IMG/VR virus record: IMGVR_UViG_2778261223_000007
Location: 12,132 to 76,131 of that record
DNA: 64,000 nucleotides
Reading direction: 5' to 3' (one strand)
Source of the DNA: a virus
Taxonomy: Duplodnaviria; Heunggongvirae; Uroviricota; Caudoviricetes
Shown: positions 1-64,000 of the stretch, piece by piece
Layout of the letters: the number at the start of each line of letters is the position of its first letter
How positions within the stretch are numbered: position 1 is the first letter of the stretch
The notes under the pieces: generated by a model
What the model saw: the letters and a program-made list of their open reading frames with translations, nothing else
What the model was told of the DNA's origin: nothing
Databases searched by the model: none
Translations under genes and position numbers: made by a program

Positions 1-1
1 T

Positions 2-1948
2 AAGGATACATTTTTATCCACTGACGAAAACACAAAACAAGTAAAAAAAGCTGTTGAAGACGGCACCAAAAAAACTGTCGATGCGATTCATTCTTTAGGT
101 GAGCAGCTACAAGGCGGGCGTGATGGTGAAGATGGTGTTGGTGAGCACGGGTATACTTCCCCGGCTGAATTTAATGCCCCTACCAGCAACACCATTGCAG
201 CGGATCTGAATATTGGTGGCAGCAACGCCAAAAACCGCAATTACCGGAATAATAATCTCGGCAACCTTGTTTTCGCTAATCAGGAAGGGGCGACGCTGGA
301 AGCACCAAATGCAAAAGGTGAACAACGTTTTGCGCGATTTAACACGCCTGAAGAAGGGATCAGGGCGCTGGCAAACCAGGTGTCAAGCTATTACAACGGC
401 ACCAGCGCCGCTGCTGGGTATCAGAAGCTACAGACGGTATCCAGTATTATTTCCAAATGGGCACCCCCAAAGGAGAACAATACTAATCAATATATTGATA
501 ACGTCAGCAAATATCTTGGCGTCTCGCCTAATGAAAAAATAGACGTCAGCAACCCAGAGGTTATGACGCAATTAGTTCGTGCAATAGCGACGAAAGAAGG
601 TGGAAACCCGGCGGTTAACAATGAGTTCATAAAGAATGCTCTTGGGGCATTTAACACAAATACTGGTCGATGGGAGGGACAATTCTCTGACGAAACATTG
701 GCGCGGATTAATAAAATTCAGAAAGAAAATGGTGGTCAGCTAATTGCCCGCGATTCGCAATATAGTGTTGGTCGCAAGATAAAATATGTTAATGGAAAAT
801 CTCCAGCTCAACCAGTTTTGAATGCCGTTCCGACAGCAACACAACAGCCAATTGAGGTTGCACAACATGCCCAGGCAGTCAAAAAGCCACAAAAAACAGG
901 CAATCAATCGCAACCGATTAATCCAGAGAACGTTGATGTTAATACTGGCTCTCCATCAAGTCTGCTTGAGAGATTAATCGCTATAAATGACAGCGGGGTA
1001 GGTAATTTATTTGGAGGTGCGGCTACCAGCCTTGCTGGTACAAGCCTTGGCCTGATTAAGGATTTTGCGTCGGCGACTTCGTTTGGTTCTATATCTTCGC
1101 TTTCCGAAAAAGCGAAAGGAATGGATCAGGCTCTTACTGAAAAGATATCCAGCTTAACCGGTAAATCTTTTGGATTTCAAAAAGCAAGCCAGGTAACTGA
1201 TATAAGAGACGCTTTACAAAAAAGACCAAAAGCTGAACGCGATATGCCTTCAGTGGATCTTCTTTCCGGTGTTTCTTCGGCAAGTGAGAGTGAAAAAATC
1301 CCTGTAAACTCAAGGGGGATTCCAGTTTATGACAATGGATACAAGGTAATTGATGGTGAAGATAAGGGGGTGCTTGGCTCTTTGTTTGACTCGTCATTAA
1401 CAGGTCTGAAACGTATTAGCTCTGCTGTGTTACCTGCAATTGGCGATAACGTTTCACGACTTATTGGTGGGGTAGATGGCACTGGCATTGTTAATGATTT
1501 GGTTTATCAGGCTACTGGGCAGAACTCAACAATTGCTAGGGCTATTAGCCCGCTTACCAGGAGCGCCGGTAGTTGGCTGAATAATGGTATTCAACAAACC
1601 GCAGATAGCATTAGAGGTATATCAAACGAAGCCAATAATGCCATATTTGGCTCTGCGTCAGCCGTGCAAGAACCTTTTCTTGCTATGCCACCACAGCTTC
1701 CTACTGTAACAGATCTCGCACGAAGCGGAATAAGACAACCATTAACTACTGACACTATAAATAACGATCCTGCTATGTTGAAGGCGCTGGATAACATCTG
1801 CTCTATCCTGAACGATCTTCTGAATGTGAACAAGAACAATACAAAAGGCGATCCGGATAAGGTTGTCAAAACATCGCAGCCGCAACCGCGACCACGTGCT
1901 AGCACAACTATTAATGACCCGTCGCTGGATGCTCTGCTTGAGGATTAA
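2..1948 (+). CDS. sit: Sit-like tail tape-measure / injection transglycosylase, C-terminal part (5' end outside window)
   Basis: Frame 2 is open from nt 2, so the ORF-track Met at 380 is internal. NNNLGNLVF..RFNTPEEGIRAL muramidase-type motif at about nt 245-370. Lies upstream of baseplate and tail-fibre genes as in P1. Confidence 0.65.
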   Translation, partial: KDTFLSTDENTKQVKKAVEDGTKKTVDAIHSLGEQLQGGRDGEDGVGEHGYTSPAEFNAPTSNTIAADLNIGGSNAKNRNYRNNNLGNLVFANQEGATLEAPNAKGEQRFARFNTPEEGIRALANQVSSYYNGTSAAAGYQKLQTVSSIISKWAPPKENNTNQYIDNVSKYLGVSPNEKIDVSNPEVMTQLVRAIATKEGGNPAVNNEFIKNALGAFNTNTGRWEGQFSDETLARINKIQKENGGQLIARDSQYSVGRKIKYVNGKSPAQPVLNAVPTATQQPIEVAQHAQAVKKPQKTGNQSQPINPENVDVNTGSPSSLLERLIAINDSGVGNLFGGAATSLAGTSLGLIKDFASATSFGSISSLSEKAKGMDQALTEKISSLTGKSFGFQKASQVTDIRDALQKRPKAERDMPSVDLLSGVSSASESEKIPVNSRGIPVYDNGYKVIDGEDKGVLGSLFDSSLTGLKRISSAVLPAIGDNVSRLIGGVDGTGIVNDLVYQATGQNSTIARAISPLTRSAGSWLNNGIQQTADSIRGISNEANNAIFGSASAVQEPFLAMPPQLPTVTDLARSGIRQPLTTDTINNDPAMLKALDNICSILNDLLNVNKNNTKGDPDKVVKTSQPQPRPRASTTINDPSLDALLED

Positions 1949-1953
1949 TAAAG

Positions 1954-2328
1954 ATGCTTTATGAAATAGACGCAAGACTTCAAACGAATGAGAGCGGTGT
2001 CATTATTGCAGAAGGAAGTTCCGCAGCATGGATGGCCCGACTTGACGAGTGGCTACGAACCCCTGAAGGGAGTGTTTATGGTTTACCCTCTTGGGGGAAT
2101 CCAATGGAAGAATTTAAGCATGAACCATTCGGCTCTGAAACTTCGCACATAGTTGAAGTGGCTATTGAAGGGAGAATGATGAAAAAACTACGACAAGACT
2201 TGCCAGGTTTGGATGTGCAGGGGATTCGTTGCACATCAATTTCTGAAGATTCTTTATTAATTAGTTTTTATGCGAAAGGTGGGAGCATGGATATTGTTAT
2301 GCAGAAATCAAGTGGGGTGGGCGCGTGA
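1954..2328 (+). CDS. small baseplate/tail morphogenesis protein (PmgA position)
   Basis: 124-aa ORF packed between sit and the bplA-like gene; its stop overlaps the next start (GTGA). Confidence 0.45.
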   Translation: MLYEIDARLQTNESGVIIAEGSSAAWMARLDEWLRTPEGSVYGLPSWGNPMEEFKHEPFGSETSHIVEVAIEGRMMKKLRQDLPGLDVQGIRCTSISEDSLLISFYAKGGSMDIVMQKSSGVGA

Positions 2329-3755
2329 CGATTACAGAATTACTGGACAAATTTAACGCCAAGTTAAATGAAAACACATGGTGGTCACGATTTGTAAATA
2401 GTCAGTTTGTGCAGATGCACGCTATATTCGGATCACAGCTTATTTATATTGCCCGTACATTTGCAAGCCGCGGCCTCACTGAGGGACTTATTTCAACGGC
2501 TACGCGCCGCTCAAGTATTTTAGCGGTTGCTGAAGACCGTAGCTACGTAGGGCGATTTGTTAGTGCTTCATACGGAACAACGTCTATAACCAATAAAACT
2601 GATCGGGATATTACGTTACCAGCCGGGGCTGAATTGCTTGCCAATGACCAAACACCTTTGGCAATTATTAACAGTGTTGTAATTCCTGCTGGAGGAACTG
2701 TTTCTGGCGTAGAAACTAAACAGCATGAAGCTGTTAGCGTTACATTTGATATTGAGAAGGAAACTTTATTTCTGACATTGTTGCTTTCCAGAGAATTAAC
2801 AAAAGAAGTCTCTAGCCTGGATGTTTATGTTATTACAGATGGCGTAGAAGAAAAATGGACATATAACCCATTATTTAGAATGTCCAGAGACAAGAGTAAG
2901 CACTATTCATTGGCATATAAACCTACAGAACAACTTGGAGTCAAGTTTGGTGATGGTTCTATGGGTATGATGCCTCCAGCAGGCTGTCAGGTTCGAATCG
3001 ATGTTATGGCTAGCCTTGGCGACTATACTTTGGCTGAAGGACAAAAGTTAGAACCGGCTGGAAATATCGCTCAATATGTGGAGTCACTAGAGTTTAAAAC
3101 TGATTCGATCATTACCGGTGGTAGTGGTATGGAAACTACAGAAGAAACTCGAAATCGTGCTCAGTATTATGTTGCATACGATGAACAAGTGGTATGGGGC
3201 GGTGATTATCGCCAATTCATTCAGAATGTTGTTCATGGAACTTCATGGTTGAACGTTTGGGGCGAAGCGTTGCAAGAGAAAATAACTGGGTTTGACGTTC
3301 GAAACATCAACAAGATTTTCTTTTGCGGACATAAGCCAGGTGTAAGCCAGGCTCAGCTAAAATCAGAAATACTGAAAGCTCTAGAGAATGTTCCAAATGA
3401 GTTGAACAAGCGGTTTGAGTATGTAGATACAAATGAACAACCATTTACTATAATATTTACAGGTATTGCACGTAAAAATGTTCTGATAGACGACGCTCAA
3501 AATGCTATTAAAGCAGCGTTGGAAGAAAATTTTGGTCGTGATTCGTCATCATTCAGTTTATTACTACAGAGTGATGATGATTCTCAGCAATGTTATGCAC
3601 AGGTAAAAGTTAAAGATATTTGGCGAGTAATAGAGTCGCTGGATATGTTTCTCTCTTATGACATAACAATACAAAATATGAAAGATGCAGTTTACTTTAA
3701 TGACTTCATTTATCTTGACGTGAAATCTTCAACGTTCAGCATTTCTTACCCGTAA
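2325..3755 (+). CDS. bplA: baseplate protein, BplA-like
   Basis: 476-aa ORF with a GTG start overlapping the upstream stop. Size and position match P1 BplA; no catalytic motif checked. Confidence 0.55.
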   Translation: MTITELLDKFNAKLNENTWWSRFVNSQFVQMHAIFGSQLIYIARTFASRGLTEGLISTATRRSSILAVAEDRSYVGRFVSASYGTTSITNKTDRDITLPAGAELLANDQTPLAIINSVVIPAGGTVSGVETKQHEAVSVTFDIEKETLFLTLLLSRELTKEVSSLDVYVITDGVEEKWTYNPLFRMSRDKSKHYSLAYKPTEQLGVKFGDGSMGMMPPAGCQVRIDVMASLGDYTLAEGQKLEPAGNIAQYVESLEFKTDSIITGGSGMETTEETRNRAQYYVAYDEQVVWGGDYRQFIQNVVHGTSWLNVWGEALQEKITGFDVRNINKIFFCGHKPGVSQAQLKSEILKALENVPNELNKRFEYVDTNEQPFTIIFTGIARKNVLIDDAQNAIKAALEENFGRDSSSFSLLLQSDDDSQQCYAQVKVKDIWRVIESLDMFLSYDITIQNMKDAVYFNDFIYLDVKSSTFSISYP

Positions 3756-3765
3756 TGAGGTTAGC

Positions 3766-4611
3766 ATGAAAGATAATTGGCTTAAGGAACGATTAACTAA
3801 AGTAAAACAGGATTCACATCTCTGGAGTGCATTTATAGACGCTTTACAGGATGTCTGGAATGAGGCAGTAGAACCAATATTAACAAGAATAAGTAACAGA
3901 AAATCCTTCTTCACTATGGACAGTGAGGACATGGATGCCCGCATTGCTGAATACGGGCGTTTTTTCGTTATCACTGAAAAAGATAAGGCTCGTAGGCCAA
4001 TGCTGCTGGCACAACGTTTAGATGAAGTGCACTTTAAAGGCACTATCTTGCCAATTGAGCAGACATTCTGGCGTGAATTCGGTTGTATTCCTGTTAGTTG
4101 GGAACCGCTGTATGCACCTGTAAATATAGAAAAACACCCCTATGGTTCATATTTTGCGACCGAAATAGAAATACCTACGGCACAGGCTCAATTCGGTGAG
4201 TTCTTCCTGACATCAAGGGGGCTGGTCGTTGTTGATCAGAACAAGCTATATCGCTCATATGGAGAGCAGGATAAAGAAGCCGCTGTACAGAAATTGTTAT
4301 CTGACTTCGAAACAGTAATAGCCCCTTTATTGCCATTGCATATTGTTTTTGATGGCGTCTCGTTTCGGCTTAGTGCTGTATTCCCTGAAGTGGCAGAAAT
4401 ACTAAATTGCTTGTCTACGGATGTTTCGGTAATTGAAGGTGTTTATGTTACTGAGAGTATGGCTGATATGCTATCCCGTAGTGATACCTCCTGCCAGGTA
4501 GACAATATTTCTCTTAACGCCATACCGAACCGAACGGCAGAAAAGCAATTACATCTTGATGTAACCCCACTCGATGCGTGGCCTTTGGATTACCACCTTC
4601 AACCTGTTTAA
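3766..4611 (+). CDS. baseplate/tail protein (P1 gene 16 position)
   Basis: 281-aa ORF, co-directional, 10 nt after the bplA-like stop. Call is from synteny only. Confidence 0.45.
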   Translation: MKDNWLKERLTKVKQDSHLWSAFIDALQDVWNEAVEPILTRISNRKSFFTMDSEDMDARIAEYGRFFVITEKDKARRPMLLAQRLDEVHFKGTILPIEQTFWREFGCIPVSWEPLYAPVNIEKHPYGSYFATEIEIPTAQAQFGEFFLTSRGLVVVDQNKLYRSYGEQDKEAAVQKLLSDFETVIAPLLPLHIVFDGVSFRLSAVFPEVAEILNCLSTDVSVIEGVYVTESMADMLSRSDTSCQVDNISLNAIPNRTAEKQLHLDVTPLDAWPLDYHLQPV

Positions 4612-4646
4612 TAATTCCTCCCCCGCATTTGGGGGAAGAACAACGG

Positions 4647-4667
4647 AAATCACAAACTGAGCATACT
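4647..4667 (+). promoter_or_regulatory. candidate late promoter AAATCACA-AACTGAG-CATACT
   Basis: One of 8 copies of AAAT(C/A)ACA-N7-YAYNNT. The -10 ends 39 nt before the R start codon. Confidence 0.55.
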
Positions 4668-4705
4668 CTCCTTTGGTTCATTGCTTATGAAGGAGCTATG
4701 TTCGT

Positions 4706-5152
4706 ATGGCTGAAAATTTAAAGGCAAGAGATGGTAACCGCCTGTATAAGGCACAATTGCTTTCCTACTATTATTCACGCCGCGCTGAGTCGGCGATCGG
4801 CAAAGGTGCGCGTTTTGTTATCTCTAAGGCGTATTGGTGCAAATCTAGTCTGGTAACTGCTAATGGTGCAGGAGGCTGGAATATAGCGGACATTCCACTC
4901 GATTTTAAATTGAGTGACGCTCAACAGTTTGCTGTGTCCGATCTGATATTGTCCAGCGTGGATGGGATTATCACTATCAATGCAGCCTTCCCACAAGAAA
5001 GAATGCCGGATAACACGCCTTACGATTTTAACACGCTTGTGCTTGTTGATGCTGAGGAACGGGCTTTTGGTGTGCTTTGCACCCAGCAAGATACCCTCTA
5101 TAAAGGTAAACGTTACAGTATTCTCATGACAATCGAGCAAGTTGAGGGTTGA
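4706..5152 (+). CDS. R: tail-fibre-associated protein R
   Basis: 148-aa ORF immediately upstream of and overlapping the S start; position of P1 R. Confidence 0.5.
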   Translation: MAENLKARDGNRLYKAQLLSYYYSRRAESAIGKGARFVISKAYWCKSSLVTANGAGGWNIADIPLDFKLSDAQQFAVSDLILSSVDGIITINAAFPQERMPDNTPYDFNTLVLVDAEERAFGVLCTQQDTLYKGKRYSILMTIEQVEG

Positions 5153-5154
5153 TT

Positions 5155-8154
5155 ATGGGGGCTGATAAAACGAACAACATAATGACACTATCCTCTGGTG
5201 TCTCACAGCCTTTGCTTGCTGATGTTCAATATTTCGAACTCTATAGTAGTTCGGCTCTTAACAGAAAACTTAAAAATATTGTTTTGCCTGGCTTTTACTG
5301 TGGATTTGAACCAGTTCCCGGCACAGGGTTGAGTGTTCGTATAACTTCTGAAAACTCAGAAGGTAAAGGGGCTGCTTCAGTAGATGTAAATAATGTTCAG
5401 ATATCCGTTCAGCAAATAGAAGATGTGACTGTCTCGGTAAAGGCTGGGGCTACCAACATTATTGTGCTGGAAGCCAATTTTGAACATGGTGTAAAAACGA
5501 CACAGGTAGATAGCGCATCTTCTGTCAGTGCTGCAAGAATTTACGCGCGTACGGACAATACTATTGGGCAGAATCAAATTGAATTATGTCGAGTTATCGT
5601 GCCTAACGGCGCAACGGCTGTGACTAAAGAAATGATTGTGCTTAAATACCGGGTTAACCGTGCTGTTGGTGTCGAATTCTCTAATGAAATAAGCAGTACA
5701 GAAGAAAGAAAAGCGGCTACACCTCTGGCTGTCAAAACTCTCCATGATTTGGTTGATACAAAAGCTCCGCTCGATAGTCCGCATCTGTCAGGTACGCCGA
5801 CTTCGCCGACACCTGAACCCGGTACAAACAACACACAGATCGCAAATGCGGCCTTTGTCTATGCTGCTATAAATGCGCTTATCAATGGTGCTCCGGGAAC
5901 GATGGACACGCTGAAAGAAATAGCGGCTGCGATCAATAACGACCCGAATTTCAGCACAACTATCAACAATGCCCTGGCTCTTAAAGCTCCTTTGGCAAGC
6001 CCGGCGTTCACAGGTACGCCGACAGCACCTACGGCCTCACAAGGCACAAATAGCACGCAGATTGCAAATACAGCCTTTGTTAAGGCAGCTATAACGGCAC
6101 TTATCAACGGTGCGCCTGGCACACTGGATACGCTGAAAGAAATAGCGGCTGCGATCAATAACGACCCGAATTTCAGCACAACTATCAACAATGCCCTGGC
6201 TCTCAAAGCGCCTTTGGCAAGCCCTGCATTAACGGGTGTCCCTACTGCGCCGACCGCCGCACAGGGCACAAATAATACGCAGATTGCTACGACCGCTTAT
6301 GTAAGAGCTGCCATATCCGCATTGGTTGGTTCATCACCAGAAGCTCTTGATACCCTGAATGAGCTTGCCGCAGCACTTGGCAATGACCCGAACTTTGCGA
6401 CAACAATGACAAATGCGCTGGCAGGCAAACAGCCTCTGGATGCAACTTTAACCGCGCTCGCTGGCCTTGCGACTGGTGCAAACAAACTGCCTTATTTCAC
6501 CGGTAAGGATACGGTAGCGCAGACTGATTTAACGTCAGTCGGTCGCGATATTCTGGCTAAAACAAGCACACTGGCCGTTATCCAATACCTTGGTTTAAGA
6601 GAACTCGGTACCAGTGGTGAAAAGATCCCCCTGTTGAGTACGGCTAACACATGGAGTGCGCGCCAGACTTTCAATGGCGGGATCACCGGGGCGCTGACAG
6701 GGAACGCCGACACCGCGACGAAATTGAAAACAGCCATAAACATTAATGGCGTCAGGTTCGATGGTTCGGCTGACATTAATATCAATACTCTGGTATCGCG
6801 TGGTCGCGTAACGGCTCTGGGGGCGAATGCACAGGGGACATCCGGGATTCAGCTGTATGAGGCATACAACAATGGCTATCCTTCCCCCTATGGCAATGTG
6901 CTTCACCTTAAAGGTGCCACCGCTGCTGGCGAAGGTGAATTATTCATTGGCTGGAGTGGCTCGAGCGGTGACCATGCGCCCGTACATATCCGTTCGCGGC
7001 GTGATACTGATTCTGCCAACTGGTCTGAATGGGCACAGGTCTATACGTCAAAAGATTCAGTTCCCGGCGTTAATGCCAAAGGGAATCAGGATACCTCTGG
7101 TAATGCGGCTACAGCGACCAAATTGCAGACGGCGTGTACTATCAACGGTGTCTCGTTTGATGGTTCTAAAAACATTGAGCTAACGGCGGAAGATTTAAAT
7201 CTTGAGCAAACCGTAGAATTAGCCGCAGGAGCATTGCAGAAAAACCAGAACGGTGCAGATATTCCGAATAAAGATAAATTCATACAAAACACAGGGGCCT
7301 GTCGTGCATTTAGCGGTCAGACTGATATCGATGGTTCACAAGGTGAATGGTCGACAGTTGCATTTATCTCGTGGCTGGAGAATAACGGAGCTTTCCGACA
7401 TCCATACTGGATGTGTAAAGGGTCATGGTCCTATGCCAGAAACAGGGTTATTACGGATACCGGTTGTGGAAATATCTGCCTTGCCGGAGCCGTGATTGAG
7501 GTTATGGGAACCCGCGGCGCAATGACCATACGCGTTACCACGCCGAGCACGTCCAGCGGTGGCGGAATCACTAACGCTCAATTCACTTATATTAATCATG
7601 GTGATGCTTACGCTCCTGGCTGGCGACGAGACTACAACACGAAAAACCAGCAGCCTGCATTTGCTTTAGGGCAAACAGGACGCAGGGTCGCAAATGATAA
7701 AGCTGTTGGCTGGAACTGGAATAGCGGCGTTTATGATGCAGATATCAGTGGCGCATCGACATTAATCCTCCACTTTAATATGAATGCGGGGAGTTGCCCT
7801 GCTGTACAGTTCCGCGTGAATTACAGAAATGGCGGTATCTTTTATCGTTCAGCGCGTGATGGTTATGGCTTTGAAGCTAACTGGTCAGAGTTTTACACCA
7901 CAACACGCAAACCCTCTGCGGGAGATGTTGGTGCATATACGCAGGCAGAATGTAACTCAAGGTTTATTACAGGTATTCGCCTTGGCGGTCTGTCATCTGT
8001 TAAGACATGGAATGGTCCTGGCTGGTCTGACAGGTCAGGTTATGTCGTTACTGGTTCAGTTAACGGAAACCGTGATGAATTAATTGATACAACTCAGGCA
8101 AGGCCAATTCAGTATTGCATTAATGGAACGTGGTATAACGCGGGGAGTATTTAA
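5155..8154 (+). CDS. S: tail fibre protein S (constant part fused to the currently expressed variable part Sv)
   Basis: ATG 5155 with a GAGGG SD overlapping the R stop (the ORF track uses TTG 5149). N-terminus ADVQYFELYSSSALNRK resembles P1 S. Contains fibre collar repeats, and the ORF crosses the cix site at 6578-6603. Confidence 0.9.
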   Translation: MGADKTNNIMTLSSGVSQPLLADVQYFELYSSSALNRKLKNIVLPGFYCGFEPVPGTGLSVRITSENSEGKGAASVDVNNVQISVQQIEDVTVSVKAGATNIIVLEANFEHGVKTTQVDSASSVSAARIYARTDNTIGQNQIELCRVIVPNGATAVTKEMIVLKYRVNRAVGVEFSNEISSTEERKAATPLAVKTLHDLVDTKAPLDSPHLSGTPTSPTPEPGTNNTQIANAAFVYAAINALINGAPGTMDTLKEIAAAINNDPNFSTTINNALALKAPLASPAFTGTPTAPTASQGTNSTQIANTAFVKAAITALINGAPGTLDTLKEIAAAINNDPNFSTTINNALALKAPLASPALTGVPTAPTAAQGTNNTQIATTAYVRAAISALVGSSPEALDTLNELAAALGNDPNFATTMTNALAGKQPLDATLTALAGLATGANKLPYFTGKDTVAQTDLTSVGRDILAKTSTLAVIQYLGLRELGTSGEKIPLLSTANTWSARQTFNGGITGALTGNADTATKLKTAININGVRFDGSADININTLVSRGRVTALGANAQGTSGIQLYEAYNNGYPSPYGNVLHLKGATAAGEGELFIGWSGSSGDHAPVHIRSRRDTDSANWSEWAQVYTSKDSVPGVNAKGNQDTSGNAATATKLQTACTINGVSFDGSKNIELTAEDLNLEQTVELAAGALQKNQNGADIPNKDKFIQNTGACRAFSGQTDIDGSQGEWSTVAFISWLENNGAFRHPYWMCKGSWSYARNRVITDTGCGNICLAGAVIEVMGTRGAMTIRVTTPSTSSGGGITNAQFTYINHGDAYAPGWRRDYNTKNQQPAFALGQTGRRVANDKAVGWNWNSGVYDADISGASTLILHFNMNAGSCPAVQFRVNYRNGGIFYRSARDGYGFEANWSEFYTTTRKPSAGDVGAYTQAECNSRFITGIRLGGLSSVKTWNGPGWSDRSGYVVTGSVNGNRDELIDTTQARPIQYCINGTWYNAGSI
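5764..6429 (+). repeat. three tandem 222-bp (74-aa) tail-fibre repeats inside S
   Basis: Unit APLxSPxxTGxPTxPT..GTNxTQIAxTAFV..LINGAPGTLDTLKEIAAAINNDPNFSTTINNALALK. Units 1 and 2 are near-identical at DNA level over about 120 bp (5878 versus 6100, offset 222). Confidence 0.9.
6578..6603. other. cix recombination site inside S (TTATCCAATACCTTGGTTTAAGAGAA)
   Basis: 26-bp Hin/Gin/Cin-type crossover site, inverted relative to the copy at 10843-10868. Sequence homology between the two arms begins exactly here. Confidence 0.85.
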
Positions 8155-8156
8155 TT

Positions 8157-8690
8157 ATGATGCACTTAAAAAATATTACTGCTGGCAACCCTAAAACAAA
8201 AGAGCAATACCAGCTAACAAAGCAATTTAACATCAAATGGCTTTATTCAGATGATGGAAAAAACTGGTATGAGGAACAAAAGAATTTCCAGCCAGACACT
8301 TTGAAAATGGTCTATGACCATAACGGCGTTATTATTTGTATTGAAAAGGATGTTTCAGCAATTAATCCGGAAGGCGCAAGCGTCGTTGAATTACCTGATA
8401 TTACAGCAAATCGCCGGGCTGATATTTCGGGTAAATGGATGTTCAAAGATGGCGTAGTGATAAAGCGAACTTATACCGAGGAGGAACAGAGGCAGCAGGC
8501 AGAGAATGAAAAGCAAAGCCTGTTGCAACTTGTCAGGGATAAAACCCAGCTATGGGACTCACAGCTACGGCTGGGTATCATTTCCGACGAGAATAAACAA
8601 AAATTAACCGAGTGGATGCTCTATGCGCAGAAGGTCGAATCCACAGACACCTCCAGCCTGCCAGTAACGTTTCCAGAACAACCAGAATGA
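8157..8690 (+). CDS. U: tail fibre assembly chaperone U
   Basis: 177 aa. N-terminus [22 protein letters not shown] is paralogous to U' on the opposite strand. Confidence 0.8.
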   Translation: MMHLKNITAGNPKTKEQYQLTKQFNIKWLYSDDGKNWYEEQKNFQPDTLKMVYDHNGVIICIEKDVSAINPEGASVVELPDITANRRADISGKWMFKDGVVIKRTYTEEEQRQQAENEKQSLLQLVRDKTQLWDSQLRLGIISDENKQKLTEWMLYAQKVESTDTSSLPVTFPEQPE

Positions 8691-8693
8691 AAC

Positions 8694-8720
8694 AAGGCCC
8701 GCTATCGGGCCTTAATTTTT
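8694..8720. terminator. hairpin between convergent U and U'
   Basis: AAGGCCCG-CTAT-CGGGCCTT followed by AATTTTTA. Confidence 0.6.
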
Positions 8721-9249
8721 ATTCAGGCTTTTGTGGCCATTCAGGATTTGCCGTATCCACACGGCTGACCAGAACACTATAGCGTTCCCATGACTCCAGT
8801 CGTGCGCGTTCCTCATCCGTCGCCATATTCAGCCTGACAGCGCGTTCCAGTGGCTGAATAACGTTTTCTGCTTCGGAAAGTAACGCGGCCTTTTGTGATT
8901 CGGCCTGTTGTTGTTGCTCGTCTGCCGTATAAATCCGTTTAACCACAGCTCCGTCCTTAAACATCCACTTCCCTGAATCATCGGCACGACGATTGGCTGT
9001 TATATCTGGAATCTCAACGACGCTAAAGCCTTCGGGATTAAGCGTTGAGGCATCTTTGGTTATGGCAACAATAATATTATTTTCGTCGTATACAATCTTT
9101 ATGGTGTCGTCCTGAAAGTTATTTACTTCTTCATACCAGTTTTTACCGTCTTCGGACCATAACCAGATAACATCAAAATTCTTTGTTAGCTGATATTGTT
9201 CTTTCGTTTTAGGATTTCCAGACTTAATATTTTTTAAATGCTGCATCAT
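8719..9249 (-). CDS. alternative tail fibre assembly chaperone U'
   Basis: 176 aa, paralog of U ([23 protein letters not shown]); silent in this orientation. Confidence 0.8.
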
Positions 9250-10857
9250 TTACACCTGTGCGACGTTATACCATGTGCCATTGATGTATTTTTGTATTGG
9301 CCTGAAGATGGCTTCATCATCGCCATCTACTTCACCAATGATTCTTAATCCGGTAATTGCGTGTCCGGCTTTTTCATAACGACCACCACGCGCCATCAAT
9401 TGAACAACACGTGTGCCAAGTCGGACATCTCTCACATAGCGTGAGTCAAAATTGCCATAATTGCCGGGAATAACTTGCGCACCACAAAGCCAGTTACCGT
9501 TATTATCCATGTACGCCTGACCATCGGTGCCATTGGCTGTCCTTGAGTTATTAATCATGTAGATGCCAAATTGCTTGTTCCCCAGTCCACCTATCATGAA
9601 CTTTCGGTCGGCGTGATTCTGGCGAAGTAACGCCTGAGCGCTATCAGTGTTAACTATATTTTTCCCAAAGATAGCGTTGTTATCGCGCATCTGAATCCAC
9701 ATACCATTACTGCTGTTAATAGCAAAACGGTCTGAAAGTGTCTCCCCTGAAACATTAAGACCACGTCCCATCGAAACAGCGCCAGTAGCGTTATTAATCC
9801 ATAATGGCCTTAATCCGTTATAAGTCCCCATGTTGTCACCGGAGTTTGTCAACATGAAGTATGTATTTGAACCATCATTACGAATAAAGAATCCGTAATT
9901 ACCATAAGCAATACGTAGGCCGTTTGCTGATTTTGATATGACTTCGCCATTTACAATGGCATTGACAAGAACATACAAAGCATCCCATTTAAGATTCATC
10001 AGGTCTTTTGTTGTGGTACTTTGTTTGCTTCTCCATTTGAAATATTCATTGCCGTTGTCGCCTGTCTCAAACCACATGTATGAATCAGTATCGCTGTCGG
10101 CATCATTTTTAAAACCAATCTTCGCCCAGTCAGTATTCCGAATCCAGGCAAGGATTGAGTCGTTTTCAAAAGTAAGTCCACCGGACAAGGTATCGCCTGT
10201 CTTTTGAACCGCGTTATCAGCCTTGTTTACCGTTTCCTGTAGATTTAAATCTTCCGCCGTTAGCTCAATATTTTTAGAACCGTCAAACGAGACGCCGTTG
10301 ATAGTACATGCTATCTGCAATTTGGTCGCTGTAGCCGCATTACCAGAGGTGTCCTGATTCCCTTTAGCATTGACGCCGGGAACTGAATCTTTTGACGTAT
10401 AGATCTGTGCCCACTCGGACCATGCCGCAGCAGTGCTATCTCTTTTGGATCGAATGAAAGCAGGTGCATGAGCGCCATTTGTGCCACTCCAGCCAATGAA
10501 TAACTCACCTTCGCCAGCAGCGGTGGCACCTTTAAGGTGAAGCACATTGCCATAGGGGGAAGGGTAGCCATTGTTGTATGCCTCATACATCTGCAATCCA
10601 GTAGCAGCACCTTGCGTTGTACCGGTAAGCGCAGTAACGCGTCCTCTAGACGTAATTGTTGGTATCGAAATGTTCGTAGAACCATCGAACCTGACGCCAT
10701 TAATGTTTATGGCTGTTTTTAATTTCGTCGCGGTATCGGCGTTCCCTGTCAGCGCCCCGGTGATCCCGCCGTTGAAAGTCTGGCGTGCACTCCACGTGTT
10801 AGCCGTGCTCAACAGGGGGATCTTTTCACCGCTGGTACCGAGTTCTCTTAAACCAAG
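9250..10857 (-). CDS. alternative tail-fibre variable segment Sv' (no promoter or start of its own)
   Basis: Reading frame runs in frame up to the cix site. Its first roughly 200 aa parallel Sv (STANTWSARQTFNGGITGALTGNADTATKLKTAININGVRFDGS...). It would fuse to Sc after inversion. Confidence 0.85.
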   Translation of the reverse strand, partial: LGLRELGTSGEKIPLLSTANTWSARQTFNGGITGALTGNADTATKLKTAININGVRFDGSTNISIPTITSRGRVTALTGTTQGAATGLQMYEAYNNGYPSPYGNVLHLKGATAAGEGELFIGWSGTNGAHAPAFIRSKRDSTAAAWSEWAQIYTSKDSVPGVNAKGNQDTSGNAATATKLQIACTINGVSFDGSKNIELTAEDLNLQETVNKADNAVQKTGDTLSGGLTFENDSILAWIRNTDWAKIGFKNDADSDTDSYMWFETGDNGNEYFKWRSKQSTTTKDLMNLKWDALYVLVNAIVNGEVISKSANGLRIAYGNYGFFIRNDGSNTYFMLTNSGDNMGTYNGLRPLWINNATGAVSMGRGLNVSGETLSDRFAINSSNGMWIQMRDNNAIFGKNIVNTDSAQALLRQNHADRKFMIGGLGNKQFGIYMINNSRTANGTDGQAYMDNNGNWLCGAQVIPGNYGNFDSRYVRDVRLGTRVVQLMARGGRYEKAGHAITGLRIIGEVDGDDEAIFRPIQKYINGTWYNVAQV

Positions 10858-10868
10858 GTTTAGGATTG
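10843..10868. other. cix recombination site next to cin (TTCTCTTAAACCAAGGTTTAGGATTG)
   Basis: Inverted partner of 6578-6603; shares the core TTCTCTTAAACCAAGGT. Confidence 0.85.
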
Positions 10869-11420
10869 AAATGATGATGCCGGAAACTTCTTATAAAGCG
10901 TGGAAACAGCCACATCATAGATGATTGCAACCTGCTTACGAGGGATGCCCTTCTCCAGCAATCGCCGCATTTGCTGCCATGTTTCTTCTTGGTATTTAGG
11001 CCGACGCCCACCTATACGACCTTCTGCGCGAGCTGCATCAAGTCCAGCGCGTGTACGTTCAATGATAAGCTCACGTTCCATTTCTGCCAGCGCACCCATT
11101 ACGTGAAAGAAAAAGCGCCCCATTGGTGTACTGGTGTCGATGGAGTCAGTGAGACTCCGGAAGTTAATGCCTCTGTCACGCAGCTCTTCCACCAGCACAA
11201 CCAAGTGACGCATGCTGCGCCCAAGGCGATCTAACTTCCATACGACCAGGGTGTCACCTCTGGAAAGAATACGCAGAACCTTTTTTAACCCTGGGCGTTC
11301 AGCCTTTTTGCCGCTCGCCTTATCCTCAAAAATTAGCTCACATCCTGCGCTTTCAAGGGCGTTTCGTTGTAAAGCGGTGTTTTGGTCATTAGTTGATACG
11401 CGAATGTATCCAATAAGCAT
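10860..11420 (-). CDS. cin: serine DNA invertase Cin
   Basis: 186 aa. MLIGYIRVSTNDQ..GDTLVVWKLDRLGRS resolvase/invertase catalytic domain plus a C-terminal HTH; adjacent to cix. Confidence 0.95.
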   Translation of the reverse strand: MLIGYIRVSTNDQNTALQRNALESAGCELIFEDKASGKKAERPGLKKVLRILSRGDTLVVWKLDRLGRSMRHLVVLVEELRDRGINFRSLTDSIDTSTPMGRFFFHVMGALAEMERELIIERTRAGLDAARAEGRIGGRRPKYQEETWQQMRRLLEKGIPRKQVAIIYDVAVSTLYKKFPASSFQS

Positions 11421-11423
11421 ATG

Positions 11424-11448
11424 TCCCCCCTTGTATGTTAAGGGGGGA
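11424..11448 (-). promoter_or_regulatory. hairpin in the cin 5' leader that pairs the G6 Shine-Dalgarno run with a C6 run
   Basis: mRNA sense reads TCCCCCC-TTAACATACAA-GGGGGGA-CAT-ATG. Confidence 0.4.
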
Positions 11449-11472
11449 GATTCTAGAAGATGTCCTGTAAGG

Positions 11473-11493
11473 AAATAACAAACTGACTAAGTT
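11473..11493 (+). promoter_or_regulatory. candidate late promoter AAATAACA-AACTGAC-TAAGTT (dar operon)
   Basis: Motif copy 33 nt upstream of the first dar-operon start codon. Confidence 0.5.
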
Positions 11494-11525
11494 AGTGGCG
11501 CATTAGATGTTATTTCTGGAGGGGT

Positions 11526-11852
11526 ATGTTTGCAGATTATGAAAATCTGGCTGTAGTAGTCATAACATCCCTACTAAGTGGAACCGGCGTATTCCTTCTC
11601 GGAGTTAGAGACGGGCGCATTTCTGCGTCCCTGCTCAATCTTGCGAGTGAATTGTTTACTGCGGTAACAGCCGGGCTTGCGGGGTATGGGGTGGCGGTTA
11701 GCCAAGAATGGCCTGAAGGTATCATTTTCTGCGTTGTTCTGATTGCCAGTAACAACGGTAGTGAAATTTTACAGGGCTTGAAGTCCAGAGCTAGTAACGT
11801 CTTGAATCTCTTAAGCGTAATAGCGAATGGGGGAAAAGGTGGAGAGAAATAA
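11526..11852 (+). CDS. holin-like small membrane protein (LydC position)
   Basis: 108 aa with about three hydrophobic helices; first gene of the darA-type operon. Confidence 0.45.
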   Translation: MFADYENLAVVVITSLLSGTGVFLLGVRDGRISASLLNLASELFTAVTAGLAGYGVAVSQEWPEGIIFCVVLIASNNGSEILQGLKSRASNVLNLLSVIANGGKGGEK

Positions 11853-12298
11853 TGGGTAACTTTGGAAATTATTTCATTTTTATCATGGCATTTGTTGCCA
11901 TCATTGACCGTTTCATTTTTCGTCGCAAGAGTGTTGAGATTTTGAGTATTGGTGACGCTGTAGTGAAAGAATCCGCTATAGCATTTCCTGTTTCGCTACG
12001 TGTTAAGCGAAGCTGGGTGAGCAATGCTCAAATCGAATATTGGTTGCAAGACCTGAAAAATCCATCTGTGGTTATTTCAGGGAAAACGCGACCAGTTGAC
12101 GCCTCAAAACGCGGTGAGAGAGAAGAGTATTTGCTCATCGATACGAAATATCTTGAGCCAACGAAGTGGGATCTGAAAGTCACATTGACTAACGGTAACT
12201 GCCGACTGAATCCGCTTTATCGCATTTTCCCTATCAATGACTGCATAGAGCGCCAATTTACGATCGAAAAGCGTGAAGGAGACTGGGATGTCAAATAA
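11852..12298 (+). CDS. membrane-anchored protein (LydD position)
   Basis: 148 aa with an N-terminal TM helix (NYFIFIMAFVAIIDRFIF); ATGA-type overlap with the upstream gene. Confidence 0.4.
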   Translation: MGNFGNYFIFIMAFVAIIDRFIFRRKSVEILSIGDAVVKESAIAFPVSLRVKRSWVSNAQIEYWLQDLKNPSVVISGKTRPVDASKRGEREEYLLIDTKYLEPTKWDLKVTLTNGNCRLNPLYRIFPINDCIERQFTIEKREGDWDVK

Positions 12299-12908
12299 AA
12301 ATAATTATGTTCTTCTTAATTATGATGAGTTAAACGAAAAGGGGCTGTCAAAACTCGTCAAAGAAATCAGCAAAGGTGGTTACAAGATAGCGAGGGTGAT
12401 CCCTGCAAGTAATGGCAGGAAGAAAGATGGGATCATGACGCGCACGTTTACCCTTATTGGTATTGATGAACAGACAATGGAAGTTCAGGTTAACGATACC
12501 GGTGATATATCTGGGATCAAACTGAATGGTAAAACAGTACCGTTCAAGCCAGTAAAAACAATGTCGGCTTTGGGGCAATCTCTTGCGGCTTTATTTAATC
12601 GTGGAGCAACTTCTTTCCAGAAGTCACTAGCTCGAAAACTTGCTCGTGCAGCAAAAAATATTGATGACGGAAATAAGAAGCGGCAGGGAGTTAAATCTAA
12701 CGCTCAGAAATTAGCTGAAGCGAAAGAATCACGTGATGCACTCCGTGAAGATATCGCTAATGCTAACGACAAACTGTCTAAACTCCAGAGCAAGTCAGAC
12801 AAAGTAATGCAAGATACGGGTAATGTTAAAGCTGCCTTGTCTCAGGAAGTAGCTAAGACACGTGCTCTTAAAGAAGAAATCGCGCGCCTGGAGGATGAGC
12901 ATGATTAA
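12288..12908 (+). CDS. hdf: Hdf-like Dar-system head protein
   Basis: ATG 12288 preceded by GAAGGAG (the ORF track starts at 12273). Coiled-coil C-terminus; directly upstream of darA. Confidence 0.5.
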   Translation: MSNKNNYVLLNYDELNEKGLSKLVKEISKGGYKIARVIPASNGRKKDGIMTRTFTLIGIDEQTMEVQVNDTGDISGIKLNGKTVPFKPVKTMSALGQSLAALFNRGATSFQKSLARKLARAAKNIDDGNKKRQGVKSNAQKLAEAKESRDALREDIANANDKLSKLQSKSDKVMQDTGNVKAALSQEVAKTRALKEEIARLEDEHD

Positions 12909-14838
12909 CAATCCTTTACGAATTAATATTCAGTCTACTTTTGCTGATACGATCCCCGGCTATATGCCAAGTCGCTGGTCTTCAGAAGAATTAAGCGAAG
13001 ATGACCTGATTTTTGAGGCGGCGACCTTAGAAGATATTGAGCTTGCCTATATGGGCAATGAAATTCTGGTTGTGTCTGACGAAGCTATGTTTGAGTCCAT
13101 AACTACAACCAGAATTCGGTTAGCTCAAACAATGCGAGCTTTCGTCCGTGCGCTGAATCGTGGCCTGAATGGTACGAATATTATGGCAGGGACTGATGAA
13201 GCTGGGACCGATGAAAATGGACGTAATTGTATTGGTGGTGCGATTATCGGTCGTGTACGTCGGGTAGCTAATATCCCCGTTTTGACCGCGCAGATACCGC
13301 TTACTGACGGGCAGAGTACAAGCATAATTTTCCACTCTCCAACAGCTGACGGGGCAAAAATAAAGAGTAACGACGAGCTTGTTGCATTTCAGTTTTTACT
13401 TAATAAGCGTAACGTAACTCACGTTGTCGCCCCGATTGGTGGGAGAGATGTTTCTTTAAACCAGGTATGCCAGGCGCTATCTAATTTGATTGAGCGTAAC
13501 AGCGAAAAATTTAAGAAAGCAAAAGAGCGCCAGGACAAAATGAAGGCAGATATTGAGAGTTATCTCAATGAAGCAGATAAACTGGCAGAAGAACGGTCAA
13601 TAATGATTGATCAGGTGGAAGTTGCGCAACGAGGGCTGACTGAAAAGCGTGCTGCTCTTACGGAGATGCAAAAAAAACTTGATTCCCAGAAAGCCATCAA
13701 CGAGGAATTACAAGCAAAACGCGATAAATTGTTGTCTGCTAAAGGTGAAAAAACGAAAGAACGAGCGTTTAGTGACCAGCTGCGACATGTAAAACATAAT
13801 CTTGCCATTGACGGAAAAACAGTGCTGGATAATGGCGCTGAAGTTAATTATGTCACGTCCGGCAGTGATAATTTCGTTACGATAGTAGCACCTGAAGGTA
13901 AATTCAGTATTGATGCCAGTGCTGTCAAAGGAGGCAGTTTGGCAGATGCTGCAACCAAATTACTTAAAGCCTACCGAGAGCATAACGCAGATAAATATAA
14001 AGTTGATGTGTTACCAGGCCAGCAGGAAGACCCCGAACCACCACAGACAGACCCCGAGACGAACCCAGTATCACAACCAGAGAGCCAGGATGTAGGTAAA
14101 TACCACTATGCACTTCAATCTCGCCCGGCTGGTGTTGGTGCTGTGCCGGATGGAAATAAAGCCGTGCTTGATCGTCCTGACCAGGCTGATCAGTATTACG
14201 AATATGCTCGTCACGGTATCATTACGTATGACCGTAAACTGACAGATGAAGAAGTCAGCCAGTACGAGTTGCTCTATCTTCCTGATGAAGATGAGCTGAA
14301 AGATTTTGCAGGCCAATTGGTTGTGTCCAGCATGTCGAAACATATTGATGGCTATGTAGACCTGTTTGGCAGTGACCTGAAAACATTCAAGGCGCAAGTG
14401 AAAATTCTTTTCCGCAAAGCGTTTCCAAACGTGGCGTATCCACTTGGTGATGGGGAGAACCTTTTCATTATGGACGTATATAACGCCCTTCAAAATCATT
14501 CAAACGAAGTAACGCCAGAGCCTGAATTAGCACCTGTAGTTGAGCCAGAATCACACCCACAAACAGCACCAGAGCAACAGCCAACGCCGGAAGACGCTGA
14601 AGAAGCGGCAACTGAAGCTGATCAGGAAGCAGATAAAGCGTTGGAGTACCTTAAATCCGTCCCGGTGCAGTTTACATCTCGCGATCTGACGGTAATCAGT
14701 GCCGAACTTGACCATGTGCAGGAAGCTGCAAACGCTCTTATCAGTGCTGGTCGATACGACGAGAACGAATCAACGGTTGGCGCAGCAGTTGACTACCTGA
14801 TCAACATTCTGGCTGAAATTCAGCAGGGAGGTGCTTAA
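12901..14838 (+). CDS. darA: DarA antirestriction internal head protein
   Basis: ATG 12901 preceded by GGAGGA and overlapping the hdf stop (the ORF track starts at 12862). About 645 aa, close to P1 DarA in size; same operon context. Confidence 0.65.
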   Translation: MINNPLRINIQSTFADTIPGYMPSRWSSEELSEDDLIFEAATLEDIELAYMGNEILVVSDEAMFESITTTRIRLAQTMRAFVRALNRGLNGTNIMAGTDEAGTDENGRNCIGGAIIGRVRRVANIPVLTAQIPLTDGQSTSIIFHSPTADGAKIKSNDELVAFQFLLNKRNVTHVVAPIGGRDVSLNQVCQALSNLIERNSEKFKKAKERQDKMKADIESYLNEADKLAEERSIMIDQVEVAQRGLTEKRAALTEMQKKLDSQKAINEELQAKRDKLLSAKGEKTKERAFSDQLRHVKHNLAIDGKTVLDNGAEVNYVTSGSDNFVTIVAPEGKFSIDASAVKGGSLADAATKLLKAYREHNADKYKVDVLPGQQEDPEPPQTDPETNPVSQPESQDVGKYHYALQSRPAGVGAVPDGNKAVLDRPDQADQYYEYARHGIITYDRKLTDEEVSQYELLYLPDEDELKDFAGQLVVSSMSKHIDGYVDLFGSDLKTFKAQVKILFRKAFPNVAYPLGDGENLFIMDVYNALQNHSNEVTPEPELAPVVEPESHPQTAPEQQPTPEDAEEAATEADQEADKALEYLKSVPVQFTSRDLTVISAELDHVQEAANALISAGRYDENESTVGAAVDYLINILAEIQQGGA

Positions 14839-15212
14839 TGACTATCTCTGTTTTAGACCGTCTGAAATTGGGTAAAGAGCTATCAGATTTAATGCAGGCG
14901 CAGAAAACCGCGCCAGTATTACAACGCGTCGCCATTGGTAAGCAGATTGTCGATCTGATGCTTAAACTGGGGTTGGGTACTGCCGCTCAACCGATGTCGG
15001 AACCGCAACCACAACCACAGTCTGATCCTGTTGCAGATGAAGTTCCTAAGATAGTGACTGACTTCCTGGGCGGCGTGTTCACAAAGTCCACACAAATGGA
15101 ATTTATTGATGCGCTGCGTGGGATCTCAAACTATGTTGGTGAGTTCCTTACGTTGGAGCAGGCTAAAGAGCAGACCATAAGCTGGGTGAAAGCCAACGGT
15201 TATGCCGGGTAA
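14838..15212 (+). CDS. ddrA: DdrA-like Dar-system protein
   Basis: 124 aa; start overlaps the darA stop (TAATG). Confidence 0.5.
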   Translation: MTISVLDRLKLGKELSDLMQAQKTAPVLQRVAIGKQIVDLMLKLGLGTAAQPMSEPQPQPQSDPVADEVPKIVTDFLGGVFTKSTQMEFIDALRGISNYVGEFLTLEQAKEQTISWVKANGYAG

Positions 15213-15215
15213 TCA

Positions 15216-15237
15216 AAAGGGGGTGAAATGCCCCTTT
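15216..15237 (+). terminator. hairpin after ddrA (weak T-tract)
   Basis: AAAGGGG-GTGAAATG-CCCCTTT. Confidence 0.35.
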
Positions 15238-15256
15238 CACTTCTCTGTTCTCACAT

Positions 15257-15277
15257 AAATCACACTCTTTTTACACT
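15257..15277 (+). promoter_or_regulatory. candidate late promoter AAATCACA-CTCTTTT-TACACT
   Basis: Motif copy 30 nt upstream of TTG 15307. Confidence 0.5.
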
Positions 15278-15306
15278 CACAGCTTTCTCTATAGTTGGAG
15301 TGTATT

Positions 15307-16671
15307 TTGAACAAATCAGTTACTTCTGCGCTTTCCGAGGCCGCAGATATTAACAGCGTCATTGCTCTGGTTTCTTCATTAGAGAGGAAAGAAACACGCC
15401 TGGGGCGAAGTAGCTACGTAGTCACCAGCAAAGGTGCAGAGGTAAAGACGGCTTTTAAGGTCGTTGATGCCAGCAGTCTGATCATTTCGAACAACCTTGA
15501 CGGTACGATTAACCCGGCCTTCCCGGAAGAACTCCAACCACGAGATCGTACCCGGCTATCCAGCAAACTCCAGGTTAACCGTATTGCCTCCGATTTACGC
15601 CCGGCACAATTAACGGATTCCGGTATGAGCAGCCACGGAGCGCCGATAGTTGGTCCGGACAACGTTGTTGAATCCGGCAACGGAAGGAGTATGGGTATCT
15701 GGCGTGCCTATGAGCAAGGACAGGCGGATGAGTATCGCCAGTACCTGATCGACCATGCGAAAGAGTTTGGTCTGAATCCTGACGAAATTTCGCAAATGTC
15801 TATGCCCGTACTGGTGCGAGAAAGACTCACAGATGTAGACCGCGCTCAATTTGCCCGCGATTCAAACATTAGCGATCTGCAAGAGATGGCAGCAAGTGAA
15901 AAAGCGTATGCGGATGCGCAATTTCTCACTGAGAGCGTCATGGCGCTATTTAATCCTTCAGATGATGGAAATCTGCTGGCGCGGTCCAATGATGCGTTTA
16001 TTCGTGCGTTTTTGCGCGAAATTGGCGATACAGCGACGGCAGGCTTGCTTACTGCCGATGGGCGTCCCACGAAACAGCTTATCGATCGCATCCAGAATGC
16101 AATTTTTGCCAAAGCGTACAAGGATGAAAGGCTTGTTCGGCTGGTGTCGGAAGAGCCAGATCCGGAAATGCGTAATATCCTGATCGCATTAAATACGGCA
16201 GCCAGCGATTTTGCGCAAATGCAGTCGCTGTCTGGCGATGTTCACCATGACACGGTAACCGGACTGGTAGACGGTATAGAGCAATTGAATGGTCTGGATA
16301 AACAGGCTATTGCAGCGCTACAGGAAGCAATTAACCTTGTTCGTGAAGCAAAAGATAACGGTCAGGCAGTAGAAGAGGTGATCGCACAGCGTGGATTGTT
16401 TGGAGATAGCACTCCGGAAGCAGAAGCGCTTGCTCTGTTTATTGTTGCCAACAACCGAAGCGCTAAGCGAATGGGGGCCGCTTTCAAGAAACTGGCGCAA
16501 AAAATTAACGATGAACTTATTCACCAACAACAAGCGTTAGGCGATATGTTCGGCGGCGGAGATGTCGATCTGCGTAGCATTTTATCTGCCGTTTCTGATG
16601 AAATTGAGACTGAGTTTGGCGAAGGTAAAGGGTTAATTTTTTCTATGTTTGAGCCAACCTCTGTTGGGTAA
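15307..16671 (+). CDS. DdrB-position virion protein with a ParB/Srx-like N-terminal motif
   Basis: TTG 15307 lies 7 nt after GGAG (the ORF track starts at 15295). Motif ELQPRDRTR...VVESGNGRSMGI resembles a ParB-like nuclease fold. Shorter than P1 DdrB as I remember it. Confidence 0.4.
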   Translation: MNKSVTSALSEAADINSVIALVSSLERKETRLGRSSYVVTSKGAEVKTAFKVVDASSLIISNNLDGTINPAFPEELQPRDRTRLSSKLQVNRIASDLRPAQLTDSGMSSHGAPIVGPDNVVESGNGRSMGIWRAYEQGQADEYRQYLIDHAKEFGLNPDEISQMSMPVLVRERLTDVDRAQFARDSNISDLQEMAASEKAYADAQFLTESVMALFNPSDDGNLLARSNDAFIRAFLREIGDTATAGLLTADGRPTKQLIDRIQNAIFAKAYKDERLVRLVSEEPDPEMRNILIALNTAASDFAQMQSLSGDVHHDTVTGLVDGIEQLNGLDKQAIAALQEAINLVREAKDNGQAVEEVIAQRGLFGDSTPEAEALALFIVANNRSAKRMGAAFKKLAQKINDELIHQQQALGDMFGGGDVDLRSILSAVSDEIETEFGEGKGLIFSMFEPTSVG

Positions 16672-16796
16672 CATCAATGTAACTTAATGCTCTTTCTGTG
16701 CGTTCATCACATATCTGAAGATGGGCGCATAATTCATTTTTGTTCCTGTTTAATAATATGTAAACTAGCTGAAAATATAATGAATGAGGATAACCG

Positions 16797-17354
16797 ATGT
16801 CATCATTTACAGATTTGGTTTCAGCTCTTGCATGGCCATTGGTGTTTGTGTGGTTTGTTAATAAGTATGGGGTTGATATTAAGGAGTTAATAGTACGTCT
16901 GAGTAGATTCAAGATTGGAGTAGCTGAAGCTGAGTTTAATGCGGGACTAACCGCAGCAGAAGTATTAGCAACAGATGCATCAGTTGGGAATAGAAATATT
17001 AACAATGGTAATAATAACTCTGAATATATAAATAAAATCGCACAATTAGAGAGAATTGCTGATTTTTCACCTAGAGCTGCTATTATGGAGTCATGGTTGA
17101 TGGTAGAGGAGGCTGCCGGGCGCTCTGGTTTTATACAGGGAGGGTTAAAGCCGAAACGGAATCCAGAACTATTCATTGACTGGTTGATTCAAGAAGGAAA
17201 ACTTGAAGATTCCGCTGCTTTGCTGTTAAAACGGCTTCGCTCGCTAAGAAATGAAGCCGCGCACTTTCTGGATTTTGAAATCACCAGAAATGAAGCTGAA
17301 CGCTATATAAGACTTGCAGCGAAGGTTTCACAACTTATTGTTGATCCAGATTAG
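16797..17354 (+). CDS. membrane-anchored DUF4145-like protein
   Basis: N-terminal hydrophobic helix (LVSALAWPLVFVWFV). C-terminal SPRAAIMESWLMVEE...LLKRLRSLRNEAAHF matches the DUF4145 signature (LR.LRN.AAH). AT-rich by eye. Confidence 0.6.
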   Translation: MSSFTDLVSALAWPLVFVWFVNKYGVDIKELIVRLSRFKIGVAEAEFNAGLTAAEVLATDASVGNRNINNGNNNSEYINKIAQLERIADFSPRAAIMESWLMVEEAAGRSGFIQGGLKPKRNPELFIDWLIQEGKLEDSAALLLKRLRSLRNEAAHFLDFEITRNEAERYIRLAAKVSQLIVDPD

Positions 17355-17398
17355 TTTTACTTACTTAGCTTTGATAATTTATAACATGGAGTATAGTT

Positions 17399-17731
17399 AT
17401 GAGAAATATAATCCTGGTTTGTGCTTTATTAGCTTCTGCATCAGTTTGTGCTGCGCCCTATAAGATAAAAATCCCTTCTGATCCAAAAGCTACTTATACA
17501 GTGCTGGATATTGGTCGTGAAGGTGAATATAAAACTATCATTACAAAAAGGGAAGGCCCATCTGGGACAGCATATTCGAAGAGAATATATAATTGCATGA
17601 CAAATGAAGTGAAGTATCTTGGTTCTGGGGAGACGCTTGAACAGATGAAAAATTCAAAACCTGATCCCAAAATGGGGGGGATTGTAAGTGGTTCCATCGC
17701 TGACTATGTGGGCAGGGAAGCGTGTAAGTAA
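17399..17731 (+). CDS. small secreted protein
   Basis: 110 aa with a Sec signal peptide MRNIILVCALLASASVCA|AP; AT-rich. Confidence 0.6.
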   Translation: MRNIILVCALLASASVCAAPYKIKIPSDPKATYTVLDIGREGEYKTIITKREGPSGTAYSKRIYNCMTNEVKYLGSGETLEQMKNSKPDPKMGGIVSGSIADYVGREACK

Positions 17732-17762
17732 TCATTAACAGCACCAATAAAACTCTCCTATC

Positions 17763-17783
17763 AAATCACATACTGATTATGCT
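17763..17783 (+). promoter_or_regulatory. candidate late promoter AAATCACA-TACTGAT-TATGCT
   Basis: Motif copy 33 nt upstream of the portal start codon. Confidence 0.55.
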
Positions 17784-17815
17784 GCCGCAAAACTGGAAAC
17801 AATTTGCGGTGATTC

Positions 17816-19498
17816 ATGGCAACGAAAGACAAAAACAAAGGCTTTCTGTCAGCATTGAAGAAAGCCTTCAACGGTGGTGATGTTACGCCCGCCGATCCGG
17901 TCGTTTTTACGAGCGGGCATAGTGTCGTTGCTCGTTCCGGCCTGTCTGCTTTACGTCCAGGTATACTGGGGAGCAACAGCGATGGCATGACGAGTGCAGC
18001 AGATTCAATTTCTTTATCCGCTGAACTGCCCGGCGAGCGCCTGCAAAAGTACAACATCCTGGAAACGATGGCTAAAAGCCCGACTATCTCGACGGCTTTA
18101 AACATTCACATTGCACATGCGCTTGCGCCTTCAAAAAAAACCGGACAAGCATTCATCCTTTCGCCAAAGGATGGTTCCGATGCTGAGGCAGTAAGTAGAT
18201 GTGAAGAGTTAACCGCTGATTTGGGGGCGATGATTAATGACGGACTTCCTTCATGGGCCATGATTATGGCTATCTTTGGGGTGTCTTATGTCCGACCTTA
18301 TGCTGAACAGGGCAGGGGGATAACAGGCATTGAGTCCAGTTATTACACTCTGCCACACTTCGTCCAGGAGTTTTATCGTGGTAGCCAGCTGGTAGGTTTC
18401 AGTGGTGATTACATTCTGGATACGCATAGTTTGCGCAGAGTAATAACCGAACCGTGGAATCTGGTTTCCATGAAAAATCCCTATTGGACGCCACAGCATA
18501 AAGTTATTCCGGTTAGCTACGGCACAAAAGGGTACTCACTGTTAAGTGATCAGGCTGATAAGCCGTTAATGGAGACGCAGAATTACGGAACTTCATTCCT
18601 GGAATACAGCTATGAACCTTACCTTAATTTATGTGCTTCGCTCGCCGCGCTGAAATCAACGCGAAATAATGCAGCCAAAATTGACCGCCTGATTGCTCTT
18701 ACGACGAACACACTGGACCCGGTTAATGCGGCGAACTATACGCGTGGCGTCAGCCAGGCATTGAAGCGTCATAGTGACCTGGTGGCGCAAAGGTCGATTA
18801 ATGCCAACGCTATTCCGACTGTGCTTAACCATCTGATACCTGTTATGGGAGACGGGAAGAACGGCATCACCATTGATACGCAATCCATACCCGCAGATAT
18901 CAGTGGTATCGAAGACGTTATGTTTCACCTCCGGCAGCTTGCTGCAAGCCTCGGCATTGACGCAACAATGCTTGGCTGGGCTGATCAGATGAGCGGAGGG
19001 CTTGGAGAAGGCGGCTGGCAGCAAACTGCTATCCAGGCTGCATTGCGTGCGAACTGGATCAGACAGGCCGCCCAGCGAACTATTTATCGGCTTCTGGACA
19101 TTCACCTCGCTTATAAATACGGCAAGGTTTACACCGAAACAAACCGCCCTTATGACGTGCAATTCAACTCAATGAACACTGCTATCCAGGAAGAGGAAAA
19201 CCGAGAACTGGATGCACGCGCCAACTTTGTTGCTGTCATCTCCCAAATTATGGACCAGATCCAGAACAACCCGAAACTGGCTGGTAGCGACGCGTTTATG
19301 CGTTATCTGTTCACTGAGCAGTTGCACATCGACGATGACACTCTCAACACCATGATCAAAGAGTTTAAGGCGAATGAATCAGAGCAAAACAACGAGCATG
19401 GTATGTACGAATCCGCGCCGTTGTCGTCCGGTGACGATCCGGAAAACTGGACGCCAGAACAGTTAATAAACTTTGCAAAATTTGTGATGAGCAATTAA
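17816..19498 (+). CDS. prt: portal protein
   Basis: 560 aa; followed immediately by a protease/scaffold-like gene, the P1 prt-pro arrangement. Confidence 0.65.
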   Translation: MATKDKNKGFLSALKKAFNGGDVTPADPVVFTSGHSVVARSGLSALRPGILGSNSDGMTSAADSISLSAELPGERLQKYNILETMAKSPTISTALNIHIAHALAPSKKTGQAFILSPKDGSDAEAVSRCEELTADLGAMINDGLPSWAMIMAIFGVSYVRPYAEQGRGITGIESSYYTLPHFVQEFYRGSQLVGFSGDYILDTHSLRRVITEPWNLVSMKNPYWTPQHKVIPVSYGTKGYSLLSDQADKPLMETQNYGTSFLEYSYEPYLNLCASLAALKSTRNNAAKIDRLIALTTNTLDPVNAANYTRGVSQALKRHSDLVAQRSINANAIPTVLNHLIPVMGDGKNGITIDTQSIPADISGIEDVMFHLRQLAASLGIDATMLGWADQMSGGLGEGGWQQTAIQAALRANWIRQAAQRTIYRLLDIHLAYKYGKVYTETNRPYDVQFNSMNTAIQEEENRELDARANFVAVISQIMDQIQNNPKLAGSDAFMRYLFTEQLHIDDDTLNTMIKEFKANESEQNNEHGMYESAPLSSGDDPENWTPEQLINFAKFVMSN

Positions 19499-19511
19499 CC
19501 GGAGGGAAATA

Positions 19512-20510
19512 ATGCAATCACTGAATACTGTTACGGATCGCTTCTCCCTGGTAGAGAAAATCCGCAAACACACACCGCAGAACAACCGAAATTACGTCAT
19601 TCAGTCGGTACGAGACACATTCAACTCGCCAGAAACAAAAGAGCGTATCGCGCTGGGTGAGATGTATGGTTATTACGGTCATGGTCGCCGGGCGATGCAC
19701 TATAACAAAACGAAAAGCCTGAACTTGCCGGAAGTCTCTGTTGTGATGGTAGATGGGAAGCCTGTTGTATTGGAGAACGTGCCGTCAAACAGGACTATCG
19801 ACATTTCGATTGACGACAACGGCATTGTTACGCATACGCAGGAAATACTGGATACAGACACCGGGCGTATTGTTCAGGGCATGATTAATTCTGGTGCTGG
19901 TGGTTGGTCGTGGGCTACATCTGGTCCAGATTCATCGGTATCCCTGGTAAAGTCTTTCCACGGCTTTGATTACGTAACTGTGCCTAACTATATCAGCCTC
20001 GACAAGAAAAGCCTGATGCTTGAATCAGCAGAAGAGCGCGATGCGGCTATTCATGCAGCACTTATCGAACAAGGTTTTACCGATAACGCTGCTACGGATC
20101 TGGTTCACCACTTTTCAGCAATGAAAAATCAGCAAGCCATGCTCGAATCTGCACATCGTGAAGCCCTGGAATCAGAATTGATGCTCCTTGAAGTGGAAAA
20201 CATACAGCTTCGAGATAAGCTGCGCGCTCAAACAGCGATGATGGAAAGCCAGGGGGAAAATGCAAAGCAATGCCGCCGGATTTTGCGTGACGCTATCCAG
20301 GAAATGCCTGTTTTTATCAGCGCAGAACAGCGCCGGGCGCTTTGCCGTATGCAGTCTGAAGATGATGCCCGCATAGTGGCTGCGATGCTTGAATCTCTTG
20401 GGGCAAATGCTACTTATGGCTTACCGGTATCAGGCAAGAAAGAACCAGAGTTATCACCGAAGGAGAACAAAAACACCACCCCGTTACTCTTCGTTTCTAG
20501 AAGGGGGTGA
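19512..20510 (+). CDS. pro: prohead protease / scaffold
   Basis: 332 aa with a globular N-terminal half and a coiled-coil C-terminal half; downstream of the portal gene. Confidence 0.55.
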   Translation: MQSLNTVTDRFSLVEKIRKHTPQNNRNYVIQSVRDTFNSPETKERIALGEMYGYYGHGRRAMHYNKTKSLNLPEVSVVMVDGKPVVLENVPSNRTIDISIDDNGIVTHTQEILDTDTGRIVQGMINSGAGGWSWATSGPDSSVSLVKSFHGFDYVTVPNYISLDKKSLMLESAEERDAAIHAALIEQGFTDNAATDLVHHFSAMKNQQAMLESAHREALESELMLLEVENIQLRDKLRAQTAMMESQGENAKQCRRILRDAIQEMPVFISAEQRRALCRMQSEDDARIVAAMLESLGANATYGLPVSGKKEPELSPKENKNTTPLLFVSRRG

Positions 20511-20522
20511 TTGCCTTGTTAA

Positions 20523-20539
20523 GTTAAATTTCTAACATA
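20523..20539 (+). promoter_or_regulatory. repressor-operator-like site GTTAAATTTCTAACATA
   Basis: Exact TTTCTAACA core, one of at least 10 copies in the window. Confidence 0.6.
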
Positions 20540-20625
20540 GTGTATTTATATACACTGTTGATCCTGGTGGATGGGATCGAGTAGGATCGCGGTCACTGCT
20601 CCGGTAGCGACTGCCAAAAAAGCAA

Positions 20626-20648
20626 AAGCCGCTGAGAAGCGGCTTTTT
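20626..20648 (+). terminator. intrinsic terminator after prt-pro
   Basis: AAGCCGC-TGAGAA-GCGGCTT followed by T5. Confidence 0.75.
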
Positions 20649-20710
20649 GGGTGTATAAATCCACTGCCATAGATTTATACGGTAGATAGATTTTTTCACG
20701 GAACTATCTG

Positions 20711-21673
20711 GTGAGTATTTTAAATTCAGTTTCAGTAACTTTCAACACTTCTGAGTATAAAAACAACACTGAATACCACAAAAAAATCAAAGGTCATCAG
20801 TTGAGTTTTTTTGCTCGTCATAGCGGTCTTCTTTCCCCTTCACATAGCGCCATTATTGCCGAGTTCGCCAACCTGGCAGGGTCTACCGATGAATACATGA
20901 TCCGTCGCTCATATGCTGATATGTCCGAGATTACAGGACGCAGTATTTCTACTGTGCGCCGGGCATTTGCTGAAGCGACGAAGTGCGGAATGCTTGTTAA
21001 GCAACATCAGGTAGCGAATAACAATGCCCAGGTGTGTAACGTATATCGGTTTACGACACAATTTCTCCACTTCATTCATGTAGCAATGGAGATAGGGGGT
21101 AAGCAGGGCATCAAATTTGCCAACGCCACAAAACTGGTTAAGCAGTTGATTTCAAAGGTTCGTTATTTTTTTGAAACTGGGAACCCCCTGTTCAAATTGA
21201 ACAAGTCCCCCCATGTTCAAAATGAACAGCCAATAGAAAATAAGAGTCACTCTATAGCCAAAAGAAGAGAAAGATCATACGCGGTTCAGCCAAAGGCTTC
21301 ACCAGCAGATAGTTCTCAAACGGATAACGGTGTACTGGATAAAAAACCAGTAATCAGGGAAGAACATACCAACCACTGCCTGGCGGCGGCAAAAGCGAGA
21401 GCTGCAAAGCGTCGTTCAGACGAGGGGCACGCAAAACGGCAGGCTCTGTATCGTACCGCTGAAAAGCTGGCAAAAAAATTTGCATGGATACGTAGTGCCG
21501 CTACCGCAGTGAATAAGCCTAAACAATCCAATGCCCTGGATTTCTCAATGGATTATTCTGGCTCCCAGGGGTGTGCAACCATTGGTGAAGCCTTTGACCT
21601 GATGAAACAGCGTGGCTATCGGTCTGAATTTGACCGGGAGGATTGGTCAATCCCTGCGGGATTTAGGGGATGA
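20711..21673 (+). CDS. winged-HTH DNA-binding protein (regulator or replication-initiator-like)
   Basis: 320 aa, GTG start. HTH segment YADMSEITGRSISTVRRAFAEATKCGMLV; basic, low-complexity centre. Confidence 0.45.
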   Translation: MSILNSVSVTFNTSEYKNNTEYHKKIKGHQLSFFARHSGLLSPSHSAIIAEFANLAGSTDEYMIRRSYADMSEITGRSISTVRRAFAEATKCGMLVKQHQVANNNAQVCNVYRFTTQFLHFIHVAMEIGGKQGIKFANATKLVKQLISKVRYFFETGNPLFKLNKSPHVQNEQPIENKSHSIAKRRERSYAVQPKASPADSSQTDNGVLDKKPVIREEHTNHCLAAAKARAAKRRSDEGHAKRQALYRTAEKLAKKFAWIRSAATAVNKPKQSNALDFSMDYSGSQGCATIGEAFDLMKQRGYRSEFDREDWSIPAGFRG

Positions 21674-21725
21674 CCTGTGTGTCTACAAAGCATCCCAATG
21701 ATCGGAAAATGCCCGCTCGATGATT

Positions 21726-21743
21726 TATGTTAGAAAATTAATT
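21726..21743 (-). promoter_or_regulatory. operator-like site (TATGTTAGAAAATTAATT) overlapping promoter TTGCTG-16 nt-TATGAT
   Basis: Exact core; the promoter hexamers lie at about 21744-21771 facing the icd/ant module. Confidence 0.6.
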
Positions 21744-21954
21744 TGCTGTTTCTAAATCGGAATGTATGATCTGCATCATCGACTGAAGTCATCCATTGCT
21801 GAAATTTTTAGTTGATCTTCCATGTTTTCAGGCTTATATTCATGCCGTCGTAGCAAATTCTGCGACCAGGTTTGACAGCCTGAATGTTAGTGCGGACAAC
21901 CGCAGATTTCCGATATTGCGGTATTTTTGTGTCCGTAAACCGCGTTACGCCCGA

Positions 21955-22085
21955 ATTATGGTGGGGCGTGATGGGGAGGCTTCGGCCTGCTGGTTTCACT
22001 AACGCCAGTCTGTCAACCCTGTCACGTCCTGCCACCTGTTTGACAGCGGGTAGCAGGTTGTTAAACCTGTTAGTGAGGCCGTAAC
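21955..22085 (+). ncRNA. candidate c4-type antisense/immunity RNA region
   Basis: ORF-free, hairpin-rich leader (GAGGC-TTCG-GCCT; CTGTCAA..TTGACAG) directly upstream of the icd-like ORF, as in P1 immI. Boundaries not determined. Confidence 0.25.
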
Positions 22086-22086
22086 T

Positions 22087-22311
22087 ATGGTTAATGCCAA
22101 TCCTTGCTCACGTCCAGAATTCATCTGGCGTTTCCACTCCCTGCAAAAACACTGCGATCACTTCGCAATTGCCGCAACCGAAAAAGAAGCCCGTTCTCTG
22201 ATCCCTGATCAGCATGGTGTTCTTACTGGTCGTTTCTCTACTTCCCCACAACCAAACACTAATCCCTGGTATCGCAATATTACCAATCCCGGCATTGCGG
22301 AGGCACACTGA
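22087..22311 (+). CDS. icd: Icd-like cell-division inhibitor
   Basis: 74 aa. EFIWRF..AATEKEARSL motif shared with the paralog at 58280; its stop overlaps the ant start (TGATG). Confidence 0.65.
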   Translation: MVNANPCSRPEFIWRFHSLQKHCDHFAIAATEKEARSLIPDQHGVLTGRFSTSPQPNTNPWYRNITNPGIAEAH

Positions 22312-23018
22312 TGGATATCTGCATTCTTGAAAAGCCATCAATGACCAGCATTGAGATCGCGGAGCTGGTGGGAAAACGTCATGACAATGTGAAGCGTACC
22401 ATTGAAACATTAGCCGAATCCGGCGTTATTGTTCGTCCTCAAATTGAGGATGAACCAAAAATAGATGTAATGGGGCGTTCTCGATTAATTCAGGTGTTCC
22501 GATTTAGCGACGAGCAAGGCAAACGAGACAGCATCATTGTAGTCGCACAGCTTTGTCCTGAGTTTACTGCCCGGCTGGTGGACCGCTGGCGCGAACTGGA
22601 AGAACAAGTACGCCAGCCGTTGACCGAAATAGAGATGATCGCCGCAATGGCTGCAAATGCAGTTCAGCAGCAAAAGCGGCTTCATGCTGTTGAGTCAAAG
22701 GTTAGCCAGGTCGCTGAAACCGTCGAGCAAATCAAGAAGGGCAATATGCCAGATGGCTACATTGGCTACCGCCAGCTGGCGGCGAAATGTGGCCTGACCG
22801 AAGCCAAATGCCGTAACCTGGTTAACGCTTACCGGATTCCCACCGATACACATGAGTTTTTAACTCCAGAGGGGGTATTGTCGCGTCGTTCCATCGTGGC
22901 CTTATCTCCCTTCATGAATGCTTTTAACCGGATGATGTCGGAGGCTGAACACCGAGGAAAACGCTGGTATCACCCCAAAATGGGGCAATTCCAGGTGATC
23001 GGTTGGGGAGGTGAGTGA
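22311..23018 (+). CDS. ant: antirepressor (Rha-type N-domain plus KilAC-like C-domain)
   Basis: MTSIEIAELVGKRHDNVKRTIE is the Rha-family signature; paralog of 58495-59421. Confidence 0.75.
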   Translation: MDICILEKPSMTSIEIAELVGKRHDNVKRTIETLAESGVIVRPQIEDEPKIDVMGRSRLIQVFRFSDEQGKRDSIIVVAQLCPEFTARLVDRWRELEEQVRQPLTEIEMIAAMAANAVQQQKRLHAVESKVSQVAETVEQIKKGNMPDGYIGYRQLAAKCGLTEAKCRNLVNAYRIPTDTHEFLTPEGVLSRRSIVALSPFMNAFNRMMSEAEHRGKRWYHPKMGQFQVIGWGGE

Positions 23019-23215
23019 TGGACATCATGCAGGCGGTAAAAAAAATCAGGGAAGGACAGGCTGAAGTGTGCCGCCGTAAAGCATGGAGTGTTGGTGTATG
23101 GGCCTGGCCTGATAATTACTCTACTACCGGATGGTTTTGTATTAATGGACTCCAGATCCGGGAAGTTGATTTATCGACGGCTGATATAGTCGGTAATGAT
23201 TGGATCGTGACTTGA
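23015..23215 (+). CDS. short DUF2829-like protein
   Basis: 66 aa with CRRKAW...DIVGNDWIVT. Homologous to the C-terminal 64 aa fused to Ant in the second module. Confidence 0.55.
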   Translation: MMDIMQAVKKIREGQAEVCRRKAWSVGVWAWPDNYSTTGWFCINGLQIREVDLSTADIVGNDWIVT

Positions 23216-23223
23216 AGCGTGAT

Positions 23224-23248
23224 GCCCCGGCCTGGCCGGGGCTTTTTT
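23224..23248 (+). terminator. intrinsic terminator
   Basis: GCCCCGG-CCTGG-CCGGGGC followed by T6. Confidence 0.8.
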
Positions 23249-23733
23249 CATGCCTCATTAGTTGAGGTTGCTGCGTCTCCGACTGGTAACAGAGCGGTAT
23301 TGCGTGGTTCGCCAGCAGGCCAGCGATAGCCAGACACTCTTGATGTTGGGAATGCGCGAATATTAACCGCATCCCCCTGGTTCCCACCCAGGACAAGCAG
23401 ATCGCCATTGGCGCGGCGTCCGACAACGAAGCCTACGTGCCCACCGCCTACACGGGTAAATACAACGATACATCCGTATGCCGGTGTATCTAATTTCTCG
23501 CCCCAATCCAGATAGGATTTTGCCGACTCAAATCTTGTTGAGCGGATGCCTACACGTTCCAGCATTGCACCGACAAATGCTGCGCACCACGGCGTTTCAT
23601 CGTCTTTAATTCCGCCGCGCTTGATGTCGCGCCAGAACTGAACGATTTCAGGGTTGTGTTTAGCGCCTTTTATTTCAGTCAGGCCAATGTGCTTACGGGC
23701 TTCAATTAGCCAGCGAGGTTCAATGTTTGCCAT
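23248..23733 (-). CDS. NlpC/P60-CHAP-type cell-wall hydrolase (TIGR02594-like), candidate endolysin
   Basis: 161 aa. ETPWCAAFV (catalytic Cys) and GGGHVGFVV (His); LVLGGNQGDAV. No signal or SAR sequence. A late-promoter motif lies upstream. Confidence 0.6.
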   Translation of the reverse strand: MANIEPRWLIEARKHIGLTEIKGAKHNPEIVQFWRDIKRGGIKDDETPWCAAFVGAMLERVGIRSTRFESAKSYLDWGEKLDTPAYGCIVVFTRVGGGHVGFVVGRRANGDLLVLGGNQGDAVNIRAFPTSRVSGYRWPAGEPRNTALLPVGDAATSTNEA

Positions 23734-23768
23734 ATTTTTCTCCCGGTCATGGGTTAATAAGTAGGCAA

Positions 23769-23789
23769 ACTATGGGGAGTATGTGATTT
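23769..23789 (-). promoter_or_regulatory. candidate late promoter AAATCACA-TACTCCC-CATAGT (minus strand)
   Basis: Motif copy 36 nt upstream of the hydrolase start codon. Confidence 0.5.
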
Positions 23790-23812
23790 TGACGGTAGTA
23801 TCGTCCCCCTGA

Positions 23813-23833
23813 AAATAACATTCTCCATACCCT
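23813..23833 (+). promoter_or_regulatory. candidate late promoter AAATAACA-TTCTCCA-TACCCT
   Basis: Motif copy 52 nt upstream of darB; divergent from the previous one. Confidence 0.45.
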
Positions 23834-23884
23834 CTCAACCGTACCGCATAGCGGAATTTTTTACGGTTTAGAGGGGGAAATCCT

Positions 23885-26800
23885 TTGGACAAACTACTTC
23901 ATTCAATCAGTGAAGCCTCCAGCTTAGGCGAACTGATTGAAATTGTTAGTCGGTTGCATAAATTACGTGCTGTTGCGACCTTTGGCGTCAGGAAAGCCGA
24001 TGGCGTCAGTATTCAGAAAACACGCCGGGCAGCAAATAATGCCGCAGTAAATCTTCTTAATTCCCTTCCGCCCGGCTTCGATGGGGCGAAATTAACTGAC
24101 GAACAACGTCAGATTCTTGCCGGGTATACCGGTGAAGGCGGCCTGACAGATGGTGAGGGCAGCCAATACGAATACTACACGCCACAGTTTATGGCTGAAG
24201 GTATATGGGATCTGTTTGCTGACTACGGTATTGATGGCGGGCACGTACTGGAACCATCAGCGGGCACAGGTATTTTCCAGGAGACAAAACGGCAGGGCAT
24301 GATAATGACCAGCGCGGAACTGTCTCCGATTTCTGGTCGAATAAACCAGCTTTTGCACCCGGAAGACGATGTGAATATCGGGGCGTTTGAGGCGCTGGCG
24401 GCGAAAGATGCAATGTATGACCACGCTGTTGGTAACGTACCGTTTGGTGAAGGGCGTTCCGGCGTTGCCGGGCTTGATCCGGCATATGCAAACGAGAAGA
24501 ACGTTGGCAATTACTTTGTGCTGCGCACGATCGACAAGGTTAAGCCTGGTGGGCTTATCGTATTGGTGGTGCCAAATGGCATGACCGATGGTACGAAATA
24601 TAAAAAATTGCGCGATAAAGTCAGCCGTAAAGCGGAATTTTTGGGCGCACATCGTATGCCTTCCGGTACGTTCAGCGAATCCGGTACAGATACCGTGGTG
24701 GACGTATGGGTATTGCGTAAACACCCGGAAACCTTCCTGGAGATGATCCCCGACACGGATGATTCAACACTCAAATCGGCAAACGTCCTTTGGGATACCT
24801 TCCTCAAAGGAAAATGGTTTACAACCGAAGGGAAGCGATTTGTTTACGGCGACATGGAACGTGCCAGCTTCCGCAATACCCTGGTGGTGAAAAAAGACGG
24901 TCGTGTATCCAATGAGTCGATGAAAACCGCGCTATCTCGTCGCTTTGATAGTCGCATCAATTGGGATTTGCTCGGCGTAACTACTCAGGCATGGCAGGGC
25001 GCGAAAGTGGGCGATAAACGCCTTGTAGGCGGTATCTGGCATGAGTTTGATGGTCTGAAATGGGTTAAGGACACGACAACCAAATCCTCCGCGCTTGATG
25101 TAAGTCGATATGGTGTTTCGACGTTTGGCGATCTGCAGATCGCGTTCCAGTCAACAAACGGGATTCTGGCTTTGTCATGGGACCAGATATCGGCGATCGC
25201 GTCCGACTATCCATCGGTTGTCAGTGATGAAGTGGCAGCAATGATTCGCTTTGCTGGCAAGCAGCGAGAAAAAGATAGAGAGCGCGTTATGCGCGGTGCG
25301 CTGATAGGGCAGTTGATCAACAAGGCACTTGATTTGCGTAACCTGGGGGTGAACGTTGATGACAAACTGGCAGATGCATCCCGCCTGGCGGCAGCAGAAG
25401 TTGCGAAGTATGGACCACCACACGCCATTAAGCTGAATGGGCTTGCTGAAGCTGGCGCTAAAAACTGGATGACGTTCACTGGCAATGTGAAACAGGATGG
25501 TTCCACTTCTGACCTTCTGGCAGGGCGACTTGATGTAACGGATGGTGCTGCCGGTATTGACTTTACACGTCCTGAACAAGTGATAGCACATCTTTTCAGT
25601 GATGTAGCCCTTAATCCTATAACGCTGGGAGACTTTCGTGAGGCGTTTGCTGGTGAACTGCCAGAGGACGACGACGCGGCCCTTGAATACCTGGCGAAAT
25701 TTGATGATATCGCTATTGATGGGTATGGCTGTCTGCTGCCGATGGACCGCGCCACCAGCGGCGATGTTGCAACCAAAACAGCACTGCTGGTGGGCTGGCG
25801 TGATGCGTCAACAGGTGAGCAGAAAGCGAACTTTGAGCGTCAGTTGGCGAAAATCGAAGAGAAACGCATTTTCACGCCACTAAATAAAGTCACCGTTAAT
25901 CTGAATGCCCGCTGGCTGGATCGCCGCTTGATAAAAGAGTTCTTGGCAGAGCAGGGCTATGACGAGTTTAAGTACACTGAACCTGATCTGAAGGTCGTCG
26001 ATGGCATTCTGGTATCTCCGGACGATTACGAAGGTAAGGACGGGGTATTTACCGGCTATCAGCTACGAACCGTAAACGGCAAAAACGGGAATGAGTTCAA
26101 GAAGGCCAACAATAAAGACGGCTTCCTGAACCAGTTAGAAAACTACCTGAACGGTGTTAAACCGCGTGGGCAGAACGCTAACGAGTACCTGGATAAAATT
26201 GCTCAACTGGAAGTTAGCTTTAACGACTGGTTACGCACCCACCCGCAGGCGGATCAGATAGCCCGTGACTATAACGACGCATTCAATGGTTTCATTCCGT
26301 TCACACATTCTGACGCACCGCTTGGCCTGGAAGGGATTAGTGGAAAGCGCATTCCTCTGACTTATCAGAATGAAGAAGTTCGGCGCTTGTCAGAAGATGG
26401 GCGTGGCATCATGGGATTTGGTACCGGGCTGGGTAAAACCACGACCGCGCTTGCGCTTGAGGCGTATAACTTCGAAACAGGTCGCACTAAACGCACGTGT
26501 ATTGTTGTTCCGAAGGCGGTTTATCAGAACTGGTATCACGAGGCACAGAGTTTCTACAGTGCTGATGCCTTCGCCAATATGATGTTTATCGGTTTGGATG
26601 AAGTTCGTGATGACAGCGGAAATATTCTGACCGCGCCGGTGCTTGATGAAAATGGCGAACCACGCCTCGACAGTAACGGGCAGCCTCTTACCAGAAATGT
26701 TGTGAAAGAGTCCTCCAGCGCCGTTATCGTTCAGCGTATGAACATGATCCCGTCGTCAAATTGGCGAACGGTCATCATGACAAAAGAACAATTCGCGTCT

Positions 26801-29800
26801 ATCCCGCTACGAGAAAAAACCATCGAGGAGAACTCACAGCAAGCTGTCTTTAATGCTGTGGAAATGGGGCGTCTTGACCTGGCGTCCGGTAAACACCGTG
26901 ATGCGCAGAAGAAGAACAAGATTAAGGATCAGGCCGCGAATACCGGTACAACGAAGAAGCAAAATATCCCGTACTTTGAGGATATGAACTTCGATAGCGT
27001 GATTGCCGACGAGGGGCATAACTACCGCAACTCCTTTAATGCCGGGCGTGAAGCGGGACAACTGGCATATTTGCCTAACCCGGCAGTATCCAAGATGGCC
27101 CGCGACATGGCTGTAAAAGCTGCGTACATGATGAAACGCAACAACGGGCGTGGTGTAGTCATGCTGACGGCAACACCGCTGGTGAACAGTCCGATTGATG
27201 CCTTCAACATGCTGTCTACTGTCATTCCGCAGGAAGAGTGGATGCGTATGGGCATCATTACGCCTGATGATTTCGTTCGTGTGTTTGGCAAAACAGCCAC
27301 AGTTCAGGTCCAGAAAATTTCCGGGGAAGTGGAAGAGAAGCAGGGGCTGGTGGGCTTCCAGAACCTTGACGGCCTGCGTGGTATTTTCCATCGTTGGGCC
27401 ACTCTGAAGACTGCTGCAGATGTCGGAGCGACGGTTAAAATTCCCGACATCATCGAGAACACCTTGCAGATCCCGATGACAGGGGAGCAGGAGACTGCTT
27501 ATGAAGAGCTTCGTAAGCGTGCTCAGGAGTTAAGTCGCAATGATGAGCTGACAGTCGATGAAAACGGGCATATCACTAACGACAAACCGGATGATTTCAT
27601 CTTCTCCATCATCCGTGACATGGATAAGGTTGCTATAGACCCGGATCTGTATGCCAGTGCGATTACATTCCAGTTCCCCGTTGAGCTTGCAGACCAGGTA
27701 AAAGCTATTGCTGATGCCTTGCCAAAAGTAGCTGGCGGTAAAGTGGCAGATGATGTTGATGAGGCCGAGGAAGACGGCGCTGGCGGGCTGGTCAGTACGC
27801 GTACCAGCAAGGTAGTGAAGACCGCTTTTAGTGAACATCCGACGCATGTTGAAATACGTGCCAGCATTGAACTGGAAGCTGAAATACTGAAGGCCATTGC
27901 GGCTGCCGGCATTGATATGCAGCAGGTATCGCACCCCATCCCGCCGAAGTATGCCGCGCTGATCGAAAATCTTCGTGAAGGTCTGAAGAACGGTAAGCAG
28001 ATCGTCTTTATTGATGAAAAAGCCCAGCACCAGAAGCTGCGCCGTATTATCGCCAGTGCACTGCAAATGCCGGAGCAGGAGATTGGCATTATCAATGCGA
28101 CGACAGTTAGCCAGGCTGGTGGCATCAAACTGAAGAAGGTGAATAAGCCGACCGAACCTACTCCAAACAAAAACGGTGAATACAAAGAAGGGGCATGGGA
28201 AACCTACTACAGCAAACTTGCCCAATATGAGGATTATCTCTCCGCTAAAAATGATGCTGGCCTTGAGGGCATGGAAGGTATTGCCGCCGACTATAACGAA
28301 GGTCGCACGCGCATCATAATCTGTAACAAGAAGGCTGAAGTAGGTATTAACCTGCACATCGGGACAACCGATATCCACCACCTGACACTACCCTGGACAC
28401 CAGCCAGTATCGACCAACGAAATGGGCGCGGTGCGCGCGTAGGTTCACCGCAAGAAAAGGTCAATGTTCACTACTATTGTGGCAAAGGCACATTCGATGA
28501 CTTCCGTCTGGATACGCTTAAACGTAAGAAAGACTGGATCAAGATGGTGATGACCTCCGACATGTCAGAGATCGCCAATGGTGATGCGGATGATGCTGAT
28601 GAACGCGCCATTATGCTGGCGGCAAACCCGGAAGAACGCCGCGCAATCATGGCTCGCCAGGCGCAAGAGCGTGAAGAACGTCTGAAACTGAAAGCACAGC
28701 GCGAGGCCAACAATGCTCTCGATATCTACCTGAAAGCGGCAAACGCCGCCGGAAAAGATATCGGCATGATGGAGACAGAACTGAAAAGCGCGATGGAACA
28801 GATAGAGTATTACCAGCGAAATCTTGACGACCTGATAAAAGCGGGTACGAACAGGAATGGGCAAAAATACGCGCTTGAGCAGTTGAGTAGCTACAGAAAA
28901 CGTGCGCGGGTGCTGCGGTTTGCGATCACCAGGGCAAAAGACGCGGATACCATAATGAAACGCTCTCGTGGTGATGTGGAGCGCGCTATTAAGTCTGGTG
29001 TGCTGGATATCAGTATCGATGTTATTCAGAACCCACAGGAATATATGCGCACTGACAAGAATATCCTGTTGCATAAAGGTAGTTATTACCGTGCAGTCAT
29101 TGATGATCGCGAAACAACAGCGATTGTCCGGGTGGAAAAAATTGACGGTGAAAAAGCACAATACCTCTGCCGTATCGCCTGGCTGGATAGAGCAAGTCGT
29201 TACGCTCGAGCACCGGGGTCAATCGTTACATTGCCGTTTGACTCTGTGATTGAAGCGGTAACTTTTGAAGAGGGGGTAGCTGAATCGCGCGCAACGGCTG
29301 CGCGAGGTGTTCAGTGCCACCAGCTATCAACAATACTTACTCGCGATCAGTTCTATGATGCTATTCGCAATGGGGTAATGAATGTTATTGCTGGTAAACC
29401 TGGTAATGCATGGGGCGGTGGGTCAGCTATTAAATACTGGGCATATCGCACAGATGATGGTCAGATCGCGCTGTCATCGGCCTATGATGGCGTGATAGGC
29501 CAAAAAATCGGGCGAGCATCGGATATAGCACCTGAGCGATGGATATATCCTGATGGCAACGACGAGGCGCTGAAGCGTGAAGTGGCAAAAATACAAGCCA
29601 GTGATAACCCGCTGAATATCGTGGACGGCGAGGGATTCCTCCAGGCATTGTATGGGTATGATTACATCCAGGGAATGCAGGCATGGGGCGCACAGGCAAC
29701 GATGGATGATGTTGCCCAGGAGTTCGAAAACTGGATGGCTGGGCGTGGTCTGTCAGGTCGTTCGCTTAATAAAGTCACTTCTGAAGATATTCTTAGCTTG

Positions 29801-30721
29801 TTCCGCAAACCGTCCGGAGAAGGTCTGGAATCATTCTGGAGGACCGTGCTGGCATACCGTTTATTCCAGGGCAGGATGAAAGCCTTTAGCAATATCGATG
29901 ATATTGAACGGATGTTTAATCAGGTCAAGATCGCGAAAATTAAGGCGAAGATCGAAAAAACACGTTCTGCGCTGGTGGCCTGGCGCGATGCATTGTTTGA
30001 GCAATATAAATCACTCAGTGATGCAGATGGATGGGCGGCATTGGAACAGCTGGCGAATAATGGGGTAGATGGAGCGAAACTCGCCATTGTTCAGGCTGAT
30101 AACCCCCTGGAATCACCGGCAGCACAGTGGATTAAGGTGGGGGCTGTCATCAATGCATTTGATGAAAAACACATTAGTAAGGACGATTTTGCTGATGCTG
30201 TTTCTGTTAATCGCCTGGTAGAAATGGCTACCCGCCGCGCCCGTGAGTTGAAAGACGGCGACTATGTGAATGAGTTGCCGGATACGCTCAAATCGGCAAC
30301 GTGGCAGGACTATGTATCGCTGAAAAACGGCGGGGCCACTGAATCAGAGATCGCGGAAAGGCTTGAGCAGGCTGAAAGCAAAAGAGAAGAGCAGGCGGCA
30401 GTGGCTGAAGCCAGAGCTGATGAAGCGGCGAATGATGACTATATCATTGTGGTTAATGATAAGCCGATTCGCGCTAAGGCGCGTGTTCGCGGGCGCTGGT
30501 GGAGCGTCAGCGAGGACGTTGGCGCGGTTTATCTCATTGCCGACCAACCAGGTTCCTCGACAATACGGAACGCCAAAGACGCGATTAAGAAGATTGGCGG
30601 GCGTTTCTGGAATTTTGAAGCAAACCCGGTTGCTGATGTGAACTTTGACCGTCCTGCATGGATGGTATCTACGCGTTACTCGGTAGATGAACTGCGTAAA
30701 ATAATCGCCGATGCGGCCTAA
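23885..30721 (+). CDS. darB: DarB antirestriction protein (N6-adenine methyltransferase fused to an SNF2/DEAD helicase)
   Basis: 2278 aa, TTG start after GAGGGGG. Motifs: VLEPSAGTGIF and GNVPFG (methyltransferase I/IV), GFGTGLGKTTT (Walker A), ADEGHNYRN (DEAH-like), QRNGRGARVGS (helicase motif VI). Confidence 0.9.
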   Translation: MDKLLHSISEASSLGELIEIVSRLHKLRAVATFGVRKADGVSIQKTRRAANNAAVNLLNSLPPGFDGAKLTDEQRQILAGYTGEGGLTDGEGSQYEYYTPQFMAEGIWDLFADYGIDGGHVLEPSAGTGIFQETKRQGMIMTSAELSPISGRINQLLHPEDDVNIGAFEALAAKDAMYDHAVGNVPFGEGRSGVAGLDPAYANEKNVGNYFVLRTIDKVKPGGLIVLVVPNGMTDGTKYKKLRDKVSRKAEFLGAHRMPSGTFSESGTDTVVDVWVLRKHPETFLEMIPDTDDSTLKSANVLWDTFLKGKWFTTEGKRFVYGDMERASFRNTLVVKKDGRVSNESMKTALSRRFDSRINWDLLGVTTQAWQGAKVGDKRLVGGIWHEFDGLKWVKDTTTKSSALDVSRYGVSTFGDLQIAFQSTNGILALSWDQISAIASDYPSVVSDEVAAMIRFAGKQREKDRERVMRGALIGQLINKALDLRNLGVNVDDKLADASRLAAAEVAKYGPPHAIKLNGLAEAGAKNWMTFTGNVKQDGSTSDLLAGRLDVTDGAAGIDFTRPEQVIAHLFSDVALNPITLGDFREAFAGELPEDDDAALEYLAKFDDIAIDGYGCLLPMDRATSGDVATKTALLVGWRDASTGEQKANFERQLAKIEEKRIFTPLNKVTVNLNARWLDRRLIKEFLAEQGYDEFKYTEPDLKVVDGILVSPDDYEGKDGVFTGYQLRTVNGKNGNEFKKANNKDGFLNQLENYLNGVKPRGQNANEYLDKIAQLEVSFNDWLRTHPQADQIARDYNDAFNGFIPFTHSDAPLGLEGISGKRIPLTYQNEEVRRLSEDGRGIMGFGTGLGKTTTALALEAYNFETGRTKRTCIVVPKAVYQNWYHEAQSFYSADAFANMMFIGLDEVRDDSGNILTAPVLDENGEPRLDSNGQPLTRNVVKESSSAVIVQRMNMIPSSNWRTVIMTKEQFASIPLREKTIEENSQQAVFNAVEMGRLDLASGKHRDAQKKNKIKDQAANTGTTKKQNIPYFEDMNFDSVIADEGHNYRNSFNAGREAGQLAYLPNPAVSKMARDMAVKAAYMMKRNNGRGVVMLTATPLVNSPIDAFNMLSTVIPQEEWMRMGIITPDDFVRVFGKTATVQVQKISGEVEEKQGLVGFQNLDGLRGIFHRWATLKTAADVGATVKIPDIIENTLQIPMTGEQETAYEELRKRAQELSRNDELTVDENGHITNDKPDDFIFSIIRDMDKVAIDPDLYASAITFQFPVELADQVKAIADALPKVAGGKVADDVDEAEEDGAGGLVSTRTSKVVKTAFSEHPTHVEIRASIELEAEILKAIAAAGIDMQQVSHPIPPKYAALIENLREGLKNGKQIVFIDEKAQHQKLRRIIASALQMPEQEIGIINATTVSQAGGIKLKKVNKPTEPTPNKNGEYKEGAWETYYSKLAQYEDYLSAKNDAGLEGMEGIAADYNEGRTRIIICNKKAEVGINLHIGTTDIHHLTLPWTPASIDQRNGRGARVGSPQEKVNVHYYCGKGTFDDFRLDTLKRKKDWIKMVMTSDMSEIANGDADDADERAIMLAANPEERRAIMARQAQEREERLKLKAQREANNALDIYLKAANAAGKDIGMMETELKSAMEQIEYYQRNLDDLIKAGTNRNGQKYALEQLSSYRKRARVLRFAITRAKDADTIMKRSRGDVERAIKSGVLDISIDVIQNPQEYMRTDKNILLHKGSYYRAVIDDRETTAIVRVEKIDGEKAQYLCRIAWLDRASRYARAPGSIVTLPFDSVIEAVTFEEGVAESRATAARGVQCHQLSTILTRDQFYDAIRNGVMNVIAGKPGNAWGGGSAIKYWAYRTDDGQIALSSAYDGVIGQKIGRASDIAPERWIYPDGNDEALKREVAKIQASDNPLNIVDGEGFLQALYGYDYIQGMQAWGAQATMDDVAQEFENWMAGRGLSGRSLNKVTSEDILSLFRKPSGEGLESFWRTVLAYRLFQGRMKAFSNIDDIERMFNQVKIAKIKAKIEKTRSALVAWRDALFEQYKSLSDADGWAALEQLANNGVDGAKLAIVQADNPLESPAAQWIKVGAVINAFDEKHISKDDFADAVSVNRLVEMATRRARELKDGDYVNELPDTLKSATWQDYVSLKNGGATESEIAERLEQAESKREEQAAVAEARADEAANDDYIIVVNDKPIRAKARVRGRWWSVSEDVGAVYLIADQPGSSTIRNAKDAIKKIGGRFWNFEANPVADVNFDRPAWMVSTRYSVDELRKIIADAA

Positions 30722-30757
30722 CAGATAAGGAGCGGCCCCAACTGGGGCCGAATTTGA

Positions 30758-31192
30758 ATGACGACATTAATTGACACTGTAAAACCGACGGAATCCTACC
30801 TTGAGGACATTTTGCCGCAGGCGCTCAATGGCAGGAGTGAAGAGGCGTTTCTGGATGCATATCTGAATGGCATGGTGGAAAGGCTGAAACGAGATCCACA
30901 GCTTTATCACCTTTATGGGCCGTGGTGGCCTGCGCTTAAAACGTTATTGCTGGAGCGCGGCGACATATCATTTGGACAAGTGGTAGATAGTGATGTGGCA
31001 GAGATCTACAAAATGAGTCGCCCGGCGCTTACGGTTTTGGCTGGGCATCTGTATTCGAGCGATCGCCTGGAAAATGACGCGGTATACAATCCTGTTCATG
31101 CTCTGGAAGTCGCACCTTATGCCGATGATACAGAGCCATACGTGTACACAAGTTACGACGAGTCTATAGAGAAATATCGAATTATGGGGTAG
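30758..31192 (+). CDS. ulx: Ulx-position protein (Dar-system accessory?)
   Basis: 144 aa directly downstream of darB, as ulx is in P1. Positional call only. Confidence 0.35.
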   Translation: MTTLIDTVKPTESYLEDILPQALNGRSEEAFLDAYLNGMVERLKRDPQLYHLYGPWWPALKTLLLERGDISFGQVVDSDVAEIYKMSRPALTVLAGHLYSSDRLENDAVYNPVHALEVAPYADDTEPYVYTSYDESIEKYRIMG

Positions 31193-31194
31193 CC

Positions 31195-31455
31195 ATGCGA
31201 AAGAATCGTAGGTTTACGGTCGAAGACCTAAAGGAATATTCCATATCGAAGGGGTATATCCTTGAGTTCCACCGATACAAGAAGGTTTTTACGCTGCGAA
31301 AAGCAGAAAACCCTGCGAACTGGAGCTGGATATACTTTCCTCACACCGATGATAAGTTGGTAGAACTTGTTGATGATTTAACCTATGAAGGTTGGTTGAT
31401 CGCAATCGACAAGACAATCAAAGAATTATCCGAACAGGATAAAATAACCCTTTAA
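31195..31455 (+). CDS. small protein at the Lxc/Bof position
   Basis: 86 aa following the ulx-like gene. Positional call only. Confidence 0.3.
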   Translation: MRKNRRFTVEDLKEYSISKGYILEFHRYKKVFTLRKAENPANWSWIYFPHTDDKLVELVDDLTYEGWLIAIDKTIKELSEQDKITL

Positions 31456-31575
31456 AAATAACAGGTTGGGTAAATGCCATGCGATTTACCCTCCTTGTTG
31501 ATTAAGGTCGCTCTTTACTCTAAAAGCAAATCCGACCTGTTGCATATAGACCATCCTTGAGTAGTATCTCTCTTG

Positions 31576-31644
31576 TTTTACAAATCTAACGTTGTTGTTA
31601 TTATTTCGCATATTTACTATCAATTGGTGTGTTAGAAAAATAGC
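31576..31644 (+). promoter_or_regulatory. promoter TTGTTG-17 nt-TACTAT (31591-31619) flanked by two operator-like sites
   Basis: Left site is degenerate (AAATCTAACGT, 31576-92). Right site has the exact core on the minus strand (TGTGTTAGAAAAATAGC, 31628-44). Confidence 0.5.
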
Positions 31645-32086
31645 GCGAAAGAGAAGGCGTCGCAGTGAATATTCTGAAACATCCCCACATGCCGCAGCTC
31701 TTAGAGAACTGGAGAAAAACCCAGATCTAATCAAAAGGAACCATGAGCATTACGAGCAGGTTCGCGTCCTGGACTGGATGTATCGCAATATGCGTTATGT
31801 GTATGAGCATACTCACGCCACTCCAAACGGTGGCCTGCGAGGCATAAGGACGGCAATAAAAATGGTGGCAGAGGGCCAAAAGAAGGGATATCCCGATCTT
31901 TCTATAGACCTTGCTTGTGGGGGATACCACGGAATGCGCATTGAGATGAAACATGGGAGAAATCGCCTGACTCCCGAACAACTCGTCTGGATGACTCGCC
32001 TCACAGAAGCCGGTTACTACTGCTTTGAGGCGCGCAGTGCCGCTGAAGCCATAAAAGCTATCACGGAGTATGTTTGTCTTGATTAA
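31592..32086 (+). CDS. VRR-NUC family nuclease (start codon uncertain)
   Basis: HEHYEQVRVLDW..THATPNGG..KGYPDLSI..GMRIEMK..LTPEQLVW matches the PD-(D/E)xK VRR-NUC pattern. The ORF-track TTG start lies inside the predicted promoter, and the first in-frame ATG (31778) would clip helix 1. Confidence 0.65.
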   Translation: MLLLFRIFTINWCVRKIARKRRRRSEYSETSPHAAALRELEKNPDLIKRNHEHYEQVRVLDWMYRNMRYVYEHTHATPNGGLRGIRTAIKMVAEGQKKGYPDLSIDLACGGYHGMRIEMKHGRNRLTPEQLVWMTRLTEAGYYCFEARSAAEAIKAITEYVCLD

Positions 32087-32100
32087 ACGGAGAAATCGTT

Positions 32101-32301
32101 TTGCGTTTACATAACGTGGCAGAACTTATCCCTGCAGGAACTAATGCTATCGCTCGTCGTCGCTCATGGCAGCAGGCTCTATGTATTGAGATCTCGAAAC
32201 GTATCAATGGAAGTTTTGAAGCTCGCAATATTGTTACTGGCGATAAGGTTCACATAACCCCGGAAAGTGCAAGCGCTGATGATTGGGAGTTTGTACATTG
32301 A
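32101..32301 (+). CDS. short DUF2829-like protein
   Basis: 66 aa, TTG start 8 nt after ACGGAG. IARRRSW...SADDWEFV. Confidence 0.45.
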   Translation: MRLHNVAELIPAGTNAIARRRSWQQALCIEISKRINGSFEARNIVTGDKVHITPESASADDWEFVH

Positions 32302-32597
32302 GCAAAAAATATTATGTGAGTCTGGCGTTCGCTGACGATGCGGGGAGGACGCGGAGTATCACGTTGAGCACACCGGTTCAGGCTGTGACAGCGCCGTTAA
32401 TCCGTGAAGCTCTCAGAGAGCTGGAATTGGGTGAAAACTCGGCACTGTTGTCGGTTAGTTGGTTAGGGAAAATGTCAGAGAAACAATACGTGGATGGAGT
32501 TACCCCAATAACAGTAATGAGGCTACTTTCATTGCTGCAATGGGCCATCGTACCTGTATTTATCGCGTATCTTATTTATCAGGCTGCAACACAGTAA
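32298..32597 (+). CDS. C-terminally membrane-anchored small protein
   Basis: TTG 32298 overlaps the upstream stop (the ORF track starts at 32283). C-terminal TM helix LLSLLQWAIVPVFIAYLIY. Confidence 0.4.
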   Translation: MSKKYYVSLAFADDAGRTRSITLSTPVQAVTAPLIREALRELELGENSALLSVSWLGKMSEKQYVDGVTPITVMRLLSLLQWAIVPVFIAYLIYQAATQ

Positions 32598-32604
32598 TTG
32601 CATA

Positions 32605-32630
32605 AAAACCCGCCAATTAGCGGGTTTTTT
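32605..32630 (+). terminator. intrinsic terminator
   Basis: AAAACCCGC-CAATTA-GCGGGTTTT within a T6 run. Confidence 0.85.
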
Positions 32631-32670
32631 GTTTATTGCATCTTCCGATACCGTCATCAAACTAATAAAA

Positions 32671-32688
32671 TATGTTAGAAAACTAATT
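32671..32688 (-). promoter_or_regulatory. operator-like site TATGTTAGAAAACTAATT
   Basis: Exact core, 23 nt upstream of ATG 32711. Confidence 0.6.
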
Positions 32689-32710
32689 TAACAAAGTGAC
32701 GGGAACAGCA

Positions 32711-33919
32711 ATGAGTCAACACACTGATACTTCTAATCTGGAAATTATCTCGACAGCAATTGAAACGCTGCGCACACAAATCGCTCTTATACAGAAACGG
32801 AATCCTGGTGATGACCTGTCAAAGCGACTGCACGAGAGTGTCATTGCCACTACAGATAACCTGGTGGCGGAAATCAACAAGCTGCTTGATGATGGGGCAG
32901 TTGATTACAATAAGCTGGTGGATCAGTTTGAGGAATACCAACAAGCCGTTAATGATGGCTTGATCCGTTTTTCACAAGTCACAGGCGTATCAGCGACAGT
33001 TGAAAGCCTGGGTGATGCAGTTAATCAATTTGCCACGAATATGCGTAATGAGATCGGCAATCTGGAAGCGCGTCTTGAACAGGCAAATACACTGCGTAAA
33101 TCTGCTGAAGCCGATTTGAACCGTTACAAAAAAGACTATCCGCCCACCCTGACAAAGCGGCTGGATGTTGCGGAGAAGGATAACCGCACGCTGAAAAGAG
33201 AGCGCCGGGAACTAAAAGAGCGTTTAACCAAGCTCAATCAGCAATGCATTGATTATCAAGGCGAAGGCGTCACACTGCGTAAAAAGTTGGCTACAGCGCA
33301 GAGCATTATCGAAACATTAAAGCGAGAGTGCTCACAGCTTGGTCACGATCTGAACCGTGCTTGTGGCATGGGACAAAGACCAGAGACATTTCCACTTATG
33401 TATGACGGAAGGGATGCCATTGCCTACATCCATGAGTATCCGCACGGCCTGGTTGCGGAAACTGGGCAGCGTGGCGAAGCACTGCTGACGGCTAATTACC
33501 ATCAACAAATCAGAACCAATCGCCTGTTAACGATGGATGTGATCCCATCGGTATGGGGAACGCCGCTTTACTATCGCCTGCCGGGCTTCGAAAAGGACTG
33601 GAATACCGACATAGACGAATGTCTCGCAGATAAAATTATGGCGTACCTGGAGACGGATTTTCCGCGCTTATATCGCCGGATTATGGACTCAAAGGATGCG
33701 CCAATCGATGAATTAAAAATGCGTCCGGAGACGCTGGAGGCAATCAAGCAGACGGAGTTTGATACTGTATTCAGTGTGGCCTGCATTCCAAGCTGTTTCC
33801 ATGAAAGCATTCCGTTCATGCAAGGAGATCGTCGTCAGGAAATCATTGACGCTTGCCGGGTATGGGCGAACGAATGGGATAAGAAGAATGGGGGTGTAGA
33901 AGATCTTTACGGGAAGTAA
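32711..33919 (+). CDS. coiled-coil protein of unknown function, monocistronic and operator-flanked
   Basis: 402 aa from ATG 32711 (the ORF track uses GTG 32696). N-terminal ~230 aa are heptad-rich; the Cys-containing C-terminal domain has no motif I recognise. Confidence 0.6.
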   Translation: MSQHTDTSNLEIISTAIETLRTQIALIQKRNPGDDLSKRLHESVIATTDNLVAEINKLLDDGAVDYNKLVDQFEEYQQAVNDGLIRFSQVTGVSATVESLGDAVNQFATNMRNEIGNLEARLEQANTLRKSAEADLNRYKKDYPPTLTKRLDVAEKDNRTLKRERRELKERLTKLNQQCIDYQGEGVTLRKKLATAQSIIETLKRECSQLGHDLNRACGMGQRPETFPLMYDGRDAIAYIHEYPHGLVAETGQRGEALLTANYHQQIRTNRLLTMDVIPSVWGTPLYYRLPGFEKDWNTDIDECLADKIMAYLETDFPRLYRRIMDSKDAPIDELKMRPETLEAIKQTEFDTVFSVACIPSCFHESIPFMQGDRRQEIIDACRVWANEWDKKNGGVEDLYGK

Positions 33920-33920
33920 T

Positions 33921-33938
33921 GTGTTAGAAATCTAAAAT
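33921..33938 (-). promoter_or_regulatory. operator-like site GTGTTAGAAATCTAAAAT
   Basis: Exact core immediately after the stop of the 402-aa gene and upstream of the promoter at 33954. Confidence 0.6.
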
Positions 33939-33953
33939 CACAATTCGAATGTG

Positions 33954-33982
33954 TTGATTGTGAAGGTAACTTAACATAGAAT
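33954..33982 (+). promoter_or_regulatory. sigma70-type promoter TTGATT-17 nt-TAGAAT
   Basis: Near-consensus hexamers with ideal spacing; no ORF follows. Confidence 0.55.
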
Positions 33983-33988
33983 TTTCCT

Positions 33989-34693
33989 TGCTGGTGGGCG
34001 GTACCCACGTTTCGCTTGCTGGGCTTGATAGTCACTTATTGGTTATTGTTCGCCCACCAGCATTTAACAAATTAAAGCGTTAGAAAAGTATAGTAACGCA
34101 AGAGCACGCTTTGGCACTGTGCAGGCAAAAGTTCAGCAGGTTTAGTGCGGAAAGTGGTTTCAGAGAGAGCACTTTGCGGAGTAAACGACAATACATGTTG
34201 AGCCACGGAAGGTCTTTTTAAGGTGTTCATTGATGATGGTCCGGCAGAGAGTAACGGTACATGCTGCATCTAATCATCAATGCACATCTTCAACATTAAG
34301 GAGGCATAGGGATTTTTGTGGCGGTTACCTTTTGCCCTGAGTCTCCTTAATGTTGCAGTAATGCACCTATGCGGATGTGGCCTTGCATTGTGTCTTGAAA
34401 GAATGGGGTAAGGCCGGGGATATCCCCAGGGGGAGGCACTCCCGCTGCAACGAACAGCCACAGACGGCAGTCGAGTGATGGGAACGTGAAAAGACTTTAA
34501 ACCTCGTTATGGCTGGCGTGGCAAACGCGACAACCGAGACAGAGCGGTGACGGGCGGAGAGAGTGCCGCATCAAGAAAGAAGCCGACTTGTGATCCCTTT
34601 CAGCGGGCATTTGAAAGTGAATCCAACTCAGGCAGTCGGCTTCTTTCTTGTGTGAGATGTAGCGTATTTGCCCATCTTCGGGTGGGCTTTTTT
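33989..34693 (+). ncRNA. candidate ~0.7-kb structured non-coding transcript
   Basis: Promoter-to-terminator unit without a credible ORF. Perfect stems of 10, 10, 13 and 16 bp (see findings). Confidence 0.35.
34670..34693 (+). terminator. intrinsic terminator
   Basis: GCCCATC-TTCG-GGTGGGC followed by T6. Confidence 0.8.
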
Positions 34694-34867
34694 AGGGTTT
34701 TCGTCATGGTTAGCGACTTTGCGGCGGTTTAGAAACCGACCATTAAAGTAAATGCAAACGATGATCTGATGATGGTAGCGGCCTAAGAAGCCAGACGCCA
34801 CGGGGTATGAGTCGTCCCCCGTCAAAAAATCGACCGCAGAGTGTCCCCGTCTGTGTATTAGGGAACG

Positions 34868-34964
34868 GGGAGGCATAACAGGCAAGGGCGCTGGTGTGAT
34901 TAACCAGATGAATGAGAAGGGTCAGGTCTTTCTGGTCAGCGCCCTTACCTGTTACGTCCCTCCC
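34868..34964 (+). other. long hairpin A of the CAYAACAGG family
   Basis: AACAGGCAAGGGCGCTG (34877-93) pairs with CAGCGCCCTTACCTGTT (34937-53); extended by GGGAGG/CCTCCC. Confidence 0.6.
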
Positions 34965-35153
34965 GCGTAACAGCCATTGCTTAATGGCATCCTGGGGGAA
35001 TTTCTTGTAACGGGTATATCCCGTCATGCTGAAGGCGCTAATCACGCTGGAAGCCAGGGTTGTGCATCCCCTGTTACCGAATTGCAGCCAGGGCGCGGTG
35101 CGCCGAAAAGCATACGGAGGTGGAAGCCCTCGCCGGAGACGTACCCGGCAAGT

Positions 35154-35229
35154 GATGGTGTAGCTCAGCGGTTAGAGCGGTTGACTGTTAATCAACGGGT
35201 CGATGGTTCAAATCCATCCACCATCGCCA
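35154..35229 (+). tRNA. tRNA-Asn (GUU)
   Basis: Manual cloverleaf: acceptor GATGGTG/CACCATC, D stem GCTC/GAGC, anticodon loop CTGTTAA, T arm GATGG-TTCAAAT-CCATC, encoded CCA. Confidence 0.9.
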
Positions 35230-35231
35230 AT

Positions 35232-35307
35232 GCCGGTTTAGCTCAGTTGGTAGAGCGCCTGCCTTGTAAGCAGGATGTCAGCGGTTCGAGTCCGTTAATC
35301 GGCACCA
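35232..35307 (+). tRNA. tRNA-Thr (UGU)
   Basis: Acceptor GCCGGTT/AATCGGC, anticodon loop CTTGTAA, T loop TTCGAGT, encoded CCA. Starts 2 nt after tRNA-Asn. Confidence 0.9.
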
Positions 35308-35308
35308 G

Positions 35309-35395
35309 CACAACAGGTAAGGGTATTTTGCGACGTCGGAGATCGCCGAGCTTGGCAGAGGGTTCGAATCCCTACGAAGTACCCTTACCGTTGTG
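35309..35395 (+). ncRNA. tRNA-like element lacking an anticodon arm, closed by a 16-bp bulged stem (hairpin B)
   Basis: CACAAC-A-GGTAAGGGTA pairs with TACCCTTACC-GTTGTG. Interior has a D-arm-like GCGA-CGTCGGAGA-TCGC and a T-arm AGGG-TTCGAAT-CCCT. No CCA. Confidence 0.45.
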
Positions 35396-35535
35396 ATGAA
35401 GTGCAGCTCTTTGAAGCAACCAGAAGATAAGCATCTGGCTTCACAACATAAACCGCAGGAACGACCAATAAACGGTAGTCCGTACGGAGAACACCCCGTT
35501 GAGGAAGAGGCCTGGCCGGAACCGTAACCGGCACT

Positions 35536-35627
35536 ACAACGTTGAGAACACTGGCGTAACGGGGTCATATCCCAATCTACGAATAAATGTTGCGTTGCAG
35601 CGTGACAACCAGTGTTCTCAACGTTGT
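35536..35627 (+). other. 19-bp perfect hairpin D (ACAACGTTGAGAACACTGG / CCAGTGTTCTCAACGTTGT)
   Basis: Perfect inverted repeat 35536-54 / 35609-27 with a 54-nt loop. Confidence 0.7.
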
Positions 35628-35772
35628 GGTGGATTCGCAGGCTGATGCGATAGCTTTCTTGGATGTTAGGGAAATGCGGCCGCAAATCTTCCCTTTCGCG
35701 AGCGGTGATCGTCCGTAGTCCTAATTGGCTGCACCGTATGCCGGAGATTCAGTACCGGCCACCACAACGGCC

Positions 35773-35859
35773 GGAGAGTAGGGCGCATGGTGCTCAAGCG
35801 GTCTTGAAAACCGTCCCATTGCGCAAGCGATGATGGTTCGATTCCATTACTCTCCGCCA
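35773..35859 (+). tRNA. class II tRNA-Ser (UGA), slightly non-canonical
   Basis: Acceptor GGAGAGT/ACTCTCC, anticodon stem GCGGT/ACCGT with loop CTTGAAA, variable arm ATTGC-GCAA-GCGAT, T loop TTCGATT, encoded CCA. Position 8 is A rather than U. Confidence 0.7.
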
Positions 35860-36126
35860 GCGCAACGTTAAGAGTATTTGGCTAATTAAGCGAATGCCGG
35901 AAGCAGAACCGGATCACCAAATGCGTACAGGCGTCATCGCCGCCCAGCCAGCCAAGTGCTCTTACCATTGCGGTGAATGCGGCTAAGCGCACGCGGAACA
36001 GTTAAAACAATCCTCCTTAGTGGTTAAGTCAAAAATCCCGGCGTTAATTGTTAACTGGTTAACGTCACCTGGAGGCACCAGGCACCGCAACCTAATAAAT
36101 ACGTCATGTTTATTGAGGGATAACCA

Positions 36127-36561
36127 ATGTTCGGTAAATTTTTCGGTAAGAAAGTCGCTTCAGCAAAAGTAGAGCTGAAAAGGGTTGAGAATCGCGATCT
36201 GATGGAGGCCATTATCGGTGGCTGTTTGTTGGTGTCTGCCGCAGATGGTGAAATCGAAAAGGAAGAAACAGCGAAACTTGATCAGCTTGTCCGCTCTAAT
36301 CCTCGCTTAAGTCATTTTGGCAACGAAATTACCGCAACAATCACCCGTTTTACTGAGCAACTGGAAGCTGGTTTCCGTGTTGGTCGCATGAATATCCTTC
36401 GCGAAATTGAAGATATCAAAAATGATCCAAAAGAAGCGGAAGAAGTATTCGTTAACATGCTGACGATTGCAGAAGCGGACGGTGAAATCGAGCCAGCAGA
36501 ACACAAAGTACTGGAAGAAGTAGGCCGTCGTTTGGGCCTTCGTGTGGAAGATTATCTGTAA
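36127..36561 (+). CDS. tciA: TerB-domain protein TciA
   Basis: 144 aa with two SAADGEIEKEE / AEADGEIEPAE TerB-type repeats; embedded in the tRNA cluster as in P1. Confidence 0.75.
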   Translation: MFGKFFGKKVASAKVELKRVENRDLMEAIIGGCLLVSAADGEIEKEETAKLDQLVRSNPRLSHFGNEITATITRFTEQLEAGFRVGRMNILREIEDIKNDPKEAEEVFVNMLTIAEADGEIEPAEHKVLEEVGRRLGLRVEDYL

Positions 36562-36725
36562 TGATTGGCAAGGCGCGTATTGCGTGCGCCATTGGTTTTC
36601 TCGTTTTGTCCGTGCTGGTGGATTTCACCAGCAAAGTGATGTCGGTGTTGGCTGATGGGGCACTGGTTTCAGTAGCTGTGGTATTGCTATTGCCGATTAT
36701 TAAAGCTGCGTTCAGGAACTCATGA
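36561..36725 (+). CDS. tciB: small membrane protein (TciB position)
   Basis: 54-aa ORF below the ORF-track cutoff. ATG overlaps the tciA stop (TAATG). Two hydrophobic helices. Confidence 0.5.
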   Translation: MIGKARIACAIGFLVLSVLVDFTSKVMSVLADGALVSVAVVLLLPIIKAAFRNS

Positions 36726-36835
36726 TGGATTTTTGGACGTATATTGATAAGAACCCTGGATGGTCTTTGCTATTTCTGCTTGTGATCGTATACGGAGTAG
36801 AACAAGTAGCGAAGAATCTCAGGCGTCGAAAATAA
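36722..36835 (+). CDS. tciC: small membrane protein (TciC position)
   Basis: 37-aa ORF MMDFWTYIDKNPGWSLLFLLVIVYGV..; overlaps the tciB stop. Confidence 0.45.
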   Translation: MMDFWTYIDKNPGWSLLFLLVIVYGVEQVAKNLRRRK

Positions 36836-36844
36836 AAACTAATT

Positions 36845-36920
36845 GGCCCCTTAGCTCAGTGGTTAGAGCTGGCGACTCATAATCGCACGGTCACCGGTTC
36901 AAGTCCGGTAGGGGCCACCA
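36845..36920 (+). tRNA. tRNA-Ile2 (CAU, lysidine type)
   Basis: GGCCCCTTAGCTCAGTGGTTAGAGC..CTCATAA.. is nearly identical in its 5' half to E. coli ileX as I remember it. Encoded CCA. Confidence 0.85.
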
Positions 36921-37104
36921 TATTTGGTTGTAACACGGCGTCTGGCACATGCGTCGTTAGCGGTCTGGTGACGTTAAAGGGGTTACCTTTTCCCCTAGCT
37001 CAGGCAACAAACCAGGTAGCCGGAATGTGCAAGCCCCGTTCATATCGTCGGACCGAGGATTCACCATCCTGGCGATTCGGTGTGACAGCCGGAAGAGCAC
37101 GGCG

Positions 37105-37152
37105 CACAACAGGAAAAGGCGTTTAATTAGCGTGAGCGCCGTTTCCGTTGTG
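37105..37152 (+). other. hairpin C of the CACAACAGG family
   Basis: CACAAC-A-GGAAAAGGCG pairs with CGCCGTTTCC-GTTGTG; same bulged A as hairpin B. Confidence 0.55.
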
Positions 37153-37374
37153 GTAATTGCGGCTATGCGCTCGTGACGAAGCCATTTTCATTCACTACGT
37201 TCTGATAAGTGACGTCGCCAGGAGTGGCTAACCTGGCAGGTGGAGGCACCACCGCCACAACTCCTTTCAATTCATCATATAGCCGCTCAGGCTGTACCCC
37301 TTAATTAATACGAAGTTACGACATCACTACCGGCACTTCCGGGGGATAGTCGCGCGTGTAAAAAAGGAGACGTT

Positions 37375-37950
37375 ATGTTAATGGCGAACGATAACGCATA
37401 TGCAGAAGAAGATCTCATTTTGAGTGACTTCATAGGGAAGCGTGAACGCTGGACCCAAAAGCGAGAGGAACTTTACGCCTCATTAGTTCGCAAAGGCGTC
37501 AATATCGAAACCGCACAGAGCGGCGATATGACAGTGGTAAGCGTTGGATTGCACGGTGTAAGCGTGTCAGCAATCAATCATGAGCCATACGTTGCGTTAT
37601 CCGAGTCAATGGTAAGGTTAGTTAAGTTCCTGAAGTACACAGAAGCGAATAATGTAATCATTGGCAAAAAGAATATCCCTTTTTCCTCGGCTTTTTACTG
37701 GATGATGAAAGGGCTTGATGCCCGGCGGACATCATGGCCTAAAGGGAGCTATATATCGATGTTCCGTGGCAGCATTGGCAGCAAAGAAAAGCTCTTCGAA
37801 TTCTTGCCGGAAGAGGCATTCGATATTGTGGAAGGGTGCGATGTGATGGTGATGCCTCGCCTGGTAATGATGAATGGTGATTTACAGGCGCAGACAGACT
37901 GGTTTGCAACTGGTGTGGATATTATCGCGACTGACTGGGAGGCTTTCTGA
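37375..37950 (+). CDS. protein with a C-terminal DUF2829-like domain
   Basis: 191 aa. FSSAFYWMMKGLDARRTSWPKG...DIIATDWEAF. Confidence 0.55.
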   Translation: MLMANDNAYAEEDLILSDFIGKRERWTQKREELYASLVRKGVNIETAQSGDMTVVSVGLHGVSVSAINHEPYVALSESMVRLVKFLKYTEANNVIIGKKNIPFSSAFYWMMKGLDARRTSWPKGSYISMFRGSIGSKEKLFEFLPEEAFDIVEGCDVMVMPRLVMMNGDLQAQTDWFATGVDIIATDWEAF

Positions 37951-38342
37951 TGTACGGGACTACCAAATTAAGCACTCAACAGGCCACCAATATTGAGTGG
38001 TCTATCGCTAACTGTAAGATCGTGTCATGCAATGCCACGCGTACTGATGTGGGCCATAAAAGCACTATAACAGGCTATCTAGTAATGACCACCAGGGGGA
38101 TGAGGGTTAGATTTCGTTGGAAAGCAGAGCAAGTAACGCCATTCAGAGAGCCATCAATGCCGCTGCAGGTTGAGCAGGATTATCTATGTTTACCAGAAAT
38201 AGATGGCGGAATGCTGGTGGAGTCTGATGGTAGTAAGGCTGATTTTGAAGCCAATTTGAAGCTGGCACAGGCCGTAATCAATAGTTATCGCGGACAGTGG
38301 ATCGCAAAAGTGAAACATGTTGTTCGTTTGTCTCGCTGGTAG
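37950..38342 (+). CDS. hypothetical protein
   Basis: 130 aa; ATGA overlap with the upstream gene. Confidence 0.45.
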   Translation: MYGTTKLSTQQATNIEWSIANCKIVSCNATRTDVGHKSTITGYLVMTTRGMRVRFRWKAEQVTPFREPSMPLQVEQDYLCLPEIDGGMLVESDGSKADFEANLKLAQAVINSYRGQWIAKVKHVVRLSRW

Positions 38343-38374
38343 TATTAGATATTTGGTATTAATTTTCTAATACA
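38342..38374. promoter_or_regulatory. bipartite inverted operator-like pair, TCTAATA variant (GTATTAGATA..TTTCTAATAC)
   Basis: Two half sites in inverted orientation, 77 nt upstream of the lpa-like start. P1 lpa is also C1-controlled. Confidence 0.45.
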
Positions 38375-38450
38375 ATCATCTTTTTGCCAGTCTATACAGT
38401 TTTAACATTCTCATTATCATCCCCTCGGTCATTTCCTGCCCGGGGGATTA

Positions 38451-38843
38451 ATGGAACAAATCAGCAGCGCAGAAATTGCGGATATCATGATCAGGGCTGA
38501 CTGCTATCTGACAGTCACTGAAATTACCACTCTCGCCAAAGAAAAATACCCTCATCTCCATGTTTCACGAGTAAGTGTAACTAACATCATTCGTCATTTT
38601 GTTCGTTCAAGCAGGGCAATCTGTGAGCTTGATGATCGTGTGTATCCACGAAAATACTGGTTGCATGGCCTGAACGGATATCAGTTCAAGGTGCGTGGGC
38701 GAACCCCGGAATACGGCAGTTTACTGGTTAAAAACTGTAGCAGGAAATCAGTCGAACAGGCGCGAAAAGAGCAACGAGAGCTGGTGGACATGGCGAATAA
38801 GCTGTGGAATGCCGCCGTTAAAAAGCGTGGTGTTGCTTTATGA
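38451..38843 (+). CDS. lpa: late promoter activator Lpa-like
   Basis: 130 aa immediately upstream of and overlapping pacA, preceded by the operator pair. Positional call. Confidence 0.5.
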   Translation: MEQISSAEIADIMIRADCYLTVTEITTLAKEKYPHLHVSRVSVTNIIRHFVRSSRAICELDDRVYPRKYWLHGLNGYQFKVRGRTPEYGSLLVKNCSRKSVEQARKEQRELVDMANKLWNAAVKKRGVAL

Positions 38844-40204
38844 GTCTGGTTAATTGGGAGGAGCACCGCGCCCGCTTTATGGCGTTGCGTGAAGAAAAAG
38901 GGATCACTGTAAAGGAATACTGTGAGGAGCATGGCCTTAGCTTCAATACAGCCAGAAAGCATCTCAATATGAAAAAAAATGAGGTGCGGTCGCAGGTAAA
39001 GACAACAAAAAAAAGCACCAAATCACCTGAAAAAAAACGGGCGGGAAGAGCAACAAAAAAGCTGGAAGAGGGTGCAGAAAAAACAAAATTTACAGAAATT
39101 GACAATTCGCAGGGCGCAGGTTCTTTCCGAAGTATGCCGAGAAAGAAAACTTCGGATCATGAAAATAATTCAAATAATAACAATGAGATAAAAGAATCCG
39201 TCAGGAGATCATTGCGCGAAAAAATGGCGAAAATGATCCCCGAAGAAGATAAAAGCGCCCCAAAAATTGAGGGATCTTCTGCAATGATCCCTGACGGTGC
39301 TGTGCAGCGTGCCACATTGCCAACTACGAATGTGGCTCGCGATATGATGAAGAACGGCGCAGAAGAACACCTGCGGTTAGCAATTCAAATGGCGCAAGAG
39401 CGCGCACTTCAGTATCAAAGCATTGTTGATCAGGAGGCCGAACGTCTACAGGCGGAAATAGACGCCTTGGGCGATAAAGAGCCAGAAGGAATGCACCCTG
39501 GGCAGCGCCTTCTCGGTCTAATCAGTGACGCGGCCTACTACATGAATGATTTTATCAGTAGGTTGGCAGCTATATATCAGTCCGAACAAAAGCTGCGACA
39601 GGGGGATGAAAAGCTTCGTCAGAGCGCTCGCCAGCAAGCATTCAAAGAGGCTGAGGCCAGAGAAAAACTCGAATTAGCACGCCTACAGGCCGAACAGCGT
39701 GGCAAAGAGATTGAATATCGCATTGGCGCTGACGCACGCGCAGCCAGAGTTATCGCCGCCGCTATACGTATGCGTGAGCGCGAGGAACTGGATGATATCG
39801 GTGTTGCTGAATACATCGAGCGCCAGGGTGTCAGCGTCCCGGCTATCCTCGCGGCGCGCGCGGCGAAAGCTATCACTCTTCTCGAACCACCTGTTTCTGA
39901 CGTCAATGATGTTGATGATGAACAGCTGGACAAAGAGGCAAGGGAGTTTGCAACGCTTCAGGCTAACCATCCGCAATGGCTGGCAGAGCGCCGGGCGGAT
40001 GTGGCAACCATTGTTGAAGAATTGGGGTGCGGAGATTACGACCGCAATGGCGAGCGTAAAGCAGGAGAATTCGAGGCCAACGACGAAGAGCTGGATATTG
40101 ACCCTTCGGCAACGGCTGAAATTTACGGTGATTATGATGCATCTGATGCAGGGTATGACGCCGGAGATGATGATATCGCGATAGAACCGCCGGAGGATGA
40201 TTAA
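38840..40204 (+). CDS. pacA: terminase small / pac-recognition subunit PacA
   Basis: 454 aa. N-terminal HTH (ITVKEYCEEHGLSFNTARKHL), acidic C-terminus; contains a GATC cluster; overlaps pacB. Confidence 0.75.
   Translation: MSLVNWEEHRARFMALREEKGITVKEYCEEHGLSFNTARKHLNMKKNEVRSQVKTTKKSTKSPEKKRAGRATKKLEEGAEKTKFTEIDNSQGAGSFRSMPRKKTSDHENNSNNNNEIKESVRRSLREKMAKMIPEEDKSAPKIEGSSAMIPDGAVQRATLPTTNVARDMMKNGAEEHLRLAIQMAQERALQYQSIVDQEAERLQAEIDALGDKEPEGMHPGQRLLGLISDAAYYMNDFISRLAAIYQSEQKLRQGDEKLRQSARQQAFKEAEAREKLELARLQAEQRGKEIEYRIGADARAARVIAAAIRMREREELDDIGVAEYIERQGVSVPAILAARAAKAITLLEPPVSDVNDVDDEQLDKEAREFATLQANHPQWLAERRADVATIVEELGCGDYDRNGERKAGEFEANDEELDIDPSATAEIYGDYDASDAGYDAGDDDIAIEPPEDD
39155..39289. other. 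candidate pac packaging site (cluster of 5 GATC)
   Basis: GATC at 39155, 39207, 39235, 39273 and 39286, two as GATCA and two as TGATCC. P1 pac is a Dam-methylated hexamer cluster inside pacA. Confidence 0.45.
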
Positions 40205-41712
40205 TGGCTGGAGGGCGCAAGATTAAATGCGTCACCAGCGATCCACGCTGGCGCGATATGGTAATCAAATACCGCTACAACTTTACCCAAGCTGTTGTCG
40301 ATATTTTTGGGATGTTCCCCTCCCACCAGCAGCAGCAGATCATTCAGTCCGTGCAGGAAACGGGGAGTAGGACGACCGTCACGTCCGGACACGGAACGGG
40401 GAAGTCGTCCCTTACCGCGATGTTGCTGTTGATTTTCATGATCCTGTTCCCCGATGCCCGTGTCATCATTGTTGCTAACAAGATAGGCCAGGTAAAAACA
40501 GGCGTATTCAAATACGTTAAACAGTATTGGGCGAATGCAGTTAAGCGTCATGGGTGGTTGCAGACCTATTTTGTCCTCTCTGACACCATGTTTTATGAGC
40601 GCTCCCGTAAGGGGATTTGGGAAGTTCTCTGCAAAGGTTATCGACTCGGCAACGAAGAAGCGCTGGCGGGGGAACACGCGGCACATTTGCTTCTAATTCT
40701 GGATGAAGCATCTGGTATATCTGATAAGGCGATCGGCGTAATGACCGGTGCTCTTACTGAAGAAGATAACCGGATGTTGATGCTATCCCAGCCAACAAGG
40801 CCAAGTGGTTATTTCTACGATTCGCACCATTCTCAAGCAAAAACCCCAGACAACCCGAAAGGGATCTGGACAGCAATTGTTCTTAACTCGGAAGAATCAC
40901 CGTTCGTCACACCACAATTCATCAAGCAGAAGCTTCTGGAATATGGCGGGCGCGATTCTATTGAGTACATGGTCAAGGTGCTTGGTCAGTTCCCACGAGA
41001 AATTAACGGCTATTTGCTTGGTCGTGATGAATGCGATCGCGCTGCTCGCCGCAAGGTGTTGTTGGAGAAAAACTGGGGATGGGTGGCAACGGCTGACGTT
41101 GGTAATGGGCGAGATAAGTCGGTCCTCAACATCTGCAAGGTATCAGGTCACAGGGATAAGCGGCGCGTTGTTAACTTTAAGGTAATGGAGATGCCTGGCA
41201 CTATGGACCCATTGGCCTTTGCTGACTTCATATATAACGAATGTACGCCGGAAAAATACCCGAATATAACAATCGCGGTTGATGCTGATGGTTTTGGTTC
41301 TGATACGTGTGCGCAGTTGGTGCGTCGTGGTGCGAACCCGGTACGTATTCGGTGGGGAAAACCCATGTTTGCGAACAAAGACAGGGAGCGATTTGTTAAT
41401 CAGCGTGCCTACGCAAATATTATGGCGCGTGATGCCATAAAGTCAGGGCGTATGCGGATAGACAGTGACCCTAAAACGGCAGAGCAAGCGTCAAAAATCC
41501 CCTTTTTACTGAATGAAGAAGGGAAAATGGCGATGATGCGCAAAGAGCACATGCGGCAAAAGCTAAACATCAAATCGCCTGACCGATGGGATACCTACTG
41601 CTTCACTATGCTGGTGGACTATGTGCCTGCTAATGAAGATATTGGTGCCGAAATGGCAACTTTCCGAGATCAGGTTCTGGCGGATATCGAAATGCCGGAT
41701 CTGGATATATAA
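40204..41712 (+). CDS. pacB: terminase large subunit PacB
   Basis: 502 aa with Walker A TSGHGTGKSS and Walker B LLILDEA. Confidence 0.8.
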   Translation: MAGGRKIKCVTSDPRWRDMVIKYRYNFTQAVVDIFGMFPSHQQQQIIQSVQETGSRTTVTSGHGTGKSSLTAMLLLIFMILFPDARVIIVANKIGQVKTGVFKYVKQYWANAVKRHGWLQTYFVLSDTMFYERSRKGIWEVLCKGYRLGNEEALAGEHAAHLLLILDEASGISDKAIGVMTGALTEEDNRMLMLSQPTRPSGYFYDSHHSQAKTPDNPKGIWTAIVLNSEESPFVTPQFIKQKLLEYGGRDSIEYMVKVLGQFPREINGYLLGRDECDRAARRKVLLEKNWGWVATADVGNGRDKSVLNICKVSGHRDKRRVVNFKVMEMPGTMDPLAFADFIYNECTPEKYPNITIAVDADGFGSDTCAQLVRRGANPVRIRWGKPMFANKDRERFVNQRAYANIMARDAIKSGRMRIDSDPKTAEQASKIPFLLNEEGKMAMMRKEHMRQKLNIKSPDRWDTYCFTMLVDYVPANEDIGAEMATFRDQVLADIEMPDLDI

Positions 41713-41713
41713 A

Positions 41714-41730
41714 GCCCCGCGATGCGGGGC
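41714..41730. terminator. hairpin between convergent pacB and the c1-position gene
   Basis: GCCCCGC-GAT-GCGGGGC; weak T tracts. Confidence 0.5.
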
Positions 41731-41739
41731 CGGTTGTGA

Positions 41740-42777
41740 TTACCAGAGCTTCGCGGCGTACTGCGTTTGGGGGAATGTGTATCCGTAACGTTCTTCGATT
41801 GCTTTGCCGTATTTTTTACGAGCTTCATTCAGTTTAATGCCGGTCAGGTCGTCTCCAGAGGCCATCATTACGTCTAACAATTCCAGATCCATTTTATCCA
41901 GCCTTGCCATTGCTTCACGTGATGTACGTATCTTACGCTCAATGATATGGCGAATAGCCGGATCGGCATCCTCCAGCATCTTAGCGGATTTCTGCTTAAG
42001 GCTTTCATTGCGAATATCGATGTTCCTTAAGATGTACGACTTCGCAACGTAGCTTGGCTGGTGTTTTTCCAGGTCACGAACACGATATAAGTTAAAATCG
42101 CCGAGAAGGCTGCAAGGTACCGATTCGACGCCAGAATAAATTGTAATGCTCCGGCGTTCACCAACATTATTGACAACGGGGATCGTTGTCTTCGGTTGTC
42201 TTGCGAAAACCAATGCGCCATGTGCGCCAACTCTAAAGCGAGAAAGGGCATTGCTGCCTTCGATGTTTGTTGTCAGCACAACATCTGTATATGCCTCTTT
42301 ACGCGCCCGGTAGATCTCGCCTTCAGGCTCAGCTTCAAAGAAGCGCTGTTCTTCTTCAAGAGCACCTACGATTTGAGAAAAAACCCTATTTTTCAGGCTT
42401 TTCTTTATGATTTTGTCGTATTTTTTTAGCAATTGTTCACGTGTAAATGTACGTGTTGTTGTAGCGCTTTGCACAACGACATGCGTGCTTTGATTGGTGT
42501 CCTCAATGATGAATGGGATCGGAGAATATACAGACTCAACAATGTTCGACGCTTTGCCGTCGGCATCGCGGCACATGTCAACGAAGGCTTTCCATTCAGC
42601 AAGACATTTTTCAGCTTCTTCTAATATGTTTTGGTCATGCGTTAATGCAACATGGCGGAATTCCTCGCCAGCATAACTGGTATCATGGAAAACAGAGTTT
42701 GCGACCACCAGCTCTTTCCACCGTTCAGCGGTTTGCAGGAACCGTTTGTACTCTTTCTCGATCGACTTCTTACTCAT
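41740..42777 (-). CDS. c1: protein at the c1 repressor position (putative immunity repressor)
   Basis: 345 aa on the minus strand between pacB and rox-dre, exactly where P1 c1 sits. An operator-like site lies 13 nt upstream of its ATG. No visible similarity to P1 C1 as I recall it. Confidence 0.45.
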   Translation of the reverse strand: MSKKSIEKEYKRFLQTAERWKELVVANSVFHDTSYAGEEFRHVALTHDQNILEEAEKCLAEWKAFVDMCRDADGKASNIVESVYSPIPFIIEDTNQSTHVVVQSATTTRTFTREQLLKKYDKIIKKSLKNRVFSQIVGALEEEQRFFEAEPEGEIYRARKEAYTDVVLTTNIEGSNALSRFRVGAHGALVFARQPKTTIPVVNNVGERRSITIYSGVESVPCSLLGDFNLYRVRDLEKHQPSYVAKSYILRNIDIRNESLKQKSAKMLEDADPAIRHIIERKIRTSREAMARLDKMDLELLDVMMASGDDLTGIKLNEARKKYGKAIEERYGYTFPQTQYAAKLW

Positions 42778-42789
42778 TATTCCTACTCG

Positions 42790-42807
42790 ATTTAGTTTTC
42801 TAACATA
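42790..42807 (+). promoter_or_regulatory. operator-like site ATTTAGTTTTCTAACATA
   Basis: Exact core in the leader of the c1-position gene. A degenerate copy (TTTTAGAAAA) lies at 42878-92. Confidence 0.6.
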
Positions 42808-42987
42808 AAATTACTATGACAAATTTATGTCGAATAACAGAGTGAGTAAAGGATCGAACTGTGATTTTTTGTCATCAATTTTAGAAAACCAACCGTAGAA
42901 ACCACACTTCGCTAATTAAAGACCATGAAGGCAACGTGTTACTGGTCATCATCAATCTATGATGGATTAAAAAAAATCGGCATTTTA

Positions 42988-43019
42988 TAACTTTAAATAA
43001 TTGGCATTATTTAAAGTTA
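42988..43019. other. rox recombination site TAACTTTAAATAAT-TGGC-ATTATTTAAAGTTA
   Basis: 14-bp perfect inverted arms with a 4-bp spacer. Reverse complement equals the published D6 rox sequence as I remember it. Confidence 0.9.
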
Positions 43020-43171
43020 GGCTATAATCATGTGTAGATGAACAGTATTGACATCACTGAAAATACGTGCATCCAATCAAAGGCTTGTATTTTGAAAATT
43101 AACTTATAGCTACCCTGTCATTTTTATATTTTTCGCGTAGCTTCATCTGTATATAGAGGTGAAATGGTTTC

Positions 43172-44200
43172 ATGAGTGAATTAATTATCTCTGGCAGTTC
43201 CGGTGGTTTTCTGCGCAACATTGGCAAAGAGTACCAGGAAGCCGCAGAAAACTTTATGCGGTTCATGAATGATCAGGGTGCTTATGCGCCGAATACTCTG
43301 CGCGACCTCCGGTTGGTGTTTCATTCCTGGGCGCGCTGGTGTCACGCTCGCCAGCTTGCCTGGTTTCCGATCTCACCAGAAATGGCCCGCGAGTATTTTC
43401 TTCAGTTGCATGATGCCGATCTGGCTTCGACCACCATTGATAAGCACTACGCCATGCTTAACATGCTGCTTTCTCATTGTGGCCTTCCGCCACTTTCGGA
43501 TGATAAAAGTGTTTCTCTGGCTATGCGGCGTATCCGGCGCGAAGCGGCAACGGAAAAAGGCGAACGAACAGGCCAGGCTATACCGCTGCGATGGGACGAC
43601 CTGAAACTGCTCGACGTCCTGTTGTCCAGGTCAGAACGGCTGGTGGACCTGCGCAACCGGGCTTTTCTCTTTGTTGCATACAATACGCTGATGCGTATGT
43701 CGGAAATCTCGCGTATTCGTGTAGGAGATCTGGACCAAACAGGTGACACTGTCACGCTACATATTTCACACACGAAGACAATAACGACCGCCGCCGGGCT
43801 TGATAAGGTGCTTTCCCGTCGCACTACTGCTGTGCTGAATGACTGGCTGGATGTTTCCGGGCTTCGTGAACATCCTGACGCGGTGCTGTTCCCGCCGATA
43901 CACCGTAGCAATAAGGCCAGGATTACGACAACGCCCCTTACTGCACCTGCAATGGAGAAAATATTCAGCGACGCCTGGGTGTTGCTGAATAAAAGGGATG
44001 CCACGCCAAACAAAGGGAGATACCGGACGTGGACCGGGCATAGTGCTCGTGTCGGGGCCGCTATCGATATGGCTGAAAAGCAGGTGTCTATGGTGGAGAT
44101 TATGCAGGAAGGAACCTGGAAGAAACCGGAAACACTTATGCGGTATCTGCGCCGTGGCGGTGTGTCTGTGGGGGCTAATAGCCGCTTGATGGATTCATAA
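43172..44200 (+). CDS. dre: Dre tyrosine recombinase (Cre homolog)
   Basis: 342 aa. MSELIISGSSGGFLRNIGKEYQEAAENF... matches Dre from memory. Tyr-recombinase motifs HSARVGAA and LMRYL; located next to rox. Confidence 0.9.
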   Translation: MSELIISGSSGGFLRNIGKEYQEAAENFMRFMNDQGAYAPNTLRDLRLVFHSWARWCHARQLAWFPISPEMAREYFLQLHDADLASTTIDKHYAMLNMLLSHCGLPPLSDDKSVSLAMRRIRREAATEKGERTGQAIPLRWDDLKLLDVLLSRSERLVDLRNRAFLFVAYNTLMRMSEISRIRVGDLDQTGDTVTLHISHTKTITTAAGLDKVLSRRTTAVLNDWLDVSGLREHPDAVLFPPIHRSNKARITTTPLTAPAMEKIFSDAWVLLNKRDATPNKGRYRTWTGHSARVGAAIDMAEKQVSMVEIMQEGTWKKPETLMRYLRRGGVSVGANSRLMDS

Positions 44201-44217
44201 ATTAAATTTCTAACACA
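44199..44217 (+). promoter_or_regulatory. operator-like site AAATTAAATTTCTAACACA
   Basis: Exact core overlapping the dre stop codon, upstream of the next operon. Confidence 0.6.
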
Positions 44218-44273
44218 TCTTTTTAGATTGATATCTTTGCTGTAAAGTACCCTCGCCTATTTTGGAGGGTGCT

Positions 44274-44618
44274 TTGCAGAGTCAAATCACGGAATCAAGA
44301 CGCTTCACGGTGGATGGTTACACCGTAACCTTCGCCGCTGGTGTTAAGAACAGTCATGCTGTCGTTGTATTCGGCATCATGACCGGGCTTGAGGCCGTCC
44401 CTGTGTTTACCCTCGAAAAAAACTGGCGAAATCTGGAGGAAGCAGAAAGCTACGTCCGGAAAGTAACCATCATTGCCGCCGAAAAACTCCTGGCCCACTA
44501 TCAGGAAAATTATCGCACTATGGTCGAGAAGATTAATCTCGCTTTCACTCGCCCCACTACCGGCTTTATTGCACCGGATACTAATGCAGGTCGATATCCG
44601 GCAAGGGGGCGTCGGTGA
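44274..44618 (+). CDS. hypothetical early protein
   Basis: TTG 44274 lies 5 nt after GGAGG (the ORF track starts at 44262). First gene after the operator. Confidence 0.4.
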   Translation: MQSQITESRRFTVDGYTVTFAAGVKNSHAVVVFGIMTGLEAVPVFTLEKNWRNLEEAESYVRKVTIIAAEKLLAHYQENYRTMVEKINLAFTRPTTGFIAPDTNAGRYPARGRR

Positions 44619-45091
44619 AAACTTATTACCCATCTCTGAATTGTTACCCGTCTTCCTATCCAGGATTGTCCGGGAAGCTGTTAGCTCTATTAGCTAAAGC
44701 ACCTACGGAATGGTTTAAGCCAGTCGTTATCAATCCACACTTCCTGGATTACGGATCTGTTCGCACTCGTAACGAACTCAAAAACCTACTGGCGCATGGA
44801 TTCATTCGACACCGTGCCGGTAAAGGCTATCAGTTATCGATTGCGCCAGAAGAGGCCGTGCGGCTATTCGCATATCGTGACAGCCAGACAAAAGCTCGGG
44901 TAATAGCTCAAATACTTCATAACGGCAGCACCTATGCCCGCCAGTTTGGCGGCGACACGTCGCAGTTCTTGCGGGCGGTGCGATCGCTGGAGGAGCAAGG
45001 AGTTATTGAAAGTTCCTGTCTTCCTGTTCCAACCGTTCCACATATCAAACGTCGGGTTTACACCTTCACGCAGAGAGCTAAAAAACAATGA
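44615..45091 (+). CDS. tandem winged-helix protein
   Basis: 158 aa with two wHTH-like segments (NELKNLLAHGFIRHRAGKGYQL; FLRAVRSLEEQGVIES); overlapping stop/start. Confidence 0.45.
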   Translation: MKTYYPSLNCYPSSYPGLSGKLLALLAKAPTEWFKPVVINPHFLDYGSVRTRNELKNLLAHGFIRHRAGKGYQLSIAPEEAVRLFAYRDSQTKARVIAQILHNGSTYARQFGGDTSQFLRAVRSLEEQGVIESSCLPVPTVPHIKRRVYTFTQRAKKQ

Positions 45092-45582
45092 TTTACGTAA
45101 AAGTGAAACGCCTACATCCGGCAGCAAAACTTCCAGCTTATGCCACCTCCGGATCGGCGGCGATGGATTTTGAGGCTGTTGAAATAAAACCATGTGTCGA
45201 TAGCAATGGTGCAATTTCCTCAAGCTGGTGGGTGTACACCGGATTGGCTATGGAGATCCCGCCCGGCTGGTGTCTGAAACTCTATCCGCGATCCGGATTG
45301 GGCTGCAAAAAACATACTCGCCTGGCTAACTGCGTAGGAATTATCGACTCCGATTATCGCGGCGAAATCATGGCAAAACTGATTACTGATCCCGGCGGGG
45401 AAGGCGTTTGTCTCAAGCCTGGAATGGCTGTCATGCAAGGAATTTTTGAGCGTGTTGAACAAGTCTCACTAGTCGAGGTTGAGGAACTCAACGAAACGGA
45501 ACGTGGTGATGGTGGCTTTGGTAGCACATCGGAAGGCCACTTTGAAATTAAGCGTTCACCGCTTCAGTACGAAAAGTTATAA
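45088..45582 (+). CDS. dut: dUTPase (trimeric type)
   Basis: Motifs AMDF, GIIDSDYRGE and RGDGGFGST. Confidence 0.9.
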   Translation: MIYVKVKRLHPAAKLPAYATSGSAAMDFEAVEIKPCVDSNGAISSSWWVYTGLAMEIPPGWCLKLYPRSGLGCKKHTRLANCVGIIDSDYRGEIMAKLITDPGGEGVCLKPGMAVMQGIFERVEQVSLVEVEELNETERGDGGFGSTSEGHFEIKRSPLQYEKL

Positions 45583-45596
45583 GCAGAGAAAAGACT

Positions 45597-46037
45597 ATGA
45601 ATAACATGGCAACGAAAGAGCTTTTTAAGTTCCTTCCAAAATACAAAGCTCACAAAAAAAATGGAACCACGGTCATCATTACGGATGACAACGGCGTGAT
45701 GATTAATCTTACCGGGAGCGTAACTATTTCTGCTGGTGGCATCACCACCCAGCAAGAAGAAATCGACCTTGAAGCAGCCGACTTTTCTGACGCGCTGATG
45801 TGGCTGAAGGATGGCAAGAAAGTTGCTCGACGCGGGTGGAACGGCGAAAACCAATTCTGCTGGCTGGTTCCTGAAGGACAGTACCCGGCACGAATGGAAG
45901 CCATTAAGGGATATTTCCCCGGCGACCTCGTTCCGTATGGTGCTTATTTCGCCTTAAAAAATGCACAAGGTGTAGTTGTTCCGTGGGTTCCTTCTGTAGG
46001 CGACTTACTGGCATGTGACTGGTTTGTGGTGGAGTGA
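45597..46037 (+). CDS. DUF2829 (Tad2-like) domain protein
   Basis: C-terminal half FSDALMWLKDGKKVARRGWNGENQF...VVPWVPSVGDLLACDWFVVE is a canonical DUF2829 pattern. Confidence 0.7.
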   Translation: MNNMATKELFKFLPKYKAHKKNGTTVIITDDNGVMINLTGSVTISAGGITTQQEEIDLEAADFSDALMWLKDGKKVARRGWNGENQFCWLVPEGQYPARMEAIKGYFPGDLVPYGAYFALKNAQGVVVPWVPSVGDLLACDWFVVE

Positions 46038-46043
46038 TTTAAC

Positions 46044-46820
46044 GTGGAAAATACTAAAGCAATTCAATACCGCTTGCGTAATGGCCTGCTGGTGGCTGTT
46101 AACGCCGACATGTCACTGCCGTTTGACACGATTGAACGCACTATCATGACATATCTCGGCTTTAATGAAGAACTGAATGAAGAGCATGGCGTAGCTATAT
46201 GGAGCGATGCAGAAAGCGGCGTTCATCGTTACATCACCGCCAGGGGCAAAGACTACTCTCTGGAAGAACTGTTTACCCTTGCACAGTCTTTCGAATGTGT
46301 AGCATTAGACATGTTTAATGATCCTGCTATAGCGCAACGACTTATACGCGAGCTTGGGCTATCCGTTACACCAATTATCTTTAAGAATGGCAGCCTGACT
46401 GGCACATGGCGCGTAGAACGCATCTCAAACTACCTTCCATATAACCGACAGTTAAATGGAGTAATCTCCGGCGTTAATCAGCCCGTAGCGTGTGAAAATG
46501 TAAACCTGGTTGTCGCTGTTTTGGCAACCGCATGTCGTGTTATCGGTTTGGCTAAACAGGCATTTATTCATTTCCCAAATGGTGCAGAAGGTAGCGCAGA
46601 GATTATCGCGTGTGATTTCGAATTTACCTGGATGCTACGCGAATATCTGGACCAAACAGTATTCCGTGCCGAAGAACTGGATATGTATATCACGTCAACG
46701 ATTCCAGACGATGTGCGAGCAGAAGCAATCGCTACAGCCAGGGCGAAATGCCGTGCGGCGATTGCAGAACGGGCCAAAGAAGAACAGTCCAATGATACAG
46801 CGGCAGAAGAGGTGGAATAA
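46044..46820 (+). CDS. hypothetical protein
   Basis: 258 aa, GTG start; last gene before the terminator. Confidence 0.5.
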   Translation: MENTKAIQYRLRNGLLVAVNADMSLPFDTIERTIMTYLGFNEELNEEHGVAIWSDAESGVHRYITARGKDYSLEELFTLAQSFECVALDMFNDPAIAQRLIRELGLSVTPIIFKNGSLTGTWRVERISNYLPYNRQLNGVISGVNQPVACENVNLVVAVLATACRVIGLAKQAFIHFPNGAEGSAEIIACDFEFTWMLREYLDQTVFRAEELDMYITSTIPDDVRAEAIATARAKCRAAIAERAKEEQSNDTAAEEVE

Positions 46821-46824
46821 CAAA

Positions 46825-46853
46825 AAGCCCGCTTGGTATGGCGGGCTTCTTTT
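46825..46853. terminator. intrinsic terminator between convergent operons
   Basis: AAGCCCGC-TTGGTATG-GCGGGCTT followed by CTTTT. Confidence 0.75.
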
Positions 46854-47050
46854 CAAATACTGGAAGCACTTTGTCTGCTACCAAGCATTCTCTGTTTAAG
46901 CACAACCATTTCCTGACGGCATAACACAGCAATAGCGGTCCTGGCACCAATTTGCTTACCAACCAGGTATTGCTTTACCTCGCGGCGACTCACGCCATCA
47001 AGAAGCATCTTTAACGCTTCACGGGACAACTTGTTGTATTTACGTGCCAT
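46853..47050 (-). CDS. small HTH-like protein downstream of doc (pdc position)
   Basis: 65 aa from ATG 47050, 8 nt after GGAG (the ORF track starts at 47071). Confidence 0.4.
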   Translation of the reverse strand: MARKYNKLSREALKMLLDGVSRREVKQYLVGKQIGARTAIAVLCRQEMVVLKQRMLGSRQSASSI

Positions 47051-47054
47051 TAAT

Positions 47055-47435
47055 CTACTCCGCAGAACCATACAATCTACGTAACGTGTCGGCGACAGAA
47101 GATACAGATATCTCGCCAGTCGCAGCGCCTACAGTAAGGTCTGCCAGTTCAGGTGAATCAAATACCTGAACCCCGTTACGGCGTAGAAATAGCAGCGCAC
47201 TGTTTAGCGCGGTACGCTTATTGGCATCATTGAATATATGCCCTCTCGCTGTAGCCACCAGGTAGGTGGCGGAGACTTCGAAAAGGTCGCTGATCTCTTC
47301 GTAGGCAACTCTGGCCTGAACTCTCCCGATAATGGCCTCTGCCCTACCCGGATCTGACATTCCCGGCAGGCCACCGTAGCGGCTTATATTCGCATCATGA
47401 AGCGCAATAAGTTCTTCCGGTGATATATGCCTCAT
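47055..47435 (-). CDS. doc: Doc toxin (Fic-fold kinase)
   Basis: 126 aa with [11 protein letters not shown] Fic motif; essentially the P1 Doc sequence from memory. Confidence 0.95.
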
Positions 47436-47656
47436 TATCGGTTAACCAGTTCCTTGTTGGTGGAGTCCAGGGTGTCAAACAGGGATGCAAATTCGGCATC
47501 CAGCGCCGCTTTTTTGTAGGCTTCAAAAGTAGCCTTGCTAACAATTACTGCTGGCTCACGGCCTCTGCGGGTGATTTCAACCTCTTCCCCGGCTTCAACA
47601 TTGTTGAGCACTTCAGAAAGGTTGCCGCGCGCGGTACGGAAGTTAATGGATTGCAT
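47435..47656 (-). CDS. phd: Phd antitoxin
   Basis: [40 protein letters not shown] matches P1 Phd. The stop overlaps the doc start by 1 nt. The ORF track adds 2 codons. Confidence 0.95.
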
Positions 47657-47764
47657 AAACACCTCGTGTGCTCGTTATGTGTACGCAATTATAGGTTTTA
47701 ATGATGCTGAATACCACTTCTTGGTGCCTTAAATCCTCGAGATGCAGTCTTGCAATTGCTGGGA

Positions 47765-48187
47765 TTAAGCAGAATAAGTGGTTGGAATTCTGAGCAGTAA
47801 TCCAATCTTGGCTATGTGCTCATATGGCAGCTCTCCGGTTTTACCGTCATGTATCGAGGCTATCAGATTCAATTCTTGCGCCGCTTTACGAATTTCAGTT
47901 TCTGATGGAACAAGGCGAAAACCGATGTGTAACATTTTGATATAGAAAGGTAATAGTTCGTACTTCACCCGTAACTGTGCTGCCGCATCTTTCAAATCAT
48001 GGATGATTTCTTGTTTTAAGTCAGAGCGGGGATTCGATAGCTTTGCTTGGTTAGACAATAACAGATGCGATATTTCCCCCAACTGTTCCTTGAATGAAAT
48101 GTAAGACTCAACCCCCTTGATGATGAGTCGACCTAGGACAAAAACGCTTACTCCAGTGACAACAGTGACAAAAGCAGACGAACTCAT
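47765..48187 (-). CDS. membrane-anchored protein of unknown function (insert between humD and phd)
   Basis: 140 aa. N-terminal TM helix SSAFVTVVTGVSVFVLGRLII followed by a helical cytoplasmic part; lower GC by eye. Confidence 0.55.
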   Translation of the reverse strand: MSSSAFVTVVTGVSVFVLGRLIIKGVESYISFKEQLGEISHLLLSNQAKLSNPRSDLKQEIIHDLKDAAAQLRVKYELLPFYIKMLHIGFRLVPSETEIRKAAQELNLIASIHDGKTGELPYEHIAKIGLLLRIPTTYSA

Positions 48188-48321
48188 TCGCGTACCTAAA
48201 AAGAGAATTATAACCTCATCTTATCTTCAAGTGAGTAACCGCGTCTAATGGGAGGAATCATTTAAATGGCCAGGGCGATATAGATCCAGTCATGCCTCTC
48301 TATGGTTTCTCTGAAAACAAA

Positions 48322-48711
48322 TCATATAGCAGGACTATCATCAAATTCACCGCCCCTGGCGTCATTGATAATGTGGGTGATCACACCAAAAACAGCATTA
48401 CTACCCGTGTAACCATCGTCATCTACTGGTAACGCCTCTTTCTTCCCGGTGCTTAAATCCTCCAGGTGCTGGCGCGGATACTTCCGGTATCTTTTTACGC
48501 GATATTCCCCCTCCATAGCGCATATAAGCAGTGAGCCATCAACCGGAGTAAGTGAGGAATCAACCACCAGCAAAGCACCCTGCAATATTCCCTCACGGTG
48601 ATGGCTATCAGCTGCCCGCATGAAGTAGGTTGCTGATGGATGTCTAATTAGTTGCTGATCAAGAGAAATTCGGCTTTCAACATAATCCGCCGCAGGAGAA
48701 GGGAAGCCCAT
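48322..48711 (-). CDS. humD: HumD, UmuD'-like SOS mutagenesis protein
   Basis: 129 aa, S24 peptidase-like (LLVVDSS..GSLLICAMEGEYRVKRY); LexA box upstream. Confidence 0.85.
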   Translation of the reverse strand: MGFPSPAADYVESRISLDQQLIRHPSATYFMRAADSHHREGILQGALLVVDSSLTPVDGSLLICAMEGEYRVKRYRKYPRQHLEDLSTGKKEALPVDDDGYTGSNAVFGVITHIINDARGGEFDDSPAI

Positions 48712-48729
48712 AGCGTTTTACCTCAATGA

Positions 48730-48749
48730 TACTGTTTATTCATACAGTA
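48730..48749. promoter_or_regulatory. LexA (SOS) box TACTGTTTATTCATACAGTA
   Basis: CTG-N10-CAG palindrome 19 nt upstream of the humD ATG. Confidence 0.85.
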
Positions 48750-48901
48750 TACATTGAAAAGGCATAGTTTGTGAAAGCGGGGTTTGTAAGCAACGCCGCT
48801 GGCGGCAAGGTCTACGTTCACCTTGTCTCGCTCTTCCTGGCTTTTAGCTGCTATATTTCGATCTGACACAAGAAACCTCCAGGAGTTAGTGGATCAGGCA
48901 C

Positions 48902-49252
48902 ATGCACAATAACGTTCTCAATGTTAGCCGTTCAATTCAGACAATCAGAGACTGCACCAGTGTGGTGGCATCAATCCCATTGCGAAACAGCATAGACGAA
49001 CTGCAAATTCGTGTATTGAATCTGAATCAGGCTAATAAGCAATTGCGCTTTATTTTGACGCTGAAAAGTGAAACAGAGGGGATAAAGCACAGCGTAAAAG
49101 TGTTTTCTGAGGCCATTCTGCTTAATGGGAAGCTCCGGCATCTAGTAAGGCCAGAACGTCAATATCCTGACGTCCTGGCGCGTGAAAAAGACCTTCTTTC
49201 TGAAGTTCAGGATAGGGTGATCGATTTCGTCAAATGCTATCCCCTGCATTGA
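48902..49252 (+). CDS. hypothetical protein (weak call)
   Basis: 116-aa ORF with no obvious SD; convergent with the leftward operon; a hairpin follows at about 49262-83. Confidence 0.3.
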   Translation: MHNNVLNVSRSIQTIRDCTSVVASIPLRNSIDELQIRVLNLNQANKQLRFILTLKSETEGIKHSVKVFSEAILLNGKLRHLVRPERQYPDVLAREKDLLSEVQDRVIDFVKCYPLH

Positions 49253-49358
49253 GGGCAGGTGTTCCCTTCCGCAAAGTAGGGAAAACTGCTATCAAGTTCA
49301 TCACACCATCTGCGATGGTCGTAGCACCAAAACGCCTCCCACGGTGCACGGAAATACT

Positions 49359-49511
49359 TCATCCACCAGGACACTCGATCAGGTATATCTGCTGGTGGCA
49401 GTTCTTCTGGCAATAATTTGCCTGATAATCCCGCGACAGCATTTTTTTGAGGCTCGCGTTCTCTTTTTCAAGCTCATCTACGCGCACCTGTAATTCAGCT
49501 TTCGTTGGCAT
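49359..49511 (-). CDS. small coiled-coil protein (weak call)
   Basis: 50 aa from the internal Met MPTKAELQVRVDELEKENASLKKM; overlaps the upstream stop. Confidence 0.3.
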   Translation of the reverse strand: MPTKAELQVRVDELEKENASLKKMLSRDYQANYCQKNCHQQIYLIECPGG

Positions 49512-50577
49512 GGTCCGCCTCATGCTTTTCAGCCACCAGCGGCAATAAAGCCCTGGCCATCTTATGAACCAATAGTGCATCAATAATGCCAAGCGTATGC
49601 CCCGGCTTAATGTTTAATGCCGCCTCAAGGTGACACCTTTCCAAGCCACTTTTCTCGGCTTGTTTATGATGATCTGGTGTAATAACGTCGCCCAAAACAC
49701 GGCTAATTCTTTCTCGTAATTGCTGGGTGCCCGCACTCTTGATCGCTGTATCGTGGAGACGGTTAACCAGTTCGCGATAAACATGCGGCTTAATTCGGAT
49801 ACGTTCACCGGTGACGCCCTTTCCTGGCGCTGGCACCGAACTATCCGGAATATCCGGATAGTTGCCAGCCAGTCTACGCAAAACGGCCTTAACAGCCTCA
49901 ATACGGTCATCATCGCAATTTTCCAGCGTATCTATGCGATCGAGCATGATGATGGCGTTATCAATATCAGGATTGCCGGTCCACTCATTACCGCGATTGG
50001 ATTCGGCAGCCTGGTTGCCGCGTACTGGTTGATTATCGGCTTTACCCAGTCTGTCGTTGCTGCATGAATGCCCTTCCAGCCAGGCCAATGCTTGTCGCAT
50101 GAAATACGCAATATGTTTGCCGTGGTAATCGTCTTCATCGATGTGAAAAGCGATACTGCGGATGTATTCAATTGCGTTTTCAATGGCCTCCGGCGTTATC
50201 GGCGCTGACATATTTTGATTTTGGAGTGCCAAGACGCGGCTGGCATCCTCAACACCTTTAACGGCATCTGCGCAGTAGTTATAGCGATTGCATTCCACTA
50301 ACTTCTGCTTGAGATTTTCAATTGCTTGCGCGACATCAGCCTGCAATTCCCGAACTGGCGGAGTAGCATATAACGGCACCCACTTTGGTGCTTTATCCCC
50401 GACCGAACGCTGATACCAGTCACCCGGTTTGTATTCATAAAACTCACCAACAGGCTCTGCTTCCAGCGATGCCAGCGCAATTTCATAAGCACGGCGCTCA
50501 ATATTGTCTCGAACGTCCAGACTGCCTATGCGCTCTTTGATTTCTTTAATCAGTTCTTTGTCGGTTAAAACGGTCAT
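49495..50577 (-). CDS. Ead/Ea22-like early protein
   Basis: 360 aa. HVYRELVNRLHDTAIKSAGTQQLRERISRVL motif is shared with the protein at 56007-56618. Confidence 0.55.
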   Translation of the reverse strand: MTVLTDKELIKEIKERIGSLDVRDNIERRAYEIALASLEAEPVGEFYEYKPGDWYQRSVGDKAPKWVPLYATPPVRELQADVAQAIENLKQKLVECNRYNYCADAVKGVEDASRVLALQNQNMSAPITPEAIENAIEYIRSIAFHIDEDDYHGKHIAYFMRQALAWLEGHSCSNDRLGKADNQPVRGNQAAESNRGNEWTGNPDIDNAIIMLDRIDTLENCDDDRIEAVKAVLRRLAGNYPDIPDSSVPAPGKGVTGERIRIKPHVYRELVNRLHDTAIKSAGTQQLRERISRVLGDVITPDHHKQAEKSGLERCHLEAALNIKPGHTLGIIDALLVHKMARALLPLVAEKHEADHANES

Positions 50578-50587
50578 AATTTATGCC

Positions 50588-51043
50588 TCAGTTGTAGCCA
50601 ATCGGATTAACAGCAACAAGAACGCCGTCGGCGAATAAGTCTTTAATGAGGTGTTCGCTCGGCTTGCCTTTTTCGTACTCTTCAATAAGGTAAGTGTCGC
50701 CATTTTCATTGATATAAACAGGAAGGATGGAGCCGTTGATAAAGTAGGTTCCGTTATTGTCGAGGATTTTTGCCTCGGCGATTTGTTTTTTGGTAAAACT
50801 CTCTTCTTTTGTCAAAGTTGCCATATCAGTTTCCTTGTATGGGTTAATTTTATTGTGTAGTGCCCCGAATGGTTTACACACTATATCGATATACAGGTCA
50901 ACTAACGGTTCAAATGCTTTCCCCACTAGAACAGTCACTAATATTGAGGATATCGGTATCAGCAGCACGATAAACAGAATGAGAAACAAGAGTTCTATAG
51001 CCCTGCTTCTTCGCGGATATTCTTTTCTGAATAATGTCGGCAC
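50588..51043 (-). CDS. membrane-anchored small protein (possibly two genes; alternative start 50824)
   Basis: GTG 51043 follows AAGGAGAG. An internal ATG at 50824 follows AAGGAAAC. N-terminal TM helix. Confidence 0.4.
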   Translation of the reverse strand: MPTLFRKEYPRRSRAIELLFLILFIVLLIPISSILVTVLVGKAFEPLVDLYIDIVCKPFGALHNKINPYKETDMATLTKEESFTKKQIAEAKILDNNGTYFINGSILPVYINENGDTYLIEEYEKGKPSEHLIKDLFADGVLVAVNPIGYN

Positions 51044-51044
51044 A

Positions 51045-51260
51045 TCACTCTCCTTTGTTGATCCTCAAAATTTTATGACCTGGCGCAAAAGCACGCGTTT
51101 TGTCGGCGCTTATTCGCCAGCCATCCTTACGCGCCTCTTTTGCACAGCCAGCCCATGACGTACCGATATACTCACCGAAGTCTGGCGTTTGATATTTACC
51201 ATTTGTACACTGGCGACAATCACAGTAGAGATGCATGGTGTAACTTGCGGCAATAGCCAT
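51045..51260 (-). CDS. small Cys-rich protein
   Basis: 71 aa from ATG 51260, which follows AAAGGAGA (the ORF track starts at 51368). MHLYCDCRQC. Confidence 0.45.
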   Translation of the reverse strand: MAIAASYTMHLYCDCRQCTNGKYQTPDFGEYIGTSWAGCAKEARKDGWRISADKTRAFAPGHKILRINKGE

Positions 51261-51439
51261 ATCAGTCTCCTTTAGTGCGCAGGTGGTTTTTCCAGCGGTT
51301 TTGCGCCGCGCTGCCCTTATCTCGGACTCCCTCTCTGGCAATTCCAGAAAATGAAAACAACACCACACGACGATTGCTAACTCTCAACCACTGGCTGGGA
51401 TAGCAAAGTCTGTATACACGGGAGATAAGCATCTTAGCT

Positions 51440-52087
51440 TTACGGTTTTTCATCGTTTTGCTCTCCTGCGTCTCCTTTGATGCAAATGCCAGCGACGCGT
51501 GGCACATTAACTTCCACGATGCGCACTGTTGGTTTGTACATCTCAATCGCTGTCAGCCAGTCAGCGCCAGTCATGCGCTTTTCTGCATCGCCATTAGTCC
51601 ACTTAACCGGTACACCAATAGCCTTCATCGCGATTTCTATTTCCCCGGCGATGGCGCTTTTTCCGCAACCAGTAAAACCAGAAACAACGACAAGAACTTC
51701 ACCTTTGGCTGGTTTTATTTCCCGTGCTTCCAGTTCTGCTATGCGCTTTTCTGATGCTTCAAGTAACGCCTGCTTATCGCGTAGCGCTTCTTCCAGTTCA
51801 GCAACATGGCATTCACTATCAATAAGGTTGTTCTCTGCTGCTTCCAGCTCAACACGCAGCTTCCCTACCGTTAGCGCAATATCCTCGTTCTCCTGATCGC
51901 GGCTTTTGATGTATTGCAGGTTTCTTTCCCGTTCATCCAACAATGCCAGCGCGATATCTGGCGAAAAGTGCTTCATAAAATCGTTAAGCGCATTAATTCG
52001 CTGATCGAAAGGCATTACAGGTGCTTCACCAGCAATTTTTGTTTTTTCAGCGATTTCACGAAGCTTTTGATAATCAATCTTGCTCAC
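51440..52087 (-). CDS. Ead/Ea22-like protein with a P-loop-like segment
   Basis: MSKIDYQKLREIAEK N-terminus, coiled coil, then GFTGCGKSAIA. Confidence 0.5.
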   Translation of the reverse strand: MSKIDYQKLREIAEKTKIAGEAPVMPFDQRINALNDFMKHFSPDIALALLDERERNLQYIKSRDQENEDIALTVGKLRVELEAAENNLIDSECHVAELEEALRDKQALLEASEKRIAELEAREIKPAKGEVLVVVSGFTGCGKSAIAGEIEIAMKAIGVPVKWTNGDAEKRMTGADWLTAIEMYKPTVRIVEVNVPRVAGICIKGDAGEQNDEKP

Positions 52088-52373
52088 TGGTTGCCTCCGC
52101 TTCCCACGTTTTCAGACTTTCACCACAGAATGGGCAAAATGAAACTCGAATAGGCGATTTAGAAAATTCACCAGACCGCAGCATGATCAGGTCCTGTGAA
52201 TGAATTAATTCATGGTTATAGACTTTGTATTTCAGCAGGCCTTTTCGCGTCGTGTATTCAGCATCCTGCTCCAGAGATTGTGCCAGCGCCGCGCACGGTT
52301 CTATTTTTCTGCCATTAATCAAACAAGTGGAGATTCTGCACTTTGCAGCTCCGTCACCGTTACCTTGACTCAT
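52074..52373 (-). CDS. hypothetical protein
   Basis: 99 aa within the overlapping gene chain; C-terminal CPFCGE. Confidence 0.4.
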   Translation of the reverse strand: MSQGNGDGAAKCRISTCLINGRKIEPCAALAQSLEQDAEYTTRKGLLKYKVYNHELIHSQDLIMLRSGEFSKSPIRVSFCPFCGESLKTWEAEATSEQD

Positions 52374-52386
52374 TGCGTTGTTCCCA

Positions 52387-53382
52387 TCAGTTATTAAACG
52401 TGATCACTCCGCGCTCGATGGCGAAGTCGAAAAGCTGGTTAGCGGCTACATAAAGTCGTATGCCATGTGCTTTTTCCCATGCCCGGACATCGTTTTCTGC
52501 GCTTCTGGCGCAGTCATCGCAAAGAGGAACAGCCCAGCGGTCGTGTTCGTTTAACGAGCGGACGCGGTACATGAACGGGTGGTTAACTTTGCCACCGCAT
52601 CCGATGCACGGACGAGAAACCACAAACCGGAGATAAGCTGGGCTTTTACCGAGGACCACTTTTGGTCGGCGCATATAAAGCAGGCCGGAATCCTCATCTA
52701 CAGACAGGTTGACGATCTGCTCTGCGGTTATGTCCACCAGCTCGCGGGTACTGTGCTCCCAAGTGATATCTGATTCTTTCAGCGTACCGGTAGGGATTTC
52801 AGTTTTTGGCTGACAAAATGCAATGCGACCGGCTTCATCTGGCAGCTCATCTTTCAGATTCCGGCGAATGGCCCAAAAAGTGAGTTCAACCATGCTCAGA
52901 TCGCGTTCTGGCGGTAGTTTTAACTCGCTCGCAGCCCAGTTCATAACCCAGTTGGCGCGATTCAGGGATAACTGGTCGTCCAGCTTGCTGTACCCCTTCA
53001 TCATGTATTCCGCATCATGCTTCCAGCACAGGCGAACGGCAGAGCCGTTATAGAAATGAGTGGTTAGCTGGTGGCTACAATCGCGCTTATCGTGCGCCTG
53101 GCAATCGTGGATATTGGAACTTACCCAATGAACAAGCGAATCTTCACCGCCTAACGCGTTAAATACGCGCTCGCTTTGAAAAAACGGTTTCAGAGACTGG
53201 TTGGCAACCAGCGAATAATTCAGATCCACTACGCCATCTGGCGTGTTTTCAGCCTGTTCACGCGGAAGTGGGGAGATAATGAAACGGCGACCTGCGCCAA
53301 TGTAGTTACTGGTGGGCTTGTCTACCGGAAAGACAGCCACACCAGCTCCGTTTACGAAATGAGGTGTGATTATTGCACTCAT
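52387..53382 (-). CDS. DUF968-like protein with an HNH-type Cys/His cluster
   Basis: 331 aa. C-terminal CIGCGGKVNHP...WAVPLCDDCA. First gene after the operator pair at 53423. Confidence 0.35.
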   Translation of the reverse strand: MSAIITPHFVNGAGVAVFPVDKPTSNYIGAGRRFIISPLPREQAENTPDGVVDLNYSLVANQSLKPFFQSERVFNALGGEDSLVHWVSSNIHDCQAHDKRDCSHQLTTHFYNGSAVRLCWKHDAEYMMKGYSKLDDQLSLNRANWVMNWAASELKLPPERDLSMVELTFWAIRRNLKDELPDEAGRIAFCQPKTEIPTGTLKESDITWEHSTRELVDITAEQIVNLSVDEDSGLLYMRRPKVVLGKSPAYLRFVVSRPCIGCGGKVNHPFMYRVRSLNEHDRWAVPLCDDCARSAENDVRAWEKAHGIRLYVAANQLFDFAIERGVITFNN

Positions 53383-53422
53383 AATGTATACCGACTCTGT
53401 TTTGTTCCGAGCGGTAAAATAA

Positions 53423-53456
53423 TGTGTTAGAAAACTAAAATCAATGTTCTAACGTA
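53423..53456. promoter_or_regulatory. inverted operator-like pair TGTGTTAGAAAACTAAAAT / AATGTTCTAACGTA
   Basis: Left half has the exact core and the right half is near-exact. Overlaps a leftward TTGATT-17 nt-TATTTT promoter. Confidence 0.55.
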
Positions 53457-53480
53457 ATTTTGAGTGCGTAAATGATTTGA

Positions 53481-54173
53481 TCAGACTTTAAGCTGCCCTC
53501 CCTTCACCTGCATTAGCGTCAGATTTCCGCAAAAAACCGCGCCCGTGTCTATGTAGTGCTGATTCCAGTATGCTTTTGGTCTTCGTACCGGTGTGTGCCC
53601 AAAGATAAAGCGATCTGCGCCTGTGATTTCTCCACCAATGCCATCTATCGAATCACCGACGCGACTGCGCGACCAGACAACATCAAAAAGCGACACATCC
53701 TTACCGAACTGGTACTCTCCACCTGGATAGTCGGCATGGGCTATAACGATAGTTTCATGCCCGGTGTTCAACTCAATGATATATGGCAGACGCTTTACCA
53801 GCTCCACCAGCGCCCAGGCTAATATTTCCTGATCAGTGTCCAGCATGAAGAACCATTGTCCGCCATTCATTAGCCAGTTATTCACGTTGCCATCAGGACT
53901 TAACGCATCAAGCATCAACCGCTCATGGTTCCCCATTACTGCCCTGAACCAGGGCATCTGCAATAGTTCCAGACATTCGACATTTTCAGTACCGCGATCG
54001 ATAAGGTCGCCAACAGATATCAGTAAATCCTGCGCCGGGTCAAAATCCACACGATGGAGTTCGGACATCAGTCTGGTGTAGCAACCATGCAGATCACCAA
54101 CAACCCATATGTTTCTGTAGCCAGAACCATCAATACGGCTATATAAATTCACTTCATGCATAGTCTGGATCAT
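53481..54173 (-). CDS. pap: Ser/Thr protein phosphatase (lambda PPase-like metallophosphoesterase)
   Basis: GDLHG, GDLIDRG and GNHE motifs. ATG 54173 follows GGGAGAAGG and overlaps the upstream stop (the ORF track starts at 54203). Confidence 0.85.
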
Positions 54174-54481
54174 GCGGCAACCTTCTCCCGCAGCCAGATA
54201 CAAACTGGACCATCTTCAGTGTCATGAATAGAGCCAACAAACCAGCCTTCACCCTCTGGTCGCTCCGGTTCCCAGGCGGCAATATCGGGACCAGCTGCGT
54301 CCAGATCAAAATCATCTTCATCCATACTGCGAATAGTCCACTGAAGATTATTTTCCTTCATCCAGGCGTCAAATTCCTCAGTGGAAATATATTCACGACC
54401 TGCGCAAAACTTCTCATACTCCGGATGTGTCCAGCAGCCATATTCATCACGTTCTACCGGCATTTCTTTAATGATGCTCAC
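54170..54481 (-). CDS. acidic hypothetical protein
   Basis: 103 aa within the overlapping gene chain. Confidence 0.45.
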
Positions 54482-54702
54482 TCTTCATCCTCCAAGTCGG
54501 CAACGGCCTCCATCACATCAGAACCGCGAATAACCGCAAAAGCACGGCAGGCCATTTCAAACACCTGTTGTTCTTGCGGATGCGGTGACTCCCAATACTT
54601 AAAACCAGGTCGATGCTCGTAACCCATCATGGAATAAAAATCGCCAGCAAGTTCAATCGCGGCATCAACAAGTTCGCGATTTGTCATCGTCTGTTCTGTC
54701 AT
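54478..54702 (-). CDS. hypothetical protein
   Basis: 74 aa within the overlapping gene chain. Confidence 0.4.
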   Translation of the reverse strand: MTEQTMTNRELVDAAIELAGDFYSMMGYEHRPGFKYWESPHPQEQQVFEMACRAFAVIRGSDVMEAVADLEDEE

Positions 54703-54973
54703 TTGGTTTCTCCTGTCTGAACATCACTATCATCAGGTCGCCTTTTATCGCTATTCTGGCTGTTGTGCCTGGTTCAATGCGGCTAAGTTCAAATGCGTCA
54801 TAGAACGCTTCTAATGCCTTCTGGCGTAGTTCCTGTTTGCGCCGTTTTTTCCACTCTTTTAGGAAAATGGAACCCAGCCATCGCCAGGTACGGGACATGA
54901 TGTAAAGCCAACCGAGAAGTGCCAGACCGGTATTTAGGGCCGTATCGATCGTTATCGTGGTGTCGATATTCAC
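54665..54973 (-). CDS. membrane protein
   Basis: 102 aa with TM helix GLALLGWLYIM; GTGA overlap with the upstream gene. Confidence 0.4.
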   Translation of the reverse strand: MNIDTTITIDTALNTGLALLGWLYIMSRTWRWLGSIFLKEWKKRRKQELRQKALEAFYDAFELSRIEPGTTARIAIKGDLMIVMFRQEKPNDRTDDDKSRTC

Positions 54974-55218
54974 TGTGGTGGCTCCTGCTTTTCTGCCTTT
55001 AATACCATGCGAGAACCATCATCCAGCTCCCAATTAATTTCACCGCCTTCAGCCATGACTAGATGCCAAACGAGTTGTGCGGCCTCGTTGGTTACATCAC
55101 GACCGCGATCATTGCCGACACGACGTTTTGTTCCATCCCCTAAGTCACGCATTTTTGCCAACACGATGGTTTTTGATAGCGGTGAAAAACCAAGCTGTAG
55201 TCGTGCGGTATTACTCAC
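54970..55218 (-). CDS. hypothetical protein
   Basis: 82 aa from GTG 55218, 6 nt after GGAGG (the ORF track starts at 55251). Confidence 0.4.
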   Translation of the reverse strand: MSNTARLQLGFSPLSKTIVLAKMRDLGDGTKRRVGNDRGRDVTNEAAQLVWHLVMAEGGEINWELDDGSRMVLKAEKQEPPQ

Positions 55219-55703
55219 TGTTTGCCTCCTTTGCGAAGCTGTTCCGCCCATTCTTCAAGGGATTTCTCCGCATATTCACCGGACAGGCCATCAATCGGGT
55301 GCGGTTCATTAGCCAACTCTTCTTTCGCTGACAGAATCATGCGCGTAACGTCGAAAACTTCACGTAAAGACTTATTGATAAATCCGTGGTTGAAAGCAGC
55401 AGCAAGACGGCTTGCGGTATAGTTAATCCCCTCGTTGCGAGCCGCCGCACGAATTTCAGCCAGAAAAGCATCGGTGGCTGGAGTTTCGCTGTGGTGCAGG
55501 GCATCGTTGATAATCATTGCAGCAACTCCGGCCTGACCTGCATCCGTGACCGACACATGCTCAAGAGTTACAGCCATTGCATGTTTCAGCCCAGCATTCT
55601 CCGCCGCCAGCGCAGCACACGCTTTCTCAAGTCGGGAAATTTCCGTTACATACTCAGCGTTACGCTCTGCCAGTTGTGCGGGCGTTAAACCTTCAGACTT
55701 CAT
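55215..55703 (-). CDS. hypothetical early protein
   Basis: 162 aa, helical. Confidence 0.45.
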   Translation of the reverse strand: MKSEGLTPAQLAERNAEYVTEISRLEKACAALAAENAGLKHAMAVTLEHVSVTDAGQAGVAAMIINDALHHSETPATDAFLAEIRAAARNEGINYTASRLAAAFNHGFINKSLREVFDVTRMILSAKEELANEPHPIDGLSGEYAEKSLEEWAEQLRKGGKQ

Positions 55704-56010
55704 ACACTCTCCTTTCGAAATAAACGTACTGATTAATCATGCCTAGGGGCATTTCGAGTTTTTCCGCGATCTCACGGCGGGGAACACCACACCGATGAAG
55801 CTGCCGTGCCAGTTCTATATCGCCCTGCCGGTATTTGGCTGACGGGTGAAAGTCTCCTTTCAGAATCATGCAGATCCGCAGTTGCCGCGCTTTGGTTCTG
55901 ACAGCACTACCGGTACGCCCGATCAGCCTCCCAATACTCTCGACTGTCATAGTCCCGGCGCACTGGCGGAGTATCATGATTTCTGCCCTTCCCCATCCCC
56001 GCCAGCTCAC
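55693..56010 (-). CDS. HTH protein
   Basis: 105 aa with two HTH-like segments (VESIGRLIGRTGSAVRTKARQL; REIAEKLEMPLGMINQYV). Confidence 0.45.
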   Translation of the reverse strand: MSWRGWGRAEIMILRQCAGTMTVESIGRLIGRTGSAVRTKARQLRICMILKGDFHPSAKYRQGDIELARQLHRCGVPRREIAEKLEMPLGMINQYVYFERRVYEV

Positions 56011-56618
56011 GCAGAACTCCTTCTAACCAAAAGCACGCCATCTTCAGAAACAACGTTGCAGGACTTCAGGTAATTCATTGCCTCTTTCGGTAATGGATTC
56101 TTTGGATCGGCGTTTGCCAGGGATTTCGATAACCTCATGATAAATTTGATCATTACCTTCTGGCGGAGCTTGTGCTCATGAGATAAAGACAGGTAATAGG
56201 AAATGGTATGGGCTAAACGCTCACGAAGCTGTTCTGTGCCGTGATATACAGCAGCGATATCACACAGTGCATTGACCAGTTCCCGGTAAATATGCGGAGC
56301 AACCTGGCATTCAATGTTGGTTGGTGACTCATAAATTACAGTCAGCCCCAGCTTTTCAGCCAGCGCGTGCTCTGCACGAGCACCAATCGATTCCTCCCAT
56401 CGATTGAGCAAGTAGATCGCATCAGCAGAACGCACCATTGCCAGGCAAATATCCATGTATTCACTCTGACAAAGGCCACCAGGTAACACAGCTGGATTCA
56501 GAACGATATGCCCTTCAGCCATCAGCTCGCTCGCTTTCGCATTAAACGCAGCACGGTTGTAATCTGGATAACCAGTCATCGGCCCCGCGATGTAAATTTT
56601 CAAAACACGTTTCACCAT
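56007..56618 (-). CDS. DUF4406 (nucleoside 2-deoxyribosyltransferase-like) domain fused to an Ea22-type C-terminal segment
   Basis: KIYIAGPMTGYPDYNRAAFN...NPA...LLNRWEESIGARAEHALAEKLGL is the DUF4406 pattern. ATG 56618 overlaps the upstream stop (the ORF track starts at 56645). Confidence 0.65.
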   Translation of the reverse strand: MVKRVLKIYIAGPMTGYPDYNRAAFNAKASELMAEGHIVLNPAVLPGGLCQSEYMDICLAMVRSADAIYLLNRWEESIGARAEHALAEKLGLTVIYESPTNIECQVAPHIYRELVNALCDIAAVYHGTEQLRERLAHTISYYLSLSHEHKLRQKVMIKFIMRLSKSLANADPKNPLPKEAMNYLKSCNVVSEDGVLLVRRSSA

Positions 56619-56770
56619 CAAAATTTCCCCAAAATCGTGACGCAAAACATAAGCACTGCGAAAAGCTCAATACCAAGCTCAAGTAGCGCCAACGCCCCGA
56701 AAAACAACACATAGAACAGGCCAATCTCATTCACAGATGGCTGGTGGATCGCACTTAAAGCTATAAGCAT
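56618..56770 (-). CDS. 50-aa hydrophobic peptide, first ORF of the leftward early operon
   Basis: MLIALSAIHQPSVNEIGLFYVLFFGALALLELGIELFAVLMFCVTILGKF. GGAGGA SD upstream. Below the ORF-track cutoff. Confidence 0.4.
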   Translation of the reverse strand: MLIALSAIHQPSVNEIGLFYVLFFGALALLELGIELFAVLMFCVTILGKF

Positions 56771-56810
56771 CATGTCCTCCAAACAGTTATCAGGAATGAT
56801 ATTAATGTTT

Positions 56811-56843
56811 TGTGTTAGAAAATCAATTTTGAATATCTAATCA
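56811..56843. promoter_or_regulatory. bipartite operator-like pair TGTGTTAGAAAATCAATTTT / GAATATCTAATCA between divergent operons
   Basis: Left half has the exact core and the right half is a TCTAATC variant. P1 ref is likewise controlled by a bipartite C1 operator. Confidence 0.55.
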
Positions 56844-56890
56844 TTTTGATCAATCATAGAAAAATCGCTGAAAAGTAAGAGGCAGCCATC

Positions 56891-57469
56891 ATGCAGAAAC
56901 AGAGCTATTGGGAGAAACAGAGACAAAAAGCCATGCAAAAATTGGCTGACCCAGCCTGGCGAGAGGAACAAAGGGCAAAGTGCCTTCAACAAGCTCAACG
57001 CCAGCAGCAGCGAGCGAGAGAAAAAGCCGCATCGCCTGAATATCGGCAAAAGAAAATTGAAAAAGCAAAGCAATATGAACAGCGGAGAAAAGATAAAGCT
57101 GTATCCGCTCCGTCCAAAAAAACACGCACGTCACGCGGCCTGAAAGGCAGATCACTCACAGCCGATGAACGCCGGATACAGACCGCTATCGGTGCTCTCC
57201 CCTGCATTGCCTGCCATATTCACGGGCAACATAGCCCAGTGGTATCCCTGCACCATATCTTCGGGAGAACGGCAGAGAACGCGCATAAATATGTCCTCCC
57301 TTTGTGTAAATGGCACCACCAGTACGCAGCGCCAGCCGAGGTCCGAGAACAATATCCCTGGCTGGTCCCTGTTCATGCTGACGGAAAAATAGGCGGAAAA
57401 GCAGATTTCATGCGGCACAATGCCGATGAAATGACGTTGTATCAGATGGCGATTGAATTGATAAATTAG
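56891..57469 (+). CDS. ref: Ref, RecA-dependent HNH endonuclease
   Basis: 192 aa. ADPAWREEQ..SRGLKGRSLTADERRIQTAIGALPCIACHIHG..VSLHHI..LPLCKWHHQYAAPAEVREQYPWLVPVHADG closely parallels P1 Ref from memory. Confidence 0.85.
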   Translation: MQKQSYWEKQRQKAMQKLADPAWREEQRAKCLQQAQRQQQRAREKAASPEYRQKKIEKAKQYEQRRKDKAVSAPSKKTRTSRGLKGRSLTADERRIQTAIGALPCIACHIHGQHSPVVSLHHIFGRTAENAHKYVLPLCKWHHQYAAPAEVREQYPWLVPVHADGKIGGKADFMRHNADEMTLYQMAIELIN

Positions 57470-57480
57470 TTTTCTAACAT
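57463..57480 (+). promoter_or_regulatory. operator-like site AAATTAGTTTTCTAACAT, followed by promoter TTGAAT..TACATT
   Basis: Exact core overlapping the ref stop; heads the second immunity-I-like module. Confidence 0.6.
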
Positions 57481-57714
57481 TTTAAGTTGAATTGTAAATT
57501 TCTCCGATGTACATTCACTACCGATTGGCACACCGGTCAACTTTTTGAGACAAACTGTTTAGTTTTTCGTATTATTGCCGCCGCTATACCTATGGCGGTG
57601 CAATATAGGTGGCTGAAAAGCCCCCGTTGACTCACGGTGTTCCAGCCTTTATTGCGCCGCCACCAGACCGTGGAACAGTCGATGGCGGCTCCGAAAGCAA
57701 GGAGTCACTACACT

Positions 57715-57804
57715 ATGAACAGCTACTGTCTTTTCCCATCACTCGTTGTCCGCCACTCACGCGATAATCTGCATTCTTTACTCGCGCTGGGGGTGTCAAA
57801 ATGA
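57715..57804 (+). CDS. 29-codon leader ORF (weak call)
   Basis: AAGGAG SD upstream of the ATG; its stop overlaps the next ATG (ATGA). Confidence 0.25.
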   Translation: MNSYCLFPSLVVRHSRDNLHSLLALGVSK

Positions 57805-57968
57805 CCGTTCGTTACCTCAACTTTCAAATCCAGAACATCACTGGCGGTTGCTATGACTGGTTTGTCACTCTCGGAAAAGAAGTGATCACCGGGAAGCTGG
57901 ATGAAGTGAAAACTAAAGCAATGGCCTACGCCTGCAAGCAAGCCCGGAAGAAATCCGCCAAAGCATAA
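57801..57968 (+). CDS. 55-aa basic protein
   Basis: MTVRYLNFQIQNITGGCYDWFVTLGKEVITGKLDEVKTKAMAYACKQARKKSAKA. Translationally coupled to the leader ORF. Below the ORF-track cutoff. Confidence 0.4.
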   Translation: MTVRYLNFQIQNITGGCYDWFVTLGKEVITGKLDEVKTKAMAYACKQARKKSAKA

Positions 57969-58073
57969 AATACTGACTGTTGCGCCCTGGCATTATCGTG
58001 GGGTATATTTCTACGGCACCTTAGAAAAACGGGTGCCGGGATTGGAACCCCGGATAATGTCAAAGGCGACACA

Positions 58074-58094
58074 GACGCCGAAAGCGTCTTTTTT
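58074..58094 (+). terminator. intrinsic terminator
   Basis: GACGC-CGAAA-GCGTC followed by T6. Confidence 0.65.
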
Positions 58095-58109
58095 GTGTCA
58101 TGCCATCGC

Positions 58110-58275
58110 ACAGCCATACGTAGCGTTTAGCTCAGAGATCAATGGTAGTGCTGGCTGGGCTGCCGAAAGGCAGGCCGGTTCCCTTTGACGCCGGTAGTTC
58201 CAACCCAGTCAGTGCTACCGCCATTGAGATTGGAACCTCACGCGGTAGCTCCTTAACTTAGTCAAAGGAGGCTGC
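58110..58275 (+). ncRNA. candidate c4-type RNA region with tRNA-like 5' sequence
   Basis: GCGTTTAGCTCAGAG (tRNA D-arm-like), a CTGCC-GAAA-GGCAG hairpin, and CTCCTT..AAGGAG pairing that sequesters the icd SD. Boundaries unknown. Confidence 0.25.
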
Positions 58276-58279
58276 CAAT

Positions 58280-58495
58280 ATGGCTACTATCCCTACCCCA
58301 ACTCATTCTGAATTTATCTGGCGTTTCTATTCCTGCCAAAAACACCTGTATATCTGCGTCATGGCTGCTACCGAAGCAGAGGCGCGCTCATACCTTCCCG
58401 AAGAACCCTGCATTTTTGCTGCTCGCTTCACTCTTGATGCGATGGAGATCCTCAATTACTGGAATCTGCCGATGAACTGCGTGGAGGCGCACTGA
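58280..58495 (+). CDS. icd: Icd-like cell-division inhibitor, second copy
   Basis: 71 aa. SEFIWRFYSCQKH..AATEAEARSYLP; the stop overlaps the ant start. Confidence 0.65.
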   Translation: MATIPTPTHSEFIWRFYSCQKHLYICVMAATEAEARSYLPEEPCIFAARFTLDAMEILNYWNLPMNCVEAH

Positions 58496-59421
58496 TGAAT
58501 CTGTCCATCTCTCAAAAAGCGACAATGACCAGCATTGAGATCGCGGAACTGGTAGGTAAGCGCCCTGATAACGTTAAACGCACCATTGAACACCTGGCGG
58601 AACGGGGCGTAATATCTTTTCCTCAAATTGAGGAAAAGCCCACCGCAGGCCGCCCGGCGAGCTATTACGTCTTTGAAGGCGAACAAGGCAAGCGTGACAG
58701 TATCATTGTCGTCGCACAGCTTTCTCCCGAATTTACCGCCCGGCTGGTGGACCGCTGGCGCGAACTGGAGAATGCCCGGGTACAGTTAAAATCAAAAGCC
58801 GAAATCCTGGCTGAAATGGCGCAAATGCATCTTGAGCATGAACGCCGGATCAACGCCGTTAATGCCCAGGTAGCCGAAGTATCGGCACAAGTGTCCAAAG
58901 TCGCTGAAACCGTCGAGCAAATCAAGAAAGGCAATATTCCGGAAGGCTACATTGGCTACCGCCAGCTGGCGGCGAAATGTGGCCTGACTGAAGCCAAATG
59001 CCGAAACCTGGTTAACGCTTACCGGATTCCCACCGATACGCATGAGTTTTTAACTCCCGATGGTTTGCTTGCGCAACGCTCCATTGTGGCCCTGGCCCCC
59101 TTCCGGAAAGCCTTTAAGCAGGTGATGTCGGAGGCAGAACCACGCAATAAACGCTGGTATCATCCAAAGATGGGGATGTTTCAGGCAATCCACCATCCTG
59201 TGCCTGAAAGTCCAAAGGCAAACCTGTCGTTGCATACCGCCAGAGAGAGGATTAAAACAGGCTATGCAATCGTATGCCGTCGAGCATCCTGGCCTGAAGG
59301 TGTATGGGTGTGGCCCGAAGGTGGATCACGAAAGCACTGGCGCACTATCCGGGATGGGAAAATCCATGCGATTGATTTAGCTCCAGAGGATGTTGTTGCT
59401 ACGGACTGGATTGTTAGTTAA
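58495..59421 (+). CDS. ant: antirepressor, second copy, with a fused C-terminal DUF2829-like domain
   Basis: 308 aa. Rha signature MTSIEIAELVGKRPDNVKRTIE; C-terminus CRRASWPEGVW...DVVATDWIVS. Confidence 0.75.
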   Translation: MNLSISQKATMTSIEIAELVGKRPDNVKRTIEHLAERGVISFPQIEEKPTAGRPASYYVFEGEQGKRDSIIVVAQLSPEFTARLVDRWRELENARVQLKSKAEILAEMAQMHLEHERRINAVNAQVAEVSAQVSKVAETVEQIKKGNIPEGYIGYRQLAAKCGLTEAKCRNLVNAYRIPTDTHEFLTPDGLLAQRSIVALAPFRKAFKQVMSEAEPRNKRWYHPKMGMFQAIHHPVPESPKANLSLHTARERIKTGYAIVCRRASWPEGVWVWPEGGSRKHWRTIRDGKIHAIDLAPEDVVATDWIVS

Positions 59422-59429
59422 TTACTGTT

Positions 59430-59451
59430 GCCCCGGCCTGTCCGGGGCTTT
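59430..59451 (+). terminator. terminator hairpin
   Basis: GCCCCGG-CCTGT-CCGGGGC followed by TTTA. Sequence-related to the terminator at 23224. Confidence 0.6.
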
Positions 59452-59480
59452 AACTACTAAATAACCGGATTCTCCGCACG

Positions 59481-59765
59481 ATGAAGAAAATAGATTTCAC
59501 TTACTCTGCTGCCACAATCCAGCGACGTTTCAGTCTCATAAGGGAAGTGGAACTATCAAAAAACTGCTATCAAATTCTACTGGATGAAGAGTTTTCACTG
59601 ATGGTTATAGCAGAAAAATTGGCTATGCCGAATGACCGGCACAAGGTCATAGCCAGCCTGGATCTGGTGACAAACAGATACTGGGAATACGAGGAACTAC
59701 TTGAAGTTGGCTTGATACGCGAGATGATAGAACAGGCTGTTCCCCTCCACTTACAGCAACCATAA
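59481..59765 (+). CDS. hypothetical protein (AT-rich island)
   Basis: 94 aa with no motif recognised. Confidence 0.45.
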   Translation: MKKIDFTYSAATIQRRFSLIREVELSKNCYQILLDEEFSLMVIAEKLAMPNDRHKVIASLDLVTNRYWEYEELLEVGLIREMIEQAVPLHLQQP

Positions 59766-59901
59766 TTGAAAGATCTTAACGATAGTCTGCCACGAATAGT
59801 TACTTCCACTGCCTAAAGTTATTTAATTGCATTACAAAGTGTAAATTAGTAACATTAGAATCTCACACAGCACTATAACTATATGTTTTTTATGTAAAAG
59901 G

Positions 59902-60261
59902 ATGATAATCGTGGCTACTAAAATTAAACTTGAAAACCCTCAAACTGGCGAATCAATCACCGGTTTTTATGGTTTTTCCTGGACTACATTCTTGTTTGGT
60001 GCTTTTCCAGCTTTGTTCAGGAAAGACTTTATAACTTTTATTGGGGTATTTGTAGTGATGCTGATACTGGCATTCCTCACAGCCGGAATTGGCCCGTGGA
60101 TTGCCTCATTTATCTGGGCGTTCATGTATAATAAATATTTCACCGTAAATAAGATAAAACAAGGCTTCATTTTTGCTGGTTCTCACACAGAAAATGAGTT
60201 GGCTGCTAGCAAGCTAGGATTGTCATTAAATCAAAACAACTGCAAAACTATTACCGAGTAA
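59902..60261 (+). CDS. two-TM membrane protein, DUF2628-like (alternative GTG start 59911)
   Basis: GFYGFSWTTFLFGAFPALFRKDF...FLTAGIGPWIASFIWAFMY. Confidence 0.5.
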   Translation: MIIVATKIKLENPQTGESITGFYGFSWTTFLFGAFPALFRKDFITFIGVFVVMLILAFLTAGIGPWIASFIWAFMYNKYFTVNKIKQGFIFAGSHTENELAASKLGLSLNQNNCKTITE

Positions 60262-60300
60262 AGCCAAAAAGCAGGCTTAATAGTAAGCCTGCTATGTCAA

Positions 60301-61134
60301 TCACGAATCTCTCTGACAATTCAGAAACATAAACGCCCGCTTGTCTGTTAAATCCGTAACATAATACTCTCTCATGCCTGTAGGTTTTATTCTACGAGCA
60401 TATACAAACTTATGAACTGGTTGTTTTTCCCCATAACTTACATCAGTCCTAAATTCATCAACCACGCTACCATCTTTTTCAGTTTCCTTTCTCACTAGCT
60501 GATTTTCTAATACAGGCTTTGATTCGTCCATGCCACTAAAAGCATCCTGACCTGTGCTGTTGCCTCGGTTTCCGCGTGGCAAATCCCATGAAAAATAAGT
60601 GCCATAGTCAGTAATCACACGATCCCATGTTCCGGAATCCCCCATATAGTTAGAACGCTCCCCCTTGTAAGTTACAGCCACCTTACAGGCATACGTTTCA
60701 CCATTATTTTTTTTATCATGTCCAGCCATGCTTGCAGGAGTTGCAGGGGAATTATGAATAGATGCGCTTACATCATCTTGCGTTAATTTCTCAACTGGAG
60801 CAAATTCATATATGGGTGTGCCGAGGCTATTTAAATATAACTTATATCTAACCCTAAGCGCACTTCCATCTGAGAATTCATACGTTCCCAGGCATTGGAG
60901 CTTATTGTTTTCTCTTATCTCATTGATCTGATTATAAGCATCAATTACAGAGATTGCTTCCTGCTCGTCCTTCAGCAGTTCATTATAATCATCGATTAAC
61001 ATCTGCCTAGTTTTAGGGGAATTGCAGTCAATTTTGCTAAAATCATAAGCAAAGGTGAGTGTGGGAACAAAAAGAGCAACAACAGTAGCTAGTATTGTTG
61101 AGGAAAATCTTTTTCCATTTTTTATAAAAAACAT
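60301..61134 (-). CDS. secreted protein of unknown function
   Basis: 277 aa from ATG 61134, 9 nt after GGAG (the ORF track starts at 61212). Signal peptide MFFIKNGKRFSSTILATVVALFVPTLTFA|YD. Confidence 0.55.
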   Translation of the reverse strand: MFFIKNGKRFSSTILATVVALFVPTLTFAYDFSKIDCNSPKTRQMLIDDYNELLKDEQEAISVIDAYNQINEIRENNKLQCLGTYEFSDGSALRVRYKLYLNSLGTPIYEFAPVEKLTQDDVSASIHNSPATPASMAGHDKKNNGETYACKVAVTYKGERSNYMGDSGTWDRVITDYGTYFSWDLPRGNRGNSTGQDAFSGMDESKPVLENQLVRKETEKDGSVVDEFRTDVSYGEKQPVHKFVYARRIKPTGMREYYVTDLTDKRAFMFLNCQRDS

Positions 61135-61322
61135 TTCATTAACTCCATACCTTACCATCTTAGCCGCGAGCGCGGTCCCTAAAACCATTAACTTCACTGC
61201 ACCGTCCTTCATGCAATCAAAATGACTTTTATGTTATAAAAATAATCAGCCAAATCAACATGATTTAGGCCAAATTTCTGTCAAAAAATAAAATCCACAA
61301 AAAGTGGTTGACACTATTTTGG

Positions 61323-61343
61323 AAATCACAAACTGCACATAAT
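61323..61343 (+). promoter_or_regulatory. candidate late promoter AAATCACA-AACTGCA-CATAAT
   Basis: Motif copy, unusually 137 nt upstream of the next ATG, with a terminator in between. Confidence 0.5.
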
Positions 61344-61427
61344 CCATCGCGCTAACGGCTCCCGTTGAAGGTTCTTTTGACGATTAACTTTCAGCCGAAG
61401 CGCGGTAGGGAGTCATAACGCCAAAGC

Positions 61428-61452
61428 AGGCCGCCATGTGCGGCCTTTTTTT
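61428..61452 (+). terminator. intrinsic terminator inside the leader
   Basis: AGGCCGC-CATGT-GCGGCCT followed by T7; ends 28 nt before ATG 61480. Confidence 0.8.
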
Positions 61453-61479
61453 GTATCCGTCATCCGTGGAGGAAGGACA

Positions 61480-62133
61480 ATGGAAAAGATCGCAATATTC
61501 AGCCTGACCACCAGCAAGCCTCAAATGCTCACTGCAATACTGAAAGACGGTGCTCTCATTATTAACGAAGTAAAACCCCTTCCCGCGTCAGCATTGGAGC
61601 AAAAGCAAAAAATTCCTCCAGCTATAGCAGCCCTGCGGAAAAGCAAATTTAAGGTACTGGTAGACGAAATTACGCCAACGATCTCCGCTGGCACCGGAGC
61701 AAGCCAGGTGACTCTCAAGACCCGTCATGCCGATGGCAGAGCAGCAATCATCGTCGGGATGGAAAGATACAGAGAGTTAAAACTCCAGAAGCTATTATCC
61801 CTGCCGCAAAATAACAAAGGTGCTTTCGAAATCCCTGACTCCATCGTTGACACCGAATACAACGGTAACGGAGAAGAAGTCTACCGGGTGAACTGGCAGG
61901 ATATCAGGCCGGAGCATATTTTGATGATCCTGTGTTGCTACGCGACCGTATACCACAATGTTGCCAGTGCGGATTACGTAGAGCAGATGACCGGTACAGT
62001 CGAGAAAGAGCAAAAAACAGGCATACTCGCTTCGTTCCTGTCCATTATTGGGCATGAAAAAGTTAAAGCAGGCACCTCCCAGCCAAAGTCACTGACTGGG
62101 AAAGAAGTTGATGAAGATACCGTGATACTTTGA
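61480..62133 (+). CDS. hypothetical late protein
   Basis: 217 aa from ATG 61480, which follows GGAGGAAGG. The ORF-track GTG 61438 would read through the terminator hairpin. Confidence 0.55.
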   Translation: MEKIAIFSLTTSKPQMLTAILKDGALIINEVKPLPASALEQKQKIPPAIAALRKSKFKVLVDEITPTISAGTGASQVTLKTRHADGRAAIIVGMERYRELKLQKLLSLPQNNKGAFEIPDSIVDTEYNGNGEEVYRVNWQDIRPEHILMILCCYATVYHNVASADYVEQMTGTVEKEQKTGILASFLSIIGHEKVKAGTSQPKSLTGKEVDEDTVIL

Positions 62134-62268
62134 TCACATTAGTAGCTTTGTTAACTCCCTCAATACCAGGTAGAAGAGTAACAAAAATATTGACGCCAGT
62201 ATTTGCGTGGTCAATGAAGCGTTCATAAACAGATCAATTAGCATTAATAATTCGAAGATAACATCCAT
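62134..62268 (-). CDS. 44-aa hydrophobic peptide
   Basis: MDVIFELLMLIDLFMNASLTTQILASIFLLLFYLVLRELTKLLM. GGAGTG SD upstream. Below the ORF-track cutoff. Confidence 0.35.
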   Translation of the reverse strand: MDVIFELLMLIDLFMNASLTTQILASIFLLLFYLVLRELTKLLM

Positions 62269-62409
62269 GTCATTCACTCCGTTTAATTTTTAATCTAATG
62301 CCAGCAAATGAAGCTGGCCCCCGCATAAAGATTAATGAAAGTCACTTGTCACCAGTGAGGGGATTTATGAACCACATCCCCCTGAACTGGTGGCCTGTCT
62401 GTTTCTCGC

Positions 62410-62430
62410 ATTTCACACCCTGCATACAGT
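62410..62430 (+). promoter_or_regulatory. candidate late promoter ATTTCACA-CCCTGCA-TACAGT
   Basis: Variant motif copy 32 nt upstream of ATG 62462. Confidence 0.45.
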
Positions 62431-62461
62431 TTCCCCCAGGTTATGACTGAGAGGCTTTGTT

Positions 62462-62791
62462 ATGGGCTATAGCAGACTCGACGATAGGTACATTGAAGAC
62501 GATATTTTTCGTGCGCTGTTTCACCAGGAAATGATTAAGCGGGTATCGGAGTATCACTCTGATAATTTCCAGTACACGATAAAGATTGATGAAGTATATC
62601 GTTCAGACCTTGCAGCCTACCGGGCGTATGGCAATGCAGATTTGCGCTGGGTATTCCGGGTGCTGGTGGGCCATGAGTCAGAAATGGAAGAAATGCCCGC
62701 CGGGACCACGTTAACTCTTCCTGATGTGGCATGGCTGAGGAACAAGATCCGTGATTACGCGAGCGCGGAACCGGAGATAGAAAATGCCTGA
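62462..62791 (+). CDS. tail-protein-X-like (LysM-like) small protein
   Basis: 109 aa. YTIKIDEVYRSDLAAYRAYGNADLRWVF...GTTLTLPD resembles P2 gpX-type proteins. Confidence 0.4.
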   Translation: MGYSRLDDRYIEDDIFRALFHQEMIKRVSEYHSDNFQYTIKIDEVYRSDLAAYRAYGNADLRWVFRVLVGHESEMEEMPAGTTLTLPDVAWLRNKIRDYASAEPEIENA

Positions 62792-63926
62792 TTTCCTGAA
62801 AAACCAGGACGGGCGCTATATCACTGACGGCCTGTCCTCTAAGGACTTCACGCGTTTATTCGACCTTATCAGGAAAGAACAAACCCGTAAGCGCCGACAA
62901 GCTCACCGGACGCTGACGCCAGGTAGACTGAGGAACAAATCCGCCGAAGATATTCTCAAGTTAGGGAAGAAAAAAGGCGGCACGTTCTTCACGCGAGACG
63001 ACCTGAAAGGTTTCGAAAAGCTACGGAGTAAAACACGCGAAAAATATGACAGCAAGACGGCTGGCATCACATACGCCCAGCTGGTGGCATCCAGCCAGGC
63101 AATCGATATTAAGCGTGCAAATAACGCCGTGGATGACGGATCTGGTATCAAAAGAGCTACACCCGTATCTCTTCGCCACAACGTGATTAATATCCGCGTA
63201 GAAGCATCGAATATATCCGTCCACCAGCACCATATCGTCCGGATACGCTTTGAAGAATGGGATCAGATGGTCGATGACATCGCAGAAGACGATAAATCAG
63301 CTCTGAAAATCACTAAATCACTGTGCGCCGGGCGGGTGTCTTTCGATTGTGACTGTGGTCGTCATCAATACTGGTATCGTTACATCGCTACTGCGGGTAA
63401 CTTTGCCCTGGCCCCGCCAAAAGAATACGCCTATCCAAAAGTTCGTAACCCTAAGCTACAAGGCGTCGCCTGTAAACACGTGATCCACTCAATGACGCGG
63501 TTACAGTCCGCCAGTTGGCAAATGAGTATTGCTCGTGCGTTACAAAAGGCTGCAACGCAAATTGCATTTGGTGACGATCGCCGCCGTACAACCAAACACT
63601 TCTCAAAAGAAGACGAGAGGGAGTTTAATCGCAATCGCAACAGTAAAACAAACGTTGACGCTGCCAAGCGCGAATGGAGGCTCTATCAGAAGCGCCAGGC
63701 AGCTTTAAGTACAAAACTGGCAAAGGACAACGGCAAGATCGACAAGCTACGTGACCAATTGACCAGGGCCAGAAAGTTGTCAGACGCACAGAAAAAACGG
63801 GCGGCTGCAAAAGAAGCGGCCTTGCAACGAGAGAAACAGAAAAACAAGGAGCTTCAGCAACGCCTTGCCGATCAGTTCGCACTGAAGAAGCAGGCGTTCA
63901 TTGATGCGCTTGTCATGGCAGGATGA
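62784..63926 (+). CDS. SWIM zinc-finger protein with basic coiled-coil tails
   Basis: 380 aa. CDCGRHQYWYRY...GVACKHVIH fits the CxC..CxH SWIM pattern. Confidence 0.5.
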   Translation: MPDFLKNQDGRYITDGLSSKDFTRLFDLIRKEQTRKRRQAHRTLTPGRLRNKSAEDILKLGKKKGGTFFTRDDLKGFEKLRSKTREKYDSKTAGITYAQLVASSQAIDIKRANNAVDDGSGIKRATPVSLRHNVINIRVEASNISVHQHHIVRIRFEEWDQMVDDIAEDDKSALKITKSLCAGRVSFDCDCGRHQYWYRYIATAGNFALAPPKEYAYPKVRNPKLQGVACKHVIHSMTRLQSASWQMSIARALQKAATQIAFGDDRRRTTKHFSKEDEREFNRNRNSKTNVDAAKREWRLYQKRQAALSTKLAKDNGKIDKLRDQLTRARKLSDAQKKRAAAKEAALQREKQKNKELQQRLADQFALKKQAFIDALVMAG

Positions 63927-63976
63927 ACCGCCCCGGAAATCCTGGAGACTAAACTCCCTGAGAAAGAGGTAAACAG

Positions 63977-64000
63977 GATGACTAAAAATACTCGTTTTTC
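63977..64000 (+). CDS. start of the next late gene (truncated by the window end)
   Basis: ATG 63977 follows GAGAAAGAGG; MTKNTRF... Confidence 0.4.

Follow-up and report, generated by a model that had tools for sequence, protein, structure and literature searches.

Several RNAs described in phages and prophages are cut out of longer transcripts or travel with tRNA genes. In the P1 family itself, the C4 antisense RNA of P1 and P7 is reportedly cut from a longer transcript by RNase P, in work attributed to Hartmann et al. and the year 1995. It offers a precedent, from the same phage family, for a structured small RNA that an enzyme of tRNA processing matures out of an operon transcript. The tRNA cluster of phage T4 yields the stable 'species 1 and 2' RNAs, which are not tRNAs, have no known role and are matured from the same precursors. 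DicF is a small RNA of the dicB operon of the Qin prophage, processed by RNase III and RNase E, whose target is ftsZ. GOLLD and ROOL are large structured RNAs found near tRNA genes in phages and prophages. STnc100 (RF02076) and PasD are Hfq-associated small RNAs borne by phages or prophages in Salmonella and pathogenic E. coli. PasD is a northern-validated, Hfq-dependent RNA that targets mRNAs by base-pairing, according to RIL-seq and northern blots (PMC8550237), and its fold is common to STnc100 (bioRxiv 10.64898/2026.05.13.724894). Another small RNA, PasB, has been reported to lie inside a structural operon of a phage. Finally, infection of an hfq-deletion host by P1 leads to over-induction of tciA and ban (bioRxiv 10.64898/2025.12.28.696737).

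We compare here with these systems a spacer of phage D6, a relative of P1, that lies between a tRNA gene and orf6. This spacer holds three folded RNA modules (an RNA that we call AB RNA, a linker hairpin and a unit of the STnc100/PasD class) and is neither a tRNA remnant nor junk. The D6 units are phage-borne, as STnc100 and PasD are, and have the core fold in common with them (in canonical STnc100, GAAU after the terminal helix and a 3' hairpin CCGGG-AGGCA-CCCGG). They differ in having no terminator of their own, in lying within an mRNA leader or a tRNA/RNA array instead of forming a free-standing gene, and in closing-helix and hairpin sequences that have diverged through compensatory changes. 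C4 shows no sequence or model similarity to the spacer RNAs (the Rfam C4 matches of the window are at 21954-22039 and 58138-58225) and it has known targets, whereas the spacer RNAs have none known. The T4 cluster belongs to another phage family, and the D6 array sits in an operon that holds protein genes too. DicF resembles what we propose below in that host RNases release it, as a small RNA, from the early-operon transcript of a prophage, but it is a short base-pairing RNA without similarity to the spacer modules. GOLLD and ROOL are likewise ornate, supported by covariation, of unknown function and found in company with phage tRNA genes; they differ in measuring several hundred nucleotides, in occurring in other bacterial phyla and in being present in Rfam, and neither has a match here.

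Genomic setting of the spacer

The window, that is the whole stretch of 64,000 nucleotides that was analysed, corresponds to phage D6 with an identity of 99.8-100% by sequence comparison. The tRNA that bounds the spacer on its 5' side (Table 1) is called Met by ARAGORN, its P1 orthologue trnI is recorded as a tRNA-Ile2, and it is without annotation in the D6 GenBank record. The first-pass annotation had described positions 36921-37374 as free of ORFs, and indeed only short unannotated ORFs of at most 52 aa are found between this tRNA and the ATG at 37375. A coding role was rejected on the basis of these short ORFs and of homologue indels in the variable hairpins, which are not multiples of three. 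The P1 record places a promoter annotated as Pban, together with a C1 operator described as controlling ban, about 2.6 kb before the ban gene. The interval is occupied, on the same strand, by trnA, trnT, tciABC and trnI, and the head of the operon is marked 'dicF-like region'. A scan of the D6 spacer returned no promoter-like or terminator-like site, a terminator-like call at 37118-37140 being discarded as the apex of the linker hairpin, without a real T-run. The scan also gave a strong terminator at 34670-34695, inside the upstream RNA block, so that a single transcript from the first promoter of the block would need read-through.

Folded singly, the D6 modules have unremarkable z-scores of -1.0 to -2.5, and covariation was therefore used as evidence instead. 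The modules are real, their conservation extends well outside D6, and compensatory changes maintain their pairings, which bears out the earlier opinion that the spacer is not junk. They are distributed in a mosaic fashion among phages, with 75-96% identity in unrelated phage groups.

Table 1. Position of the features of the D6 spacer and of related elements in the window
Feature	Position	Strand	Details
tRNA, anticodon CAT	36845..36920	+	ARAGORN; Rfam tRNA model 66.2 bits; 5' bound of the spacer
AB RNA, ~176 nt, five helices	36933..37110	+	Profile match 36934-37108; alignment A1; pair counts
AB P1 helix	36936-36943 with 36949-36956	+	Loop GGCAC
AB P2 helix	36960-36967 with 37013-37020	+	Closes the variable hairpin, with the supposed tRNA half inside it
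Supposed tRNA half	36989..37008	+	Lies apically in the variable hairpin that P2 closes in AB RNA
AB P3-closing helix	37033-37035 with 37071-37073	+	
AB P4 helix	37056-37059 with 37067-37070	+	Loop UUCACCA
AB P5 helix	37088-37091 with 37100-37103	+	D6 loop GAAGAGCA; most homologues have GAAGAGA/U
AB candidate pseudoknots	36945-36948 with 37027-37030; 37062-37065 with 37079-37082	+	
Linker hairpin X4, CACAAC...GTTGTG	37105..37152	+	19 bp, two internal bulges; -25.8 kcal/mol, z -2.3
STnc100/PasD-class unit, copy 0	34352..34451	+	Most divergent; R1; fold z -2.5; box repeat
STnc100/PasD-class unit, copy 1	35968..36091	+	Holds box 36062-36091; 35 nt 5' of the tciA ATG
STnc100/PasD-class unit, copy 2	37147..37261	+	R1, profile, fold
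Box, second copy	37231..37261	+	Tail of the penultimate hairpin, 3' hairpin and 3' strand of the closing helix
orf6 leader, 113 nt	37262..37374	+	Shine-Dalgarno AAGGAG 37364-37369; ATG 37375
D6 orf6, first gene 3' of the spacer	37375..37950	+	Tad2-like (Thoeris anti-defence 2-like) domain

Structure of AB RNA

Differing BLAST ranges had pointed to two separate modules, 'A' and 'B', but these were abandoned because the profile shows one continuous RNA. In alignment A1, which contains 28 non-redundant homologues, 98.0% of the cells are paired as proposed, against 26-45% for slid partners. Ten pairs are changed on both sides. None of 500 shuffles is as high as the observed value, and the G-U pairs are compatible with the + strand only. 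The homologues were gathered by an exact 19-mer, so that the conservation of this 19-mer block, including one strand of the first pseudoknot, is by construction. The first pseudoknot is invariant and the second shows one covarying pair, in three related sequences; as modelled, AB RNA probably contains both. The 3' half of the RNA diverges faster than the rest. Many loop and junction bases are invariant in A1, which suggests binding of a macromolecule. Rfam 15 gave no relevant match to AB RNA in 36900-37400 at E values up to 10, nor any family match for it when the whole window was searched at the gathering thresholds.

It is within the variable hairpin closed by P2 that the first-pass annotation had seen a remnant of the 5' half of the adjacent tRNA, a proposal that we do not retain. 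The best local alignment between this tRNA and the spacer matches 11 of 12 nt (CCCTTAGCTCAG against CCCCTAGCTCAG), and 54 of 500 shuffles do as well, as expected by chance. ARAGORN finds four tRNAs in all and none in the spacer, and the Rfam tRNA model returns nothing in 36900-37400 at E values up to 10. The 20-mer concerned is TTTCCCCTAGCTCAGGCAAC; homologues have UUGC-UCGG-GCAA at this spot, and the segment is TTGCTCGGGCAA or TTGCTCGAGCAA or is absent. To judge from these homologues, the tRNA-like spelling is peculiar to the D6/P1 lineage.

Distribution of AB RNA and its possible action on transcription

AB RNA was found in 2139 of 5426 complete E. coli genomes (about 40%). Its carriers are P1, lambdoid and epsilon15-like phages, with one profile match per phage, and in P1 it corresponds to the first 186 nt of the trnI-ban spacer. 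No annotation names it; it may be listed, unnamed, among some 10,000 candidate viral structured RNAs (PMC10690425), or could conceivably correspond to PasB. Among 132 contexts, all the 57 tRNAs detected within 1.5 kb of AB RNA are on its strand. In lambdoid prophages it occupies a long non-coding stretch 3' of the repressor gene, past the terminator of that gene, which is where PL leaders lie. In epsilon15-like phages it heads a cassette with two intrinsic terminators between tRNA-Arg and the downstream ORF, and, by a crude scan, 36 of 107 contexts have a terminator before the first ORF that follows AB RNA.

In lambdoid prophages the position is like that of put of phage HK022, early in the leftward operon and followed by terminators. 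AB RNA could be read as a put-like, protein-independent processive antiterminator that acts in cis on RNA polymerase and lets the early transcript pass the hairpins and terminators of these RNA-rich leaders; like put, it would do so without a nearby dedicated protein gene. Its orientation, always that of the operon, and its invariant loop and junction bases would suit such a role. We nevertheless consider this reading unlikely. AB RNA has no sequence resemblance to HK022 putL, whose region contains none of its conserved blocks, and its size and architecture differ: 176 nt and five helices, against about 70 nt and two stems for put (PMC9378689). There is one copy of AB RNA per phage, whereas HK022 has both putL and putR. 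By gene order and terminators, the put-type position fits the lambdoid and epsilon15-like phages, but no promoter of consensus type was detected 5' of AB RNA in a strict scan of phiV10 and mEp460. It does not fit D6 and P1, in which AB RNA is 2.6-3 kb from the operon promoter, 3' of most structured elements and just before the last genes. We also hold it rather unlikely that AB RNA would found a new class of phage RNAs with two pseudoknots, spread across Enterobacterales prophages, and act either in cis on RNA polymerase, as a second kind of protein-independent antiterminator unrelated to put, or as a switch of early operons that senses a ligand or a protein.

The linker hairpin

The linker hairpin separates AB RNA from the last unit of the spacer and also forms when the whole spacer is folded. 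Since its 3' arm shares nucleotides with the 5' strand of the helix that closes this unit (copy 2), the two pairings are mutually exclusive. Hairpins of like design, with arms of 13-23 nt, are located between other units of the block (35308-35398, 35532-35631 and 35860-35975), and the motifs CACAAC and GTTGTG are enriched 5-6 fold in the RNA blocks (p about 0.002-0.003). In the hairpins found 5' of the homologous units of SJM3 and SopranoGao, the outer stem is kept and the inner stem altered, as judged by eye. In its predicted form, a long imperfect duplex of about two turns placed between units, the linker would match an RNase III processing hairpin.

The box repeat and the STnc100/PasD-class units

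A box of about 30 nt, repeated upstream of tciA, had been proposed as a signal for RNA processing or translation initiation shared by tciA and the gene at 37375. The two copies lie exactly at 37231-37261 and 36062-36091, their similarity is above chance, and they end 113 nt and 35 nt before the ATGs at 37375 and 36127 (tciA), respectively. A third copy (34427-34451) shares 80% identity with 37237-37261, and a 39-nt repeat (35955-35993 and 37135-37173, 74% identical) is present at the 5' ends of the first two units. The box does mark a shared RNA signal that recurs within the RNA block, but not a free-standing one, being the 3' end of a structured RNA of about 100-125 nt.

The covariance model R1 was built from eight members foreign to D6, two of them canonical STnc100 copies. 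In 33-39 kb, it recognises exactly three units: copy 1 (35969-36089; 106.7 bits, E 2e-26), copy 2 (37149-37259; 30.8 bits, E 5e-7) and copy 0 (34354-34449; 23.3 bits, E 4e-5). A sequence-only profile made without D6-like sequences recovers copies 1 and 2 (E 1.5e-7 for copy 2), and copy 0 is missed by the sequence-only profile that excludes it. The curated Rfam STnc100 model (RF02076) matches copy 1 at 35969-36089 with 39.6 bits (E 1.8e-7, model positions 31-147 of 206), which is below the gathering score of 47 bits, and gives no match for copy 2 at E values up to 10 or for copy 0 at E values up to 1.

All three D6 units possess the core fold of the class: a terminal helix of 7-8 bp, (G/U)AAU, then a small hairpin, a middle part that varies and, on the 3' side, a 5-bp hairpin with an AGGCA loop. 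In copy 2 (fold of -42.4 kcal/mol, z -2.0), the closing helix pairs GUUGUGGU (37147-37154) with GCCACAAC (37254-37261) and is followed by an AAU linker, a small hairpin with loop GCUAUGCGCU and the variable middle; the 3' hairpin is GGUGG-AGGCA-CCACC (37239-37253). The corresponding elements are UUGCGGUG with CACCGCAA and CCUGG-AGGCA-CCAGG (36068-36082) in copy 1, and GUUGCAG with CUGCAAC and GGGGG-AGGCA-CUCCC (34429-34443) in copy 0. In the family alignment, which was fitted to the model, pairing is kept in 99% of the cells (controls, 30-52%), and both sides have changed in 9 of the 16 pairs. A MAFFT alignment of all the units (A2) was set aside, since it mis-registered the 3' hairpin between subtypes, and this model-based alignment was used in its place. 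In 25 of 25 distinct units the best-pairing closing helix abuts the 3' hairpin with zero spacer; together they therefore form a 12-bp minihelix, like the acceptor and T arms of a tRNA. The AGGCA loop is invariant and units are present outside D6, the segment 37146-37261 being 79% identical to Klebsiella Lastavirus phages. By their predicted fold and by models free of D6 sequences, the tRNA-shaped D6 units belong with the STnc100/PasD class.

What follows the units bears on their role. The scan found no terminator-like site after any D6 unit, model positions 148-206 are unmatched, and the units continue into an ORF leader or further RNA. Homologous units are followed by tRNA-Arg after 3 nt (SJM3), by another hairpin (SopranoGao) or by ORFs at +34 to +113, and canonical STnc100 by a GC-rich palindrome that looks, by eye, like a terminator. 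With such varied successors, a general role of the box in translation initiation is not upheld. It is quite unlikely that the box or its unit serves as a cis-acting 5'-leader signal for translation or mRNA processing of tciA and orf6, despite several points in favour. The unit is 34-38 nt before a tciA-type ORF or a 78-aa ORF in P1-like elements (34 nt for the orthologous unit of P1 tciA); the invariant GGAGG of the 3' hairpin resembles a Shine-Dalgarno; TerB-family genes are conserved neighbours of PasA and PasC, not of PasD/STnc100 (bioRxiv 10.64898/2026.05.13.724894); and tciA is among the genes over-induced in the hfq-deletion host (bioRxiv 10.64898/2025.12.28.696737). Against this reading, besides the tRNA, the hairpin and the palindrome just mentioned, 113 nt of unrelated leader separate copy 2 from orf6, each ORF has its own Shine-Dalgarno near the ATG, and no credible gene follows copy 0. 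The constant spacing concerns only the copy upstream of tciA, so that a leader role is conceivable for that copy alone. A processing role would be plausible.

The same data weigh on the idea that the spacer would consist of decayed tRNA genes or recombination scars without function, which had already lost ground and which we judge extremely improbable. The spacer does adjoin tRNAs, tRNA-like pieces exist in the block (GGGTTCGAATCCC, which resembles a T arm, at 35360-35372; the next-best, fourth R1 match, which is tRNA-Asn at E 0.05), and the mosaic distribution of the modules could be that of scars. However, the supposed tRNA half is a chance match that is not conserved, the high identity across unrelated phage groups and the presence in 2139 of 5426 E. 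coli genomes tell against it, and helices preserved by compensatory changes are unexpected under decay.

orf6, its leader and a possible link with anti-defence

The orf6 leader contains no promoter-like or terminator-like site according to the scan and is conserved only in D6-like elements. The Tad2-like domain of orf6 was recognised with Pfam PF11195 (E 1.1e-9, 39.1 bits for a cut-off of 25). Variable accessory genes, among them some for DUF2829/Tad2-like proteins, occupy the place that follows AB RNA and tRNA-Arg in epsilon15-like phages. Together with the arrays accompanying phage tRNAs and the tRNA shape of the STnc100-class units, this neighbourhood would allow the modules to be anti-defence RNAs, namely tRNA-like decoys or sponges against host immunity that targets tRNAs or senses RNA, carried in an accessory cassette with anti-defence proteins. 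Such support is purely contextual, the folds are unlike any known decoy RNA, and ordinary early genes lie downstream in lambdoid prophages (yfdP-like) and in P1 (the replicative helicase Ban); we regard this reading as very unlikely.

Proposed origin and maturation of the spacer RNAs

The explanation that we prefer, and find moderately probable, is that the spacer belongs to a co-transcribed array of tRNAs and small RNAs that would be cut into stable RNAs. The spacer would close a long array made up of tRNAs and structured small RNAs in an early operon of the P1 family (the ban operon in P1); in it, AB RNA, the 19-bp linker hairpin and a tRNA-shaped RNA of about 115 nt of the STnc100/PasD class follow one another. 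The whole stretch would be transcribed with tciABC, the tRNA and orf6. RNase P would then act on the tRNA, perhaps also on the tRNA-like units, and the long linker hairpins of the form CACAAC...GTTGTG would be cleaved by RNase III or RNase E; stable RNAs would thus be freed. Against this explanation count the strong terminator in the upstream block, the unremarkable single-sequence folds and, for the STnc100-class units, the low or absent Rfam scores and the missing 3' part of the model. By analogy with their relatives, the STnc100-class units may act as Hfq-associated small RNAs, while AB RNA may be a structured RNA that binds a protein or a ligand.

As a separate observation, tciA and ban are the genes located just 3' of an STnc100-class unit and of AB RNA, respectively, a circumstantial fit with the Hfq data cited above.

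Conclusions

The P1 family is among the best-studied phages, and its spacers between tRNA and gene have been treated as empty, yet a conserved folded RNA lies there. AB RNA is unnamed and without an Rfam model, yet roughly two of every five sequenced E. coli strains have it, in prophages of three unrelated types. The STnc100/PasD family, discussed as a marker of Stx-type prophages, appears here as tRNA-shaped array modules in P1-like, lambdoid and Klebsiella phages. These results raise the question of how phage tRNA arrays are matured and what the RNAs that travel with them do. They also lead us to ask whether RNA elements, and not proteins, may control early read-through in lambdoid phages without an N-type gene in the early-left leader.

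Genomic setting of the spacer

The window comes from D6, an E. coli phage whose prophage is a P1-like plasmid; record MF356679, whose minus strand is the window + strand, is 99.8% identical to positions 36800-37450 and 100% identical over the spacer itself. In the D6 GenBank record the spacer carries no annotation, and the preceding tRNA(CAT) and a tciC-like 37-aa ORF, both annotated in the P1 record, are missing. The P1 record places trnA, trnT, tciABC and trnI, all on one strand, between ban and an annotated Pban promoter about 2.6 kb upstream of it, where a C1 operator is said to control ban. D6 orf6, annotated as hypothetical, contains a Tad2-like (Thoeris anti-defence 2-like, PF11195) domain at residues 103-190 (E 1.1e-9); DUF2829/Tad2-like or other variable accessory genes also fill the slot after AB RNA and tRNA-Arg in epsilon15-like phages. 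C4 antisense RNA is encoded at two separate loci elsewhere in the window, one with a c4-a1b1 target motif and the other preceded by an isrK-like RNA (62.7 bits), all these matches exceeding Rfam gathering scores.

Features of the D6 RNA blocks and related loci (window positions)
Feature	Position	Remarks
C4 antisense RNA loci	21834-22039; 58016-58225	
ORF-free block	33920-36126	2.2 kb, before tciABC; holds tRNA-Asn, tRNA-Thr, tRNA-Ser
Promoter-like site	33954-33982	sole one at block head
STnc100-class copy 0	34352-34451	R1 match 34354-34449, 23.3 bits, E 4e-5; terminal helix GUUGCAG/CUGCAAC; 3' hairpin stem GGGGG/CUCCC
Third box	34427-34451	80% identity to second box
Terminator-like hairpin	34670-34695	GCCCATCTTCGGGTGGGC then TTTTTT
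Long hairpin	35308-35398	encloses T-arm-like GGGTTCGAATCCC
Long hairpin	35532-35631	
Related unit type	~35625-35770	3' end GCCGGAGAUUCAGUACCGGC-CACCACAAC, also in mEp460 and SopranoGao
tRNA-Ser(UGA)	35773-35859	
Long hairpin	35860-35975	
STnc100-class copy 1	35968-36091	R1 match 35969-36089, 106.7 bits, E 2e-26; terminal helix UUGCGGUG/CACCGCAA; 3' hairpin stem CCUGG/CCAGG
First box	36062-36091	
tciA, tciB, tciC		upstream of spacer
tciC-like ORF	36722-36835	
tRNA(CAT)	36845-36920	
Spacer	36921-37374	between tRNA(CAT) and orf6
AB RNA	36933-37110	
CRISPR-spacer match	36952-36983	ATG PAM 36949-36951
Supposed tRNA half	36989-37008	
Linker hairpin	37105-37152	CACAAC...GTTGTG, 19 bp, -25.8 kcal/mol
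STnc100-class copy 2	37147-37261	R1 match 37149-37259, 30.8 bits, E 5e-7; terminal helix GUUGUGGU/GCCACAAC; 3' hairpin stem GGUGG/CCACC
Second box	37231-37261	
orf6	37375-37950	

The repeated box belongs to STnc100-class units

The first-pass annotation had described a box of about 30 nt occurring before tciA and again in the spacer, together with a 20-mer taken for a tRNA 5' half; their sequences and coordinates are confirmed in the window. The box repeat is real and forms part of larger paralogous units, as the unit 5' ends also repeat (35955-35993 and 37135-37173, 74% identity) and a third box is present. The Rfam STnc100 model aligns with copy 1 at 35969-36089 over model positions 31-147 only (39.6 bits, E 1.8e-7, below the gathering score of 47), the first box forming the last hairpin (CCUGG-AGGCA-CCAGG) and the 3' strand of the terminal helix. 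Each folded alone, the three D6 units share a terminal helix, AAU, a small hairpin, a variable middle and a 5-bp hairpin with an AGGCA loop, and their differences in the terminal-helix and 3'-hairpin stems are compensatory changes. Positions 33000-39000 were searched, with filters off, using R1, a covariance model built from eight units, two of them canonical STnc100 copies, taken from other phage contigs. Exactly three matches were significant and the next best was tRNA-Asn (E 0.05); copy 0 is a weak member of the family.

Among 20 distinct members, in a model-fitted alignment, 99% of cells are paired compared with 30-52% for slid partners, and both sides have changed in 9 of 16 pairs. The best-pairing terminal helix abuts the 3' hairpin (spacer 0) in every one of the 25 distinct units, giving a 12-bp stack that resembles tRNA acceptor and T arms; the units are thus tRNA-shaped. 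This shape is the real tRNA echo of the region, not the flagged 20-mer, whose best match is 11 of 12 nt, equalled by 54 of 500 spacer shuffles. No tRNA was detected at the 20-mer by ARAGORN (window) or by the Rfam tRNA model (36900-37400, E up to 10).

P1 carries its own unit (98 bits; P1 70080-70199) 34 nt upstream of tciA, in a stretch where the only annotated features in its record are upl promoters, predicted for the other strand. Units are followed by a tciA-type ORF at +34 to +38 in P1, D6 and relatives, by a 78-aa ORF at +34 in some P1-like contigs, by tRNA-Arg at +3 in Klebsiella phage SJM3, by another long hairpin in SopranoGao, by a GC-rich terminator-like palindrome (judged by eye) in canonical STnc100 and by orf6 at +113 for D6 copy 2. 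Since downstream sequence types and distances differ so among contexts, the proposed general translation signal does not hold for the box; a leader role is possible for the tciA copy only.

AB RNA is a single conserved structured RNA

BLAST of the first 190 nt of the spacer returned seemingly separate pieces with unlike distributions, a division rejected by the locus alignment, in which they form one continuous RNA, AB RNA. The homologue set (more than 119 loci) was seeded by a scan of viral contigs for exact copies of an invariant 19-mer, GGTAGCCGGAATGTGCAAG. The conserved blocks (GGCAC loop, AGCGGUC, GGUAGCCGGAAUGUGCAAG, UCACC loop, GGCG..GGUGUGA and GAAGAGA loop) are separated by variable hairpins, and the supposed tRNA half is the tip of one of these, P2, where most homologues have UUGC-UCGG-GCAA or lack the segment. 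In 28 non-redundant sequences the structure comprises five helices and two loop-to-strand pairings, with 98.0% of cells paired versus 26-45% for slid partners. Both sides have changed in ten pairs and none of 500 shuffles reached the observed values; kinship among sequences can exceed shuffles without structure, but the slid-partner control speaks against that here. Covariation is clearest in P1 (G-C/A-U, 15/12), P2 (C-G/U-A, 19/9), P4 (C-G/G-C/U-A and A-U/U-G/C-G/U-A), P5 (C-G/G-C and U-A/C-G) and the second candidate pseudoknot (C-G/A-U, 25/3), the first candidate pseudoknot being invariant. Rfam 15 gave no match (36900-37400, E up to 10). In AB RNA, numerous bases of loops and junctions never vary, which points to a putative bound partner.

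AB RNA directly follows trnI in P1, P7, SJ46 and RCS47 (88-96% identity), lies in a long non-coding stretch right behind the repressor gene in lambdoid prophages and 67-130 nt upstream of tRNA-Arg(UCU) in epsilon15-like phages and prophages, and is present in Klebsiella Lastavirus. All of the 57 tRNAs detected within 1.5 kb are on its strand. Matches occur in 2139 of 5426 complete E. coli genomes, annotated in none, and the exact 19-mer in 24 species-representative genomes, all Enterobacterales except two metagenome bins. The family probably extends further, since a divergent variant recognised by eye in SJM3 (L005, ~1960-2130), retaining GCATGGCAGATGTGACGTTAGCGGCCTGAG and a final CACAAC, was missed by the sequence profile. 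E. coli strain 2012C-4502 carries a type I-E CRISPR spacer (CGTCGTTAGCGGTCTGGTGACGTTAAAGGGGT; L158 401-432) that matches the D6 AB RNA gene at 32 of 32 positions just downstream of a functional ATG PAM, indicating that E. coli acquired immunity against D6-like elements from this segment.

It is unlikely that AB RNA is a put-like cis antiterminator: the lambdoid and epsilon15-like contexts, with the array followed by intrinsic terminators and then the first ORF, would suit one, and the upstream repressor gene has its own terminator, but AB RNA lacks similarity to HK022 putL, is single-copy per phage and, in D6 and P1, is located at the distal end of the operon. Other rivals considered for the region are a leader signal, junk and an anti-defence role. 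In epsilon15-like phages (phiV10, L004 2742-3022; same cassette in L007 and L012) tRNA-Arg is followed by an ~80-nt segment that closes with a 14-bp terminator hairpin (2862-2897) and resembles a free-standing small RNA; a second terminator immediately precedes the accessory ORF. This segment may bear on PasB, a small RNA whose described location is within a phage structural operon, and AB RNA itself may be identical to an experimentally seen small RNA of another name, such as PasB.

Linker hairpins and the upstream array

The 3' arm of the linker hairpin, between AB RNA and copy 2, doubles as the 5' strand of the copy 2 terminal helix, so that the two pairings are mutually exclusive; the linker prevails when the whole spacer is folded to minimum energy. 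Three hairpins of the same design lie between other units of the upstream block, and in other phages such hairpins adjoin tRNA-Arg, with GUGG common to hairpin and acceptor stem. The + strand of the RNA blocks contains CACAAC five times (0.9 expected) and GTTGTG four times (0.64 expected). The upstream block is a modular array of three tRNAs, two STnc100-class units, a related unit type and long CACAAC...GTTGTG hairpins, none of these modules being annotated. Its promoter-like site lies ~700 nt before a strong intrinsic-terminator-like hairpin that precedes the tRNAs; transcription of these and of the genes beyond them therefore requires read-through or a further promoter. For tRNA-Ser(UGA) the top Rfam model is tRNA-Sec (43.1 bits, under the threshold of 47), and the D6 record states that tRNAscan-SE left the amino acid uncalled.

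Proposed mode of action

The three modules exist, are conserved with their pairings maintained, and share the strand of the neighbouring genes and tRNAs. Because our scan found no promoter-like or terminator-like site in the spacer and the annotated P1 ban promoter is upstream on the same strand, they would be co-transcribed with tciABC, the tRNA and orf6. Host RNases would then mature the precursor: RNase P would process the tRNA and perhaps also the tRNA-shaped units, and the long linker hairpins would be substrates of RNase III or RNase E. P1's C4 RNA is a precedent for RNase P maturation, and DicF and T7 mRNAs are processed by RNase III or RNase E.

Both STnc100 and PasD are small RNAs encoded by prophages; PasD is northern-blot confirmed and Hfq-dependent (PMC8550237), and a 2026 preprint links the two by structure (10.64898/2026.05.13.724894). 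Homology to them predicts that the STnc100-class units are small RNAs associated with Hfq. In P1 RNA-seq, tciA and ban, just downstream of the STnc100-class unit and of AB RNA, respectively, were over-induced in an hfq-deletion host (bioRxiv 10.64898/2025.12.28.696737), circumstantial evidence bearing on these modules.

Follow-up and report, generated by a model that had tools for sequence, protein, structure and literature searches.

In phage P2, the genes fun(Z), tin and old are accessory and non-essential, occupy fixed variable sites, and are expressed from the prophage, where they exclude other phages. The old/tin locus has been described as an anti-phage hotspot (PMC9122126). HK97 gp15, P22 SieA and T4 Imm are short moron-encoded membrane proteins, produced by the lysogen or at an early stage of infection, that act at the inner membrane and stop the entry of phage DNA; all three are encoded by single genes without partners. 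Lambda RexB and the SieB proteins of P22 and lambda are prophage membrane proteins that halt phage growth, and their transcription in lambdoid phages does not depend on the lytic operons. RexB, which has four transmembrane helices, requires its partner RexA.

Here we describe orf109, a 140-aa reading frame between humD and phd in Escherichia phage D6, and compare it with these systems. Homologs of orf109 fill exactly the old/tin and fun(Z) sites in P2-like prophages, and the likeness to the P2 genes is one of location. Tin (253 aa), Old (586 aa, an AAA-family ATPase/exonuclease) and Fun(Z) (528 aa) are set apart from the much shorter orf109 by annotation, and none of them is annotated as a membrane protein, unlike the predicted orf109 protein. 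With gp15, SieA and Imm, orf109 shares the organization as a single gene without partners; gp15, however, has 62 aa, whereas the orf109 protein is predicted to join one transmembrane helix to a 115-residue cytoplasmic four-helix bundle. Compared with RexB, orf109 has no partner and a single predicted transmembrane helix.

Orf109 is already public as a 'hypothetical protein' in the D6 record (YP_009914786.1), and we found no paper that discusses it. Searches by accession and by PHROG identifier returned no publication on orf109 or its homologs, and a paper on a D6-like Salmonella element does not mention the gene.

Results

Organization of the humD-phd junction

The window is the whole stretch of viral DNA that was analyzed, 64,000 nucleotides in length, and all coordinates refer to it. 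From 46800 to 49300 it is 100% identical to Escherichia phage D6 (NC_050154/MF356679). The gene order on the minus strand is a pdcA-like gene, doc, phd, the 140-aa reading frame, humD and a truncated hot. The features of the junction are the following.

47055-47435, minus strand: doc toxin (reading-frame list, D6 annotation and P1 comparison)
47435-47656, minus strand: phd antitoxin, downstream neighbour of orf109 (D6 annotation mapped to the window)
47688-47693, minus strand: Pphd -10 hexamer TATAAT, kept from P1-like sequence (P1 Pphd annotation mapped by alignment)
47694-48325, no strand assigned: D6-specific segment, about 632 bp, 41.8% GC (blastn break points against P1 and RCS47)
47716-47745, no strand assigned: humD-like remnant, 29 nt, resembling the humD-internal stretch 48441-48469 in the same orientation (local alignment)
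47765-48187, minus strand: orf109 coding sequence, 140 aa (reading-frame list; D6 annotation YP_009914786.1)
48322-48711, minus strand: humD (UmuD'-like), upstream neighbour of orf109 (reading-frame list and D6 annotation)

The phd start at 47662 given in the preliminary description is an upstream GTG in the same frame; the annotated gene spans 47435-47656.

In P1 and RCS47 the humD-phd spacer measures 72 bp and carries the Pphd promoter, whereas in D6 it measures 665 bp. About 39 bp of the 72-bp spacer have been swapped for the D6 segment of about 632 bp, within which the reading frame lies, so that the single-gene insertion at a junction contiguous in P1, as proposed in the preliminary description, is borne out. 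In pairwise blastn, D6 and P1 match at 97.9% identity over 46869-47693, and homology restarts at 48326-48332 at 92-93% identity. The left break, at 47693, is exactly the upstream edge of the Pphd -10 hexamer, and the right break falls within the final three codons of humD. The flanking genes had been described as nearly identical to those of P1, which holds for phd (97.9%, in the homology block that also spans doc) but not for humD, which is about 93% identical.

Base composition also sets the segment apart. A lower GC content had been noted by eye, and the measured fraction is 0.418 over the insert as a whole and 0.421 over the reading frame, against 0.487 in humD, 0.50 in phd and 0.52 in doc; the whole window has 0.473. 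In a blastn search of 50,697 phage records the segment had no match outside D6, and tblastn of the orf109 protein against the same 50,697 records returned two D6 records only. A homolog in P1 had been named as the observation that would speak against an insertion, and none was found anywhere in P1; P7, RCS47 and SJ46 are also without orf109. Two marks of a moron, neighbours that are adjacent in related phages and a deviating composition, are present. Orf109 is a moron, an accessory gene that the D6 (P1g2) phage-plasmid lineage gained by horizontal transfer and that recombination placed at the humD/phd junction.

The insertion is not perfectly clean, since a humD-like stretch of 29 nt lies just downstream of orf109, directly adjoining the position of the Pphd -35 element. 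This stretch is identical to humD at 24 of 29 positions, with an alignment score of 31 against 15.2 ± 2.1 (maximum 23) in 300 shuffles, and it turns up also as repeat family D1. Its sequence suggests the leftover of a second humD-like copy, and such a leftover would in turn suggest that orf109 arrived via recombination between humD-bearing elements and not by simple insertion. Apart from this remnant, a search of the insert ends for terminal repeats or target duplications found none. Further variation downstream of humD is seen in the wider P1/D6 group: in plasmid pTB423 and phage Cyrano, a gene of about 365 aa on the other strand replaces orf109-phd-doc.

Codon comparison with E. coli plasmid homologs at 66-74% amino-acid identity gave dN/dS values of 0.20-0.30, and because of these values we take orf109 to be a genuine gene under purifying selection. 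Its ATG can be fixed at 48187, because the frame is closed by a stop 12 codons further upstream and contains no standard start codon between the two. Among complete E. coli genomes, 22 carry the D6 allele and segment at 98.8-100% identity, and so do 34 PLSDB plasmids of 75-120 kb; by their size and shared humD-orf109-phd-doc content we took these, as a group, to be D6-like phage-plasmids. The identical orf109 protein sequence is present on at least 1000 contigs.

Expression signals

Three further features bear on the transcription of orf109.

48207-48212, minus strand: candidate -10 hexamer of orf109's own promoter, perfect TATAAT, 19 nt upstream of the orf109 ATG (read from the sequence)
48732-48747, no strand assigned: LexA box CTGTTTATTCATACAG, 21 nt upstream of the humD ATG (pattern search)
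48746-48775, minus strand: sigma-70 promoter-like site TTCACA-18-TATACT, its -10 overlapping the LexA box (consensus scan)

The LexA box is the sole perfect CTGT-N8-ACAG in the 64-kb window, and it aligns with the annotated LexA site of P1. The promoter-like site that overlaps it is likely, from its sequence and position, to be the SOS-controlled promoter of humD. Between 47300 and 49000 a search for terminator-like sites found none, so that transcripts starting at humD could run through orf109 into phd-doc, and SOS induction of orf109 by this route is plausible. SOS-independent, constitutive low transcription appears equally possible, because the insert has its own TATAAT and no LexA box (none in 47694-48325, even allowing one mismatch). 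The best -35 at a 17-nt spacing from that hexamer, CTCACT, is weak and agrees with the consensus at 3 of 6 positions; for this reason the consensus scan missed the promoter, which we regard as a weak candidate.

At the other end of the insert the -10 hexamer of Pphd has been kept, and the P1 -35 region has been replaced by insert sequence, with TGGT kept and the 17-nt spacing unchanged. The hairpin downstream of orf109 is modest (z = -1.8) and has no T-run. An Rfam scan of the insert found no RNA element, and folding of the intergenic RNA around orf109 gave nothing exceptional.

Predicted topology and structure of the orf109 protein

The preliminary description had proposed an N-terminal transmembrane helix followed by a helical cytoplasmic domain, and as a prediction this stands.

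48119-48175, minus strand: single predicted transmembrane helix, codons 5-23 (Kyte-Doolittle)

With a 19-residue Kyte-Doolittle window the maximum, 2.19, is reached at residue 5. The N-terminal tail of 137 relatives is 4 residues long at the median, and a second hydrophobic segment is absent from them, the next-best window having a median of 0.95. Lysine and arginine average 0.2 in the N-terminal flank of these relatives and 2.25 in the stretch of 15 residues that follows the helix. Because of this excess of positive charge on the C-terminal side we predict a bitopic inner-membrane protein, N-out/C-in, with the short N-terminus in the periplasm.

AlphaFold, given a 47-sequence alignment, returned an all-helical model with a pLDDT of 94.1 and a pTM of 0.84, in which helices span residues 2-45, 59-77, 96-113 and 121-132; with 11 sequences in the alignment the architecture was unchanged, at a pLDDT of 85. 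The helix at 2-45 is the membrane helix running on into the first helix of the bundle, and the model predicts a four-helix bundle on the cytoplasmic face that is continuous with the membrane helix. The most conserved positions of the family, G12, Q20 and P28, lie within or just past the membrane helix, and further conserved positions are Y82, P94 and L132. Since conservation is strongest in and just after the membrane helix, this pattern suggests that the helix does more than anchor the protein.

Database searches and size of the family

Searches of the domain and structure libraries gave little. At E<=10 the D6 protein had no match in Pfam or NCBIfam, and ten distant relatives searched against Pfam and NCBIfam gave nothing above threshold and no Pfam domain. 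None of the 5027 models of PADLOC-DB v2.0.0 matched at E<=10. Sequence searches of the PDB with two profiles returned chance-level matches only, and BFVD gave nothing at E<=1. By fold, the top Foldseek match in the PDB was 2huj, a Listeria protein of unknown function (E 0.04, TM 0.44-0.48), and the best similarities at this level include sensor and receptor four-helix bundles. The sole library family that contains orf109 is PHROG 7512, which matches at full length (E 1.2e-77, residues 1-140 against profile positions 1-141); its function is unannotated, and it covers the close phage-borne relatives only.

Kinship with known membrane exclusion proteins was considered and rejected. With a 47-sequence family profile as query, hhalign gave probabilities of 0.6% for P22 SieA, 0.1% for P22 SieB, 0.2% for lambda RexB and 1.5% for HK97 gp15; among the proteins that stop DNA entry, the comparison covered gp15 and SieA.

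The family itself is large, and PHROG 7512 is narrower than it. A profile search of 1.84 billion representative proteins recovered 1010 clusters at E<=1e-3, 228 of them at E<=1e-10, which makes a family of at least 1000 clusters at 50% identity. Among the best 150 of the 1010, nearly all are 130-160 aa long and align across most of the profile. Named members come from Enterobacteriaceae, Plesiomonas, Nitrosomonas and other Proteobacteria, and all are called 'hypothetical protein'. A copy is present in 334 of 5426 complete E. coli genomes (about 6%), where 336 of 341 places are plasmid-borne, and in 346 plasmids of PLSDB, 264 of which are conjugative.

Genomic context of the homologs

In the loci examined the homologs are always solitary. 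A conserved partner gene was sought and ruled out, the neighbours of 159 aa (divergent, on ColV plasmids) and 126 aa (pECO-b75-type) being lineage-specific. The reading of orf109 as a moron, put forward in the preliminary description, gains weight here, for its homologs are solitary genes at accessory sites of unrelated prophages and plasmids.

Two of these sites are those of P2 exclusion genes. In a P2-like Klebsiella prophage the homolog has the replication gene gpA on one side and the portal gene Q on the other, with a ParE/HTH pair next to it, and in the P2 annotation this position is the old/tin locus. A second P2-like prophage has it on the opposite strand, flanked by the tail-fibre assembly gene and the tail sheath gene; the P2 annotation has fun(Z), which 'blocks growth of T5', at this site. 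Thus, both P2 phage-exclusion gene sites are among the favoured addresses of the family. Two divergent sets of lambdoid prophages carry a homolog between the lambda-P or DnaB replication genes and the nin/Q genes, antisense to both, and a Serratia phage-plasmid carries one after its tail-fibre genes.

Outside phages, 47-kb plasmids and IncF/ColV-type plasmids have the homolog beside IS elements and RelE/ParE, CcdAB and DinQ-like toxins; on the IncF/ColV-type plasmids it lies by aerobactin, sit or microcin loci, and on p1108-IncFIB near the microcin J25 genes. In a mobilisable element it is found between a gene for a 1309-aa STAND NTPase and integrase/relaxase genes. In a cassette array it heads a series of small same-strand reading frames, including BrnT and Phd/ParE, with attC-like repeats between them, a pattern that we interpret as a probable integron array. 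Several homologs of environmental bacteria have ordinary chromosomal surroundings, for example Cu-oxidases, chorismate synthase and tyrS. The family travels as a cassette of one gene, with temperate phages, phage-plasmids, conjugative plasmids, a mobilisable element and an integron-like array as its carriers.

A PADLOC scan of ten immediate neighbours of homologs gave one weak trypsin-like match and was otherwise negative. Consequently, the association of orf109 is with hotspots and toxin-antitoxin genes and not with recognised defence systems.

Discussion

From context only, we infer that orf109 may encode a phage-exclusion protein at the inner membrane, expressed from the prophage or plasmid, a reading that we consider quite possible while stopping short of calling it probable. 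We favour it because the homologs reside at the P2 exclusion sites, because they occupy an antisense slot in lambdoid prophages, and because the gene has the mobility of a cassette. The protein would be made in the lysogen or plasmid carrier, and would shield the cell, and thereby the element, from other phages at the inner membrane. Its conserved membrane helix (G12, Q20, P28) might contact an inner-membrane component or self-associate, and the outcome would be either superinfection exclusion, with the entry of incoming phage DNA blocked, or an abortive infection that damages the membrane. In D6, orf109 would be transcribed from its own weak promoter, and read-through from the LexA-controlled humD promoter would probably raise its level during the SOS response.

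A more far-reaching form of this proposal would make orf109 the D6 member of a new and widespread family of single-gene anti-phage proteins at the inner membrane of Proteobacteria, found in prophage hotspots, on plasmids and in integron cassettes, with a helix that blocks DNA entry or triggers membrane failure, and wired to SOS through humD read-through so that exclusion would rise near prophage induction. Taken with all its parts, this seems to us rather unlikely. Caution is due in any case, because the scanned neighbours hold no recognised defence gene, some chromosomal contexts are plain, no annotated library family contains the protein, and a 2026 study of P2/P4 predicted antiviral activity for just 15-32% of the P2 genes of unknown function (PMC13586616). 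Residence in a hotspot is a prior and not a proof.

The same contexts can be read in other ways. Orf109 might be a lysogenic-conversion gene unrelated to phage, its bundle altering the physiology of the host envelope in stress tolerance, transport, signalling or colonisation. Such a role would suit a gene often found next to the aerobactin, sit and microcin loci of ColV-type virulence plasmids, with environmental homologs in ordinary chromosomal neighbourhoods, with neighbours that have no link to recognised defence genes, and with sensor and receptor bundles among its best fold similarities. We nevertheless hold it to be unlikely, as the same gene recurs at the P2 exclusion-gene sites and again antisense in lambdoid early regions, and has no conserved metabolic or virulence partner. 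Small helical bundles are common among immunity proteins, and an orphan immunity protein against the membrane-acting toxin of a competitor, be it a bacteriocin, a microcin, a contact-dependent toxin or a type VI effector, would likewise be small, membrane-anchored, solitary, highly mobile and plasmid-rich, as is this family with its 346 PLSDB plasmids. The position near the microcin J25 genes on p1108-IncFIB and the presence in cassette arrays point the same way. However, no cognate toxin gene is adjacent at any locus examined, the Pfam, NCBIfam and PDB searches brought up no immunity family, and the predicted domain faces the cytoplasm, which together leave an immunity function quite unlikely.

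A role for the element itself, in lysis timing, DNA entry or establishment, plasmid maintenance, or modulation of phd-doc or humD, is suggested by the position of orf109 between an SOS gene and an addiction operon, in the same orientation and without terminators. The insertion also replaced the -35 region of Pphd, so that read-through from orf109 could change the expression of phd-doc. Against this, P1, P7, RCS47 and SJ46 manage without the gene, its homologs have wholly different neighbours, including those on non-phage plasmids and in chromosomal cassette arrays, and in lambdoid and P2-like prophages it lies antisense to the lytic operons; we judge a function of this kind very unlikely. Least likely of the explanations considered is that orf109 has no selected role in D6 and was carried in as a hitch-hiker by the recombination that left the humD-like remnant. 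The adjoining 29-nt remnant and the recombinational variability of the region downstream of humD in the P1/D6 supergroup would agree with such an origin, but the dN/dS of 0.20-0.30 against the plasmid homologs, the intact reading frame, 98.8-100% conserved in every D6-like record found, and the conservation of length and motifs over at least 1000 clusters do not.

Conclusions

Orf109 is a cheap and well-defined target, being a single gene of 423 bp of which a D6 lysogen in C600 exists. Even without a role in defence, it represents a family of at least 1000 clusters that has a confident structure model and no Pfam entry. If orf109 does exclude phages, as the phage-exclusion reading proposes, a very compact, single-gene system acting at the level of the membrane would be added to the defence catalogue; about 6% of complete E. 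coli genomes already carry the gene, as do hundreds of IncF virulence and resistance plasmids. If true, this would also mean that the humD/phd junction serves the P1/D6 group of phage-plasmids as a slot for accessory genes.

Variability downstream of humD

In phage Cyrano (OV696614) and in pTB423 (NZ_CP034790), two elements related to P1 and D6, the gene downstream of humD encodes about 365 aa and runs in the opposite orientation. The Cyrano annotation calls this gene MinD-like, and a methionyl-tRNA synthetase gene comes next. The site downstream of humD, which in D6 is taken up by the 140-aa orf109, is therefore a variable junction in P1/D6-related elements. The following features were found in this part of D6.

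46819-46889: GC-rich hairpin with flanking A/T runs (aaaaagcccgcttggtatggcgggcttctttt), in the gap where the isaA-like and pdcA-like genes converge
47716-47745: 29-nt humD-like remnant, between orf109 and the -35 position of Pphd, the phd-doc promoter
48723-48869, minus strand: hot (DNA polymerase III theta homolog), shortened, 48 aa in D6

The remnant beside orf109 is identical at 24 of 29 positions to an internal segment of humD (48441-48469), which suggests that a second humD-like copy took part in the recombination that brought in the orf109 cassette. Inside orf109, the part coding for the transmembrane helix holds a 9-nt unit in two perfect tandem copies (CAGTGACAA twice, 48154-48171), and these copies give the helix its repeated VT/VVT motif. 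The hairpin is probably a bidirectional terminator; its sole Rfam match was a sub-threshold Trp_leader, which scored 26.4 bits where the gathering score is 41.

Probable deletion at hot

The Hot proteins of D6 and of the related element RCS47 have their first 29 residues in common and diverge afterwards, and the N-terminus is longer in P1 Hot. Past the point of divergence, the D6 hot reading frame extends into the LexA box and promoter of humD. About 190-216 bp of RCS47 (L003 3847-4038) are missing from D6 at hot, and the breakpoint lies at a short microhomology, TTTGTA(A/G)GC. D6 hot is probably a pseudogene derived by deletion.

orf109 homologs on other elements

On a Logan contig from SRR31724201 (L050 1-5535), the orf109 homolog P0196 is the first gene of an array of small same-strand ORFs, BrnT and Phd/ParE among them, which are set apart by repeats with attC-like ends (GCCTAAC ... 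GGGCGTTA); the array looks like an integron cassette array. Another homolog, P0014 (231 aa, Logan contig), carries a tail of about 115 aa in place of its last 25 or so residues. By eye this tail resembles the C-terminus of a group II intron maturase, a likeness that suggests an intron insertion in the P0014 gene. On an ENA metagenome scaffold (L047), a family member adjoins the gene for a 1309-aa nSTAND_NTPase5 protein (294-4223), in an element with integrase and relaxase. This large protein matched nothing in PADLOC, the anti-phage defence model library, and may represent an uncatalogued STAND-type defence gene.

What the first reader, a model, noticed from the sequence alone, without database searches (positions are those of the whole stretch)
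59452..61260. AT-rich three-gene island after the second ant module: cytoplasmic 94-aa protein, 2-TM protein, and an oppositely oriented secreted 277-aa protein
The island lies between the ant-2 terminator and the late-promoter region. Its base composition is clearly AT-rich by eye, its gene orientations are mixed, and none of its genes resembles a core P1 function that I can recognise.

The 2-TM protein (GFSWTTFLFGAFPALFRKDF) resembles DUF2628-type membrane proteins. The secreted protein has a clean signal peptide and no recognisable domain. Envelope-located prophage cargo like this is typical of superinfection exclusion or host-surface modification.
Basis: inference. Interest (0 to 1): 0.5.

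Follow-up and report, generated by a model that had tools for sequence, protein, structure and literature searches.

The report
Variable envelope-protein cargo island in phage D6
This AT-rich stretch of phage-plasmid D6 is a real, swappable accessory-gene cassette; its main product is an exported two-domain protein partly related to P1 SimB, so it is largely ordinary, already-annotated prophage cargo of untested function.

Summary
The window is Escherichia phage D6 (100% identity). Three real genes lie at 59481-61134 in the lowest-GC stretch of the window (39.0% against 47.3%).

- The 94-aa protein is a PmgF homologue.
- The N-terminal domain of the 277-aa exported protein is a SimB homologue (52% identity). 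The D6 GenBank record already says both.

New here:
- "SimB" in D6 is a fusion: signal peptide, cystatin-like SimB domain, Ser/Pro-rich linker, and a strongly conserved disulfide-bracketed beta-barrel (pLDDT 91).
- The profile built on the fusion protein finds only 31 representatives among 1.84 billion proteins, split between SimB-like and barrel-bearing proteins.
- The barrel also occurs alone or behind other N-domains.
- SimC, the P1 superimmunity determinant, and SimA are absent.

The membrane protein belongs to a widespread proteobacterial family. Its DUF2628 match is sub-threshold only.

The slot between ant and mat is a cassette hot spot. Only 53 of 121 D6-like plasmids carry this island, and others carry unrelated exported proteins. 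The P1 homologues are non-essential.

The best reading is dispensable envelope cargo, plausibly a sim-like exclusion or protection factor. That function is inferred, not shown.

The parts
59430..59448 (+). GC-rich hairpin just after the ant (Rha-type anti-repressor) stop codon. It is a weak-U-tract terminator candidate and marks the left edge of the island.
   Evidence: Folds at -15 kcal/mol, z -2.8. The consensus terminator scan did not call it because it has only 4 T in the tail. One class of relatives loses or gains homology at about 59443.
59481..59765 (+). PmgF-family small acidic soluble protein (94 aa; D6 orf81). It belongs more to the conserved left flank than to the swapped cassette.
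   Evidence: Pairwise 42% identity over 71 aa with P1 PmgF, E 2e-14. Matches phrog_7349 at E 6e-53. No Pfam or NCBIfam hit. GC is 43%. It is retained beside other cassettes in L003 and L005, with a recombination junction at about 59706 inside its 3' end. PGAP labels it 'transcriptional regulator'.
59766..59910 (.). Very AT-rich intergenic spacer (29.7% GC). It presumably holds the promoter of the membrane-protein gene, but no consensus site was found.
   Evidence: Composition. The promoter scan found nothing here.
59911..60261 (+). Small inner-membrane protein (116 aa from GTG 59911, or 119 aa from ATG 59902; D6 orf80). It belongs to a widespread proteobacterial and phage family with the invariant motif GFSWTT..FG..PALFR.D.
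   Evidence: Matches phrog_4915 at E 3e-47. There are 183 homologue clusters, many chromosomal. The gene stands alone in non-phage chromosomal contexts. Homologues occur in jumbo phages such as 121Q ('HrgC', 54%) and in Lactobacillus phages.
60270..60293 (-). Hairpin between the convergent genes. It acts as an intrinsic terminator for the minus-strand gene, where a U-run follows. On the plus strand it is a hairpin without a U-run.
   Evidence: Terminator scan. Folds at -15.3 kcal/mol (minus strand) and -15.9 kcal/mol (plus strand), z -3.7 and -4.3.
60301..61134 (-). Exported two-domain protein precursor (277 aa; D6 orf79, annotated 'similar to P1 simB').
   Evidence: ORF. Matches phrog_13054 over residues 27-303 of the long ORF, E 6e-192. 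RefSeq calls the same 834-nt CDS in relatives. Only 11 clusters at 90% identity were found among 5.8 billion.
61048..61134 (-). Sec-type signal peptide (aa 1-29: MFFIKNGKRFSSTILATVVALFVPTLTFA, then YD). There is no lipobox cysteine.
   Evidence: Read from the sequence and the hydropathy profile. No dedicated signal-peptide predictor was available.
60796..61047 (-). SimB-like domain (aa 30-113) with a conserved Cys pair (C37/C81). The predicted fold is cystatin-like, one helix packed on a 4-stranded sheet.
60700..60795 (-). Low-complexity Ser/Pro/Ala/Thr-rich linker (aa 114-145). Its length varies between alleles.
   Evidence: Indels in alignment A2. pLDDT is below 50.
60304..60699 (-). Conserved C-terminal beta-barrel domain (aa 146-277), bracketed by invariant cysteines C150 and C273. 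It contains invariant loops YFSWDLPRGNRGNSTGQD and VYARRIKP.G.REYYVTD.
61135..61212 (-). In-frame 26-codon upstream extension (MKDGAVKLMVLGTALAAKMVRYGVNE). Its first roughly 19 codons are shared with unrelated alternative cassettes, where they form the start of another protein's signal peptide. This is a mosaic junction.
   Evidence: D6 and L003 are 95% identical from 61440 down to 61155 and unrelated beyond. The alternative 207-aa protein starts MKDGVVKLRVLGTALAAMLGC....

Best explanation
The segment is a horizontally exchanged accessory-gene cassette. It sits in a recombination hot spot of D6-type phage-plasmids, between the icd-ant immunity-type operon and the mat gene.

It encodes three proteins:
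1. A PmgF-family small cytoplasmic protein, which belongs to the conserved left flank.
2. A small inner-membrane protein captured from a widespread proteobacterial family.
3. Convergently, a Sec-exported soluble periplasmic protein. This has a SimB-like cystatin-fold domain, a flexible linker and a conserved disulfide-closed beta-barrel.

None of the three is needed to build virions.

The most likely role of the exported protein is in the envelope of the lysogen. It may work with the membrane protein, in the way T4 pairs Imm and Sp. It would bind, through one or both domains, a periplasmically exposed protein of an incoming P1/D6-type phage or another envelope-attacking protein, giving sim-like exclusion or protection. 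The conserved barrel would supply the constant function, and the exchangeable N-domain would supply specificity.

Shown here: the genes, their homologies, the composition, the domain architecture, the predicted folds, and variable presence among relatives.

Inferred: export and disulfides, expression in the lysogen, any exclusion activity, and any partnership between the two envelope proteins.
For: - **Identity and annotation.** The window matches D6 at 100%. orf81 is annotated pmgF-like and orf79 simB-like.
- **Composition.** GC is 39.0% against 47.3%, in the lowest 0.24% of windows.
- **Homologies.** PmgF at E 2e-14. SimB at 52% identity, E 4e-26.
- **Export.** The precursor has signal-peptide features and two conserved Cys pairs.
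- **Folds.** The N-domain is cystatin-like. The C-domain is a confident beta-barrel.
- **Modularity.** The same barrel is found behind a different N-domain (P0009-P0011, P0132, P0142), behind a membrane anchor (P0135), or alone (P0133, P0148, P0150).
- **Hot spot.** 121 D6-like plasmids match the flanks, but only 53 have the island. Alternatives are two unrelated exported proteins (L003), a barrel protein with another N-domain and no membrane gene (L004), and an extra dCTP-deaminase-like cassette (L005). Sharp junctions lie at 61155 and 61308.
- **Co-occurrence.** The membrane gene and the SimB-type fusion are each present in 56 D6-like plasmids, and at least 53 of these carry them contiguously.
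- **P1 homologues are dispensable.** In P1, pmgF and simA, simB and simC are non-essential (PMC10695390). The sim and rlf/pmgF loci are low-GC variable hot spots in P1-like plasmids (PMC6906374; PMC9603915).
- **Prior independent note.** A study of D6-like plasmids recorded the simB homologue, the absence of simA and simC, and divergence around simB (PMC6799933).
Against: - No experiment links SimB, or any homologue of these three proteins, to exclusion.
- SimC, annotated as the superimmunity protein in the P1 record, and SimA are absent from D6.
- PADLOC has no match.
- No consensus sigma-70 promoter was found for either envelope gene, so expression in the lysogen is unproven.
- The membrane-protein family is mostly chromosomal, as a stand-alone gene in non-phage contexts. 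That argues against a dedicated anti-phage role for it.
- Island type is not coupled to the allele of the injection transglycosylase sit.
Confidence: 0.5

Rival explanations
1. The exported protein is a host-protective lysogenic-conversion factor rather than a phage-exclusion factor. It would be a periplasmic inhibitor or immunity-like protein against exogenous envelope-damaging proteins such as lysozymes or lytic transglycosylases, colicins, or T6SS effectors.
For: - Stand-alone barrel genes sit among clusters of lipoprotein and exported-protein genes on mobile elements.
Against: - There is no Pfam MliC/PliC match and no PDB sequence match.
- No toxin or effector partner gene lies nearby.
Confidence: 0.2
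2. The three genes share no function. The island is a junkyard of independently captured genes kept by hitch-hiking in a recombination hot spot. The membrane protein is simply a transduced chromosomal gene.
For: - Each gene has a different phylogenetic distribution: PmgF only in P1/D6-type elements, the membrane protein widespread in chromosomes, and the fusion very rare.
- The genes are separable in relatives. L004 has a barrel protein but neither of the other two. L007 has the fusion without the membrane gene. L003 has PmgF with another cassette.
Against: - All three ORFs are intact.
- The barrel shows many invariant positions across diverged relatives, consistent with purifying selection.
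- The membrane gene and the fusion travel together in at least 53 plasmids at 90-100% identity.
Confidence: 0.25
3. The genes serve virion morphogenesis or lysis, as the historical name pmgF ('putative morphogenetic function') and the neighbouring mat gene and late genes might suggest.
For: - The D6 record names orf81 'putative morphogenetic function protein'.
- The island abuts mat and tail/baseplate genes.
Against: - P1 pmgF and simA, simB and simC are non-essential.
- More than half of D6-like plasmids lack the island or replace it.
- No PHROG structural, lysis or assembly annotation applies.
Confidence: 0.05

Closest known systems
Phage P1 sim (superimmunity) operon simA-simB-simC, next to the immI region
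   Same: - The N-domain of the D6 protein is a clear SimB homologue (52% identity).
- P1 SimA, SimB and SimC all start with signal-peptide-like sequences, as the D6 protein does.
- Both loci are low-GC, variable among relatives and adjacent to the icd-ant immunity operon.
- Both are non-essential.
   Different: - D6 has no SimC, which the P1 record annotates as the superimmunity protein, and no SimA.
- Its SimB domain is fused to a beta-barrel that P1 lacks.
- The locus lies downstream of ant and divergent from mat. In P1 it lies upstream of c4.
- SimB's own role is unknown ('putative accessory function' by position).
Phage T4 Imm and Sp superinfection-exclusion pair
   Same: Both pair a small inner-membrane protein with an envelope-located protein encoded by a phage. 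In T4 the pair blocks DNA entry of related phages (PMC13128918). That Sp inhibits the tail lysozyme is from my own knowledge of Lu and Henning's work.
   Different: - No sequence or fold relationship was established.
- The D6 exported protein is soluble and has two domains.
- The D6 membrane protein belongs to a family that is mainly chromosomal.
- This is an analogy only.
Prophage 'moron' or accessory cassettes in AT-rich hot spots of P1-like phage-plasmids (res-mod, sim, rlf loci)
   Same: Both show low GC relative to the backbone, sharp mosaic junctions, their own terminator, and presence or absence and replacement among close relatives.
   Different: The cargo here is envelope proteins of unknown function. 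It is not restriction, resistance or toxin genes. No autonomous promoter could be identified.
DUF2628 (PF10947) small membrane proteins
   Same: Both are short proteins with a conserved aromatic/Gly/Pro segment ending in basic residues, followed by a strongly hydrophobic helix. Some UniRef entries of the family carry the DUF2628 name.
   Different: The D6 protein does not hit the Pfam model at E<=1. Relatives hit only below threshold (10 of 36, best E 0.055), and DUF6693 scores slightly better (13 of 36, best E 5.8e-4).
MliC/PliC/PhiA-type periplasmic lysozyme-inhibitor beta-barrels, and cystatin-fold inhibitors or immunity proteins (for example colicin M immunity protein)
   Same: They share fold class and compartment: small disulfide-containing periplasmic domains.

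Membership tests
P1 sim superimmunity operon | Presence of a SimC homologue (the protein annotated as conferring superimmunity) | tested here: not met
   BLASTP of the D6 protein against SimC gave E 0.94. tblastn of SimC against the window gave E >= 9.7. tblastn of SimC against all phage records hit only P1 and close relatives, not D6. PMC6799933 reports the same for a D6-like plasmid.
P1 sim superimmunity operon | Presence of a SimB homologue | tested here: met
   52% identity over 84 aa, E 4e-26. It covers only the N-terminal domain, aa 30-113.
P1 sim superimmunity operon | Presence of SimA | tested here: not met
   tblastn of SimA against the window gave only E > 1.
P1 sim superimmunity operon | Confers exclusion of superinfecting P1-type phage after adsorption | not testable with these tools
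   Needs plating, adsorption and DNA-entry assays.
PmgF family (P1 gp053; phrog_7349) | Significant sequence similarity over most of the length | tested here: met
   42% identity over 71 aa, E 2e-14. phrog_7349 at E 6e-53 over 1-93. tblastn hits P1 and P7 pmgF.
DUF2628 (Pfam PF10947) | Score above the Pfam gathering threshold | tested here: not met
   No Pfam family at E<=1 for the D6 protein. Only 10 of 36 relatives hit, all sub-threshold, best E 0.055.
DUF2628 (Pfam PF10947) | Remote homology by profile-profile or fold comparison | not tested
UniRef labels on some relatives hint at it.
MliC/PliC lysozyme-inhibitor family | HMM match or family motifs | tested here: not met
   No Pfam hit. No PDB sequence hit for the barrel profile at E<=0.1.
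MliC/PliC lysozyme-inhibitor family | Same fold with a discriminating score | tested here: inconclusive
Cystatin-like fold (SimB domain) | Helix packed on an antiparallel sheet, with top structural neighbours being cystatins | tested here: met
Prophage accessory ('moron'-type) cassette | Atypical composition relative to the backbone | tested here: met
   39.0% against 47.3% GC, about 3 sd below the mean.
Prophage accessory ('moron'-type) cassette | Present in some close relatives, and absent or replaced in others at the same site | tested here: met
   53 of 121 D6-like plasmids carry it. Alternatives are in L003-L006, with junctions.
Prophage accessory ('moron'-type) cassette | Own promoter and terminator | tested here: inconclusive
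   A terminator hairpin is present at 60270-60293. No consensus promoter was found.
Known anti-phage defence systems (PADLOC) | HMM match to a catalogued defence protein | tested here: not met
   No credible hit for any of the three proteins. The single hit at E<=1 was MTase_II, E 0.034, for the 94-aa protein.

The most novel reading that the evidence does not exclude
The conserved disulfide-closed beta-barrel defines a small, undescribed family of modular periplasmic proteins on phage-plasmids and other mobile elements. The profile built on the fusion protein finds 31 representatives among 1.84 billion proteins, split between SimB-like and barrel-bearing proteins. In this reading a constant barrel is combined with interchangeable recognition domains: SimB-like cystatin fold, a helical domain, or a membrane anchor. 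Together they would form a new class of superinfection-exclusion or envelope-protection factors. This would also give P1 SimB its first mechanistic context, as a stand-alone recognition module.
Probability: 0.25. Interest if true: 0.55.

Novelty: new variant of a known kind. Interest (0 to 1): 0.3.

Why it matters
Phage-plasmids of the P1 and D6 types are common in clinical and livestock E. coli and Salmonella, and they spread resistance genes. What decides which phage-plasmid can enter a cell that already carries one is poorly understood. P1 sim has not been studied mechanistically for decades.

If the D6 fusion is an exclusion or protection factor, it would show that SimB-like domains are exchangeable recognition modules attached to a conserved barrel. 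It would also offer a tractable two-gene system for studying blocks to DNA entry in the periplasm.

If it is not, this is one more variable cargo slot with hypothetical envelope proteins. That is useful mainly for typing D6-like plasmids.

Tried and rejected
1. **Barrel related to SimC (which would make the fusion a SimB-SimC fusion).** Rejected. BLASTP gave E 0.94.
2. **Alternative cassette proteins (207 aa and 130 aa) related to SimA, SimB, SimC or the D6 protein.** No similarity.
3. **D6 arrangement arose by internal deletion of the 207-aa gene seen in L007 and L003.** The DNA after the 61155 junction does not align with the 3' end of that gene. Not supported.
4. **Rosetta-stone link between the D6 membrane protein and the membrane N-terminus of barrel protein P0135.** hhalign probability was 5.7%. 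Rejected.
5. **Neighbours of the stand-alone barrel gene in L013 homologous to the alternative N-domains.** phmmer found nothing.
6. **Co-variation of island type with the allele of the injection transglycosylase sit.** This was prompted by PMC6799933. The island occurs with both the >=97% and the roughly 88% sit alleles. There is no exclusive coupling, and the test is confounded by relatedness.
7. **P1 late-promoter-like box AAATGACTT at 61220.** Two copies occur in the window against 1.4 expected. Not evidence.
8. **PADLOC, NCBIfam and Pfam on all three proteins.** No usable hits.
9. **PDB sequence searches for the barrel profile and for the PmgF-like protein.** Nothing.
10. **Viral structure library.** Only uncharacterised phage proteins, TM about 0.55.
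11. **afdb50 library.** Not available.
12. **Source papers.** The D6 genome paper and the P1 genome paper were not held in the library.
Full report
**Identity of the window**

The segment 59300-61400 is 100% identical to Escherichia phage D6 (MF356679 / NC_050154), a P1-related phage-plasmid. It is also 96-100% identical to many roughly 90-kb non-mobilizable E. coli and Salmonella plasmids.

In the D6 record the three genes are annotated as follows:
- orf81: "similar to P1 gene pmgF".
- orf80: hypothetical, "similar to p492 of phage 121Q".
- orf79: [quoted passage not shown].

They lie between orf82 (a Rha-type anti-repressor downstream of icd) and orf78 (mat).

**Check of the observation**

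- The 94-aa product (59481-59765, +) has no hydrophobic segment and pI 5.1.
- The membrane protein most likely starts at GTG 59911, giving 116 aa. An AAGGA lies about 8 nt upstream, and 35 aligned homologues begin MATKI at that point.
- Hydropathy gives one strong transmembrane segment (aa 38-66), flanked by aromatic-rich, moderately hydrophobic stretches. "2-TM" is therefore reasonable but approximate.
- The 277-aa protein (60301-61134, -) has GGAG 8 nt before its ATG. It has a basic n-region, a hydrophobic core and TFA|YD, with no lipobox. The PHROG profile and RefSeq gene calls in relatives start at the same Met.

The island is 39.0% GC against a window mean of 47.3% (sd 2.8). It is among the lowest 0.24% of equal-sized windows. 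The spacer 59766-59910 is 29.7% GC.

A stable hairpin follows ant (-15 kcal/mol), but its U-tract is weak. A second hairpin, 60270-60293, separates the convergent genes and carries a U-run for the minus-strand gene.

**What the genes are**

*PmgF-like protein.* The 94-aa protein is a PmgF homologue: 42% identity over 71 aa, E 2e-14, and phrog_7349. It has no Pfam or NCBIfam hit. PGAP nevertheless names the family "transcriptional regulator". P1 pmgF is non-essential in a genome-wide CRISPRi screen (PMC10695390).

*Membrane protein.* This protein belongs to a well-conserved family with invariant GFSWTT..FG..PALFR.D. There are 183 clusters in the big protein collection.
- Most are chromosomal, in Enterobacterales, Burkholderiales and others.
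- In the chromosomes examined it is a stand-alone gene in non-phage neighbourhoods.
- It also occurs in 121Q-type jumbo phages (about 54% identity) and in Lactobacillus phages.

There is no Pfam hit for the D6 protein. Only 10 of 36 relatives hit, all sub-threshold, and DUF6693 does slightly better.

*Exported protein.* This is the interesting part.
- Residues 30-113 are a clear homologue of P1 SimB (52% identity, E 4e-26), including both cysteines.
- The remaining roughly 160 residues have no similarity to SimC or to anything in Pfam or the PDB.

Relatives show that the C-terminal roughly 130 residues form an independent, strongly conserved domain.
- In P0009, P0010 and P0011 it follows a different N-domain.
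- A profile search of 1.84 billion representatives found only 31 proteins. One group is stand-alone SimB-like exported proteins of 105-120 aa. The other is barrel-containing proteins that stand alone (P0133, P0148, P0150), are fused to helical domains (P0132, P0142), or are fused to a membrane anchor (P0135).
- Two cysteines bracketing the domain are invariant.

Structure prediction gave these results:
- The whole chain scored pLDDT 57.7. The SimB segment was usable at about 73-85 by 10-residue block.
- The C-domain modelled with the wider alignment scored pLDDT 91.2 and pTM 0.86, an all-beta ten-strand barrel.

These fold classes are compatible with a binding or inhibitor role in the periplasm. 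They do not single one out.

**Relation to P1 sim**

P1 encodes SimA, SimB and SimC in a row beside the c4-icd-ant operon. All three begin with signal-peptide-like sequences.
- The P1 record calls SimC "superimmunity" and calls SimA and SimB "putative accessory".
- D6 has no SimC or SimA, either in the window or in the whole record.
- A study of the D6-like plasmid pYU39_89 reported the same (PMC6799933).

The locus therefore cannot be filed as a sim operon. It shares one domain with it.

**The slot is a cassette hot spot**

A 3.8-kb query spanning ant to mat finds 121 plasmids, but only 53 carry the island essentially complete. Per-gene tblastn gives these counts:
- Barrel domain: 59 plasmids. 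56 are at 90% identity or more to the D6 barrel. 3 are at 80-90%, and those inspected have a different N-domain.
- Membrane protein: 56 D6-like plasmids.
- SimB-like domain: 200 plasmids. 56 are D6-type and 144 are P1-type at about 52% identity.

Fetched examples show what else occupies the slot:

| Locus | Plasmid or source | Content of the slot |
|---|---|---|
| L003 | CP032875 | PmgF-like, plus two unrelated exported proteins of 130 and 207 aa |
| L004 | LT906557 | Only a 291-aa barrel protein with the other N-domain |
| L005 | pSL26_91 | The L003 content, plus a three-gene insert including a dCTP-deaminase-like protein (Pfam DCD, E 1e-30) |
| L006 | CP047013 | Membrane gene and fusion, but icd-ant-pmgF missing |
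| L007 | Divergent 88-kb metagenomic element | A 207-like gene and a SimB-barrel fusion in tandem |

Junctions are sharp.
- D6 and L003 are 95% identical from 61440 to 61155 and unrelated beyond.
- D6 and L004 are identical only down to 61308.

The 61155 junction lies 19 codons into an in-frame extension of the D6 gene (MKDGAVKL...). In the alternative cassette those codons are the beginning of the 207-aa protein's signal peptide.

On the left, junctions fall at about 59443 and about 59706. The second is inside the 3' end of the PmgF-like gene. That gene, at 43% GC, therefore belongs more to the conserved flank than to the swapped cassette.

The literature on P1-like plasmids describes the homologous loci in the same way. 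Sim and rlfA-rlfB-pmgF are variable, low-GC hot spots of recent acquisition (PMC9603915; PMC6906374).

**Most likely function**

All variants of the leftward cassette encode exported proteins, as the P1 sim genes do. The genes are dispensable, AT-rich and exchanged between otherwise similar elements. This is the signature of accessory cargo acting at the envelope.

My best reading is as follows. The mature 28-kDa protein is a soluble, disulfide-stabilised periplasmic protein. It binds a periplasmically exposed target, either part of the DNA-delivery apparatus of a superinfecting P1/D6-type phage or another exogenous envelope-attacking protein. The conserved barrel supplies a constant function and the exchangeable N-domain supplies specificity.

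The co-travelling membrane protein might be a partner, by analogy with T4 Imm and Sp (PMC13128918). Its mainly chromosomal, stand-alone distribution argues for caution.

I give about 0.8 to "dispensable envelope cargo in a hot spot". I give about 0.35 to phage exclusion specifically. The reported confidence of 0.5 reflects the combined statement. Nothing here shows expression, export or any phenotype.

**Rival readings**

- Host-protective inhibitor or immunity protein: 0.2.
- Functionally unrelated hitch-hikers: 0.25. This is not exclusive of the main reading.
- Morphogenesis or lysis role: 0.05. It is contradicted by non-essentiality in P1 and by absence from half of the relatives.

**Novelty and score**

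The island, its simB-like and pmgF-like labels and its variability are already in the D6 record and in PMC6799933.

What is added here:
- The two-domain architecture.
- The confident barrel model and its rare, modular family.
- The cystatin-like fold of SimB.
- The explicit absence of SimC.
- The mapping of cassette junctions.

This is a variant of a known kind of feature. It is of moderate-to-low interest (0.3) unless the exclusion function is demonstrated.

Noticed in passing
L005 7711-9703 (pSL26_91, NZ_CP032492), same slot as window 59766-60300: In this D6-like plasmid the slot holds an extra three-gene insert: a 101-aa protein, a 357-aa protein with an HELGH motif, and a dCTP-deaminase-like protein (Pfam DCD, E 1e-30). 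There is no PADLOC hit. It could be a nucleotide-depletion type defence cassette.
   Followed up: partly
L003 2890-3926 and L005 9791-10827; window 61155-61212: The alternative leftward cassette encodes two unrelated exported proteins (207 aa and 130 aa). The 207-aa protein shares its first 17 or so codons, and the upstream DNA, with the in-frame extension of the D6 gene. The cassette junction therefore lies inside a signal-peptide coding region.
   Followed up: yes
L007 5361-6801 (88-kb metagenomic contig, JGI 3300039866): A more divergent D6-like element carries a 207-like gene and a SimB-barrel fusion (56% identity) in tandem, in one orientation. It has no homologue of the membrane gene.
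   Followed up: partly
window 61220-61228 (+): AAATGACTT resembles the -22 box of the P1 late promoter LPsit (AAATGACTA). It lies upstream of mat and overlaps the 5' extension of the leftward ORF. With only 2 copies in the window against 1.4 expected, it carries no statistical weight.
   Followed up: partly
window about 2100-4500: A second stretch of similarly low GC (about 39.5% in 1.8-kb windows) lies near the pmgA/bplA end of the window. Its content was not examined.
   Followed up: no
window 59481-59765: NCBI PGAP names this PmgF-like family 'transcriptional regulator' in many plasmid records. No Pfam or NCBIfam model matches it at E<=1, so the basis of the name is unclear.
   Followed up: partly
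L013 2659-6052 (42-kb Logan contig carrying stand-alone barrel protein P0133): The stand-alone barrel gene sits in a run of at least six consecutive small lipoprotein, exported-protein or membrane-protein genes on what looks like a mobile element. A PF28055 gene is shared with the D6-like contig L007.
   Followed up: partly
L015 835-4617 (D6 sit) against D6-like plasmids: The injection transglycosylase / tape-measure gene sit has at least two allele classes among D6-like plasmids: >=97% identity, and about 88% with an internal replaced segment. Among the plasmids whose cassette type was determined, those with the alternative 207+130 cassette all had the 88% class, but the D6-type island occurs with both.
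   Followed up: partly
L002 7248-8042 (P1 simC): P1 SimC gives a weak sub-threshold Pfam match to tRNA_anti-like (OB-fold, E 0.0011). This may be a lead on the fold of the actual superimmunity protein.
   Followed up: no
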